A DNA stretch of 43,389 nt from Candidatus Micrarchaeia archaeon. Its GTDB lineage: Archaea > Micrarchaeota > Micrarchaeia > Anstonellales > J096. Numbering within the stretch: position 1 is the first letter of the stretch; the number at the start of each line of letters is the position of its first letter. Shown one piece after another: positions 1-43,389 of the stretch. The notes below the pieces were generated by a model. It was not told the DNA's origin. It was given only the letters and a program-made list of their open reading frames with translations, and did no database searches. The stretch spans positions 1-43,389 of the forward strand of contig JBGQMY010000008.1 of the NCBI GenBank assembly GCA_041500865.1. The letters run 5' to 3'. Made by a program: the position numbers and the translations under genes.

Positions 1-186
1 CTGCTATTACGACTACGATAAAATTGCCATCAGAGACTATAATCCTGACATGTGCGACAAAATCAGCAACCTAAGCAGGAAGGACGGCTGCTATTACGAC
101 TACGATAAAATTGCCATCAGAGACTATAATAATCCTGACATGTGCGACAAAATCAGCAACCTAAGCAGGAAGGACGGCTGCTACTA
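1..186 (+). repeat. Intragenic tandem repeat, 87/90-bp unit
   Basis: 1..87 and 88..177 are identical except for one extra AAT codon. A third copy begins at 178 (ctgctactac). Confidence 0.95.
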
Positions 187-277
187 CGGAATTGCCATTG
201 ATTCTCACAACTCCAGCATATGCGATAATATCGGAGACTCAAGCACAAAAAGCGACTGCCTTCTATGGTTCAAGTGA
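2..277 (+). CDS. 3' end of a Cys-rich repeat surface protein (5' truncated by window edge)
   Basis: Open frame from position 2 (CYYDYDKIAIRDYNPDMCDKI...). Repeated C-D-x-I...D-x-C-Y motif, similar to the Cys-rich C-terminal part of 3680..4858. Confidence 0.7.
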   Translation, partial: CYYDYDKIAIRDYNPDMCDKISNLSRKDGCYYDYDKIAIRDYNNPDMCDKISNLSRKDGCYYGIAIDSHNSSICDNIGDSSTKSDCLLWFK

Positions 278-291
278 TGCTGCCTTTCCTG

Positions 292-324
292 CATGCCTCC
301 ATTGTGGGCAAAAAGGGTTAAAAA
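292..324 (-). promoter_or_regulatory. Orphan copy of the conserved 30-nt cassette head plus ATG
   Basis: TTTTTAACCCTTTTTGCCCACAATGGAGGC-ATGCAGGAAAGG, nearly identical to the head at 2185..2217 including the first four codons (MQER). Confidence 0.75.
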
Positions 325-1128
325 TCAGGATGAAACGCATTCCCTGAACTGCGCCAGGAATGAGTCTGACGCTTCTACGCCCAGCGTGTCATAAAGCAGC
401 GGCGTTACCTTGAAAAGCTGCGTAATTTCTTTGTGCCCGTTGAGTGCGGCAAAATACTTGGCTGTGTCGCCGGCGTAGTCAGCCATGGCAACCAACTCCC
501 TTGCCTTGCCGCCAGCCTTTGCATATTCATTTACCAGAAAGACGCATGTTTTTGTGTGTCCATGAATTGCGGCCTCGTGCAAGGCAGTCCTGCCCCTGCG
601 GTCCTTTGCGGCAATCAGCCTATTTACGTCGCCGCCGGATTCCGCGCATTTCCGTATTATCATGGCGCATACTTTGGTATGCGCGCAAATTGCGGCGTTG
701 TGCAGGGCCGTGTATCCGTCCCTGTCCTTTGCAGCGATATCCGCGCCGTTTTCAAGCAGCAGCTTGCAGATTTTGGCGTATCCGTTCCATGCGGCTGACA
801 TCAGCGGCGTCTTGCTGCTGCTGTTGCTCCTTATGTTTACGTCCGCGCCTTTTCCAATCAGCAGGGCGCAGGCTTGGGCATGCCCATTTGCTACAGCATA
901 CATCAGTACAGGCGCGTCGGAATCAAACATTGCGTTTAAGTCTGCGCCGACCTTGAGCAGCCGCTCAACTCTTTTTGTCCTGCCTTGGGCAGCAGCATCT
1001 ATTAGCATGTTGTCGAGCCGCACCTGCTTTTCCGGGCTGATGGCCCGTTTCTCTGTGGATAGTTTCTTCTCGGCCAGGTGTGGCTTTTGTGATTTTTTTG
1101 TCTTGGGGATTATGAGCCGCTGCGCCAT
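325..1128 (-). CDS. Ankyrin-repeat protein (Ank1) with basic N-terminus and C-terminal FRECVSS
   Basis: Several G.T(P/A)L(H/M).AA..GH ankyrin motifs. Start placed at ATG 1128, directly after the conserved head. Confidence 0.9.
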   Translation of the reverse strand: MAQRLIIPKTKKSQKPHLAEKKLSTEKRAISPEKQVRLDNMLIDAAAQGRTKRVERLLKVGADLNAMFDSDAPVLMYAVANGHAQACALLIGKGADVNIRSNSSSKTPLMSAAWNGYAKICKLLLENGADIAAKDRDGYTALHNAAICAHTKVCAMIIRKCAESGGDVNRLIAAKDRRGRTALHEAAIHGHTKTCVFLVNEYAKAGGKARELVAMADYAGDTAKYFAALNGHKEITQLFKVTPLLYDTLGVEASDSFLAQFRECVSS

Positions 1129-1158
1129 GCCTTTATTGTGCGGCAAAGGTGTTAAAAA
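1126..1158 (-). promoter_or_regulatory. Conserved cassette head (TATA-like box plus CACAAT), leaderless
   Basis: TTTTTAACACCTTTGCCGCACAATAAAGGC-ATG. Confidence 0.75.
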
Positions 1159-1164
1159 TAAAGC

Positions 1165-1674
1165 TCACGCGAGCATGTTCTTGACGTAAAGGAAATCCTT
1201 GATGAAAAACGGGCAGAACGCATCCCTGTCCTTTGATATCATCTTTTCAAGCTCGGGAATTGAAACCCATCTTGCCTCAGAAAGCTCATCGTTCAGTTTA
1301 ACATCGCCGCTGAAATCGCCAATGAAAATGCCGGTAAAATATTTCAGCGCAACGCCGTTTGCCTTAAGTTCGTTGAACACTTTTTTCATCATGCTCAATT
1401 TGCAGCTTATGCCAAGCTCTTCCATAAGCTCGCGCCTTGCCGCATCCTCATAGCTTTCGCCTGCCGCAACATTGCCGCATGCCGAAAGGTCGTAACGTCC
1501 TGGAAAAGTCCTCTTGTTCATTGCGCGCTTTGCAATCAGGATTTTTTTGCCGTCGCGTATGAAAACCGCTACGTTCCTGGACACCAGGCCCTTGGCAATC
1601 TTGTCTTCCTTTGTGCTGGCGCCGATTACGTTATCGTCCATGTCAACAATGTCCAGCATCTCTGATTCTGCCAT
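1165..1674 (-). CDS. NUDIX hydrolase (IPP isomerase type 1/YfcD-like)
   Basis: Nudix box GNVAAGESYEDAARRELMEELGI. N-terminal LDIVDMDDNVIG and KR...KRTFPG are typical of this subfamily. Confidence 0.85.
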   Translation of the reverse strand: MAESEMLDIVDMDDNVIGASTKEDKIAKGLVSRNVAVFIRDGKKILIAKRAMNKRTFPGRYDLSACGNVAAGESYEDAARRELMEELGISCKLSMMKKVFNELKANGVALKYFTGIFIGDFSGDVKLNDELSEARWVSIPELEKMISKDRDAFCPFFIKDFLYVKNMLA

Positions 1675-1704
1675 GTCATCTCCCTTTGCGGAAGGGAATA
1701 AAAA

Positions 1705-2187
1705 TCAGGCTGCAACGCATTCCCTGAAAGCTGAAAGGAACGAGCCGAAGCTTTCCTTTCCCATCCAATCCTGCAACAGCGGAATGGAATCAAGCAACTG
1801 CATGGTGTCTTGGTACCACCAGGATGCGGCAAGAAACCTGGGCGTCCTGTGTTCATTGTCCTCTGCGGCAATCAGTTCCCTTATGTCTTTGCCGGATTTT
1901 GCATATTCCTCTATTAGCAGGATGCAGTTTTCATTGTGCCCCCGTTGTGCGGCAAAGTGCAAGGCTGTATTTCCTACAACATTCTTTGAGGCGATTTCTG
2001 CGCCGGCCCTGACGAGCTGCCTTAGTTTCTCTGTGTTATTTCCGATAATAGCGGCTTGCTGGAGTCTGTTGTTGAGCGCCTCCTGTTTATCTGCGGATGA
2101 TGCCAGGGCCTCGCTCGGCATTATGTCTGCTGTCTGTTTCGGTTTCTTTGCCTGCGCATGCCTTTGGGGCGCCTTCCTTTCCTGCAT
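1705..2187 (-). CDS. Short ankyrin-repeat protein (Ank2), C-terminal FRECVAA
   Basis: GNTALHFAAQRGH ankyrin motif. Start at ATG 2187 after the conserved head; the upstream in-frame extension is antisense to real genes. Confidence 0.85.
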   Translation of the reverse strand: MQERKAPQRHAQAKKPKQTADIMPSEALASSADKQEALNNRLQQAAIIGNNTEKLRQLVRAGAEIASKNVVGNTALHFAAQRGHNENCILLIEEYAKSGKDIRELIAAEDNEHRTPRFLAASWWYQDTMQLLDSIPLLQDWMGKESFGSFLSAFRECVAA

Positions 2188-2232
2188 GCCGCCATTGTGT
2201 GCAAAAGGGGTTAAAAACAGCACAGCAGCGCC
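2185..2232 (-). promoter_or_regulatory. Conserved cassette head with 15-nt upstream extension
   Basis: GGCGCTGCTGTGCTG-TTTTTAACCCCTTTTGCACACAATGGCGGC-ATG. The extension is shared (1 mismatch) with 17961..18008. Confidence 0.75.
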
Positions 2233-2296
2233 GCTGCCCACGTCAAAACGGTAATATTTATAAATACAACGAGCATAAATTATAGTTGGTGGTAGA

Positions 2297-2533
2297 ATGG
2301 GATTAATGGACTGGTTGAATTCATTTTTGGGAAGGAAGGATACAAACGAAATCAAGCTTGAGCCTGACGACGTCAAGGAGTTCGAAAAGAACGAGGATGT
2401 TGAGAAGGATCTCGAAGGAGAGGCCAGGGAACCTCCAAAGGAGGAGCCCCAAGAGGACGTCATCGTCCCGGTAAAGGCCGTCGCAAAGGCAAGGGCAAGG
2501 GCAAAGAAAAAATCAAAAAAGAGAAAGAGGTAA
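2297..2533 (+). CDS. Small hypothetical protein, acidic middle and basic tail
   Basis: SD-like ggtggt before ATG and an upstream TATA-like tract. The stop abuts the ychF start (TAAATG). Confidence 0.7.
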   Translation: MGLMDWLNSFLGRKDTNEIKLEPDDVKEFEKNEDVEKDLEGEAREPPKEEPQEDVIVPVKAVAKARARAKKKSKKRKR

Positions 2534-3670
2534 ATGCTGATTGGAATAGTGGGCAAGCCCAACTCGGGCAAGTCGACGTTCTTCTCGGCAGCTACCCATA
2601 TAGACGTAAAGATAGCCAATTATCCCTTCACCACCATAGAGCCCAATAGGGGGGTAGGATACCTGAGGAAGGCCTGCCCTTGCTTAGAGTTACACACGAA
2701 ATGCAGCCCGCAGGACTCGGTATGCATAAACGGCGTGAGGCTCATACCGGTGCAGCTGCTTGACGTGGCCGGCATAGTCCCGGATGCGCACGCCGGCAAG
2801 GGGCTCGGCCTGCAGTTCCTCGACGACATCAGGCAGGCCGACGGAATCATAATTGTGGTTGACGCATCTGGGCAAAGCGACCTTGAGGGAAACCCCGGTG
2901 ACTGCGATCCCTCAAAGGAGGTTGAGCTTGTTGAAACCGAGCTCAGGGAATGGATAAAGGGCATAATCTTCAGGAACAGGAAGGACTACGAGAACAGGGA
3001 CATCTCAAAGCTGATGGAAATACTTTCCTCGCTTAACATTGACCCGGAAAGGATGCTGCGCGCGGCAGAAAGCGCGGGCATAGACAAGGAAAAGGTCAGG
3101 ATGGACGAAAAAATCGCGGCTGCGCTTGCGGAGCAAATCGTAAAGGACAAGCCGATACTCGTTTTCGGGAATAAATCAGACAAGGGAAGAAAGGGGATAG
3201 TCTGCTCCAGGCCCGTAATCTACGGCTCAGGGGCATACGAGCTTGCGCTCGTCAAGGCGGCAAAGGCGGGCGTGATAAGCTACACGCCCGGCGATTCCGC
3301 ATTCGCGGTCAACGGAGGCACGGAAGAGCAGAGGGCGGCGCTTGCCAGGATAAAGGAATTCATGGATGCGAACAACGGAACCGGCATAACCAGGGCGCTC
3401 AATGCGATGGCCTTCGAGCTCCTTGGGTACATAACCGCCTATCCGGTGGAAGACGAGGCAAAATGGACGGACAGGAAAGGTAATGTCTTGCCTAACGTGA
3501 AGCTGATTGAGAAGGGAAAGACCGCGCACGACTTGGCTGCAACGGTCCACACCGACATAGCGAACAACATGCTTTACGCGATAGACGCACGGAAGAGGAT
3601 GAAGGTCGCGAAGGATTACATTATTAAAGACCTAGATGTAATCAAAATCGTCTCAACGGCAAAAAAATGA
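2534..3670 (+). CDS. ychF: Archaeal YchF/Obg-family translation-associated NTPase
   Basis: GKPNSGKS, NYPFTTIEPN, DVAG, GKGLG.QFLDDIRQAD, and a C-terminal TGS domain. Confidence 0.92.
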   Translation: MLIGIVGKPNSGKSTFFSAATHIDVKIANYPFTTIEPNRGVGYLRKACPCLELHTKCSPQDSVCINGVRLIPVQLLDVAGIVPDAHAGKGLGLQFLDDIRQADGIIIVVDASGQSDLEGNPGDCDPSKEVELVETELREWIKGIIFRNRKDYENRDISKLMEILSSLNIDPERMLRAAESAGIDKEKVRMDEKIAAALAEQIVKDKPILVFGNKSDKGRKGIVCSRPVIYGSGAYELALVKAAKAGVISYTPGDSAFAVNGGTEEQRAALARIKEFMDANNGTGITRALNAMAFELLGYITAYPVEDEAKWTDRKGNVLPNVKLIEKGKTAHDLAATVHTDIANNMLYAIDARKRMKVAKDYIIKDLDVIKIVSTAKK

Positions 3671-3679
3671 GGTTTTACC

Positions 3680-4858
3680 ATGGATTTAAAGAACATTGTG
3701 GTTTTGGCGCTGCTGGCGTCGTTCGCGCTGAGCCTGGGGTGCATAGGCGAAGAAACCAAGGGCGGGGCGGCAAGCCCGATTGACGCGTTCAATGCGAGCA
3801 TCAACAGGTACATCGGGCTGGTCAGGGGCGCAGGCGACTACTCGGAAAGCATAACGATGGAAATATCCAACAGGACGTCAATAGTCAACGTTTCAAGGCA
3901 CGGGAGCGACAATGCCGTCTCATTGGGGTCTGATTTTTACACATGGAGCGCAGTGGTGAAGAACAATACGACATTCCTTTGCCTGAGATTCGGGAACGAC
4001 ATGGAATGCACAAACGACAACGCCACTCTTGCAGGGACTCCGGCAAGCATAGTGGCGAGCCTGGAATCCGTGCTGTTTTCAAGGGCGCAGGCGAGCCAAA
4101 TCTCGACAAAATACAACAGTTTGCTGAGGCATGGCTCGCTCAACGTGCTGAATTTCACGAACAGCAGCGACTCATACGCCTTTGACGTGAACTATTCGCT
4201 CAAGGATTTGACCGGTGCGGAGCTTGCAAGCCTCTACCTCTCGCCGACGTCGCCCGAGGTGGGCGTAAGCACATTCAGCGAAAGGCTGGCGTTCAGGAAA
4301 TCGGACGGCATGAAAGTCGTTGACAACCTGGACTACGGTTACGCGGGGCGGAGCTATCACGAAACCAACGGCGTCACGGCGTTCTCGCAGTCTTCGGAGG
4401 CCATATCCGAGCCAATGCCGGTCAACGACACCATGTTCAGGGCGCTTTTCGCCTCGTTCTCCCAGTTCTGGACAAAGTACAACAACATAACGTCGGAAAG
4501 CGGCCTCATGGAGCTGATAATAGGATACCACATGCCGGAACTGTGCGCCAGGGCGTCAAACTTCTCCAGCTGCATAGACGCTTACACGGCAATGGCAAAG
4601 GACGCAAACGCATGCCCCCTGCTTTCAGGCGGAGACAAGGACCAATGCTGGTACTTTTTCGGGAAATTGGTAGACAATAAGGACGCATCATACTGCGCAA
4701 ACATAGCGAACGGGGCGCTGAAGGCCGATTGCCTGAAGAACGAGACTGTTTCCGCAAATTTGACAGTGCCCGGGAATGCGACTGCGCTCAATGAAAGCGC
4801 CGGGGTTCCTGCAAACGTGACTAACGGGACGATGGGCAATTACACGGCGTATGACTGA
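3680..4858 (+). CDS. Secreted lipoprotein/glycoprotein with Cys-rich repeats
   Basis: Hydrophobic signal ending LSLGC (lipobox), many N-x-S/T sequons, C-terminal C...C repeats. Confidence 0.75.
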   Translation: MDLKNIVVLALLASFALSLGCIGEETKGGAASPIDAFNASINRYIGLVRGAGDYSESITMEISNRTSIVNVSRHGSDNAVSLGSDFYTWSAVVKNNTTFLCLRFGNDMECTNDNATLAGTPASIVASLESVLFSRAQASQISTKYNSLLRHGSLNVLNFTNSSDSYAFDVNYSLKDLTGAELASLYLSPTSPEVGVSTFSERLAFRKSDGMKVVDNLDYGYAGRSYHETNGVTAFSQSSEAISEPMPVNDTMFRALFASFSQFWTKYNNITSESGLMELIIGYHMPELCARASNFSSCIDAYTAMAKDANACPLLSGGDKDQCWYFFGKLVDNKDASYCANIANGALKADCLKNETVSANLTVPGNATALNESAGVPANVTNGTMGNYTAYD

Positions 4859-4862
4859 GAAT

Positions 4863-5513
4863 TCACTTTCTTTTCTTTGCTTTTGCCTTCTTCTTAGGAG
4901 ACAGTTTGGCGGATTTCTTTGCTGCCTTTGACTTGGCGACCACCTTGCCCCTGTCATGCCTTGGCTGGAAGCTTGGCTTCGGGGCATGCGGCGCATGGGG
5001 AATGGCTGCGGCCTTTGCCGGCCTGCCGAAATACCTGTCCAAAACCCCGCTTTCAATCAGCTCCAGCGTGTTGCTGCATGACGGGCACTTGAACACCAAA
5101 TCAGCAGCGTCGTTGAACGCGAAGCTTGTGCCTATCCCGCATTGTGGGCAATAATAATGCTCCTCTTCTATGAGGTATGCGTACTTTATCCTTGCGTCCT
5201 GGTTCCTGAGCGTGTTGTTAACCCAGTCCCTGAACTTCTTCATGTCAACGGACCAGTTGTAGTAATACCAGCCTGTGTCCTCGTTCTTGGTTCTGTCATA
5301 GAAGGCTATGCCTATCTCGTTGAGCCTGTTGAGAACCGAACGCACATCGCTGACCTTTAGCCTGAGGAGGCCCGCTATCTTCTCGTCTTCCGTCTCCTTG
5401 CCTAGAAGCTTGAGGATGTCTATGGCGTTCTCCCCTGCGCAGCTTATGAGTTCCTTTCTCACGGCGTCGTTGGCCAGGAACGGGCCTATTCCCTCTGTCC
5501 TTTTGGGCATCAT
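4863..5513 (-). CDS. tfe: Transcription factor E alpha subunit with Lys/Ala-rich tail
   Basis: Winged helix (VRSVLNRLNE...GWYYYNW) plus zinc ribbon CPQC...FKCPSC. Confidence 0.9.
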   Translation of the reverse strand: MMPKRTEGIGPFLANDAVRKELISCAGENAIDILKLLGKETEDEKIAGLLRLKVSDVRSVLNRLNEIGIAFYDRTKNEDTGWYYYNWSVDMKKFRDWVNNTLRNQDARIKYAYLIEEEHYYCPQCGIGTSFAFNDAADLVFKCPSCSNTLELIESGVLDRYFGRPAKAAAIPHAPHAPKPSFQPRHDRGKVVAKSKAAKKSAKLSPKKKAKAKKRK

Positions 5514-5566
5514 GTTTCACCGCGAATTAAACTATATGCTATTACGGTGCAAACATTATATAAAGC

Positions 5567-6151
5567 TTATGGGCTTGCGACGCACTCGCTAAACGCCGAA
5601 AGGAACGAGCTGAACGCTGCCTTGCCTATTGATTTCTGCATGGATTCCATAAATCCTAGGAATCCGCATATTTCCTTGTATTCTGGGGGCGTGCGGCGCA
5701 TCATGGGCGCGGCTTGTTCGGCAATTGCGAGCGCGGTTTTGCCGTTTTTGTTCATCGCTCCAACGTCTGCGCCTTTTCTGACCAACAAGGCGCAGGTTTT
5801 TCTCTGCCTATGCATTGCCGCATACATAAGCGCAGTGTTGCCTGCCTTGTCAGTTTCGTCTATGATTGCCCCTTTATTTATAAGAAGCTTGCATGCGCCA
5901 ATGCGCCCGTTCGCTGCGGCAACCATAAGCACAGCAATGCCGCATTTGTTATCCATATTGATGCTTGCGCCTGCATCCAGCAGGCGGCCAATGGCCGTTA
6001 TCCAGCCGTCCTTGGCGGCTTTAAGGAGCGCTTCGTCCAGTCTTCTTCCTGCAAAAACCCTTTTTAGCGATTTTGCGGCGGACGCCAGCGCCTGCCTTGT
6101 GCGCTGCCGCAGCTTTTTCGGTTTGCTGGCTTCCTTCTGGCGCTGCTCCAT
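5567..6151 (-). CDS. Ankyrin-repeat protein (Ank3), C-terminal FSECVASP
   Basis: GNTALMYAA and GKTALAIA ankyrin motifs. ATG 6151 follows the conserved head. Confidence 0.88.
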   Translation of the reverse strand: MEQRQKEASKPKKLRQRTRQALASAAKSLKRVFAGRRLDEALLKAAKDGWITAIGRLLDAGASINMDNKCGIAVLMVAAANGRIGACKLLINKGAIIDETDKAGNTALMYAAMHRQRKTCALLVRKGADVGAMNKNGKTALAIAEQAAPMMRRTPPEYKEICGFLGFMESMQKSIGKAAFSSFLSAFSECVASP

Positions 6152-6181
6152 GCTCCTATTGTGCGGCAAAGCAATTAAAAA
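6149..6181 (-). promoter_or_regulatory. Conserved cassette head; A/T tract lies between two divergent genes
   Basis: TTTTTAATTGCTTTGCCGCACAATAGGAGC-ATG. The same TTAAAAA lies about 22 nt before ATG 6203 on the + strand. Confidence 0.7.
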
Positions 6182-6202
6182 CACCGGTTGCGATGCCAAT
6201 CC

Positions 6203-7294
6203 ATGGCTGCCTTGGACCTTGCTGCCGGCTTGGCCCTGATGTTCCTCCTTTCGTTCCTGCCAGGCGTGCACATCGCGCTTGTGCTGAGCCTTGTCAACAG
6301 CATGCTGTCCCCTGAGGCGCTCATGCTGATGTACGGCTCGTTCTCCGCGCTTGTCATAATACAGACCGTGATTTACGCGTATGCGCCTGGCGAGGCTGCC
6401 ATATCGCTGCCGCTGGTCCACAGGTTCCTGAACCAGGGCAGGCTCAAGGAATACGTCTTCTGCTGGCTTGCTGCCGGATTCATCGGATTAATCCTTTCGC
6501 TGGCCATACCCGGAGACTATGTCAAGGCTGCCGCAACGCTGCTCAAGCCCGTCTCATTCTACCTTGTGCTGCTTGTCCTTTTCCTGAACCTCGCGTTCAA
6601 CAGGCGCATGGGGTGGGTTTTGGGATTATTGCTTTCGGGCGCAATCGGCTATATCGGCATATCATGGCATATGGACAACCCGTTCATGCCGATATTTACG
6701 GGACTTTTCGCGCTGCCGTTCCTTGTTGGCGGGATGTCAGGAAGGACTGATAACCCCATCCGGCCGGCGCCTTACCGCATGCCGGACGCAAAAGAGACGC
6801 TGAAAGGCGCTGTGCTCGGCGTGCTGCTTGCCCTTGCCTCGTTTGGCATACCGGCCGTAGGGGCCCCTTCCGCAATGGGCGCGTTCGCGTACCCGCTGCT
6901 GAAGGACGTTTCCATGCTGTCTTTCTTCTCTTCGTTTTCTGCGTCGCAGTATTTCATGAGCTTCGCTGGCTCTGAGGCAGGCGCCCCGAGGGTGAGCGCA
7001 ACGATACAGATTGGAAATGCCGCGAAAGGCAATGAGCTGTGGTTCGTGATGGGGTACGTCGCAGGCGCCTTGCTTGTCATTGCGGTTGCGGAGCCGATAT
7101 ACAAAAGCATCAGCAGGAGCAGGGCAGGATATGCATTGGCTGCGGCAGCCATATCGCTCGCTGTTGCTGCCATGTTCGGCATTGAGGGCATTGCGCTGAT
7201 GCTTGCCTCCTACATTGTAGGAAGCAAATTTTACGACGAGAAGACGTCGCTTTTAGGGGCCGTCATAATCCCCTACCTTGTTTTTTCGCTGTGA
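6203..7294 (+). CDS. Multi-pass membrane protein, archaeal TctA/DUF112-like permease
   Basis: Hydrophobic throughout. LPGVH near the N-terminus, LP.HRFL..GR and PIFTGLFALP motifs. Confidence 0.7.
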   Translation: MAALDLAAGLALMFLLSFLPGVHIALVLSLVNSMLSPEALMLMYGSFSALVIIQTVIYAYAPGEAAISLPLVHRFLNQGRLKEYVFCWLAAGFIGLILSLAIPGDYVKAAATLLKPVSFYLVLLVLFLNLAFNRRMGWVLGLLLSGAIGYIGISWHMDNPFMPIFTGLFALPFLVGGMSGRTDNPIRPAPYRMPDAKETLKGAVLGVLLALASFGIPAVGAPSAMGAFAYPLLKDVSMLSFFSSFSASQYFMSFAGSEAGAPRVSATIQIGNAAKGNELWFVMGYVAGALLVIAVAEPIYKSISRSRAGYALAAAAISLAVAAMFGIEGIALMLASYIVGSKFYDEKTSLLGAVIIPYLVFSL

Positions 7295-8506
7295 TTATGC
7301 CGCAGCCTTCATCCGCGCATAGCATATCCTTCTCATTGTCTTCAGAAGGGGCGGCTCCGGGGAGCCTGGCGGCGCCCTTGAAATCCTCAGCCGGTTGGTG
7401 CCCGGCACATAGGGGCTCTCTGATGAATTTTTCAAGAATACTGTAAGCATGTCTTTGTCCGGCATGAAGCCTTCCTCTGCAAGCTTCCGCCCAACGTCAA
7501 GCCCTGCAAGATAGCGTTTTGCCGAGTATCCTGCAAGAACGGGCTTTGCCAGTATTTTTTCAATCACTTCCTTCTTGGACAGCCCGGCAAGCCGCCCCAG
7601 CCGTGTGCGTTCCCTGATGACGCGGGAATGGTCAAGGCTGGCAAATTGGGGTGACGCGAGGATTGCATGCTTCACTGCCTGTTCGTCGCCGTAGACTGCA
7701 GTCGCTTCCCTGACAACACGGGCATGGTCGTAGTTGGTGAATGAGGGGCACTTCAGGATTATTGACTTTATAGTGCCCTCATTGCCGTAGACTTTGGCCG
7801 CTTCCCTGACAACACGGGCATGGTCAAGGCCTGCGAATTGGGGATGCCTGAGGATTGCCTGCTTCACTGCCTGTTTGTCTCCGTAGACTGCAGCCGCTTC
7901 CCTGACAACGCGGGCATGGTCAAGGCTGGCGAATTTGGGCCATTTCAGGATTATTGACGTTACCTTGTCTTTGTCTCCGTATATTTCGGCAGCTTTCCTG
8001 ATGGCGCGCGCATGGTTTAGGTTGACGAATTGGGGAAACTTGAGTATTGCCTGCTTAACTGCCTGTTCATTTCCGTAGACTGCAGTCGCTTCCCTGATTA
8101 CGCGGGCATGGTCAAGACCTGCGAACTGCGGATTCTTGAGTATTGCCTGCTTAACTGCCTGTTTGTCTCCGTAGACTTTAACTGCGCCCATTACAACGCG
8201 GGCGTGGTTCAGTCCTGCGAATTTTGGCCATTTCAGGATTATTGACCTTACCTTCTTTCCGTTGCCGTAAACTGCAATTGCTTCCCTGATTACGCGGGAA
8301 TTGTCATAGCCGGCGAATTGGGGATACTTGAGTATTGCTTTCCTGGCTGCGGCCTCGCTACAGCCATAAATGCCTGCGATTTTTGCGATGAGCGCGCGAA
8401 ACTCCTCTTCTGTCTTTGTCTTGTGGTGGAAGCCGTCATGCTGGAGCAGGAATGCCGCCTCCTTTGCATTAAAGCCTACGGCCACTAGCGCCGCTGTGCT
8501 TTGCAT
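7295..8506 (-). CDS. 32-aa tandem-repeat helical protein, mTERF-like
   Basis: About 8 copies of D/N-x-x-A-V-K-Q-A-I-L-K-x-P-Q-F-A-G-L-D-H-A-R-V-V-R-E-A-x-x-V-Y-G. Confidence 0.85.
   Translation of the reverse strand: MQSTAALVAVGFNAKEAAFLLQHDGFHHKTKTEEEFRALIAKIAGIYGCSEAAARKAILKYPQFAGYDNSRVIREAIAVYGNGKKVRSIILKWPKFAGLNHARVVMGAVKVYGDKQAVKQAILKNPQFAGLDHARVIREATAVYGNEQAVKQAILKFPQFVNLNHARAIRKAAEIYGDKDKVTSIILKWPKFASLDHARVVREAAAVYGDKQAVKQAILRHPQFAGLDHARVVREAAKVYGNEGTIKSIILKCPSFTNYDHARVVREATAVYGDEQAVKHAILASPQFASLDHSRVIRERTRLGRLAGLSKKEVIEKILAKPVLAGYSAKRYLAGLDVGRKLAEEGFMPDKDMLTVFLKNSSESPYVPGTNRLRISRAPPGSPEPPLLKTMRRICYARMKAAA
7606..8362 (-). repeat. 96-bp intragenic tandem repeat array (about 8 units)
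   Basis: gcttccctga(c/t)...cgggcatggtc recurs at 96-bp spacing. Boundaries approximate. Confidence 0.9.
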
Positions 8507-8536
8507 ATTTTAATTGTGTATGGAAAGGAATAAAAA
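8504..8536 (-). promoter_or_regulatory. Variant cassette head
   Basis: TTTTTATTCCTTTCCATACACAATTAAAAT-ATG. Same 30-nt length and CACAAT at -12..-7. Confidence 0.6.
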
Positions 8537-8561
8537 TGGGGCATGTTGACGTTTCCGGCAA

Positions 8562-10079
8562 TCAGAACGGTAAATCATCATTCAGATTGCCGACTTTCTT
8601 TGGCTCCCTTATTTCATCAACTTCCTGTTCCGTAAAATTAAACTGCTCTATTGTCAGCTTTGACAGCCCGGAATAGCATGTATTCATGCTCTGTTTGAGG
8701 AGGTGCCTTGCAGCGGCCTTCGGATTGCCGCCCATCCTTAGATACCTATAAAGAAGCCTCCTTGGCCCATAGAAATCATAATTAATCGTATTCATGTTAA
8801 GCAGCTGGACCCGCTCATCGCTGTTGTGCGGGGAGTCCCAGGGGTACGCCTCGGTTATTTCCTTTGGAGAGCCGTCTTCATTTCCGAAGAATGCGACCAT
8901 CTCGCCTGGCCTGTACGGGCTTGACTGAATCAGTTCGGCAAGATGCTGCGAAAGGTATGGGTCATCGCCTTCGGCATCCGGCGGAGATTGGAAATGGCCG
9001 TTCTGGCTGGAAACCCATGCGCCGTAGCTTATCCTTTCCAGCGCGCCTGCAAGGCCGTGCTCATGCGGGCCGACAGGAAGGCCGATATACTCCATTTTCC
9101 TGTTCATCTTCCTTATGTCGGCAAGCGAAAACCTCAATAAATCAACAAACCTATTGTTGAGCGCCTTTTTTGCCATTGTCCTGAACCTCGCAAGGCCCCT
9201 TGCCCTGTATTTTTTTGCGGCTTCCCAGATTACAAGCCTGCCTTCCTGGTATTGCTCCTCAAACGGCATGCCTTTCACGTTTTTGTTTCTGGCAAAGTCC
9301 CATAAACACCATGAGCAAAGCGCCTCAATCTCCTTGAAGCGCCTTGGCTCTGCCAGCACGTCCTGTATCAGCATATAGTCGGAACACGCGTTTTCGAATG
9401 CCTCGCTGTTTGCCATGAACGATATCTCTTCCTGGAAAAGGTGCCTGAATATTGCGTTGTTCGCGTCCTTTTCCTCTTTTGTCATGCGCCTGGGCTCAAA
9501 TGCTTCCGCGCTTGGGTTTGCGCGCGATATAAATGCGTATCCGCCCTTCCTTTCAATGTTGAATATCCTTCTCAGCACAGGGCCTAGGTTGGCTGCAAGG
9601 ATGTCCTTGAACGCCCTTACCCTTTTCTCGTGCTCGTGTTTCTGGATTTGCCTTTGTTTTTTGGACGGCTTGCTTTCAGTCATGAACATGCGGTTGAACA
9701 CGTCGTTTATGTGGTACGAAAACTGGCTGATGAGGCAGTGCTCGTAAAGGAACTCCCTGTCCATCCTTCCGACAAAATGCAGGGCCTTTGCAAGCGCGTA
9801 TGCAGGCATCTTCTGCGGATAAAACCTTATCTCTTTTCCATCTTTTCCATTTGAGATGAACCTCGGCTCGCCTGCCCAATGCCTGTTGTTGTCCATCTCG
9901 TGCTCAAGCATTGACAAGCAGGCCTGGTGCGCCTTCTCGTTGCCAATCTCCCTTGAGATTTCGACGCATTTCTTTAGCTTATCCAGCTTCTCCAGTTTCC
10001 TTATCTGCCATGAGCCGCCGTGCCTTTCGAGCACGCGTTCAGCAAATGAAGGGCGGATGGCCTGGGCTGTTTCTGGCAT
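8562..10079 (-). CDS. Hypothetical protein with a sigma-70 region-2-like segment
   Basis: EEQYQEGRLVIWEAAKKY...RFRTMAKKALNNRFVDLLR matches the region-2 pattern. Start at ATG 10079 (alternative TTG 10109). Confidence 0.6.
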   Translation of the reverse strand: MPETAQAIRPSFAERVLERHGGSWQIRKLEKLDKLKKCVEISREIGNEKAHQACLSMLEHEMDNNRHWAGEPRFISNGKDGKEIRFYPQKMPAYALAKALHFVGRMDREFLYEHCLISQFSYHINDVFNRMFMTESKPSKKQRQIQKHEHEKRVRAFKDILAANLGPVLRRIFNIERKGGYAFISRANPSAEAFEPRRMTKEEKDANNAIFRHLFQEEISFMANSEAFENACSDYMLIQDVLAEPRRFKEIEALCSWCLWDFARNKNVKGMPFEEQYQEGRLVIWEAAKKYRARGLARFRTMAKKALNNRFVDLLRFSLADIRKMNRKMEYIGLPVGPHEHGLAGALERISYGAWVSSQNGHFQSPPDAEGDDPYLSQHLAELIQSSPYRPGEMVAFFGNEDGSPKEITEAYPWDSPHNSDERVQLLNMNTINYDFYGPRRLLYRYLRMGGNPKAAARHLLKQSMNTCYSGLSKLTIEQFNFTEQEVDEIREPKKVGNLNDDLPF

Positions 10080-10121
10080 TTTAATTACACTTTTGGTGAT
10101 TAAAGGCAACAGTTTAAAAGA

Positions 10122-10817
10122 TTAGCCGAACGCATCGGACTTTATCTTTTTCTTGTCCACGCCCCTTGCCACGATTGCGTCGCTGAACGACTTCACCATG
10201 GCGACAGGCCCGCAAAGGTAAAACGAATATTCCGCAAACGATGGCCCAAGGCTTTCCATGACTTTGTTGATGTCAATCCTTCCTGTGCCAAACGGCGCGC
10301 AAGTGTCTCTCGTGAACCTCAAATCTGCCTTGATTATGCCGGCCGAATGGTATGACACCAGCTCAGAAACATACGGCGCGCCCTCCATTCTGCCGCAGAA
10401 ATAATAAAGACGGAAATCGCCCTTTATCCTATTTGCGGCGATGTGCCTAATGATGCCCATCATAGGCGTTATCCCTATCCCGCCCGCTATCATGACAACT
10501 TTTGTCTCGCCTAAATAGCTGTTGGCCCCAAAAGGACCCATCAGCCCTATCTTGTCATTTACATTAAGGGTATCAACATAGGACGTGAATTTCCCGCCGA
10601 TTATCTGGATTGCCAGCTCGATGTACGGCCATTCCGGAGGCGATGCGACTGAATAAGCCCTTGTGAGAGTTTTCTCGTCCAGCTTGAAAAGGTTGACGAA
10701 CTGACCCGGGAGGAACGCAATCGGCTTGCCGTCTTCGGGAAAAAGCCGGAACACCTTTATGTCCCCGGCCCTTTCTATCGACTTTATCACATAGGGCTTT
10801 GAGTCCGACATTGGCAT
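10122..10817 (-). CDS. FAD/NAD(P)-binding ferredoxin-reductase-like oxidoreductase
   Basis: PGQF, RAYSVAS, GPFG, AGGIGITP and YLCGP motifs. Confidence 0.92.
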   Translation of the reverse strand: MPMSDSKPYVIKSIERAGDIKVFRLFPEDGKPIAFLPGQFVNLFKLDEKTLTRAYSVASPPEWPYIELAIQIIGGKFTSYVDTLNVNDKIGLMGPFGANSYLGETKVVMIAGGIGITPMMGIIRHIAANRIKGDFRLYYFCGRMEGAPYVSELVSYHSAGIIKADLRFTRDTCAPFGTGRIDINKVMESLGPSFAEYSFYLCGPVAMVKSFSDAIVARGVDKKKIKSDAFG

Positions 10818-10890
10818 CAGAAGGATATCCTGTTATAGGTTTATAACCCTTCAGCTATCGGCGCAACGCAAAAAAGGCAAAGCTTTTTAT

Positions 10891-10920
10891 ATCCAATCCT
10901 AGATATATCTGATTATGGAT
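10891..10920. promoter_or_regulatory. Imperfect palindrome, candidate PadR operator
   Basis: ATCCA-atcct-AGATATATCT-gatta-TGGAT, lying between the TATA-like TTTTTATA and the padR start. Confidence 0.5.
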
Positions 10921-11268
10921 ATATGCATGCCTAAACACGGGAAGCTCAGCATGGGCCTTGTGCGGAAGGTCATGCGCATGAACCACACCGTCGTCGTGCT
11001 TTGGATAATCGGCAGGCACAGCGCCCACGGCTATGCCATAATGAAGGACCTGAATGCCATGGGCATGGGATACATGAAGGCGTCAAGGATATACCCCCTG
11101 CTGTCCTCAATGGCAAAGGAGAGGCTCATATCAAGGAGCAAGAAGGGTAGGAAGGTCTGCTACACACTGACGTCAAAGGGCGGAAAGTACCTGAGCACGG
11201 CGAAGGGGTTCATGAGCCACGGCATGCGCGGGCAGTTCATGAGGGAGATGGCAGGATGCAACCAGTAA
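10915..11268 (+). CDS. PadR-family transcriptional regulator
   Basis: HGYAIMKDL...IYPLL..M...LI...RKVCYTLTSKG winged helix. Confidence 0.88.
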   Translation: MDICMPKHGKLSMGLVRKVMRMNHTVVVLWIIGRHSAHGYAIMKDLNAMGMGYMKASRIYPLLSSMAKERLISRSKKGRKVCYTLTSKGGKYLSTAKGFMSHGMRGQFMREMAGCNQ

Positions 11269-12017
11269 CCAAGCCGATGGCGCAAGCGCGGAAAAACGCG
11301 CGCGTAATCTATGATGAGAACGGCCCAGCGCACAGGCATACGATGAAGCTAGAAAAGGTCAACAAGATATACAACAGCAGCGTGGTAAAGGCCCACGTGC
11401 TGAAGGACATTGACCTGGAGGTGCATCCAGGCGAGCTTTTGACGATATTGGGGCCGAGCGGCAGCGGAAAAAGCACCCTGCTCCACATGATGGGCCTGCT
11501 GGACACGCCCACAACAGGAAAAATATTCCTCAACGACAAGGACGTGTCAAAGCTTACTGAAGACGAGGCTGCCATCGAAAGGGGGGAGGACATAGGCTTC
11601 GTTTTCCAGGCGTTCAACCTGATACCGTCATTGAACGCGCTGGAGAACGTAATGCTGCCCATGCTGATTTACGACAGGGACGAGGACGAGGCAAGGGAAA
11701 AGGCCAAAGAGACACTTGAAAGGCTCGGCCTCGGGGACAAGCTCATGAACAGGCCCAACCAGCTGAGCGGGGGCCAGCAGCAAAGGGTCTCGATAGCAAG
11801 GGCGCTCATCATGGAGCCGTCGTTCCTGCTGGCTGACGAGCCTACCGGAAACCTTGACTCAAAAAGCGGAGAGGACGTCATAAGGATATTCCAGGAGCTG
11901 AACGACGAAGGCAAAACGATAGTGATAGTGACGCATGATTCGGACTTGACGGCGCATGCCGACCGAATCATATATATAAGGGACGGAAGGATTGAAAAGG
12001 AGGTTGAAAAGAAATGA
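11256..12017 (+). CDS. ABC transporter ATP-binding protein (MacB/LolD type)
   Basis: GPSGSGKS, LSGGQQQR, LLADEPTGNLD, VTHD. Exact start uncertain. Confidence 0.95.
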   Translation: MQPVTKPMAQARKNARVIYDENGPAHRHTMKLEKVNKIYNSSVVKAHVLKDIDLEVHPGELLTILGPSGSGKSTLLHMMGLLDTPTTGKIFLNDKDVSKLTEDEAAIERGEDIGFVFQAFNLIPSLNALENVMLPMLIYDRDEDEAREKAKETLERLGLGDKLMNRPNQLSGGQQQRVSIARALIMEPSFLLADEPTGNLDSKSGEDVIRIFQELNDEGKTIVIVTHDSDLTAHADRIIYIRDGRIEKEVEKK

Positions 12018-13483
12018 AAAACAGGGTTTTGGTTGCGATGGCGGTATTTGCCATATTGGCTACGGCATCATCTGCGATAACGATAACGTCATGGACTACG
12101 GACAAGGCCAGCTACGAGCCAGGGGACTCGGGATACATAACGCTGAATGTCCTGATGGACGCATCCGGGCTTGCTTCCGACGAAACGCTGGTCGGGTTCA
12201 AGGCTGTGACCGTCACCTCGACGTCGTCGTTCATAAATTCCAACTATTACCAAAGCTTCGGCGACATGACAAAGGGGACTATCCTGATAACTGTGCCAGT
12301 CAAGATAGGCGGCAATACGCCTGAAGGCATATACACCGTTTCCGCCGGCATATCTGGCATTGCCCAGGTGCAGAAAGGCGGGGCGACCACCGACAAGATA
12401 GACAACGGCATCGCGGTCGCAACCATGAAAGTCATTTCAAAGCCAGTCATAACGCTCGAGGCGAGCCAGAAGAACATAGGCAAGAAGGGCACCATAGGGC
12501 TGACGCTTTGCGCGAAGAAGGGGGCGCCCAGGAACATACAGCTCTCGTCCTCGCTCTACCTTGAAGGCGGCAAAATATTCCTGGATGGGTTGGACAACTG
12601 CACAACCGTAAACGCGAGCTATGACGCATCCGGCCTCAGCGAGGGCACGAGCAACATAGCGTTCAACCTCAGCTATGCGGACACGCTGGGCGGAACCTAT
12701 TCGGAGACTCTCCAGATACCGATGACAATCTCAAAGGAGGCGAGCAGGTTCATCATAAGCCAAAACGGCGTGATAACGCACAGGAAGGACAGCGCGATGA
12801 GCTTCATCATAGAGAACAAGGGCGAGTTCGCCGAGGACCTCAGGATATCCCCCGACGCAAGCATAACGCTGACAAAGAGCAGCGAAATAGAGGCAGGAAA
12901 CCTGACCAGGGGCCAGAAGGAGGCATTCTCCGAGACCGTTTACACGTCCCTTGAGCCTGGCGTCAACGTGGTAAACTTCACGGTGCATTGGAAGGAGAAC
13001 GGCCAGGACAAGAGCGACGAAATAAGCGTGCCGATAACGGTTGAATCCGAGGACTCCATGGACATCTACATGGAGGCCAACCCGAGCCCGCTCGTTGCAG
13101 GCCAGGAGCACACCATATCCGTGATAGTGGCCAACAAGGCCAGCTACAGCATGGACGGCGTCTCAGTAAGCATTGAATCCAACAGCTTCGACGTTTTGGA
13201 CGTTGAGAAAAGGAAGTTCATAGGCTCCATAAACAACGACGACTTCAGCAGCCAGCAGTTCAAGGTCAGGATGGCAGGCAGCCCTCCGGCCGACAGCTCC
13301 GTGAACATAACGGTCATCTTCAAGGACCCGTCAGGGATAGAGCACACAAAAACGGCCGAGGTGCCCATAAACGTAAAGGCGGCGGAGAGCACGGGCGACG
13401 GCGGCATGCTGGCCGTAGTCGGCATAATAGTGGTCGCGGCTGCGGCATACCTCGTGTTCAGGAAGAAGGAAGCTAAAAAATGA
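12014..13483 (+). CDS. COG1361-like S-layer domain protein
   Basis: Signal peptide, beta-rich Ig-like segments, C-terminal TM anchor with basic tail. Typical position within archaeal MacB operons. Confidence 0.75.
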   Translation: MKNRVLVAMAVFAILATASSAITITSWTTDKASYEPGDSGYITLNVLMDASGLASDETLVGFKAVTVTSTSSFINSNYYQSFGDMTKGTILITVPVKIGGNTPEGIYTVSAGISGIAQVQKGGATTDKIDNGIAVATMKVISKPVITLEASQKNIGKKGTIGLTLCAKKGAPRNIQLSSSLYLEGGKIFLDGLDNCTTVNASYDASGLSEGTSNIAFNLSYADTLGGTYSETLQIPMTISKEASRFIISQNGVITHRKDSAMSFIIENKGEFAEDLRISPDASITLTKSSEIEAGNLTRGQKEAFSETVYTSLEPGVNVVNFTVHWKENGQDKSDEISVPITVESEDSMDIYMEANPSPLVAGQEHTISVIVANKASYSMDGVSVSIESNSFDVLDVEKRKFIGSINNDDFSSQQFKVRMAGSPPADSSVNITVIFKDPSGIEHTKTAEVPINVKAAESTGDGGMLAVVGIIVVAAAAYLVFRKKEAKK

Positions 13484-14688
13484 AGGCGCAGTCTATAGCT
13501 GGCTTTGCAGTCAAGTCGATGGGCTACTCCAACGTAAGGACGCTGCTCACGCTTACAGCGATAATAATCGGCGTGTTCAGCGTTGCGCTGCTCACAGGCA
13601 TCTCAAAAGGCACGGAAGAGCAGGTCACATCACGCCTGAAATCCCTTGGGACTGACGTCATAACCATAATACCGCTAAACTTGGTCCAGAGCGGCACCTA
13701 CTCGGCGAGCATGGCCCAATACAGGGCAATCACAGATAAGTTTGTGGAAAGCGACGTCAAGAAAATACTGATGGTTGAAGGCGTCAAAAAGGCGATACCT
13801 ACGCTGTCCAGCAGCTCCCTGGTTGAATACGGCGACAAGAGCTTCAGGCTCAGCGTATACGCCGCGCCCATTGACGCCGACCAAGTGATAAACGGAGTGA
13901 CAATCGAAAAAGGAAGGTGGCTGAGCGGCAGGTATGACGCCGTGCTCGGCGGCTCCATAGAGAACATAACCGGCGTGAAAATGGATATTGGAAAGAAAAT
14001 GTCAATAAACAACGTAACGTTCACGATAGTCGGCATAATGAACGTGACGGGGGCCAGCCAGGCGAACCTTGACAACACCATATACATCCCGTATGACACA
14101 GGAAGGGAGATGTTCAGGGACACGTACGGCACTGACGAGATAAGCGCCATTGTCGTAAAAGTCAGCCCTGGCTATGACTCAAACGCCGTTGGCGCGGATA
14201 TTGAACGGACGCTTATGTTCTACAAAAAAATAACTGACCCTAAGAAGGAGTGGTTCACGGTGGTCACCCCGGCCTTCATAGACTCCCAGGTTTCAAATGT
14301 GACAGGCACGCTGAACCTCTTCTTCATAGCGGTTGCCTCGATATCGATAATAATAGGGCTTGTCGGGGTCGGCAACACGATGTACATGAATGTCATGGAC
14401 CGAACCAGGGAGATAGCGGTCATGAAGTCCATAGGCGCAAAGAGGGCCGAAATTCTTATGATATACCTGCTTGAGGGGGCCGCGCTTGGCGCAGCAGGCG
14501 CCGTGGGCGGCGCACTGGCCGGTATTGCCATAGGCACGCTGGTGAGCGGGATAGTGCCGTTCAGCCCGGATGCCATGCAGACAGGGGCTGCCATAATATT
14601 CATAACGATGGGCTCAGGGGCGGCATCCTACATCCCTGCAAGGATAGCTTCGGGCGTAAACGCCGCAGACGCGCTGAGGTATGAGTAG
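13480..14688 (+). CDS. ABC permease, MacB/FtsX family
   Basis: RTLLTLTAIIIGV, DRTREIAVMKSIGA, PARIAS...ALRYE. Confidence 0.93.
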   Translation: MKAQSIAGFAVKSMGYSNVRTLLTLTAIIIGVFSVALLTGISKGTEEQVTSRLKSLGTDVITIIPLNLVQSGTYSASMAQYRAITDKFVESDVKKILMVEGVKKAIPTLSSSSLVEYGDKSFRLSVYAAPIDADQVINGVTIEKGRWLSGRYDAVLGGSIENITGVKMDIGKKMSINNVTFTIVGIMNVTGASQANLDNTIYIPYDTGREMFRDTYGTDEISAIVVKVSPGYDSNAVGADIERTLMFYKKITDPKKEWFTVVTPAFIDSQVSNVTGTLNLFFIAVASISIIIGLVGVGNTMYMNVMDRTREIAVMKSIGAKRAEILMIYLLEGAALGAAGAVGGALAGIAIGTLVSGIVPFSPDAMQTGAAIIFITMGSGAASYIPARIASGVNAADALRYE

Positions 14689-15891
14689 ATGAGGGCAAAG
14701 CAGGTCGCCTCGTTCGCATTCGAGTCGCTGAAAAGGGACAGCGTCAGGAGCGCGCTGACGCTTGTCGGCATATTCCTGGGCCTTTTCACAGCAGTCATCA
14801 TACTTGGCGTTGGCAAGGGCATAATACTGGAGGTCCAGGACCTTGTGAGCCAGTTCGGAACAGACAAAATCATCGTGATCCCGATCAACATAAACAAGGT
14901 GATGGCAGGCGGCAGCAGCGGGTTCAGCCTTGTGGCCGAGTTCAGCGCAAGCGACATAACTTCGCTGAGGAGCATCAGCTGCGTAAGCCGGCTGGGCGAG
15001 GCGATATTCAAGAACGCGAACGTGGAATACAGGAACAAGACCATCAGCACGCTTGTGCTCGGCATAACGACGGAATACTTTGACATGTATCCCAACTACC
15101 TGGTTGTTGAGAAGGGGAGGCTGTTCAAGGACACTGAATCCTCTTCCGTTGTAATTGGATACACGATAGCGCACAGCATGTTCGGGGAGGACGTGACGCC
15201 GGGCAAGAAGATAATGATAGGGAACAGGACGTTCACCGTAGTCGGCGTGATGAGGAAGGTGGGAACGTCGTTCAGCCAGCAGGACGACGAGCAGATATAC
15301 GTCCCGCTGAAGGAGGCGGAAAACATCCTTAACATGCAGGGGAAAAGGGACGAGGCCGAGATACAGGTGGCGCCAGGATGCGACATCAACGCAGTGAAGT
15401 CAAATATCGAGTCCCTGCTTGCAAGGAGGCGCGGCACAAGCGTGGAGAACGCAGACTTCAGCGTTGTCACAACGCAGTTCATAATAGACAAGGTCAACGA
15501 CTCGCTAAATGTGCTGTATATAGGCGCCACTGCGGTGGGCCTCATAGCCAGCCTCGTCAGCGCCGTAGGGATAGCGAACACCATGTTCACGTCCGTGTTC
15601 AGGAGGAAAAAGGAGATAGGCATCATGAAGGCCCTTGGGGCGAAAAGAAGCGACATAATAAACATATTCCTTTTTGAGTCCGTGATGCTGTCGCTGATAG
15701 GCGCGGCGCTGGGCGCGGCATTCGGAATACTTGTTGGGATAGCGATAAAGGAATTATACGGCATACCGTTTGCGGTTGATTACATGGTCGCGGCAGTCGC
15801 AGTCATAGTGGGCGTGGCAATCGGCGTCATTGCCGGCATACTGCCCGCAAGGAGCGCTGCTTCCATAGATGCGATAGAGGCCATGCGCTGA
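14689..15891 (+). CDS. ABC permease, MacB/FtsX family
   Basis: RSALTLVGIFLG, RRKKEIGIMKALGA, PARSAASID. Confidence 0.93.
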   Translation: MRAKQVASFAFESLKRDSVRSALTLVGIFLGLFTAVIILGVGKGIILEVQDLVSQFGTDKIIVIPININKVMAGGSSGFSLVAEFSASDITSLRSISCVSRLGEAIFKNANVEYRNKTISTLVLGITTEYFDMYPNYLVVEKGRLFKDTESSSVVIGYTIAHSMFGEDVTPGKKIMIGNRTFTVVGVMRKVGTSFSQQDDEQIYVPLKEAENILNMQGKRDEAEIQVAPGCDINAVKSNIESLLARRRGTSVENADFSVVTTQFIIDKVNDSLNVLYIGATAVGLIASLVSAVGIANTMFTSVFRRKKEIGIMKALGAKRSDIINIFLFESVMLSLIGAALGAAFGILVGIAIKELYGIPFAVDYMVAAVAVIVGVAIGVIAGILPARSAASIDAIEAMR

Positions 15892-16392
15892 CTACCACGG
15901 CACCCTCTTGATACCGAGCCTGTTCGCGATGACGTTGAAAAGCACGTGGAACACGTACGTAAGCAGCAGTATTGCCGCTAGGAGCCCTATCGTGTAATAG
16001 CCGCCCAAAACAGGATAGCCAAAGGCAAGCGCCACTATTATGAAAAGCACCTGGTCCAGGAAGAACTGCCTTCCCTCCTCTATGCCGGACCTCCTTTTTA
16101 TGAAGCTGCCCAACAAGTCGCCAACCATCGTCCCAAGGGAGGAAAGGAATCCGAAAAGCATGTACGGAGCCCTCATGTAGTCCGGAAGCGCCATCGCTAT
16201 CACAAAGGCAACGAGGGTGCCGAATATTATCCCGGAAATGAAACCCCTTATCGTCTTGTTTTTCCCGAACACCTTGCCCCTGATGAACCCGTCGAAGGTC
16301 TTTCCGCCGCCCAATATGACCGGGACCGCGTTGGCCACATATGCCGGAAGCACCAGCATAAGGAAAAGCGTAACGATGTCAAAGGCCTGCAT
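15892..16392 (-). CDS. carS: CDP-archaeol synthase
   Basis: PAYVANAVPV, FGKNKTIRG, GDLLGSFIKRR, LDQ, and C-terminal KRVPW. Confidence 0.92.
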   Translation of the reverse strand: MQAFDIVTLFLMLVLPAYVANAVPVILGGGKTFDGFIRGKVFGKNKTIRGFISGIIFGTLVAFVIAMALPDYMRAPYMLFGFLSSLGTMVGDLLGSFIKRRSGIEEGRQFFLDQVLFIIVALAFGYPVLGGYYTIGLLAAILLLTYVFHVLFNVIANRLGIKRVPW

Positions 16393-16510
16393 GCGCGGAT
16401 ATGGGCAGCAATGGTTTATAAGAATTTGGGAAGGTCAAAGCACGCCAAGCACGGAATCAACTTTTTCCATTGCCTTTGCTATTGCCTTGGCGCCCCTCTG
16501 CGGGCTATGC

Positions 16511-16849
16511 CTAAGTGCTGCCCAGGAAGTTCAATAATCCTCTTGACTTGAGGAAATTTGACTCTGTTTCCCTGTATCTCCAGGCTATGTCCGCCTTGGT
16601 GTCCTTTTCCGTCACCCAAAGGCGGATTATCACGTAATCGCCTTCCTTGACCCATATCCTGTTCTTTATCTTGCCAGGTATGCGGCACACCCTTTCCTTG
16701 CCGTCCTCGCAGACAACAAGCATCCTTGCCCCGCCGAGCGTTGAGACGACGAGGCCAAACATCTCCTCTTCCTCCCTTTTCGGCATCCTCACCCTGAATA
16801 TGGTGCTCTTCATCTCTGCCGCTTTTTTCTCTCTTTCCTTGCGTCCCAT
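16511..16849 (-). CDS. eif1a: Translation initiation factor aIF-1A
   Basis: LGGARM.V.CEDGKERVCRIPGKIKNRIWVKEGD...ADIAWRY. ATG overlaps the upstream stop (TAATG) and has a GGTGA SD. Confidence 0.93.
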   Translation of the reverse strand: MGRKEREKKAAEMKSTIFRVRMPKREEEEMFGLVVSTLGGARMLVVCEDGKERVCRIPGKIKNRIWVKEGDYVIIRLWVTEKDTKADIAWRYRETESNFLKSRGLLNFLGST

Positions 16850-17256
16850 TATTTCACCGGCCTTCTTGCGCCGCAGCTTTCGCATACTAGCATTTTCGTA
16901 CGCTCTATCGTGACGAGGTTCGTGTCGGGCTTGCCGCACTGCTGGCATATTACGTACTCCTTAACGAAGAAGTCTATCCTCTTCTGCAGGACAGGGCCCA
17001 TGACCCTCCTGTGTATAATCATCCTTTCGCCGTCTATGTCAACCGGGGCGCCCACTTCCCTGGATAGGTACCTTGCGAGCATCACAGGGTCCCTCCTTAT
17101 CGCGTCGCATATCCTCTTGAAGTTCTTGACTATGGTCTTGTTCTTTCCCTCGTTTAGCACGTCGAAGGCAGGGACCTCGAACCTTTCGCCTGAGCCGGCC
17201 TTGTTGACGTTCAGCTTTTCGTATATGTTGTCAAGAAGCTTTCCGTAATCTCCCAT
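16849..17256 (-). CDS. eif2b: Translation initiation factor aIF-2 beta
   Basis: ERFEVP, TIVKNF..I...IRRDP, CQQCGKPDT...CESCGA zinc ribbon. Confidence 0.93.
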   Translation of the reverse strand: MGDYGKLLDNIYEKLNVNKAGSGERFEVPAFDVLNEGKNKTIVKNFKRICDAIRRDPVMLARYLSREVGAPVDIDGERMIIHRRVMGPVLQKRIDFFVKEYVICQQCGKPDTNLVTIERTKMLVCESCGARRPVK

Positions 17257-17315
17257 AATGCACCTTCGCAGGTGGAATTAATAATGGCGAGGGTTTTTAA
17301 GGGTGGCGGCGTCGG

Positions 17316-17963
17316 CTATTTTTTTTTCACGAATTGCGTCTTTGTTTCGTTGAGCTGGTATCCTTCGGCAGGCAAAAACCGGAATTTCAAATGGTATTTG
17401 CTGGCAAGAGTTTCAAAGGACGCATGCATTGCGCCTATGATTTTGTATCCTTTGCGGTATTCGTCAATGTCTTTTGCAAGATTTAACCCAAGAATGCCCG
17501 GTTTCGGGGTTTTGTCTGTCTTCATGATGACAGTATATCCCCTGACTTTTCCGGTCTCCGGCTCCCTGACTGCGATTGCCGCCGCACGTTCGTTTTTCGC
17601 CTCCAAAAACAATTCCATGTCTTTTGGGGACGGAAGCGCGCCATAAGATATTTCTTTGCGTTCCTTGTATTTTGACTCTGGATGGAATAGACCTGGGAAC
17701 ATGGTGTCCAAAGCCGAGCGCCTTTCCTTCGGCAAGGAGGAGAGGTGAGTATGGACGCGCATGCGCTGCTCTTTGGAACCAACCGGAACCTGGATTGACT
17801 GCCTATCGGTGCTTGAATCAATGGTGATGTCTTCCAGCTCTTTACCGCGGAACTTGACGAATGCGTGCTCTAGGTCAGGGTTGGAAGCGGATTCTATTAT
17901 TTCAGTCGGGCTTTTCTTCTTTGCTGCCTTGCCTGCCTTGGATTGCCCACTCGCCTGCTCCAT
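17316..17963 (-). CDS. Hypothetical protein with a JAB/MPN-like metal motif and basic N-terminus
   Basis: E...VHTH...ALPSPKD. ATG 17963 follows the conserved head. Confidence 0.65.
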   Translation of the reverse strand: MEQASGQSKAGKAAKKKSPTEIIESASNPDLEHAFVKFRGKELEDITIDSSTDRQSIQVPVGSKEQRMRVHTHLSSLPKERRSALDTMFPGLFHPESKYKERKEISYGALPSPKDMELFLEAKNERAAAIAVREPETGKVRGYTVIMKTDKTPKPGILGLNLAKDIDEYRKGYKIIGAMHASFETLASKYHLKFRFLPAEGYQLNETKTQFVKKK

Positions 17964-18008
17964 GCCCTTATTGTGCGCAAAAGGGGTTAAAAACAGCTCA
18001 GCAGCGCC
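17961..18008 (-). promoter_or_regulatory. Conserved cassette head with extension
   Basis: GGCGCTGCTGAGCTG-TTTTTAACCCCTTTTGCGCACAATAAGGGC-ATG. Confidence 0.75.
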
Positions 18009-18128
18009 CAAAAATAGTTTTCTTTCCACGAGAGCTTTCTTTTTCGAAAAGAAAAGGGGCTTTAGGAATTCTTTTAAACGTTGGCATCGTAAGACTTCCG
18101 TAACAAACTGCCATTGGGGTGCGCACTT

Positions 18129-18782
18129 ATGCCTTTGCTTGACGAAAACACGAAAAAAGAGGTAAAAAACTTCCTCAACGGGATGGAAAGCAGGATAAAA
18201 ATCGTATTTTTCGACAGCGGGGACGGGTGCGCCTACTGCGGCGAAATAGGCATGCTGCTTGACGAGATAAAGGAATCAACCGACAAGATAGAGGTGGAAA
18301 GGCACAACATAAGCGACAAGGCCGCGGCAGAGAAGCACGGGGCGGACAAGGCGCCATTGATAATCTTTGAGGGAAAAAACAAGGGCCGTGTCATGTTTTA
18401 TGGCATACCGTCAGGCCACGAGTTCGGCGGGTTCCTTGCCACAATCGTGGAAGTCTCAAAAGGCGACACGATAGAGTTCAACGACGACATGAAGAAGCAG
18501 ATTGCGTCCATAGGCGTTCCGCTGAGGCTGGACGTTTTTGTCACGCCGCAGTGCCCGTACTGCCCTGGCGCAGTGAGGCTTGCGCAGGCAATGGCGATAT
18601 TGAACAAGAACGTCACTGGCTGTGGGGTTGAAGCTATTGAATTCAGCGAATGGGCGGACAAGAACAGCGTGAGGAGCGTCCCGAGGACGATAGTGGCCGC
18701 GAACGGCAAGACAATCGTTGCGGTTGACGGGGCGCTTGCGCCTGACATGCTGCTCAACAGGGTGCTCGGAGCGCTTGAGTAA
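18129..18782 (+). CDS. Protein disulfide oxidoreductase (two thioredoxin folds)
   Basis: CAYC and CPYC motifs, FYGIPSGHEF. Confidence 0.9.
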   Translation: MPLLDENTKKEVKNFLNGMESRIKIVFFDSGDGCAYCGEIGMLLDEIKESTDKIEVERHNISDKAAAEKHGADKAPLIIFEGKNKGRVMFYGIPSGHEFGGFLATIVEVSKGDTIEFNDDMKKQIASIGVPLRLDVFVTPQCPYCPGAVRLAQAMAILNKNVTGCGVEAIEFSEWADKNSVRSVPRTIVAANGKTIVAVDGALAPDMLLNRVLGALE

Positions 18783-18783
18783 G

Positions 18784-19866
18784 ATGCTCCCTGAAGCCGC
18801 CAAAACCGTAAATGAGAACGGCTCCGAATTCTATGTAGGCAAGGGCATCTTCTACAACCCATTCATGGAGCTCAGCAGGACGCTTTCCTCGCTTGCCATA
18901 AGGGAAATAGGCGACAGGCTCAGCGTGCTTGACGCGTTCGCGGCATCCGGCATACGGGGCATGCGCTATGCGCTGGAATGCAAGAATGTTGAAAGCGTTG
19001 ATTTCGTGGACGCAGACCCCAATGCCATAAAATCGATAAGGAAGAACATCAAGAGGCACGGCATAAACGGAAAGGCGATAAACTCGGACGCAATAGGGTA
19101 CATGCTCGGCAAAGGGGACAGAAAATACAATTTCGTGGATTTGGACCCGTTCGGCAGCCCAGCCCCGTTCCTGCATTCCGCAATCCGCTCAATGAGAAAG
19201 AACAAGGTCGCCTACATTTCGGCTACTGCAACCGACACCGCAGTGCTTTGCGGGACGCATCCAAAGCCGTGCATAAAGAATTACCACGCGAAGCCCATGC
19301 GTAACGAGTTCTGCCACGAGACTGGGCTGAGGATACTGATTAAGCGGACTATGGAAAGCGCGCATGAGTTCAACTTCGGGATAGAGCCGCTGCTTTGTTT
19401 CTATTATAGGCACCAGATGAAAATCATACTGCGGCTGAGGCGCGGGGCGGAGCACTGCGACGCCAACCTTGAAAACATCGGCTACGTGTTTTCGCTTGAC
19501 AAAAACGCCGTCTTCGTGAAAACGTCAAAGAAGCCGATAATCGGAAAAAAATACTATGACTACGCGGGCCCGCTCTGGATGGGCGACCTTGCTGAAAGGG
19601 GCATGGCCAAAAAGGCGCTGAAGAACGCGGGCGGCGAGGCAAGGCGCATGCTTGAATTGATAATCGGGGAAATCGGGTATCCGCCGTTCTTCCTTTCGCT
19701 TTCAGACGCTTCAAGAGCCAGGAAAAAAAGCCCGCCAAAGACCGAAGACGTGATATCAAACTTCAAAAAGCTTGGCGGGAGCGCTGTAAAGACGCATTTT
19801 GACAGGCGCGGTATAAAGTACAAAGGGGATGCAGAAAAGATTGTTGAGGCATTTGACAGGTCATAG
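18784..19866 (+). CDS. trm1: tRNA (guanine26-N2)-dimethyltransferase
   Basis: FYNP.M..SR, DAFAASGIRGMRY, DLDPFGSP, TATD, GPLW.G, THF. Confidence 0.93.
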   Translation: MLPEAAKTVNENGSEFYVGKGIFYNPFMELSRTLSSLAIREIGDRLSVLDAFAASGIRGMRYALECKNVESVDFVDADPNAIKSIRKNIKRHGINGKAINSDAIGYMLGKGDRKYNFVDLDPFGSPAPFLHSAIRSMRKNKVAYISATATDTAVLCGTHPKPCIKNYHAKPMRNEFCHETGLRILIKRTMESAHEFNFGIEPLLCFYYRHQMKIILRLRRGAEHCDANLENIGYVFSLDKNAVFVKTSKKPIIGKKYYDYAGPLWMGDLAERGMAKKALKNAGGEARRMLELIIGEIGYPPFFLSLSDASRARKKSPPKTEDVISNFKKLGGSAVKTHFDRRGIKYKGDAEKIVEAFDRS

Positions 19867-20589
19867 GCCTTTGACTATCGCGGCAGCCCCTTTGAGGTCC
19901 TTTGCGCAATAGGTTGCGCTTTTGTCCTCCTTTCCGACAAGGATGCTCCTGCATCCGTAGGCGTTCGCCATGCTTATGTCGGTTTGGGGGTTGTCGCCGA
20001 TTACGAGTATCTCGTTTTTGCCTGCCTTTTCCTTTTGCGCGATGAAGTCCAGCATCGTGGTGCCCGGCTTGCCAAGCAGGATGGGCTTCTGGCCAGAAAG
20101 GTACTCAAACGAGCCGACAAGGTAGCCGACGCCTGGCGTGGGCCTGCCGAATATGGGGTAAAACGAGTCTATGCCAAGCGCGTAGAGCCTCGCGCCCTGC
20201 CTGAGCAGCCTTGCCGCAGTCGTTATGTTTGAGAACTTCGGATTTTTTGTGTAGCCTACGAACACCGCGTCCGCCTTGTTGCTGTCAATCGCAGCCCCGG
20301 CGTTTGAGATATACTGCTCAAGCACGAAGTTGCCGATGTAGAACGCCCTTCTTATCCTGTCCCTTTTGATTACGTATTCCACCATGGACAGCGTTGAAAG
20401 GATGTTTGAAGTAGGAACGTCAACAGGATAGATTTTCTCCACCATCTGTATGGCTGATTGGGTGGAATTGTTGGACATGATGTAGACTTTTCCCTTGGTC
20501 TTGAGGTATTCTATGAACTCCTTTGCGCCTTCAACCGCGCCCGCGCCTTCCTGGAAAATGGTCCCGTCGATATCCACAACGAATATCAT
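19861..20589 (-). CDS. HAD-IIA (NagD-like) phosphatase
   Basis: DIDGT, SNNS, GKP, GDNPQTDI. Confidence 0.9.
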   Translation of the reverse strand: MIFVVDIDGTIFQEGAGAVEGAKEFIEYLKTKGKVYIMSNNSTQSAIQMVEKIYPVDVPTSNILSTLSMVEYVIKRDRIRRAFYIGNFVLEQYISNAGAAIDSNKADAVFVGYTKNPKFSNITTAARLLRQGARLYALGIDSFYPIFGRPTPGVGYLVGSFEYLSGQKPILLGKPGTTMLDFIAQKEKAGKNEILVIGDNPQTDISMANAYGCRSILVGKEDKSATYCAKDLKGAAAIVKGL

Positions 20590-20629
20590 TGCTGATGTGT
20601 GAAAGGGAAAAAATTTAAAGGGGGCGCCT

Positions 20630-21934
20630 TTACCTCAGCAAGGAGAAAATCCTGCCAAACAGCTTGGAAGAGAATCTGGAGCCTGGGAAGTCGTAGGTTG
20701 ACATGTAATCCGAAAACGTTTCAGCCCTCCTTATCATCCTGAACCTGTCTTCCTCGCCCATAAGGAACTCAGCGCACCTGAGCTTGCCGTTGTACTGGAA
20801 TCCCATGGCATAGCCGTGCCCGCCTACTTCACGTATTACAACGACGTCGCCAGGCACAATCTCAGGCAATTCCCTGTCAATCGCGAACATGTCGTTGTTC
20901 TCGCAAAGGGAGCCGGTAACGTCGTATTTGTGGTTCCTTGGCATGCCCTCCTTTCCCATGACGATTATGTGGTGGTATGCCCCGTAAAGCGCCGGCCTCA
21001 TCAGGTTTGCCATGCAGGCGTCCAATCCGACAAAATCCTTGTGCTTCTTTGTGACGTGCCTGACAGTTGAGACAAGGTAGCCGTGCGGTCCCGTAATAAG
21101 CCGTCCGCATTCCATGAACAGCCTGGGCATCGGCTCAATGACGCCTTCAAGCCTGGAAAACTCCTTTCTTATCCCTTCGGAAACAAACTCAAGATTGACG
21201 CCGTCCTGCCTCGGCAGATAGGGAATTCCGATTCCGCCGCCCCTGTTGATGAATTCCAGATTTATTGAAAATTCTTTTTTCAGCCTTAGCTGGATTTCAA
21301 CGAGCATCCTCATTTCTTCAATGAAATGCGATGGATCCAAATCATTGGACGTCACCATCGTATGCAGGCCGAACCTGCGTATGCCTTTGGAAAGTGCCAT
21401 GCCGTACGCCTTGAAAAGCTGGTCATAGGTCAGACCATACTTTGCATTCTCAGGCTTGCCTATGATGATGTTCCCTTCCACAAGCTTGCCCGGATTGTAC
21501 CTAAAACAGATTATGTCAGGAAGCCCTGCATGCCTTTCAAGGAAATCAAGGTGCGTGATGTCGTCTAGATTGATTATCGCGCCAAGCTTTTTCGCATACC
21601 TGAATTCCTCGGCAGGCGTGTCGTTGGACGTGAACATGATGTTTTCCCCTATTATGCCGAGCATTTTCGCTATCTTCAGCTCAGGCAATGAGCTGCAGTC
21701 AGCGCCAAAGCCCTCCTGCTTCAGCAGTTCCACGATATACGGGTTGGGGCATGCCTTGACTGCAAAATAGTTCTTGAATCCTCCCTGAACCCAGGAAAAC
21801 GCGCCATTAAGCCGCCTTGCGGTCTCCTTTATTCCCTTCTCGTGGTAAATGTAGAACGGCGTGGGGTGTTTCTCCGCAAGCCTCATGACCTGTTGCTTCG
21901 TGAACGGCAGCGTTTTTTCAGGCATCATAATCAC
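20630..21934 (-). CDS. lysA: Diaminopimelate decarboxylase
   Basis: TPFYIY, FAVKA, GGGIG, ECGR, RPALYGAYH, GSLCENND. Directly downstream of dapL. Confidence 0.92.
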   Translation of the reverse strand: MIMMPEKTLPFTKQQVMRLAEKHPTPFYIYHEKGIKETARRLNGAFSWVQGGFKNYFAVKACPNPYIVELLKQEGFGADCSSLPELKIAKMLGIIGENIMFTSNDTPAEEFRYAKKLGAIINLDDITHLDFLERHAGLPDIICFRYNPGKLVEGNIIIGKPENAKYGLTYDQLFKAYGMALSKGIRRFGLHTMVTSNDLDPSHFIEEMRMLVEIQLRLKKEFSINLEFINRGGGIGIPYLPRQDGVNLEFVSEGIRKEFSRLEGVIEPMPRLFMECGRLITGPHGYLVSTVRHVTKKHKDFVGLDACMANLMRPALYGAYHHIIVMGKEGMPRNHKYDVTGSLCENNDMFAIDRELPEIVPGDVVVIREVGGHGYAMGFQYNGKLRCAEFLMGEEDRFRMIRRAETFSDYMSTYDFPGSRFSSKLFGRIFSLLR

Positions 21935-23196
21935 AGCTTCAAGTTTGACGTTATGCTTTCAACGCCGGCAAGGATGTCTTCCCTCATGCCGAATGCGCTG
22001 ACCCTGAAATACCCTTCCCCGCTTGGCCCGAACCCTGAGCCAGGCGTTATGACGACGTGCGCCTCATCTAGCATCTTGTCAAAGAACTCCCAGGATTTCA
22101 TGCTGTTTGGCGTCATCACCCAAAGGAAAGGCGAGTTTTTCCCGCCATAGACCGTAAAGCCAAGCTTGGTGAAGCAATTTGCCAATATCCTTGCGTTTTC
22201 CATGTAATAGTCAATCAGCCCCTGGCTTTCCTCAATGCCCTTGTCTGCCAGGGCGCCGAGCCCTCCTTCCTGGGCGATATTTGAAGCCCCGTTGAAGAAG
22301 GTGCACTGCCTCCTGTTCCACATGCTCCATGCGGTGTGGATATCCCCTGGCTTTGAATCCGCAGTTATGAGGGTCTTGGGAACGATGGACCAGCCCAGCC
22401 TCACGCCAGTGAAGCCTGCCCATTTTGAGAAGCTGCTGATTTCAATCGCGCACTCGCTTGCGCCGCTTATCTCGTAGATGCTCCTTGGCAGCCAGGAATT
22501 TTTTATGTATATTGAATATGCCGAGTCAAACAGTATGACGGCTTTTTCAGCCCTCGCATATTCAACAAACTTCTTCAGCTGCGCGTTTGTCGCGACAGCG
22601 CCTGTCGGGTTGTTCGGGCTGCAGATGTATATCAGGTCAACGTGCTGTTTCGGAAGGGCCGGGAAAAACCCGTTTGAGCTGTTGCACGGCATGTACACGA
22701 TTCCGGAATAGCACGAAAGGTCAATATTGAATTCGCCGGACCTCCCTGACGCCACGTTCGTGTCAACATAGACAGGGTATACCGGATCCTGCACAGCAAC
22801 AATGTTGCTTGTGTCGAATATTGATTGTATATTTCCTGAATCGCATTTCGCCCCGTCGCTTACGAAAATCTCTGTTGGGTCAACCTTGACCAATCTTGTT
22901 TTAGCGTAATATTGTGATATTGCCTTCCTCAGCTCCGTGTTTCCCTGCTCGTCCCCATAGCCGGTGTATGTCTTCTGGTCTGCAAGCTTGTCAATGCCCT
23001 TATGCATGTGCTCAACAACGGTTGCGGTCAAAGGCAGCGCCGTGTCCCCGATGCCGAGCCGGATTATCCTTGTGCCCTCGTGCCCTGCAGCAAATGCGTT
23101 CACCCTCTTTTTTATCTGGGGAAAAAGATAGCCTGCCGCAAGCTTCCTGTAATGCGGGTTCAGCCTTGCCCCTGTTGCGACGGTCTGTTCTGCCAT
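21931..23196 (-). CDS. dapL: LL-diaminopimelate aminotransferase
   Basis: GYLF, LGIGD, GYG.EQG, VSDGAKCD, DPVYPVYVD, SFSK.AGFTGVRLGW, WNRRQCT.FNG. Confidence 0.93.
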   Translation of the reverse strand: MAEQTVATGARLNPHYRKLAAGYLFPQIKKRVNAFAAGHEGTRIIRLGIGDTALPLTATVVEHMHKGIDKLADQKTYTGYGDEQGNTELRKAISQYYAKTRLVKVDPTEIFVSDGAKCDSGNIQSIFDTSNIVAVQDPVYPVYVDTNVASGRSGEFNIDLSCYSGIVYMPCNSSNGFFPALPKQHVDLIYICSPNNPTGAVATNAQLKKFVEYARAEKAVILFDSAYSIYIKNSWLPRSIYEISGASECAIEISSFSKWAGFTGVRLGWSIVPKTLITADSKPGDIHTAWSMWNRRQCTFFNGASNIAQEGGLGALADKGIEESQGLIDYYMENARILANCFTKLGFTVYGGKNSPFLWVMTPNSMKSWEFFDKMLDEAHVVITPGSGFGPSGEGYFRVSAFGMREDILAGVESITSNLKL

Positions 23197-23257
23197 AATA
23201 ATACCTTTCTGATAACTATCCTAATAGTGTTTAAAAATATATCCTTGGGTGTTTTGA

Positions 23258-23331
23258 TGGGCCCGCTGGGAGTTGGACCCAGGACCTTTCGATTATCAGT
23301 CGAACGCTCTACCAGGCTGAGCTACGAGCCC
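23258..23331 (-). tRNA. tRNA-Ile (GAU)
   Basis: GGGCTCG/CGGGCCC acceptor stem, D-arm GCTC/GAGC, anticodon arm TTCGA-CTGATAA-TCGAA, T-arm CTGGG/CCCAG. No encoded CCA. Confidence 0.92.
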
Positions 23332-23475
23332 CATCTTTCGTCTGTCTTGGCTCGGAGCGATTTGGCCGCTTTTTCCAAGGCCAAACTGAGCTACGAGCCC
23401 CATCTTTCGTCTGTCTTGGCTCGGAGCGATTTGGCCGCTTTTTCCAAGGCCAAACTGAGCTACGAGCCCCATCTT
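23317..23475 (-). repeat. 69-bp tandem repeat (2.3 copies) containing the tRNA-Ile 5' end
   Basis: ctgagctacgagccccatctt occurs at 23317, 23386 and 23455, separated by identical 48-bp spacers. Confidence 0.95.
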
Positions 23476-23557
23476 GCTGTATAAACACCAATAACGTGCG
23501 GGAAAAGGTTTTTAATACGGGATTACTGTTTAAAACGGCCCAATCCCATACCCTATC

Positions 23558-23902
23558 ATGAAGGCGCTTGAGGCAACGGTTTCCCTTATGCTGCTCATTG
23601 CCATGCTTCCGCTTGTGCCGATGCTGTATAACGGAGACGACAGGCGCGCTGCGCAGTACGCCATAGCCAATGACATGCTCTCAACGCTCTATGCCAGGCA
23701 TGGCGCAGGCATGTTCTATTGCGCAAATCCGCTTGGGCTGGAGGCTGACATAGCCAACATGTCTGAAAGCACGGGGCTATGCATCTCTTATGAGACGCCG
23801 TCCTGCAGCCTGGAGTCAGGATGCACTGGCAGCGAAAGGGAGTCTGTTTCAGTGAACCACGATTCAATTGTAGGAAATGTAAGGTTGAGTGTGAAGCGCT
23901 AA
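23558..23902 (+). CDS. Small membrane-anchored hypothetical protein (possibly pilin-associated)
   Basis: N-terminal LEA plus hydrophobic helix, four Cys, TATA-like tttaaaa about 22 nt upstream. Confidence 0.6.
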   Translation: MKALEATVSLMLLIAMLPLVPMLYNGDDRRAAQYAIANDMLSTLYARHGAGMFYCANPLGLEADIANMSESTGLCISYETPSCSLESGCTGSERESVSVNHDSIVGNVRLSVKR

Positions 23903-23945
23903 AACATTTAAAAACACGTTATCCCCAATAGGAAAGCGTGATATT

Positions 23946-25304
23946 ATGCCGACTTCCAACGAAATCATGGACAAGATAAACGCAAACGGGATAAAATGGC
24001 TGAATTTGCAGTTCATTGACATTTTTGGCTCAATAAGGGAGGTCTCGATAAACAGGGAGCTCATTTCAGCCAATGACATCGACAAGGGAATGGAGACTGA
24101 CACCATAGGCAACGTCTTCAACGACGACTACTACGAGAAGCTGATATTGGTTCCGGACTTGGACACTTACGTTGACATGGGCGACAGGAATGCACGGCTA
24201 ATCTGCAGGATACAGAAAACCGACAACACCAGGCACCTCAAGGACCCGATTTACGCCGCCGACAGGCTCAAGATGAACGCAGAGGCGCTCGGCATAAGCC
24301 AGTTCAGCATCAAGCAGAGGGTTGAGTTCTACGTATTTGACAGGTACGGCGTAGACCGGACGTACAAGGAAGGCGGCTCGGCAGTCACGCTCGGAAGCAA
24401 GGAAAGCAAGTGGACGCCCAACGCCCCGATACTCGAGAACATGAACAGCGCATCATTCCCGAACGACCTTTACAACGGCATAAGGCAGCAGATATGCCAA
24501 GTATACTCACAATTCGGCTATGCCGTTGAAAGGCACATGCACGGCAAGAACAGCAGCTCGCACCAGGCCATGTCCATAAAGGACAGCGACTTCATCACCT
24601 CGGCGTACGCATTCACGTCGTTCAAGCAGGTGGCAAGGACAGTGGGCTTCCTGAACGGGGTTAACGCCACGTTCATGCCCATGCCGATACCCTCGGAAAA
24701 GGGCAGCGGCCTTGAGCTTGAGATAGCGGCAAAGGGCGAGAAGGACGAAAACTTGTTCTACGACAAGAAGGCCGGGCTGAGCGACAACGCAAGGTACTTC
24801 ATTGGGGGCATACTGGAGCACATGAAGGCCATAATGCTCTTCACCAATCCGACCACGAACTCATACAAGAGGTTCTACGAGGACCCCAAATACATATCCT
24901 GGGGCAATGCGGACAAGTCCAACGCGATATTCGTCGACACGTCAGCCAAGGACATGAGGATAGTCGCGACGTTCCCTGACCCGATGCTCAACCCGTTCAT
25001 CGCCTATTCTGTCATAGTGGCGGCAGGGCTTGACGGCGTGAAGAAGAAGACCGAGCCAAAGATGGAAATGCTGACTGAAAGGCCTTCCGCATTGGGCTCA
25101 AAGGAAAGGCAGAAGCTCAAGGTCGAGGAGTTCCCAAGGGAGCTGATGACGACGATAGAGGCCATGGAGAACGACGTTGAGTTCGTCAAGGGGGTCATAA
25201 CGCCTGAGCTGCTTGTCGATTACCTTGAGCAGAAGATAAAGGAGCAGAGGATGGGAAGCATGATACCGAACTCCTACGAGTTTGACCAGTACTTCCATCT
25301 TTGA
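23946..25304 (+). CDS. Glutamine synthetase type I homologue with degenerate active site
   Basis: LQFIDIFG, PDLDT, ATFMPMP, FIGGILEH, NPTTNSYKR, PD...NP..A, AAGLDG give the GS fold; catalytic residues are substituted. Confidence 0.85.
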   Translation: MPTSNEIMDKINANGIKWLNLQFIDIFGSIREVSINRELISANDIDKGMETDTIGNVFNDDYYEKLILVPDLDTYVDMGDRNARLICRIQKTDNTRHLKDPIYAADRLKMNAEALGISQFSIKQRVEFYVFDRYGVDRTYKEGGSAVTLGSKESKWTPNAPILENMNSASFPNDLYNGIRQQICQVYSQFGYAVERHMHGKNSSSHQAMSIKDSDFITSAYAFTSFKQVARTVGFLNGVNATFMPMPIPSEKGSGLELEIAAKGEKDENLFYDKKAGLSDNARYFIGGILEHMKAIMLFTNPTTNSYKRFYEDPKYISWGNADKSNAIFVDTSAKDMRIVATFPDPMLNPFIAYSVIVAAGLDGVKKKTEPKMEMLTERPSALGSKERQKLKVEEFPRELMTTIEAMENDVEFVKGVITPELLVDYLEQKIKEQRMGSMIPNSYEFDQYFHL

Positions 25305-25326
25305 CTTTTGTTTTTTTATCTTTATT
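25305..25326 (+). terminator. Oligo-T archaeal terminator
   Basis: cttttgtttttttatctttatt directly after the stop. Confidence 0.5.
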
Positions 25327-25452
25327 AGCCCGGTCAGTAAGTCAACTGGCAACGAGGTCTAAATAGGTTTAAAAAGCAAGGATGGAGATATAATAGATGT
25401 TGGATGATATATACCGCATATGGAAATATAGGGCCAAAAACGGGTTGGAAAA

Positions 25453-26241
25453 ATGATTCAGTTTAACCAGATTTATCAGATGGACTGCATACAAGGAATG
25501 GGTATGCTCAAAGAAAAAAGCATCGATATAATAATTACTTCCCCACCATACAACATAGGTATAAAATATAATTCGCATGACGACCTGATGCCATTTGACA
25601 AATATCTTAAATGGATGAATGCATTTGGAAAGGCATGCAAACGGGTTCTGAAAGAAGATGGGTCTCTATTCTTTAATGTTGGAGATAAATCAAGCGATGA
25701 ATTAAAGGCATTTGAAGTGGCAAAAATGGTAAATAGCGAAAACCTAAAACTGCAAAACACGATTCATTGGGTAAAATCCATTGCCATTCCTGAAGAAAAA
25801 ATAAATGTCGGGCATTTTAAACCCGTGAACAGCAAAAGATTTCTGAACAATTGCCACGAATATATTTTCCATTTTACAAAAAATAAGGATGCCGAATTGG
25901 ATAAGCTAGCCATAGGCGTCCCCTATGTTGACAAATCGAATATCGGCCGCTGGAAATCTGTAAAAAATGATTTGAGGGACAGGGGGAATGTTTGGTATAT
26001 ACCATATAAAACAGTCCAAACGGAGAAAGAGCACCCTGCGATGTTTCCGGAAAGGCTTCCTGAAATGTGCATTAAGCTTCATGGCTATACTGACAACACT
26101 GTTGTATTGGATCCATTTCTCGGAGCGGGCACAACCTGTGTAGTGGCAAAAAGGCTCGGATGCAACTATCTTGGATTTGACATTGATGAAAAATATATCA
26201 AAATAGCAAAGCAAAAGCTTTATCAACAGCATATGGGTTAG
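25453..26241 (+). CDS. Beta-class DNA methyltransferase (probably N4-C; M.MjaV-like)
   Basis: TSPPYN catalytic motif before DPFLGAGTT. LQNTIHWVKSIAI, LDKLAIGVPY and DLRDRGN resemble M.MjaV as I recall it. Confidence 0.9.
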   Translation: MIQFNQIYQMDCIQGMGMLKEKSIDIIITSPPYNIGIKYNSHDDLMPFDKYLKWMNAFGKACKRVLKEDGSLFFNVGDKSSDELKAFEVAKMVNSENLKLQNTIHWVKSIAIPEEKINVGHFKPVNSKRFLNNCHEYIFHFTKNKDAELDKLAIGVPYVDKSNIGRWKSVKNDLRDRGNVWYIPYKTVQTEKEHPAMFPERLPEMCIKLHGYTDNTVVLDPFLGAGTTCVVAKRLGCNYLGFDIDEKYIKIAKQKLYQQHMG

Positions 26242-26247
26242 CACATA

Positions 26248-26904
26248 ATGGCATGCAATAATAATATAGAGAGTTTTATAAAAACATTGAAACCAAAGAA
26301 AGATATCCTATTTAGCACCGTTATTAAAAGCATTTTTGGAAATGCTGTTTTGCCGATAACAAATAGCAAGGCAGACAAAGACCTTTTAATTGATTTGAAA
26401 AACGCAGTTATAACTGCTGGAAAAGATGCGAGAAAACAAGGCATATTTACGGCAAGGCCAAATGAAGCTGGAAATGAGATGGAACCATTCCTGATAAAAG
26501 CATTAAATAATATTGGTCTTAAAGCAGGCATTCCAGAAGATGCAAAAGGAAGGAAACAAACGGTTGGGTATCCAGATATATACCTCAAGGACAGGGCTGG
26601 GAGGCATAATTATCTGGAAGTAAAAACACATGAATACCGCGTGGATGTCAATAGGGGCGGCCTTCGGGCATTTTATATTTCTCCGCCAAAACCAGATAAA
26701 TCAAAGATAATCTATGATGCCAGACATATCATAGTTGGTTTTGGGCTTGAAAAAACAGCTAGGAAAGGGAAAACCTGTTTTATACCGAGAAATTGGAAAA
26801 TTGTTTCGATACACGGAATGAAAGTTAACTTAAAGTATGAGTTTAACACTGATTCAAAGGGAATGTATGATCCAAAGGCAATTCTATGCGAAGGCATCTA
26901 TTAA
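26248..26904 (+). CDS. Type II restriction endonuclease, PD-(D/E)xK (MjaV-like)
   Basis: NEAGN.ME, GYPD...YLEVK, FY.SP, K.EFN. Adjacent to the MTase in an AT-rich segment. Confidence 0.8.
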   Translation: MACNNNIESFIKTLKPKKDILFSTVIKSIFGNAVLPITNSKADKDLLIDLKNAVITAGKDARKQGIFTARPNEAGNEMEPFLIKALNNIGLKAGIPEDAKGRKQTVGYPDIYLKDRAGRHNYLEVKTHEYRVDVNRGGLRAFYISPPKPDKSKIIYDARHIIVGFGLEKTARKGKTCFIPRNWKIVSIHGMKVNLKYEFNTDSKGMYDPKAILCEGIY

Positions 26905-27012
26905 ATAAAGCTTGATATGGGTTGCATTTCAATGATAATGTGCTGAAGCCCCGCAATGCCTGATTGGCAAATAAATGCGCCTTCTTATTAAATTTTTCCA
27001 GCAACAAAAGGC

Positions 27013-29148
27013 ATGATGTTGCTTGACGAACTTAACGCGATAGAGCTTGTCCAGAAAAGGCAGGAGCCCAGATTCGGGGAGGCGGAGATTGACCCCACCC
27101 TCAGGGAGATTTTCGCGCAAAGGGGGATAACGAAGCTTTACGGGCACCAGGCTGATGCAATCAAACTTCTGCAGCAGGGAAACAACGTCTGCATAGCTGC
27201 GCCGACGTCATCAGGAAAGACGGAAATCTACGTCAGCGCGATGTTTGACAGCTTCAGGAAAGGCAGGAGAAGCCTGCTCATCTACCCGACAAAGGCGCTC
27301 AGCAGGGACCAGAGCTCCAGGCTCGGCCAATTTGCAATTTACGGCATGACCAATGCGATTTACGACGGCGACACCTCGCAGGCTGAAAGGAAGAGGATAA
27401 GGGAGATGCCGCCCTCTGTGATGATAACCAACTTTGACATGCTGCATCACATACTGCTAAACCACAACCTGTTCTCCAATTTTCTGAAGGACCTTTCCAT
27501 TGTCGTGATAGACGAGGCCCATACGTGCAACGGCATCTTCGGCTCCCATGCGGCGAACATCATAAGGAGGCTAAAAAGGATAATGTCAAAGAAGCACAAG
27601 GCACAATTAAGGTTCGTGGCAACGTCGGCAACGATAGGGAACCCGAAGGAGTTCGTCGAGAAAATAGTAGGCGAGCCTTTTGAGGCGGTCCAGGTCGCGT
27701 TCAACAGCGCGGAAATCCGGCATTACCTTGTCAATGCAATCGGAAGCCCTGTGACAATGGGCCTCAAGATAGCCGAGGATTTGGACGAAAAATCCCTCCT
27801 CTTTGCGGACAGCAGGTCCGTAGTTGAAAGGGTCGCGTACATAGGCCAGAAGAACGGCATAAAGGTGGAGCCTTACAGGGCAGGCATACCGCAGGACGAA
27901 AGGAGGAAGATAGAGAACAGGTTCAGGCAGGGCTCTACAAGGGTGCTGGCCACAACGTCCGCGCTTGAGCTGGGCATGGACATAGGCGACGTCTCAACCG
28001 TCGTGATGCTCGGCTTCCCGCCATCAATATCAAGGGCGAGGCAGAGGATGGGAAGGGCCGGCAGGAGGGGCCAGCAGGCGAAATCCATAATAGTAGCAAA
28101 CGGAGGGCCGCTGGACCAGTATTACATGGACCATCCGGACGAGTTCTTCAGCGGCGAGCCTGAAAGCTGCTATGCCAACCCTGACAATGCGGACATACTG
28201 AAATACCACCTTGTTAGCATGGCATCCGAGATGCTGCTTACGAAGGACGAGATAAACGACTCAAACAGGGCAACGATTGAAAAGCTGATAGGGGACGGCA
28301 TGCTTGCCAGGCTCGGAAGCTTCGTTGCTGCAACAGACAGGGGGAAGAGGTTCGCAAAGGGCCTTGGCATAAGGGGCTGCGGCGAAAGGGTTGCCATATG
28401 CGACGACAGGGGCAAGGAAATAGGGGACAGGGAGCTGCCGCTGGCGCTTGGCGAGCTGTACGAGGACGCGATATACTTCAGCTCAGGCAAGCCGTATGTC
28501 ATAGAAAGGCTTGACCTTAATGCGAAAAAGGCCTATGCAAGGGAATGCCCCGACCCGGAATTCTACACAATCCCGATATACGAGACGGAGATAGAGCCGG
28601 AACAGGCGTTTGAGGAAAAACAGATAAACAACGAAATAGGAATAGGGATGGGCAGCGTCGCCATATCAAAGTCCGTTGTCGGATACACGGCAAAGGAGCA
28701 GTACAGCGGCAAGGAGATGGGCGAGCATTACTTTGAGCGGCCGTACGTGCACAACTACGTGGCGCATGCGTTCTGGCTGGACGTTGACGAGGCATTTGCG
28801 GAAATAGAGAACTTCCCAAGCGGCCTGCATGCATACGAGCATGTGTTCATAAACATGACGCCGTCCGTGGCTGGAAACTCGCCGCAGGAGCTTGGGGGGT
28901 TGAGCAGCCCTGACGGAAGGGTCTATGTTTACGAAAGCGTGCCTAACGGAATCGGGATAGCAAAAATCATATTCAACAGCTTCGGGAGGCTTGCAGGCAT
29001 GAGCCTTGACCGGCTTTCCAAATGCCAATGCGAAAAAGGGTGCCCGAAATGCATACTGGACGCCATGTGCGGCAATGAGAACAAATACCTGGACAAGGCA
29101 GCGGCAAAGGCGGTGGCTGGAAGGATTGCCAAGGCCGCAAGATTATGA
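27013..29148 (+). CDS. DEAH helicase with DUF1998 (Hrq1/MrfA-like)
   Basis: PTSSGKT, YPTKAL, DEAH, SAT, TSALELGMDIG, QRMGRAGR, and C-terminal CQCEKGCPKC...C. Confidence 0.92.
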   Translation: MMLLDELNAIELVQKRQEPRFGEAEIDPTLREIFAQRGITKLYGHQADAIKLLQQGNNVCIAAPTSSGKTEIYVSAMFDSFRKGRRSLLIYPTKALSRDQSSRLGQFAIYGMTNAIYDGDTSQAERKRIREMPPSVMITNFDMLHHILLNHNLFSNFLKDLSIVVIDEAHTCNGIFGSHAANIIRRLKRIMSKKHKAQLRFVATSATIGNPKEFVEKIVGEPFEAVQVAFNSAEIRHYLVNAIGSPVTMGLKIAEDLDEKSLLFADSRSVVERVAYIGQKNGIKVEPYRAGIPQDERRKIENRFRQGSTRVLATTSALELGMDIGDVSTVVMLGFPPSISRARQRMGRAGRRGQQAKSIIVANGGPLDQYYMDHPDEFFSGEPESCYANPDNADILKYHLVSMASEMLLTKDEINDSNRATIEKLIGDGMLARLGSFVAATDRGKRFAKGLGIRGCGERVAICDDRGKEIGDRELPLALGELYEDAIYFSSGKPYVIERLDLNAKKAYARECPDPEFYTIPIYETEIEPEQAFEEKQINNEIGIGMGSVAISKSVVGYTAKEQYSGKEMGEHYFERPYVHNYVAHAFWLDVDEAFAEIENFPSGLHAYEHVFINMTPSVAGNSPQELGGLSSPDGRVYVYESVPNGIGIAKIIFNSFGRLAGMSLDRLSKCQCEKGCPKCILDAMCGNENKYLDKAAAKAVAGRIAKAARL

Positions 29149-29193
29149 CAGTATTGCATACATTCTTAAACACTTTTTATCATAATATAGGCT

Positions 29194-29478
29194 ATGATAG
29201 GCAGCGGCGCCTTCGTTTCTGTTGCGCCTTCCAAGCGCTTCAAGGGCATGGTTGAAAAGAGATTCAAGTTCCCTGTTCTGGAAGAAAGGGCCTTGAGGCT
29301 GAAAAAGGCCCATGGCTTATACGTGAATTTCATAAAGGGGGCAATAACTGTGCCATTTACAGCGATGGAGACAGAGCGCATTGCAGGCGGAAAATGCCAG
29401 ATTACGATAATCCAGGACGACCTCAGGGGCGACGGCAGGCTGCTTGCTGCGCAAGGCGGCATCAGAAAGGGTTATTAA
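29194..29478 (+). CDS. Small hypothetical protein
   Basis: Fills the gap co-directionally, with an upstream TATA-like tract. No motif recognised. Confidence 0.5.
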   Translation: MIGSGAFVSVAPSKRFKGMVEKRFKFPVLEERALRLKKAHGLYVNFIKGAITVPFTAMETERIAGGKCQITIIQDDLRGDGRLLAAQGGIRKGY

Positions 29479-29502
29479 AGGTTCGTCTCATACGCATATT
29501 GC

Positions 29503-30192
29503 ATGATAACCTTCACTATACCGACGTACAATGAGGAGAAGTATATCGGAAAGTGCCTTGACAGCCTTTTTAAGCAGAAAGGAAAGATTGAGGCGATAGT
29601 GGTAGACAGCTACAGCAAGGACAGGACCGTCAAGATAGCCGAAGACTATGGCGCCAGGGTCATATTCGACCATTTCGGAAAGACCGGCCGCTCAAGGGAC
29701 AAGGCCATGCGGGCCGGAAAGGGGAGCATACTCATAAGCTGCTCTGCCGACGCGGTCTATCCCAAGGGATGGCTTGAGAAGATAACCGCTCCCATCAATG
29801 CCAAGAGGGCGGATGCGGTCATAGGCAGCCTCTATATAAAACAGTCGACTGCGATAGAAGAAGTGGGAAGCCACATCATAAACAGCGTACTGCTCCCAGC
29901 GACATCGGCCCTGAAGCTGATGTACGGCAATGCAGACAACATGGCCATAGAAAGGGCGTTCTATTACAGGATAGGGGGCTTCCCGCACGTGATGACCGCA
30001 GAGGACGCCATGCTCATCAAGAGGGCAAGGAAGCACGGCAGGGTCGTATACCAGAAGGACGCCTTCGCATTCACCAGCCCAAGGAGGGTAAGGGAATGGG
30101 GCTACCTGAGGTTCACGCTCTTCCATACCAGGAACTTCCTTGAGGCAAACCTGCTCAACAGGACGCACGACAGCTACGAGCCCATAAGGTGA
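29503..30192 (+). CDS. Glycosyltransferase family 2
   Basis: IPTYNEE, VVD..S.DRT, IGGF....AED, TSPRR. Confidence 0.92.
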   Translation: MITFTIPTYNEEKYIGKCLDSLFKQKGKIEAIVVDSYSKDRTVKIAEDYGARVIFDHFGKTGRSRDKAMRAGKGSILISCSADAVYPKGWLEKITAPINAKRADAVIGSLYIKQSTAIEEVGSHIINSVLLPATSALKLMYGNADNMAIERAFYYRIGGFPHVMTAEDAMLIKRARKHGRVVYQKDAFAFTSPRRVREWGYLRFTLFHTRNFLEANLLNRTHDSYEPIR

Positions 30193-30196
30193 AACA

Positions 30197-31315
30197 TTGA
30201 ACATCGCGTTCTTTACTGACAGCTACAAGCCCAATGTTGACGGAGTGGTCAGGTGCATCGAGCTGCTCAAGCATGAGCTTGAGAAGGAAGGCCACAAGGT
30301 CTATGTTTTCGCGCCCTCGCCGTCCATGGAAAGCAAGGTGGACAAGGAGGTCCATTACTTTGAGTCGCATCCTTTTGCCCCTTACCCGCAATACAGGATA
30401 GCGATGGCGCACGAGGCCACGCTCGGCATAGGCGCATTGGCAAGGAAGTGCAAGGAGCTGGGCATAGAGGCGGTGCACAGCCACGGAATCGCGTTCACGG
30501 CAATAGCGGCGTACAGGGTGGCGAAGAGGCTCAACGTGCCCAAAGTGATTACGTTCCACACCAACGTCGCGGGCGCGACGCACTATATCTCAAAGTTCAA
30601 GATGCTTGAAAGGCACTTTGAGTCAATCGCGTGGCACTACCTGAGATGGCTTTACTCAAACTACGACGCAGTGCTTGCGCCCTCCGAGACCGCCGCCGGC
30701 CTGCTGCGCGGCCACGGCATAAAATCAACGGTATTCCCGAACGGCATAGCGCTTGAAAGTTATTTCAAGATTAAGAGGGCGCCGTCCAAGAAAGGATTCG
30801 CTCTTTTGCACGTCGGAAGGGTCGTAAAGGAGAAGAAAATAGACATTGCGATGGAGATGGTCCGCGCGATGCGGGCCAAGGGAAAGGATATCAGCCTTAC
30901 CGTCGTAGGCATGGGACCGGCGCTTGGGCACCTCAAGGCCGAGGCGAAAAGGCTCGGCATTTCAAGGAGCGTCAAATTCACCGGATATATAGAGCACAGG
31001 AAACTGAACGCGCTTTACAGCAAGGCGAACGCGCTCGTTTTCTGCTCGCCTTTCGACACCCAGGGCCTTGTCGTGATTGAGGCGCTGGCGTCCGGGATGC
31101 CGGTCATCGCCGCCAAGGGAACGTCAGGCGCAGAGATAGCGAAGGACGTGGACGAAAGGCTCATATTCTCAAACGAAAGGGAATTCGAAGGCGCCGTTGA
31201 ATTCGCGGAAAAGCACGGAAACTGCAGGAAGTGTAGGGACGTCGCGTCAAACTATGACATAAGGAAACAGGCGAAAAAGCTAGTCGCGCTTTACAGGAAA
31301 CTTGGGAAAAAGTAA
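30197..31315 (+). CDS. Glycosyltransferase family 4
   Basis: FTDSYKPNVDGV, PNGI, GRVVKEK, DTQGLVVIEALASGMPV. TTG start with GGTGA SD. Confidence 0.92.
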   Translation: MNIAFFTDSYKPNVDGVVRCIELLKHELEKEGHKVYVFAPSPSMESKVDKEVHYFESHPFAPYPQYRIAMAHEATLGIGALARKCKELGIEAVHSHGIAFTAIAAYRVAKRLNVPKVITFHTNVAGATHYISKFKMLERHFESIAWHYLRWLYSNYDAVLAPSETAAGLLRGHGIKSTVFPNGIALESYFKIKRAPSKKGFALLHVGRVVKEKKIDIAMEMVRAMRAKGKDISLTVVGMGPALGHLKAEAKRLGISRSVKFTGYIEHRKLNALYSKANALVFCSPFDTQGLVVIEALASGMPVIAAKGTSGAEIAKDVDERLIFSNEREFEGAVEFAEKHGNCRKCRDVASNYDIRKQAKKLVALYRKLGKK

Positions 31316-31327
31316 ACAGACATTCCA

Positions 31328-31885
31328 TTACGCTATGATTTTATATTTGATATACATAGGTGTTTTTGTGACAAATGAGTTTGTATACTCGAAATAAAGG
31401 TCAAAATTATTGACATCGCTAGGCACCTCAATGGCTGCCCATCCGCTCATCTTTGTTCCAGGCGTCAATTTCTTTAGGGAATCCAGGGTTTTATCATATT
31501 TGTCGGATATCCCAAATGCAATTGTCTTGTCATATTTTTCCGATGAGGAATCTATCGCATATATGTCAGGGGCAAAGTACTCGGAGCCGTCTCCTACATT
31601 CTTTATCTCAAAATTCGCAAGCAAATAGCGTTTTCCTCCATATATTGAAGAAGTTGTTTCAAATGCTGTTTGCGTCAAGGTCACTTCATATTTTGAACCC
31701 ATATATTCTACGGTATATACTGTACCAAGTTGCCCGTTTTCGATACTCTTGGGTGATTCAGTTTGTTGTGTGTGGCTCGAGGTGTTGCTTTGGCCGCTAT
31801 TTTGAATATTTCCAGTCGTACCGCAACAACCTGATAGCAAAAGACCTGCTAATACCGCAGATATAAACAATGATTTCCCCAACAT
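31328..31885 (-). CDS. Lipoprotein, DUF4352-like
   Basis: LLLSGC lipobox, S/T linker, F.IKNVG...LTPG..MSGW..IEVP Ig-like pattern. Confidence 0.75.
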   Translation of the reverse strand: MLGKSLFISAVLAGLLLSGCCGTTGNIQNSGQSNTSSHTQQTESPKSIENGQLGTVYTVEYMGSKYEVTLTQTAFETTSSIYGGKRYLLANFEIKNVGDGSEYFAPDIYAIDSSSEKYDKTIAFGISDKYDKTLDSLKKLTPGTKMSGWAAIEVPSDVNNFDLYFEYTNSFVTKTPMYIKYKIIA

Positions 31886-31943
31886 ACTACACCATTTATG
31901 GTGTTTTATTTATAAATATTGCCATTACGCCACATTCGGGGTA

Positions 31944-32216
31944 ATGTTAAAAGTCCAGCAAATCCATAACGGCATATACCGTCGGATACGCGCCATGTCC
32001 AACGGATACAGGTTTAGAATACTGGAACTGACTCAAGGCCAGCAGATGAATATAACGGAACTTAGCAAGGCGCTTCGGCTCTCATACACGAAATGCGCGG
32101 ACTACGTGCGTCTCCTTGAAAAAGAGGGTCTTGTGGAAAAGACAAGAAAGAACAGGGAAATGCTCGTAAGGAGCAAGGTCGTTATTACTCCAGATAATGT
32201 AAAATTCTCAAAATAG
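31944..32216 (+). CDS. ArsR-like winged-helix regulator
   Basis: RFRILEL...NITELSKAL......YVRLLEKEGLVEK. Confidence 0.8.
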   Translation: MLKVQQIHNGIYRRIRAMSNGYRFRILELTQGQQMNITELSKALRLSYTKCADYVRLLEKEGLVEKTRKNREMLVRSKVVITPDNVKFSK

Positions 32217-32264
32217 AAAATTAAAAAAAAATAAAGGGTTGACGGAAGGAGCCTTTTCCTCGGC

Positions 32265-34460
32265 TCATTCCGTGAACGTCGCAGGCGTGGGCGGATTCGG
32301 CGGAAGCCCCTTCCTCTTCCTCGTTTCCTCCACTATCTTCGCCTGGAGGGCTGCGGGAAGCGGGTCATACCCCGCGTACTCCTGGTACCATATCGCCCTT
32401 CCCTGGGATGCGCTCCTCACGGCGTTGCTGAACCCCAGCATCTCGAAGACCGGGAGGACTTCGACGACCTTCGTGAGGTCCTCCTCCTGCTCCATGCTGA
32501 CCATCTGGCCCCTCTTGCCATTGACCAGGTTGATTATGTCCCCAGCGTACTCGTGCGGGACCTGTATCAGCACCTTCTGCTTGGGCTCAAGCAGCACTAT
32601 CCCGCCGATTATCATGGATATGTATATCGCGTTCCTGACGGCAGGGAGTATCTGCGCCGGACCGCGGTGCACGTTGTCCTCGTGGAGCGAAACGTCGTCA
32701 ATCGTGATTTTCAGGCCCGAAACCTTCTCCTGCGCCAACGGCCCCTTGTCCATGGCGTCCTCAAAGGACTGTATCGCGAGCTCCTGGACCTCGTTGAGGT
32801 ACTGGACCCCCTTCGTTGCGTCGACAATTATGTTCCTGTTGTAGACGTCCCAGATTCCCTTTGCCTCGTCCCTGTCCCATCCGGACTTGACCAGCTTGTC
32901 CACCACGTCCTGGTTCTTGCCTTTGGGCACGCCTTCCTTGATTTCGCCGTTGTCCAGCATCTGCATGACTTCCTTGGACAAAGGCTCCGCCTTTATGTAG
33001 AACTTGTTGTGCTTGTTAGGCGACTTTCCCTCGCTGACGGGGCCTGGCCTTGTCATGGTCTCCCTGTAAACCACTATCGGGGGCGAGGTCTCAATCGGTA
33101 TCTTCTTCTCCTCCCTTATCTTGTATTCCACGATTTCAAGGTGCAGTTCGCCCATGCCGCTTATGAGGTGCTCGCCTGTCTCCTGGTTGAGCGTCACCTT
33201 TAGCGTCGGGTCCTCCTTGGATATGCCCCTGAGGGCCTCAATCAGCTTGCCAAGGTCCTTGCTGTTTTTCGCCTCAATGGACTTTGTCACGACCGGCTCC
33301 GAATAGTGCTTTATCTGCTCGAAGGGCTCTATGGGCTCCGATGATATCGTTTCCCCGACATAGAGGTCCCTAAGGCCGATTATGGCGCCGATGTTGCCTG
33401 CGGTCAGCTTCTCTGTCCCTATCCTGTCAGGCCCCATGTATATCGCGACCTGCTGGGCCTTGGAGTATGTCATTTTTGACGCGATGTAAAGCTGGGTCCC
33501 CTTTTCCACCTTTCCGGCGAAAAGCCTCGCCACCCCGACCTCGCCTGCGTGCTCGTCATGGACTACGCCGAAAACGATGCCGACGACCGGCGCGTTGGCG
33601 TCGCAGTTGAGCATGCTCTGGCCCGTCGGAGAGTTAAGGTCCCCTTTCCACAGCACGGGTATCCTGTATTTTTGCGCAACATAAGGCGTTGGAAGGTGCT
33701 TTATTATTATCTCAAGCAGGACTTCGTCCAACGGCGACTTTTCCACCAGCGACTTATGGTCGCCTGCCTCAACCTTTGTGTAAATGTCCCCGAGGTTTAT
33801 CCCTGTTTTCTTCATGGACGTTATGCTGAGCGCCCACTTGTTGAACGCGGAGCCTATCACGACCTTGCCGTTCTCAACGGAAACCGCCCAGTCCTCCTTG
33901 TATTCCGGGGGGGCCGAAGTCTGGATTATCTTGTTCACGTTGACAATCAGCTTGGTCAGCCTTTCAATCATCTGCTCCTTGGTCAGCTTCAGCTCTGTTA
34001 TCAGCCTGTCGACCTTGTTTATGAATATGACCGGCTTGGCCCTTTCCTTGAGCGCCTGCCTGAGCACGGTTTCGGTCTGGGGCATGACGCCTTCAACGGA
34101 GTCCACGACAACGACGACGCCGTCAACGGCCCTCATGGCCCTTGTGACGTGGCCGCCGAAGTCAACATGGCCCGGCGTGTCAATGAGGTTGATCAGATAG
34201 TCCTTGCCCTCGTAATTGAACCCGAGGGATATGTTGGCGGCCTTGATGGTTATGCCCCTTGCCTGCTCCTGCTCGTCATAGTCCATCATCCTCTGGGAGC
34301 CTGCAAGCTCCTTCGATATGAGCCCGGCCCTTGCGACAAGCGAATCAGTGAGCGTGGTCTTTCCGTGGTCCACGTGCGCGACTATCGCGACGTTCCTTAC
34401 CTGCTCAAGGCTCTCCATTATCCTCTGCACTTCGTCTACGACAAATTCCTTCTTTCCCAT
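32265..34460 (-). CDS. fusA: Archaeal elongation factor 2
   Basis: AHVDHGKTT, RGITI, DTPGHVDF, NKVD, GMGELHLE, diphthamide loop HEDNVHRGPAQ. ATG 34460 has a GGTG SD. Confidence 0.97.
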   Translation of the reverse strand: MGKKEFVVDEVQRIMESLEQVRNVAIVAHVDHGKTTLTDSLVARAGLISKELAGSQRMMDYDEQEQARGITIKAANISLGFNYEGKDYLINLIDTPGHVDFGGHVTRAMRAVDGVVVVVDSVEGVMPQTETVLRQALKERAKPVIFINKVDRLITELKLTKEQMIERLTKLIVNVNKIIQTSAPPEYKEDWAVSVENGKVVIGSAFNKWALSITSMKKTGINLGDIYTKVEAGDHKSLVEKSPLDEVLLEIIIKHLPTPYVAQKYRIPVLWKGDLNSPTGQSMLNCDANAPVVGIVFGVVHDEHAGEVGVARLFAGKVEKGTQLYIASKMTYSKAQQVAIYMGPDRIGTEKLTAGNIGAIIGLRDLYVGETISSEPIEPFEQIKHYSEPVVTKSIEAKNSKDLGKLIEALRGISKEDPTLKVTLNQETGEHLISGMGELHLEIVEYKIREEKKIPIETSPPIVVYRETMTRPGPVSEGKSPNKHNKFYIKAEPLSKEVMQMLDNGEIKEGVPKGKNQDVVDKLVKSGWDRDEAKGIWDVYNRNIIVDATKGVQYLNEVQELAIQSFEDAMDKGPLAQEKVSGLKITIDDVSLHEDNVHRGPAQILPAVRNAIYISMIIGGIVLLEPKQKVLIQVPHEYAGDIINLVNGKRGQMVSMEQEEDLTKVVEVLPVFEMLGFSNAVRSASQGRAIWYQEYAGYDPLPAALQAKIVEETRKRKGLPPNPPTPATFTE

Positions 34461-34607
34461 TCTTGACACCTGCTAATCGTGAGTTTAGTGAAAAATAATC
34501 AGGCGAATCCCTTTTATATGTTGCGGTTTGCGGGGCTTGCTGCTAATCCCATCGAAAAGCTCAACTTTAGAAACAGGAAGGGAAGCTTAGGGGCAAAGCT
34601 GTTGGCG

Positions 34608-35177
34608 TCAGGACCCTATGCTCACGCTTGCCCTGTCTTCGTACATGAACAGGACCCTGCGCGTTTCTGAGCAGTTGGACTGTATGACGCTCATGAGTGC
34701 ATCATTGCCATAGGCGTCCTTTGCGGCAAGCAAGGAGTCCAGCTGGCCTATCTCCTGCGCAGCCCCGAGGATGATGTCGCATATTTGCGGATGCTGCTTC
34801 CATGCGGCATATTGCAGCGCCGTGCACCTGACTTCCCTTGTGCCTGCAAGCAGCAGGCTCCTCGCGATGCCGTTTTTCTGTTTTTTGGCGTGCCCAATCA
34901 GCAGTTTCACCGTGCCGGCGCTGCCTGCCAAAGCAGCGCGGTGAAGCGAGGTCATTCCGTCCTTGTCTGCTGCAAGCAGGTATGCTCCCGACCTAAGGAG
35001 CCGCTTGACTGCGCTTCTTCTGCCGTTCCATGCCGCATCCAGGAGCATCATGTCAAGCTTCTTCTGCATCCCCATCCGGTTACGCCTTGCCGGCCTGTCT
35101 TCATCGATGTAAGAATATTGCAGATGTAACGGGGAACCGCGCGCGAGCATGTTTCTTGCGAGCTTTGGTGTCGGCAT
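34608..35177 (-). CDS. Ankyrin-repeat protein (Ank4)
   Basis: LDMMLLDAA..GR...V.RLL..GA (as in Ank1), GMTSLHRAA, TALQYAA. Lacks the ECV tail. Confidence 0.82.
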   Translation of the reverse strand: MPTPKLARNMLARGSPLHLQYSYIDEDRPARRNRMGMQKKLDMMLLDAAWNGRRSAVKRLLRSGAYLLAADKDGMTSLHRAALAGSAGTVKLLIGHAKKQKNGIARSLLLAGTREVRCTALQYAAWKQHPQICDIILGAAQEIGQLDSLLAAKDAYGNDALMSVIQSNCSETRRVLFMYEDRASVSIGS

Positions 35178-35207
35178 AACCTGATATAGAGGCAAAAAGG
35201 TTAAAAA
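35175..35207 (-). promoter_or_regulatory. Diverged cassette head
   Basis: TTTTTAACCTTTTTGCCTCTATATCAGGTT-ATG. Same 30-nt length and 5' half; CACAAT is absent. Confidence 0.55.
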
Positions 35208-35213
35208 GGATGT

Positions 35214-36413
35214 CTAAATGTGTGCATCGGCCGCCGGAAAGTTCATTGTGAATGTCGTCTCCTCGCCCTTCCTGGACTGCACGCCTATGTCGCCCTTGAA
35301 AAGCATCACAAGCGAATGCGCTACTGCGAGGCTGAGCCCCATGCCCCTCTGCGAGCCCCTGTCCTTTGTGGAGAAATAGGGGTCGAATATCTTGCCTATT
35401 ATCTTGTCGTCTATTCCCTTTCCATTGTCTGAAACAGTCACCGTCACCTTGTTGGCTTCCCTGCGCGCCGTGATGCTGACCTCTCCTCCTGCCCCAGGCA
35501 GCGACTCAATGGCATTTACAGCCAGTATCTCCAGGAGCTCAATCATCTTCATGTTGTCGCCCAATATCGTGCAATCGCTGCCTGCGGTGAAATGCAGGAC
35601 CGCCTTTTTGGCGGCCGCCATATCCTTGAGCTTGAATTCCAGGTGCGGCATCAATGAATCAAGGGAGACGGGTTCATCCCTGGCTACGCTGAATCCGGAG
35701 ATTGTGTTGAACCTTTGTATGAGCGCCCTTATTTCCACGGCCATGTCCATGGCACTGTTAATATATTCCAAGGCTCCCTTATGTTGGAGTTCGTCAGCCT
35801 TTTTTGCATTGATCCTTGCCAGCTCCATATACCCTATTACGCTGGTCATCATGTTGTTTATGTCGTGCGCAATGCCGCCTGCCACTATCGTCACGCTTTC
35901 GGCCTTCTGTTTCATGAGATTCATTTCCCTCTCTGTCGTGTCCCAGACTGCAATCACCATGAATGACGGTTTGCCGCCCCCGTCCCTTATGATTTTGCCT
36001 GAAAACTCTCCGGGGAAGCTGGAACCGTCCTTCCGTTCGTATGTGCATGCGGCCTTGCCTATGATGCCGCTTTGCTGCATTTGCATCAACTGGCTGTTGT
36101 CTTTGTTGCACAGGAGCCGGGCCGCGTCCATCCCTATCAGTTCGCCCTTTTCGTACCCGAAAACCCCAGGTGCGGAGGCGCTGCATTCAAGTATTCTCTT
36201 GTCCATGCCGGCTATGAATATCGCGTCTGAGGAGATTTCCTCAATTGCCCTTATCGTCTCGCGCTCAAACCATTCCCGCTCGACCACGCCTGTTAGTTTC
36301 CTGACTAGGCTGAGGCCTTTGCCGCCGCCATCATGGTCGAAGAATTTTTGCAGGCCTGTGGCTGGATGGCGGTTCCCGTTCTTCTGCTGTTCCCTGTTTT
36401 TCTGCCTGTCCAT
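35214..36413 (-). CDS. Cytoplasmic PAS-domain histidine kinase
   Basis: PAS/PAC (FGYEKGELIG...RKDGS), H-box AHDINN, NAIES, DNGKGI, FDPYFSTK, GMGLSL. Confidence 0.9.
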   Translation of the reverse strand: MDRQKNREQQKNGNRHPATGLQKFFDHDGGGKGLSLVRKLTGVVEREWFERETIRAIEEISSDAIFIAGMDKRILECSASAPGVFGYEKGELIGMDAARLLCNKDNSQLMQMQQSGIIGKAACTYERKDGSSFPGEFSGKIIRDGGGKPSFMVIAVWDTTEREMNLMKQKAESVTIVAGGIAHDINNMMTSVIGYMELARINAKKADELQHKGALEYINSAMDMAVEIRALIQRFNTISGFSVARDEPVSLDSLMPHLEFKLKDMAAAKKAVLHFTAGSDCTILGDNMKMIELLEILAVNAIESLPGAGGEVSITARREANKVTVTVSDNGKGIDDKIIGKIFDPYFSTKDRGSQRGMGLSLAVAHSLVMLFKGDIGVQSRKGEETTFTMNFPAADAHI

Positions 36414-36526
36414 TATATCACGGATTTTGATGATTAGGTATATATAAGTGTGTATAACTGTTTTTATATGTATCTGTTGCAGGCCGCTATTGCAACCATT
36501 AAAAAGGTTGCAGGGAAAAAGGCTGC

Positions 36527-37858
36527 ATGAACTTCGGAACAGCAGGCGTAAGGGGGCTTTTTGACGAAATCAACGGCAGGACCGCCTATGAGATAGGCAA
36601 CATATTCGCGCCCCAGCTGGGAAAAAACATAGTGGTCGCGATGGACCACAGGCTGACCTCTCCGTCGGTGTACCACGGGCTCGTGTCAGGCATACTTGAG
36701 GGGGGCAGCGACGCCATAGAGCTTGGGTACTGCCCCAGCCCTGTTGCGGAATTCTATAACACGTTCAAGAGGTACGACGGCCTGTTCATAATCACCGGAA
36801 GCCACAACCCGCCTGAGTACAACGGCATAAAGGTGGTGGACAAGAGAGGCGTAATAATCAACAAGGAGACCTCCACCCAGATGGTGGCAAAGGGCATGAG
36901 CCTCGCCAACTGGAACTGCGTGGGCAAGGAAAGGGACAGGAGCGAGAGCGCCGCGGCCTTCTATATGGAGAGGGTGTTGGAGCTTCTGAACAAAAACAGG
37001 CTGAAAGGCAGGCGTTTCGTCGTGGACTACGGAAACGGCGTCACGATAGACGTGTTCTCCAAGCTGCTCAAGGAGCTGGGGCTGGACACCATCTGGCTCA
37101 ATGCGACGATGGACGGCACATTCCCGGGAAGGGATTCCGAGCCATTGAAGGACAACCTGAAAAAGCTGATGGAGACGTGCAAAAGCCACGGCATACCCGG
37201 CATAGCGTTCGACGGGGACGGCGACAGGCTGAGCATGGTGGACGAGGGCGGCAACTTCGTGAGCGGGGACGTCGTCTTCGCGCTTGCGGTAAGGAAGATG
37301 TACGAGGAGGGGATGAAAGGCGACGTTGCAGCCACTCTTGCAAGCTCAAAGCTCATAAACCACGTCGTGGAAAGCGCGGGCTTCAGGGTGAGGTACACAA
37401 GGGTCGGCGCCACCTACGTCGCGGAAAAGATGCTGGAGGATGGCATGATGGCCGGCGGCGAGGAGGTCGGCGGCACCATATGGAAGGAGCTGAGCCTGGC
37501 AAAGGACGGCATGTTCACTGCGCTCAAGGTGCTGGAGATGCTCGACAAACGGAAACTGAGGGACATCGTTGCCGAGCTGCCGGTTTGGCACGTGCACAAG
37601 GAAAAGATGGCTGTCGAGAGGGCCAAGATTCCGAAGTTCATGGCAGGGGTGCGCAACACGCTCAAGAAGGACGGCGCGATAAGCATAGACGACGAAACGA
37701 CGAGGGCGGACTACAGGGATTATTGGGTATTCGTAAGGGCAAGCGGCACTGAGCCCATAATAAGGGTGTGGGCAAGCTCCATGGACGAAAAGACGTCCGA
37801 AAAGGCCGGAAAGGAGATATACGCGAAAATGGCAAAACTATACAAGGAGACGAAGTGA
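36527..37858 (+). CDS. Phosphoglucomutase/phosphomannomutase family
   Basis: FGTAGVRG, TGSHNPPEYNGIK, FDGDGDR, GGEE.G, RASGTEP. Confidence 0.93.
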   Translation: MNFGTAGVRGLFDEINGRTAYEIGNIFAPQLGKNIVVAMDHRLTSPSVYHGLVSGILEGGSDAIELGYCPSPVAEFYNTFKRYDGLFIITGSHNPPEYNGIKVVDKRGVIINKETSTQMVAKGMSLANWNCVGKERDRSESAAAFYMERVLELLNKNRLKGRRFVVDYGNGVTIDVFSKLLKELGLDTIWLNATMDGTFPGRDSEPLKDNLKKLMETCKSHGIPGIAFDGDGDRLSMVDEGGNFVSGDVVFALAVRKMYEEGMKGDVAATLASSKLINHVVESAGFRVRYTRVGATYVAEKMLEDGMMAGGEEVGGTIWKELSLAKDGMFTALKVLEMLDKRKLRDIVAELPVWHVHKEKMAVERAKIPKFMAGVRNTLKKDGAISIDDETTRADYRDYWVFVRASGTEPIIRVWASSMDEKTSEKAGKEIYAKMAKLYKETK

Positions 37859-37875
37859 AAATCGGCAGGCGAACC

Positions 37876-37989
37876 TCAGAGCTCGCCGACCCTTCTTTTT
37901 AGCTTCCTCTTTAGCCGTTTTCTTCTCTTCTTTATCCATTTCCATCTCATCTTTCCCTTCTTCTTCCACTTCCTCGGCTTTGAACCCAA
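37876..37989 (-). CDS. rpl41e: Ribosomal protein eL41 (eS32), 37 aa
   Basis: Hand translation gives [40 protein letters not shown] start with GGTGA SD. Matches the archaeal WKKKG.MRWKW.KKR..RLKR pattern. Confidence 0.9.
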
Positions 37990-38068
37990 ACAATCACCCA
38001 ATATCAAATCTAGCGTCTAAGTGCAACCCTATGCCCGGAAAGACTTTTAAAGGTATCCTGGACCGGCC

Positions 38069-38791
38069 CTAGGAAGACAGGCCTGGGGCCATGCCGTTCA
38101 TGTATGACAGAAGCGCGGCTGAGCCTAAGGTCATGATGAGCACAGCGGCAAGCACTATCAGCAATATGACCATCAGCACAATAGGCGAAAGCACCACTGC
38201 CAAGGGCCTCTTCCATCCGCCCAGCCCATAGGACGACTGGACCAGCCTGAAGTTAAGGTATAGCTGGTATATTCCCAGCACCGCCGCTGCGAGCGAGCCC
38301 ACTATCCCGCAAATGGGTATGGCTTCCACTATCCTGGGAACAATCCCAAGAAGGGCGATTGGCCCTGATATGGTTCCGAGCGCGCCCATCGTTCTGCCGA
38401 ATTCGCCTTTTCCGTTCAGGAGCTTTGCGGCTGCGGCATAGGCGGCGGCAGTGAATGCCATGCTGATGATGACAATGAACGGAAGCGCGATGAGCGATAC
38501 CAAGGCTATGAGGCCGTATGCCGACAGGACCGCCGCGGTGCCTAAGCCGGCTGCAGGGATGGCCAATTCCACGACAAAGCCGGCTATCAAGACGAGTATT
38601 GTGCTGAAATACGCAGGCACTATGGCGTCCCTGAACCCCTTGCCTATTGAAGAAGACGCTATCTCCTTCGGCAATGCCGCGGAGGGGTTGAGCATAAGCT
38701 CGACAAAGTCCGCCTTCCTCACAAGCGGGAACAGCGCCAAATACTTCCTTATAAGGTCCTTCAGGCCCATAACAAGAGAATCGTCTGCCAT
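38069..38791 (-). CDS. Yip1-family membrane protein
   Basis: L.NP, AKLLNGKGEF..T, five TM segments, YGLG.WK. Confidence 0.8.
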   Translation of the reverse strand: MADDSLVMGLKDLIRKYLALFPLVRKADFVELMLNPSAALPKEIASSSIGKGFRDAIVPAYFSTILVLIAGFVVELAIPAAGLGTAAVLSAYGLIALVSLIALPFIVIISMAFTAAAYAAAAKLLNGKGEFGRTMGALGTISGPIALLGIVPRIVEAIPICGIVGSLAAAVLGIYQLYLNFRLVQSSYGLGGWKRPLAVVLSPIVLMVILLIVLAAVLIMTLGSAALLSYMNGMAPGLSS

Positions 38792-38879
38792 GGGTTGGTT
38801 GGATTGAAAACGTATTTAAACCATGCGCAAGGCAAAGCCTGCTGCGAAAATTGAAAAGGCTAAAAAAGGAAAGCCAATG

Positions 38880-39638
38880 TCATATCGCCAGCGCAATGCT
38901 GGACAGGAACGCCACTCCCCAGTATATCAAAGCCCCGACTACGAACCCCGATATCACGACGACTGCAATGGCCCTCCACTTTGAAAGCTGGTGCAGTATC
39001 CTAACCATCTTGTAATTGAGGTAAAGCTGGAACAGGCAGATGCATATTCCGGCAAGCAGCACGAGCGTGTAAAGGATGGGCCAGATGGCAGACCAGTATG
39101 CGCCTGCCAAAACTGCGCCAATAAGCGCGACGATTCCTGCTACGACGACAAGCGCAATGCTGATGAGGTTTATCGGGGCGGAGATTATGCCAAGCATGCC
39201 CATCGTCTTCCCGAAACTTCCTTTTCCGCCAAGGATTTTCGTCATTATCAGATACCCTATGGCAGTCAGCAGGTTGCCTACGGCCGCCGTCATTGCTCCG
39301 AACGCTACTGACAGCACCATTACGCCCACTATCATCATGATTATCATGTCGGGTATCGTTTGGAGCAGCGGCATCAGCCTCGTCAGCGAGAATATCAGGT
39401 AGAATATTGAAAGCACGAAAGTGAATATCATGGACGTTATTATGGCGTCCGAAAGGCCCTGGCCAACGGTCGCCTTCTCTATCTCATTCGGCATCTCCTT
39501 GTCCGGCTCAGTGATAATCTTGCCGAGCTCGTCGGACCTCACAAGCGGGAACATGGCGACGTATCTCTTGAGCATGCGCTTAAAGCGGCCTTCGGGGTCA
39601 TTCTTTCCTGTCTTTTCAGCTTTTTTGTCAGATGCCAT
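38880..39638 (-). CDS. Yip1-family membrane protein (tandem paralog)
   Basis: Shares FPLVR, EI......G..DAI, GKG.FG.TMG.LG.IS.PI and QLYLN with 38069..38791. Confidence 0.8.
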   Translation of the reverse strand: MASDKKAEKTGKNDPEGRFKRMLKRYVAMFPLVRSDELGKIITEPDKEMPNEIEKATVGQGLSDAIITSMIFTFVLSIFYLIFSLTRLMPLLQTIPDMIIMMIVGVMVLSVAFGAMTAAVGNLLTAIGYLIMTKILGGKGSFGKTMGMLGIISAPINLISIALVVVAGIVALIGAVLAGAYWSAIWPILYTLVLLAGICICLFQLYLNYKMVRILHQLSKWRAIAVVVISGFVVGALIYWGVAFLSSIALAI

Positions 39639-39809
39639 GATGCTGTTTTAAAATAAGCATTTAAAAAACTTGCCTTTTTCCTGCCATATTGGTATAGAGT
39701 ATAGGGTAAAAAGAGGGATGGAATGGTTGAATGGCGGAATGCCGGCGTTTCCGGGTATGGCCGCGGGTTTTAAGCCATTGGCGGTATCAGGACCGAATGC
39801 CACAAGGCA

Positions 39810-41222
39810 TTATTGCCTTATTATGGAAACGCCGACCAGCGTTTCGTCGCCGCTGTCCATGACGTTGTATCCCATGGCCTTTATTTTATCCCTCAGTTCG
39901 TCCGCCCTTTTCCAGTCCTTTGACTTCCTGGCCTCCTTGCGTTCGCCAATGAGCTTGTTTATCTCTTCCGGCAGCTTTTCACCTTTCCCAATTATGCCAA
40001 GCACTTTGTCCGCATCGAACAGCGAATCCAGGATTTTCTGGGCATTCGCCTTGCTTACCTTGTCCTGCAAAAGCAGCCTGTTGACCTCCGAAACAAAATG
40101 GAACAGTTCCGCGAGCGCCTCTGGGATATGCAGGTCGTTGTCCATGTTCTTCTCGAAGCCTGCCGCAAACGATGAAATCATCTCCTCAATCTTCCTGTCA
40201 GTCTCGTAATCCTGCTTGCCGTTCGCGCACCTGAGCTTCAGGGCAAGGTCCAGCAGGTTCTGCACGGTCTTTGCTGAAGAGTCCAGCGCCTCAAAAGTGA
40301 AGTTCAGCTGCTGCCTGTAATGCGTTGAGATAAGCAGATAGCGCATCGCCTTCGGATGGTGCCCCTTTGCCAGGATGTCCCTTAGAGTGTAAAAATTGCC
40401 AAGGCTCTTGCTCATCTTCTTCCCGTCAACCATGAGATGTTCCGTATGGAGCCAATAGTTTACGAATTTCTTGCCGCTTGCCGCCTCGCTCTGCGCAATC
40501 TCATTTTCATGGTGCGGGAACATGTTGTCAATGCCGCCGCAGTGGATGTCGAATGTCTCGCCCAAGTATTTCGAGCTCATGGCCGAGCACTCGATGTGCC
40601 AGCCAGGCCTGCCCTTTCCCAGCTCGGTCTCCCAGAAAACATTCCCGTCGTTTTCGTCCCAGGCCTTCCATAGCACGAAATCCGCAAGCTGCTGCTTCTC
40701 GTATTCGTCGTGCGAGACCCTTGCGCCTGCCTTGAGCTGGGATATGTCCAGGTGGGAAAGCTTTCCGTATCCCTTGAATTTGGCGATTGAGAAATAGGTC
40801 GAGCCGTCCTCCCCTTTGTACGCATAGCCCTTTTCCGTCAGCGTTCTTATCATTGAGACCATTTCGGGTATGTGCTCAGTCGCCCTCGGATAAACGTTGG
40901 CTGGCAGGAGGTTTAGCGTTTTCACGTCCTCAAAAAAGGCTTTCTCGTATCTTTTTGTGAACTCCTCGAGCGGAACGCCCTCTGCCCTGGAATCGCGTAT
41001 CGTCTTGTCGTCCACGTCCGTTATGTTCATTACGTGCCTTACCCTGTAGCCCCTGTATTCAAGCCAGCGCCTTAGCAGGTCTTCAAAAACGTATGTGCGG
41101 TAGTTGCCTATGTGCGGATAATTGTAGACCGTAGGCCCGCACGTGTAAATGCCAGCCTCGTTTGGCTTGATTGACCTGAAATCCTCAAGTTGCCTTGAGA
41201 GGCTGTTGAACAGTCTGAGCAT
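39810..41222 (-). CDS. cysS: Cysteine--tRNA ligase
   Basis: CGPTVY, HIGN, GRPGWHIECSAM, FPHHENE, KMSKSLGN. Confidence 0.97.
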   Translation of the reverse strand: MLRLFNSLSRQLEDFRSIKPNEAGIYTCGPTVYNYPHIGNYRTYVFEDLLRRWLEYRGYRVRHVMNITDVDDKTIRDSRAEGVPLEEFTKRYEKAFFEDVKTLNLLPANVYPRATEHIPEMVSMIRTLTEKGYAYKGEDGSTYFSIAKFKGYGKLSHLDISQLKAGARVSHDEYEKQQLADFVLWKAWDENDGNVFWETELGKGRPGWHIECSAMSSKYLGETFDIHCGGIDNMFPHHENEIAQSEAASGKKFVNYWLHTEHLMVDGKKMSKSLGNFYTLRDILAKGHHPKAMRYLLISTHYRQQLNFTFEALDSSAKTVQNLLDLALKLRCANGKQDYETDRKIEEMISSFAAGFEKNMDNDLHIPEALAELFHFVSEVNRLLLQDKVSKANAQKILDSLFDADKVLGIIGKGEKLPEEINKLIGERKEARKSKDWKRADELRDKIKAMGYNVMDSGDETLVGVSIIRQ

Positions 41223-41292
41223 AGATGGATAGGAAATCAGGATTTAAAAAAGGAAAGGGTTGGCGTTGTGATGCTGTTTTAGCGCAGCGGCA

Positions 41293-42345
41293 TCATTCCC
41301 GCCCGACCCAGTGCGGCGCAGGCATGTCCCTCACGCTCCATTCGTGCCCCCATGGGCTGTAACCGGGCGGCGGCGCGCTGCCTGGCACATACGTGTTGCT
41401 GTGTTTTGCATGTTTCCGCTCCATTTTCCGCTTCTCGAATAATTCCTCAGCCCTCTGGTCTGCATCCCATTGCCTCTCTAGGGCCGCAAACCGCCTTATG
41501 AGCTCGAGCGAATCCTGTTTCCGCGTGCTGCCGTCCGGCAACTTCATTTGTTCATAAATGTTCAGGTACTTCTTACGCACACGGAAGTCCTGGATTTTTT
41601 CATCTGTATATGTGCTGTCATAAAAAATATTCTTCAGGATGATGGGGTTCCTCTTCCTTACATGGGCGATTATGGCCTGGTTAAGGAGCAGCGAATCATG
41701 GCGCCGTTCCCTGGCTTCAGGGAGCATTAGATGCAAACTGTCTAGGAGTGCGCATGTTAGAGAGTCGCGCCATCTGGCCGCATTCACTCTCTTCCGGTCT
41801 CCTGTCCTTGCAGGCAGCACAGAATCCTTTGACCATATCTCCTTATCCGTGATTTCCCATTCCATCTTCTTGAAAAGCCATTCGGAATCATTTTCGCATA
41901 TCGCTTTCACCAGGAACAGCGAGTCTTCCTTCCTGATTTCGGAATCAAGGGAGTCGCTGCCTTCAGCTGATCCCTCGCCCTCGCTTACCCTACGCGCTTC
42001 TAATTTGTCCACTGCTTTGCTTAGGAGCGCCTTCCGCCCGGCGCTTGTTGCGGATCTTAATTCGCCTTCCATGTCTGCATACCTGATGGCCTCTTCCCCC
42101 AGCCGCCTCATTTCGCCTCTTTGCTCGCTTTCGCTCAGGAAGAACATTGCGGAGCTTCTTGTTTTGTGATTGAGGAAAGAGGAGCCCAGGTGCAAAGCAG
42201 GCGCGTTTTTGGGAGCGCTCTTTTGGCAGCCTGCAATTAATGCGGACGCCAAAAGAATGGTGGCAGCCGCGGCAAGCATCCTGAAAGGCCTTTTGCGGAT
42301 GCGCCTGGCAGCATGCGATTTTCCGGAAGCGGGCTTCATGTCCAT
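41293..42345 (-). CDS. Variable lipoprotein, paralog 1
   Basis: Basic leader, hydrophobic stretch and LIAGC lipobox. Shares RKEDSLF, MLPEAR, DSLLL and MKLPDG.TRKQD with the next gene. Confidence 0.8.
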   Translation of the reverse strand: MDMKPASGKSHAARRIRKRPFRMLAAAATILLASALIAGCQKSAPKNAPALHLGSSFLNHKTRSSAMFFLSESEQRGEMRRLGEEAIRYADMEGELRSATSAGRKALLSKAVDKLEARRVSEGEGSAEGSDSLDSEIRKEDSLFLVKAICENDSEWLFKKMEWEITDKEIWSKDSVLPARTGDRKRVNAARWRDSLTCALLDSLHLMLPEARERRHDSLLLNQAIIAHVRKRNPIILKNIFYDSTYTDEKIQDFRVRKKYLNIYEQMKLPDGSTRKQDSLELIRRFAALERQWDADQRAEELFEKRKMERKHAKHSNTYVPGSAPPPGYSPWGHEWSVRDMPAPHWVGRE

Positions 42346-42396
42346 ATCGCTTAATGTTGTATAATATGTATTTTAAAGGTTATTTAAGCCTGGAAA
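42260..42396. repeat. Direct repeat copy 1 (promoter plus signal-peptide DNA)
   Basis: 42281..42396 is identical to 43274..43389 (offset 993); near-identity extends to about 42260. Confidence 0.95.
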
Positions 42397-42417
42397 CCGC
42401 CAATCATATAACAGATA

Positions 42418-43338
42418 CTAACGCGACCTGTGGGGCTCAATCGGGCTTTTTTCCACTCCGCCCGACGGATAGTTGCCTAGGTTTCCCCATTTCTTGTAAT
42501 GCTCTTCTGCCAGATGCTCCTGCCACTCCTTTTCCACCTTTGGGTCCACCGCAAAACGCTTGGCAATCCTGAGGCCGTCCTGCTTCCGCGTAAGGCCGTC
42601 AGGCAGCTTCATTTTTTCATACTTATCCATTATGCTGTCATCGCCGCGAAGCCAGTCCATTAGCCCGCCGTTTTCCCATTCCACATAAGATGTTACGATG
42701 GGGCGCAGAAGCAGCGAATCCCGGTGCCTGTCCCTGGCTTCGGGAAGCATCGGCTTGAACGAATTGAAAACTGCACTTATTGGCGAGCCGCGCCATCTTG
42801 TTGGAACAACGGACGGTTGCGACCTCTTCAGATAATCATTCATGGCTTCGACAAGGTCCATGGAATCTCTTTTCATTATGCCTTTCCGTATGAACAACGA
42901 GTCTTCCTTCCTAGCGAGCGGATTTACCTTGTTGCTGTCATTGTCTACGGAATTGCCGTCTGCGGCCAGCGCCATCGCCCGATTCATAGTTTGGAATGTA
43001 TCAACAATGCCGCTGAGGAGCAAACGGCGCTTTGCGTGCGTGATTTTTCCCCTCATTTCCCATTCCAGCTTGTTTATTTCCTCCTCCCCACCCCGTCTCA
43101 GCTGGTTTATGCGCGCCTCGTTCATATCCGCCAATTGCTGGTGTATGGATTCAATTGACGACTGCATCTCCTGGGACGCAGCCTCGGCTTCCGCACGGTG
43201 GTCCTGTTTTTCTTTATTGCAGCCTGCAACCAATACTGATGCCGCAAGAACCGTGGCAGCCGCGGCAAGCAATCTGAAAGGCCTTTTGCGGATGCGCCTG
43301 GCAGCATGCGATTTTCCGGAAGCGGGCTTCATGTCCAT
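42418..43338 (-). CDS. Variable lipoprotein, paralog 2
   Basis: First 22 aa identical to paralog 1, LVAGC lipobox. Confidence 0.8.
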   Translation of the reverse strand: MDMKPASGKSHAARRIRKRPFRLLAAAATVLAASVLVAGCNKEKQDHRAEAEAASQEMQSSIESIHQQLADMNEARINQLRRGGEEEINKLEWEMRGKITHAKRRLLLSGIVDTFQTMNRAMALAADGNSVDNDSNKVNPLARKEDSLFIRKGIMKRDSMDLVEAMNDYLKRSQPSVVPTRWRGSPISAVFNSFKPMLPEARDRHRDSLLLRPIVTSYVEWENGGLMDWLRGDDSIMDKYEKMKLPDGLTRKQDGLRIAKRFAVDPKVEKEWQEHLAEEHYKKWGNLGNYPSGGVEKSPIEPHRSR

Positions 43339-43389
43339 ATCGCTTAATGTTGTATAATATGTATTTTAAAGGTTATTTAAGCCTGGAAA
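43253..43389. repeat. Direct repeat copy 2, running to the window end
   Basis: Matches 42260..42396. Confidence 0.95.

Follow-up and report, generated by a model that had tools for sequence, protein, structure and literature searches.

Background

Genes for bacterial-type sigma-70 factors in DPANN archaea were reported by Castelle et al. in 2021 (fam00359, PMC8204110). These homologues sit on DPANN chromosomes that also encode TBP, TFB and TFE and are accompanied by no anti-sigma factor, a setting shared by the gene described here. Among bacterial proteins, the nearest comparison is domain 2 of ECF and group 3–4 sigma factors (for example SigB 8x6g_H, SigW 5wuq_A, SigK 4nqw_A and CnrH 4cxf_A). 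On the promoter side, an A/T-rich element near −10 and a pyrimidine at −1 have been described for Thermococcus and other archaea (PMC5316973).

The gene in question lies in a 43,389-nucleotide stretch (contig JBGQMY010000008.1, hereafter the window) from a Candidatus Micrarchaeia archaeon, a tiny, symbiotic-type DPANN organism with a large ankyrin arsenal. An earlier note on this DNA had recognised a sigma-70 region-2-like segment in its product, P0001, and a −10-like CACAAT box at the heads of six genes, and had proposed that the one reads or melts the other, or else that the protein acts on the RNA polymerase of a partner cell.

Compared with the described systems, the P0001 family differs in architecture. 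The DPANN sigma factors inspected are full sigma factors, whereas the P0001 family aligns with them over region 2 only, carries an N-terminal domain and C-terminal motifs of its own, and is present in 1 of 401 genomes of the phylum, against 50 of 401 for PF04542 (46 of them over the cut-off). Among the best 12 of these PF04542-bearing genes, region 2 was found in all 12, region 4 in ten and region 3 in seven. Unlike the bacterial ECF and group 3–4 proteins, P0001 has no detected sigma-4 partner domain and its host has no bacterial core polymerase; its length is approximately 2.5 times that of an ECF sigma. The sigma-2-only family is a new architectural variant, sigma genes as such having been known in DPANN archaea since 2021 (PMC8204110). 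Literature searches on sigma factors of DPANN archaea and on archaeal sigma-70 region 2 turned up no description of it; the supplement of PMC8204110 may list it, and it may be part of fam00359.

The gene, its product and their surroundings

Features of the locus are collected in Table 1. The P0001 start codon was placed at the ATG at 10079, an alternative in-frame TTG at 10109 giving a product of 515 aa. Most family relatives begin near P0001 residue 72, and, in the 23 alignment rows inspected out of 46, P0001 and P0043 alone have residues at 1–71; the close ortholog P0003 matches P0001 over residues 1–505, N-terminal extension included. The extension also faintly resembles (E 0.003) a 140-aa ORF on C5 of the source genome. 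The AlphaFold model of P0001 is confident over the core. For the family-conserved domain (residues 72–232), Foldseek returned no match to the model (best E 1.0) and the ESM Atlas no usable one.

Table 1. Positions in the window of the sigma-2-domain gene, its parts and the CACAAT-bearing gene heads
Feature	Position	Strand	Basis or description
Gene for sigma-2-domain protein P0001	8562..10079 (incl. stop codon)	−	ORF and translation, 505 aa
N-terminal extension, residues 1–71	9867..10079	−	helical hairpin (structure model)
Family-conserved N-terminal helical domain, residues 72–232	9384..9866	−	
Sigma-70 region-2-like domain, residues about 230–321	9117..9392	−	contains the peptide singled out in the earlier note
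C-terminal part, residues 322–505	8565..9116	−	predicted linker, beta hairpin, four short helices and tip ...NDDLPF
Downstream gene P0002, 403-aa mTERF-repeat protein	7295..8506	−	Pfam mTERF E 7.7e-7, 28.8 bits, cut-off 23.1
Promoter head of downstream gene P0002	8504..8536	−	TTTTTAT 8536–8530, CACAAT 8518–8513, ATG 8506–8504
Cassette head of ankyrin gene 5567–6151	6149..6181	−	TATA box, CACAAT, ATG; Pfam Ank_2 E 1.5e-16
Cassette head of ankyrin gene 1705–2187	2185..2217	−	Pfam Ank_2 E 7.8e-10
Cassette head of ankyrin gene 325–1128	1126..1158	−	Pfam Ank_2 E 1.4e-32
Cassette head before 29-aa relic ORF (205–294)	292..324	−	
Cassette head of 215-aa gene 17316–17963	17961..17993	−	gene with no Pfam match; spacer resembles that of the ankyrin family
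Seventh copy	24508–24522	+	no TATA box; heads 19-aa ORF

The contig is genuinely of DPANN origin, as archaeal neighbours and machinery are present. The host genome carries TFB, and a PF04997 search detected a single Rpb1-type gene (845-codon open frame, archaeal Rpo1N type) and no bacterial-type core RNA polymerase. The coiled-coil of this Rpo1N clamp spans about residues 203–252, and a gene for TFE-alpha is situated in the window at 4863–5513.

A divergent sigma-70 region 2

Residues about 230–321 of P0001 can be solidly assigned as a divergent, ECF-like sigma-70 region-2 domain, an assignment made by family-level and fold evidence. P0001 alone reaches neither of the curated scores: Pfam Sigma70_r2 (PF04542) aligned with residues 261–316 (E 0.0034, 17.6 bits, gathering score 24) and with the DNA frame of the gene at 21.9 bits, also under 24, and NCBIfam TIGR02937 (sigma70-ECF) matched residues 253–325 below its cut-off of 42.9 (E 4.5e-6, 26.4 bits). 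Across the family, PF04542 was matched at E ≤ 0.01 by 18 of the 46 members, with a best value of 1.1e-8. Alignment of the family with 12 DPANN sigma factors in hhalign gave 88.9%, and the sigma-2 segment alone gave 95.6% (E 1.2e-8, 84 columns). When the whole model was submitted to Foldseek, all 50 listed rows were chains of bacterial RNAP holoenzymes or initiation complexes, albeit as weak matches (best E 0.014, TM about 0.15). Against PDB sequences, phmmer with P0001 found nothing, and the best hit of the family profile (FliA, E 0.067) stood level with ribosomal protein L29. Regions 2.1–2.4 are nevertheless recognisable by profile and fold in the P0001 family. The earlier note had fitted residues 260–315 (bases 9135–9302) to the region 2 pattern and suggested a profile or structural search, and here Pfam, TIGR02937, the family-level matches, hhalign and the fold evidence all agree with it.

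The family is rare, with 45 representatives among 1.84 billion. Organism labels were available for 5 of 20 clusters looked up and all five were archaeal, the labels of relatives being Woesearchaeota, Aenigmarchaeota and Nanoarchaeota. Conservation is highest in region 2.2 (Q278-E279-G280, W285) and in the loop after it (Y291, R-N-F-A-R-F299); Q278 is invariant, and conservation reaches 90% or more at E279, W285, Y291, F299, L307, R323 and W355. An ortholog in a second locus (L015) is 79% identical, with a dN/dS of 0.23 for the whole gene and 0.17 within the sigma-2 domain, and the gene is under purifying selection.

These data bear on whether the gene could be a decaying, functionless remnant of a transferred sigma gene, as might be read from its scores below the curated cut-offs, its loss of regions 3 and 4 and its sporadic occurrence in a single genome out of 401. 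We regard such decay as highly improbable, given the intact reading frame, the low dN/dS against the 79%-identical ortholog and the 40 relatives at E ≤ 1e-10 that have invariant residues in common; the confidently predicted core of the AlphaFold model would likewise be at odds with it.

In a viral collection, one weak relative was detected (30% over residues 268–340, in a 92-aa ORF). A viral origin of the family was considered and is not supported, family members being found in chromosomal contexts.

Sigma-factor parts not found by sequence

The earlier statement that no clear region 4 is visible stands: at E ≤ 10, Pfam gave no match in the last 130 residues (376–505) of P0001 or of two close relatives. 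Comparison of the C-terminal parts with DPANN sigma factors by hhalign gave 0.04% and 0.14%, with no region 4, and just one of the 46 family members had a weak match to Sigma70_r4_2 (E 0.0069). Whole-model alignments to 9n9q_C and to sigma-28 (6pmj_F) extend to residues 502–504, at rmsd 14–30, and on this modelling a region-4-like fold in the C-terminus may be present. Two short motifs recur in the family: 16–18 of the 46 members end in a C-terminal acidic-hydrophobic-Pro-Phe tip (18 when counted as [LIVTMC]-P-[FIL]), and 22 have an NFPHLNE-like motif.

Family columns 302–306, which we take to correspond to the region 2.3 residues by which sigma-70 captures the bases of the melted −10 element, contain no conserved aromatic pair; they read M/F/L, A/V, K/R, K/T/V and A/S, and in the hhalign alignment a four-residue gap faces the 'ya..wi' segment of the consensus for sigma factors. 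ECF sigmas likewise lack the Trp pair.

Neighbouring genes and possible partners

Immediately downstream, P0002 encodes the mTERF-repeat protein. Both genes are missing from the syntenic locus of two genomes of the same genus (G001 and G002), which indicates a two-gene insert; the locus is assembled in both, and the sigma-like gene was found neither there nor by protein query in these genomes, which are 77% (G001) and 86% (G002) complete and may therefore have a copy elsewhere. The mTERF domain was detected in one of six genomes searched, that is, in none of the five other than the source, and the three other family-holding genomes yielded no match to it. Genes around family members are chromosomal housekeeping genes. 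Neighbours are not conserved across the family, and no conserved partner gene (anti-sigma factor or mTERF) stands beside the family members at two further loci (L005 and L007).

Several of these observations would fit a sigma-2 fold re-used away from RNA polymerase, as a nucleic-acid-binding regulator or a scaffold that docks by its C-terminal tip, perhaps with the mTERF-repeat protein. Regions 3 and 4 were not found, the N-terminal domain is large and conserved, the tip and the NFPHLNE-like motif recur in the family, and the gene shared its gain or loss with the mTERF-like gene. However, conservation peaks precisely at region 2.2, the polymerase-binding face in sigma factors, the mTERF gene is not found in the three other family-holding genomes, and neighbouring genes vary across the family. 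On balance, such a role is doubtful, though it deserves serious consideration.

The same conserved face of region 2.2 would fit a bacterial beta-prime clamp, and the organism is of a symbiotic type with many ankyrin proteins, so that an effector or decoy, exported or aimed at the bacterial-type RNA polymerase of another cell, could be envisaged, as it was in the earlier note. We give this very little credence. The structure model carries no sign of export, the N-terminus being predicted as a helical hairpin, and the gene sits among housekeeping genes. To our knowledge, the hosts of such archaea are other archaea, which also counts against a target of bacterial type.

The CACAAT box as a promoter element

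The pattern CACAATNNNNNNATG (CACAAT-N6-ATG) occurs seven times in the window against 0.45 expected, a number reached in none of 100 shuffles, although the bare CACAAT hexamer is not enriched (20 found, 23 expected). Six of the copies lie on the minus strand after a TTTTTAA or TTTTTAT box, each heading an ORF, which bears out the earlier count of six cassette heads with CACAAT at −12..−7, that of the downstream gene included (8504–8518). The seventh copy looks like a chance occurrence. No CACAAT is present upstream of the sigma-like gene itself. The ortholog locus L015 retains CACAAT with a 7-base spacer.

Across the genome, a TATA box was located at −30..−24 from the ATG in 339 genes; the CACAAT box, where present, lies 12 bases downstream of it. 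TATA box and ATG are most often 28–31 bases apart (56, 135, 176 and 79 cases, respectively, with at most 29 at any other distance). From this spacing we infer that the genome is mostly leaderless; the start sites and the −12..−7 numbering are derived from it as well. Of the 339 promoters, 86 stand before members of a single ankyrin-like family (at least 86 genes), with CACAAT (25 times) and CATAAT (10 times) among their hexamers. The promoters of this paralogous family are mutually homologous, and most box copies belong to it.

The 253 promoters that do not belong to this family show the profile less sharply, reading C-A-A-A-A-T at −12..−7 (C.39, A.53, A.57, A.44, A.49, T.35), and 81% of them have C or T at −1. 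CACAAT is also the commonest hexamer of this set, found in 6 of 253 as opposed to about 0.6 expected from column frequencies; a small true regulon with some specific reader of CACAAT may therefore exist.

With the start position inferred as above, the box has an A-rich −11..−8, C or T at −1 and a place downstream of a TATA box, as expected of an archaeal promoter-proximal element. It resembles the elements of Thermococcus, Pyrococcus and Saccharolobus, as given in PMC5316973, in position relative to the TATA box, A-richness, pyrimidine at −1 with purine at +1, and leaderless genes. It differs from them in its sharpness, CA(C/T)AAT being the dominant hexamer as a result of the homologous promoters shared by a gene family with at least 86 members. 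With the bacterial −10 element TATAAT it shares a nominal −12..−7 position and four of six bases, including A at −11 and T at −7; unlike bacterial promoters, these have a TATA box at −30..−24 upstream instead of a −35 element. Nor does its presence appear to depend, as that of a bacterial −10 element would, on a sigma factor in the genome, for it also occurs in relatives in which no sigma-like gene was found. Collectively, CACAAT looks like a pronounced, family-specific version of the usual archaeal promoter-proximal element that has been spread by expansion of the ankyrin family, and its reader is most probably the regular TBP/TFB/RNAP machinery.

The alternative put forward in the earlier note was that P0001 acts like a sigma factor on promoters of its own genome, region 2 reading or melting CACAAT at −12..−7 and so defining an ankyrin regulon. 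The sigma-2 fold is real, the box occupies −12..−7 relative to the inferred start, its A and T falling on −11 and −7, it heads the gene immediately downstream, and it is over-represented outside the ankyrin family. In addition, CACAAT-type promoters number 32 in the source genome (G000) against 10 in G002 and 5 in G001, its relatives from the same genus. Yet these two relatives keep the box with no sigma-like gene at the syntenic locus (several of their copies share the same spacer sequence), and three genomes with family members have no such promoter at all, although their proteins are 27–37% identical and could read a different sequence. The co-occurrence of gene and motif proposed as a check was accordingly not observed, and a tie between box and gene is not supported. 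None of these promoters lacks a normal TATA box, and TFB is encoded by the host; region 4 was not found by sequence, and the upstream region of the gene itself is free of CACAAT. Given the normal promoter-proximal position behind a TATA box, retention of the box without the gene and family columns 302–306 without an aromatic pair, region 2 is very unlikely to be the reader or melter of CACAAT.

A reduced sigma-2 family and its possible role

With slightly better than even confidence, we favour a reduced, sigma-2-only DPANN family that docks protein to protein through region 2.2, the box being a separate and ordinary promoter element. The family would have its ancestors among the sigma-70 genes of bacterial type that DPANN archaea are known to carry, keeping the sigma-2 domain, losing regions 3 and 4 (as judged by sequence) and gaining the conserved helical domain at the N-terminus as well as, in 18 of 46 members, the acidic-hydrophobic-Pro-Phe tip. 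Its entry into this lineage would have been as a two-gene insert with the mTERF-repeat gene, and purifying selection would have kept it there.

Region 2.2 in sigma factors is the face gripping the clamp coiled-coil of RNA polymerase, and archaeal Rpo1N has a homologous coiled-coil; protein–protein docking through that face is therefore most likely. By analogy, the archaeal RNA polymerase clamp would be the foremost candidate for the docking partner, a proposal we make tentatively and put well short of an even chance. Docked on the clamp, the protein might modulate initiation alongside TBP, TFB and TFE, not replacing them. A more elaborate scheme, which we consider unlikely, would make the domesticated sigma-2 domain an accessory factor of the Pol II-like archaeal polymerase, seated on the Rpo1N coiled-coil at the binding site of TFE and Spt5, while the extra domains and the tip recruit or exclude factors and, maybe with the mTERF-repeat protein, tune the CA(C/T)AAT promoters of the ankyrin genes.

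Two cautions follow for the reading of such loci. A −10-like box at −12..−7 in a leaderless archaeon is the normal look of an archaeal promoter, and a regulon can be mimicked by the expansion of a gene family.

Since the reports of 2021, the question has been why archaea that initiate with TBP and TFB keep bacterial sigma genes. The P0001 family offers a useful reduced case, in which the polymerase-gripping domain alone survives, with the grip face most conserved and under selection. If the more elaborate scheme proved true, parts of bacterial and archaeal initiation machinery would be functioning together as a hybrid.

Sigma-70 region 2 homology of P0001

An earlier note had read a sigma-70 region 2 pattern in a peptide corresponding to residues 260–315 of the sigma-like protein of the window (P0001). 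Pfam Sigma70_r2 aligned to residues 261–316 over profile positions 11–66 of 71 (E 0.0034, 17.6 bits, below the gathering score of 24), and NCBIfam TIGR02937 (sigma70-ECF) to residues 253–325 (E 4.5e-6, 26.4 bits, below the cut-off of 42.9). A scan of the complete genome (1.04 Mb) gave no other Sigma70_r2 match; on the DNA frame the gene scored 21.9 bits. When every member of the 46-sequence family formed by P0001 and its relatives was scanned against Pfam, 18 matched Sigma70_r2 at E ≤ 0.01, the best at 1.1e-8. Twelve genuine sigma genes taken from genomes of the same phylum served as a comparison set (region 2 in 12, region 4 in 10 and region 3 in seven). Profile-profile comparison with these 12 DPANN sigma factors gave 88.9% for the family profile (E 2.4e-6, 78 columns) and 95.6% for the sigma-2 segment alone (E 1.2e-8, 84 columns). 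A phmmer search of PDB sequences returned no match to P0001, and the best hit of the family profile there (FliA, E 0.067) was level with ribosomal L29 rows.

The AlphaFold2 model of P0001 had a mean pLDDT of 77.7, with residues ~90–320 mostly above 90. A Foldseek-independent search of 48,161 PDB chains placed sigma-factor or initiation-complex chains in rows 1–21, all across model residues ~226–332, with values of 10.5 (2.7; 89) for SigB, 9.6 for RpoS regions 1.2–2, 9.1 for pro-sigma-K, 8.8 for SigW, 8.5 for M. tuberculosis SigA domain 2 and 7.4 for Taq sigma-A domain 2 bound to −10 DNA. Foldseek itself was weak (best E 0.014, TM ~0.15), yet all 50 of the 50 rows listed were bacterial RNAP holoenzyme or initiation-complex chains. 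We therefore consider sigma-2 homology well supported and hold it with high confidence, although P0001 taken alone scores below both curated thresholds; the pattern seen in the earlier note was borne out by both profiles, the family scan, profile-profile comparison and the fold search.

Positions of the features discussed (window coordinates unless another contig is named)
Feature	Position	Strand	Remarks
Sigma-like gene (P0001)	8562–10079	-	ORF from ATG 10079, 505 aa; in-frame TTG at 10109 as alternative start, 515 aa
P0001 C-terminal tip	8565–8579	-	Protein ends in NDDLPF
mTERF-like gene (P0002)	7295–8506	-	403 aa; built of mTERF-like repeats of ~33 residues; exceeds the Pfam mTERF cut-off (E 7.7e-7)
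TFE-alpha gene	4863–5513	-	Pfam TFIIE_alpha E 8.1e-14; 3 kb from sigma-like gene
Ankyrin-family heads	292–324, 1126–1158, 2185–2217, 6149–6181	-	Shared promoter
Putative relic or truncated ankyrin cassette	205–294	-	Full cassette promoter, then 29 codons only (MQERQ...)
TFB gene (L019, L020)	C15:22176–22718	-	Within 454-codon open frame
140-aa ORF (L003)	C5:41717–42136	-	CACAAA promoter

Family conservation and the remainder of the protein

A word-indexed search retrieved a single relative of P0001 (P0003, 79% identity), and an HMMER search run exhaustively over 1.84 billion representatives retrieved 45 proteins (E ≤ 1e-3), of which 40 had E ≤ 1e-10 and 11 had E ≤ 1e-30. Most of the proteins were 340–450 aa long and had query residues ~72–390 in common. 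The region 2.2 signature was the most conserved part of the sigma-2 fold. Across the 46 aligned sequences Q278 was invariant, E279, W285, Y291, F299, L307, R323 and W355 were at least 90% conserved, and the consensus read D.E.Q.QEGLL..W.AA..YE.RNFARF.T.A..AL.NKF.NLLRY..ADKRR.NR. Columns 302–306, which we take to correspond to the sigma-70 melting residues, held M/F/L, A/V, K/R, K/T/V and A/S; no conserved aromatic pair was present, and hhalign opened a 4-residue gap facing the 'ya..wi' stretch of the sigma consensus. The Trp pair is also missing from ECF sigmas.

Judged by sequence, regions 3 and 4 appear to have been lost. The last 130 residues of P0001 had no Pfam match at E ≤ 10 (the same held for both close relatives) and the C-terminal parts reached 0.04% and 0.14% against DPANN sigma factors in hhalign; region 4 was thus not found at this level, in agreement with the earlier note, which had seen no clear region-4 helix-turn-helix. 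One of the 46 members matched Sigma70_r4_2 weakly (E 0.0069), and two whole-model structure rows (a sigma-28 chain and 9n9q_C) extended to residues 502–504 with very high rmsd.

The C-terminus ended in [LIVTMC]-P-[FIL] in 18 of 46 members, preceded by an acidic residue in 16; the tip occurred in P0010, P0012, P0013, P0017, P0021, P0024, P0036, P0039–P0044 and others. Two members ended in DDDIPF, a sequence that may resemble the tip of bacterial SSB at its C-terminus. An NFPHLNE-like motif was present in 22 of 46 members. A 140-aa ORF elsewhere in the genome showed weak likeness to P0001 residues 18–64 (E 0.003), and the two may share a helical-hairpin module.

Distribution, host machinery and selection

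Across the phylum of the window (401 genomes), the family profile matched a single genome, that of the window itself. Pfam Sigma70_r2 matched 50 of the 401 (46 above cut-off) and, leaving the window's genome aside, 0 of 16 in the organism's own family. Five of the 20 clusters looked up carried an organism label, namely Woesearchaeota (twice), Aenigmarchaeota, Nanoarchaeota and 'archaeon'. Three family loci were found in species-representative genomes (two Woesearchaeota MAGs and one labelled Methanosarcinales), where the neighbours were housekeeping genes and not conserved (among them ribonucleotide reductase, diphthamide synthesis, ProRS, GAPDH, UPP synthase, NUDIX, Ogg, thioredoxin and a MarR-type regulator). 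Complete sigma factors with regions 2, 3 and 4 were seen at loci L021–L032, in other genomes of the phylum; several are extended at the N-terminus, their open frames reaching 793 codons, and some are on short contigs that may be mis-binned. Castelle et al. 2021 (PMC8204110) describe sigma-70 genes (fam00359) in DPANN archaea, especially Woesearchaeota, with no anti-sigma factors and a mechanism called unclear; the distribution seen here fits that account.

The genome encodes TFB, one archaeal Rpo1N and, inside the window, TFE-alpha. A typical TFB is shorter than the open frame containing the TFB gene. Comparison of P0001 with its 79% ortholog on metagenome contig L015 gave a dN/dS of 0.23 over the full length and of 0.17 within the sigma-2 domain, showing that purifying selection acts on the gene.

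The CACAAT box and archaeal promoters

The motif CACAATNNNNNNATG occurred seven times in the window (0.45 expected; seven reached by 0 of 100 shuffles), whereas the bare CACAAT hexamer was not enriched (20 found vs 23 expected). Six copies, all minus-strand, were preceded by TTTTTAA or TTTTTAT and each headed an ORF, confirming the six cassette heads with CACAAT at −12..−7; the seventh, lacking such a box and heading 19 codons, looks like chance.

Genome-wide, the distance from TATA-like heptamer to ATG (ATGs opening at least 80 codons) peaked sharply at 28–31 bases (56, 135, 176 and 79 cases), with at most 29 cases at each other distance from 12 to 79, so that most genes probably lack a leader and have their TATA box at −30..−24 from the A of ATG. 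In the 339 such promoters A predominated at −11..−8, flanked by C at −12 and T at −7, and position −1 was C or T. All-against-all BLAST assigned 86 of them to one family, of which all four members scanned matched Pfam ankyrin repeats (Ank_2 E 7.8e-10 to 1.4e-32); its −12..−7 hexamer was CACAAT in 25 cases, CATAAT in 10 and otherwise a near variant, usually preceded by the common spacer CCTTTGCCG. These ankyrin-repeat paralogs number at least 86, nearly all leaderless by TATA spacing, and have the promoter TTTTTAA-C.CCTTTGCCG-CA(C/T)AAT-N6-ATG in common. Their N-termini are of the MQERK, MAQR or MEQR type, and the motif F..F.EC(V/I) is frequent at the C-terminus.

The 253 promoters outside this family had C.39, A.53, A.57, A.44, A.49 and T.35 at −12..−7. 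CACAAT was still their commonest hexamer (6 of 253 vs ~0.6 expected from column frequencies), heading genes for mTERF-like, methyltransferase-like and radical-SAM proteins and three without a Pfam match. Family-like spacers were present in two of the six, and a small excess beyond paralogy is thus real. The box had been likened to the bacterial −10 element; its resemblance is best read instead as an ordinary archaeal promoter-proximal element, apparently amplified by ankyrin family expansion.

Gene and box do not track each other

The earlier note guessed that P0001 reads or melts CACAAT. Counting TTTWWA-N12-CACAAT-N6-ATG per genome (reversed-pattern control 0 in every genome) gave 32 matches in the window's genome, and 10 and 5 in two same-genus genomes, G002 (86% complete) and G001 (77% complete), neither of which matched the P0001 query; the family profile also found nothing in G002. 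Another 28 relatives without a match to P0001 had 0–3 each, and G406, G407 and G408, which carry family genes 27–37% identical, had 0 each. CACAAT was not found upstream of the P0001 gene itself. The guess was thus not borne out: by the note's own reckoning, in which a motif common in genomes lacking the gene unlinks the two, they appear unlinked, with the caveats that G001 and G002 are incomplete and distant members could read another sequence.

At the syntenic locus of G001 and G002, PadR, PyrK-like, membrane protein and TFE genes were contiguous and the sigma-like and mTERF-like genes both absent, while gene order on L015 equalled that of the window. These loci indicate a two-gene insert specific to the lineage of the window's genome and L015, and a genus-wide box. 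The mTERF-like gene was gained or lost jointly with the sigma-like gene, and Pfam mTERF matched one of six genomes searched, that of the window (the others being G001, G002 and G406–G408). Archaeal TFE binds the same polymerase clamp as sigma region 2 in bacteria; the proximity of the TFE-alpha gene to the sigma-like gene is probably coincidental, because TFE-alpha is syntenic in G001, G002 and L015.

Possible function and novelty

Sigma factors grip the beta-prime clamp coiled-coil through region 2.2, and we infer that Rpo1N carries a homologous coiled-coil. Our best guess is therefore that P0001 binds the clamp of the archaeal polymerase and in this way influences initiation, a tentative proposal that may well prove wrong. 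Ranked next, and rather unlikely, is a regulator or scaffold independent of the polymerase.

DPANN sigma genes are already in print (PMC8204110). The literature searched on sigma factors in DPANN and on Sigma70_r2 in archaea gave no description of this sigma-2-only family. Its architecture is a new variant, in which sigma-2, the sole sigma domain, is combined with C-terminal motifs and an N-terminal domain that is itself new.
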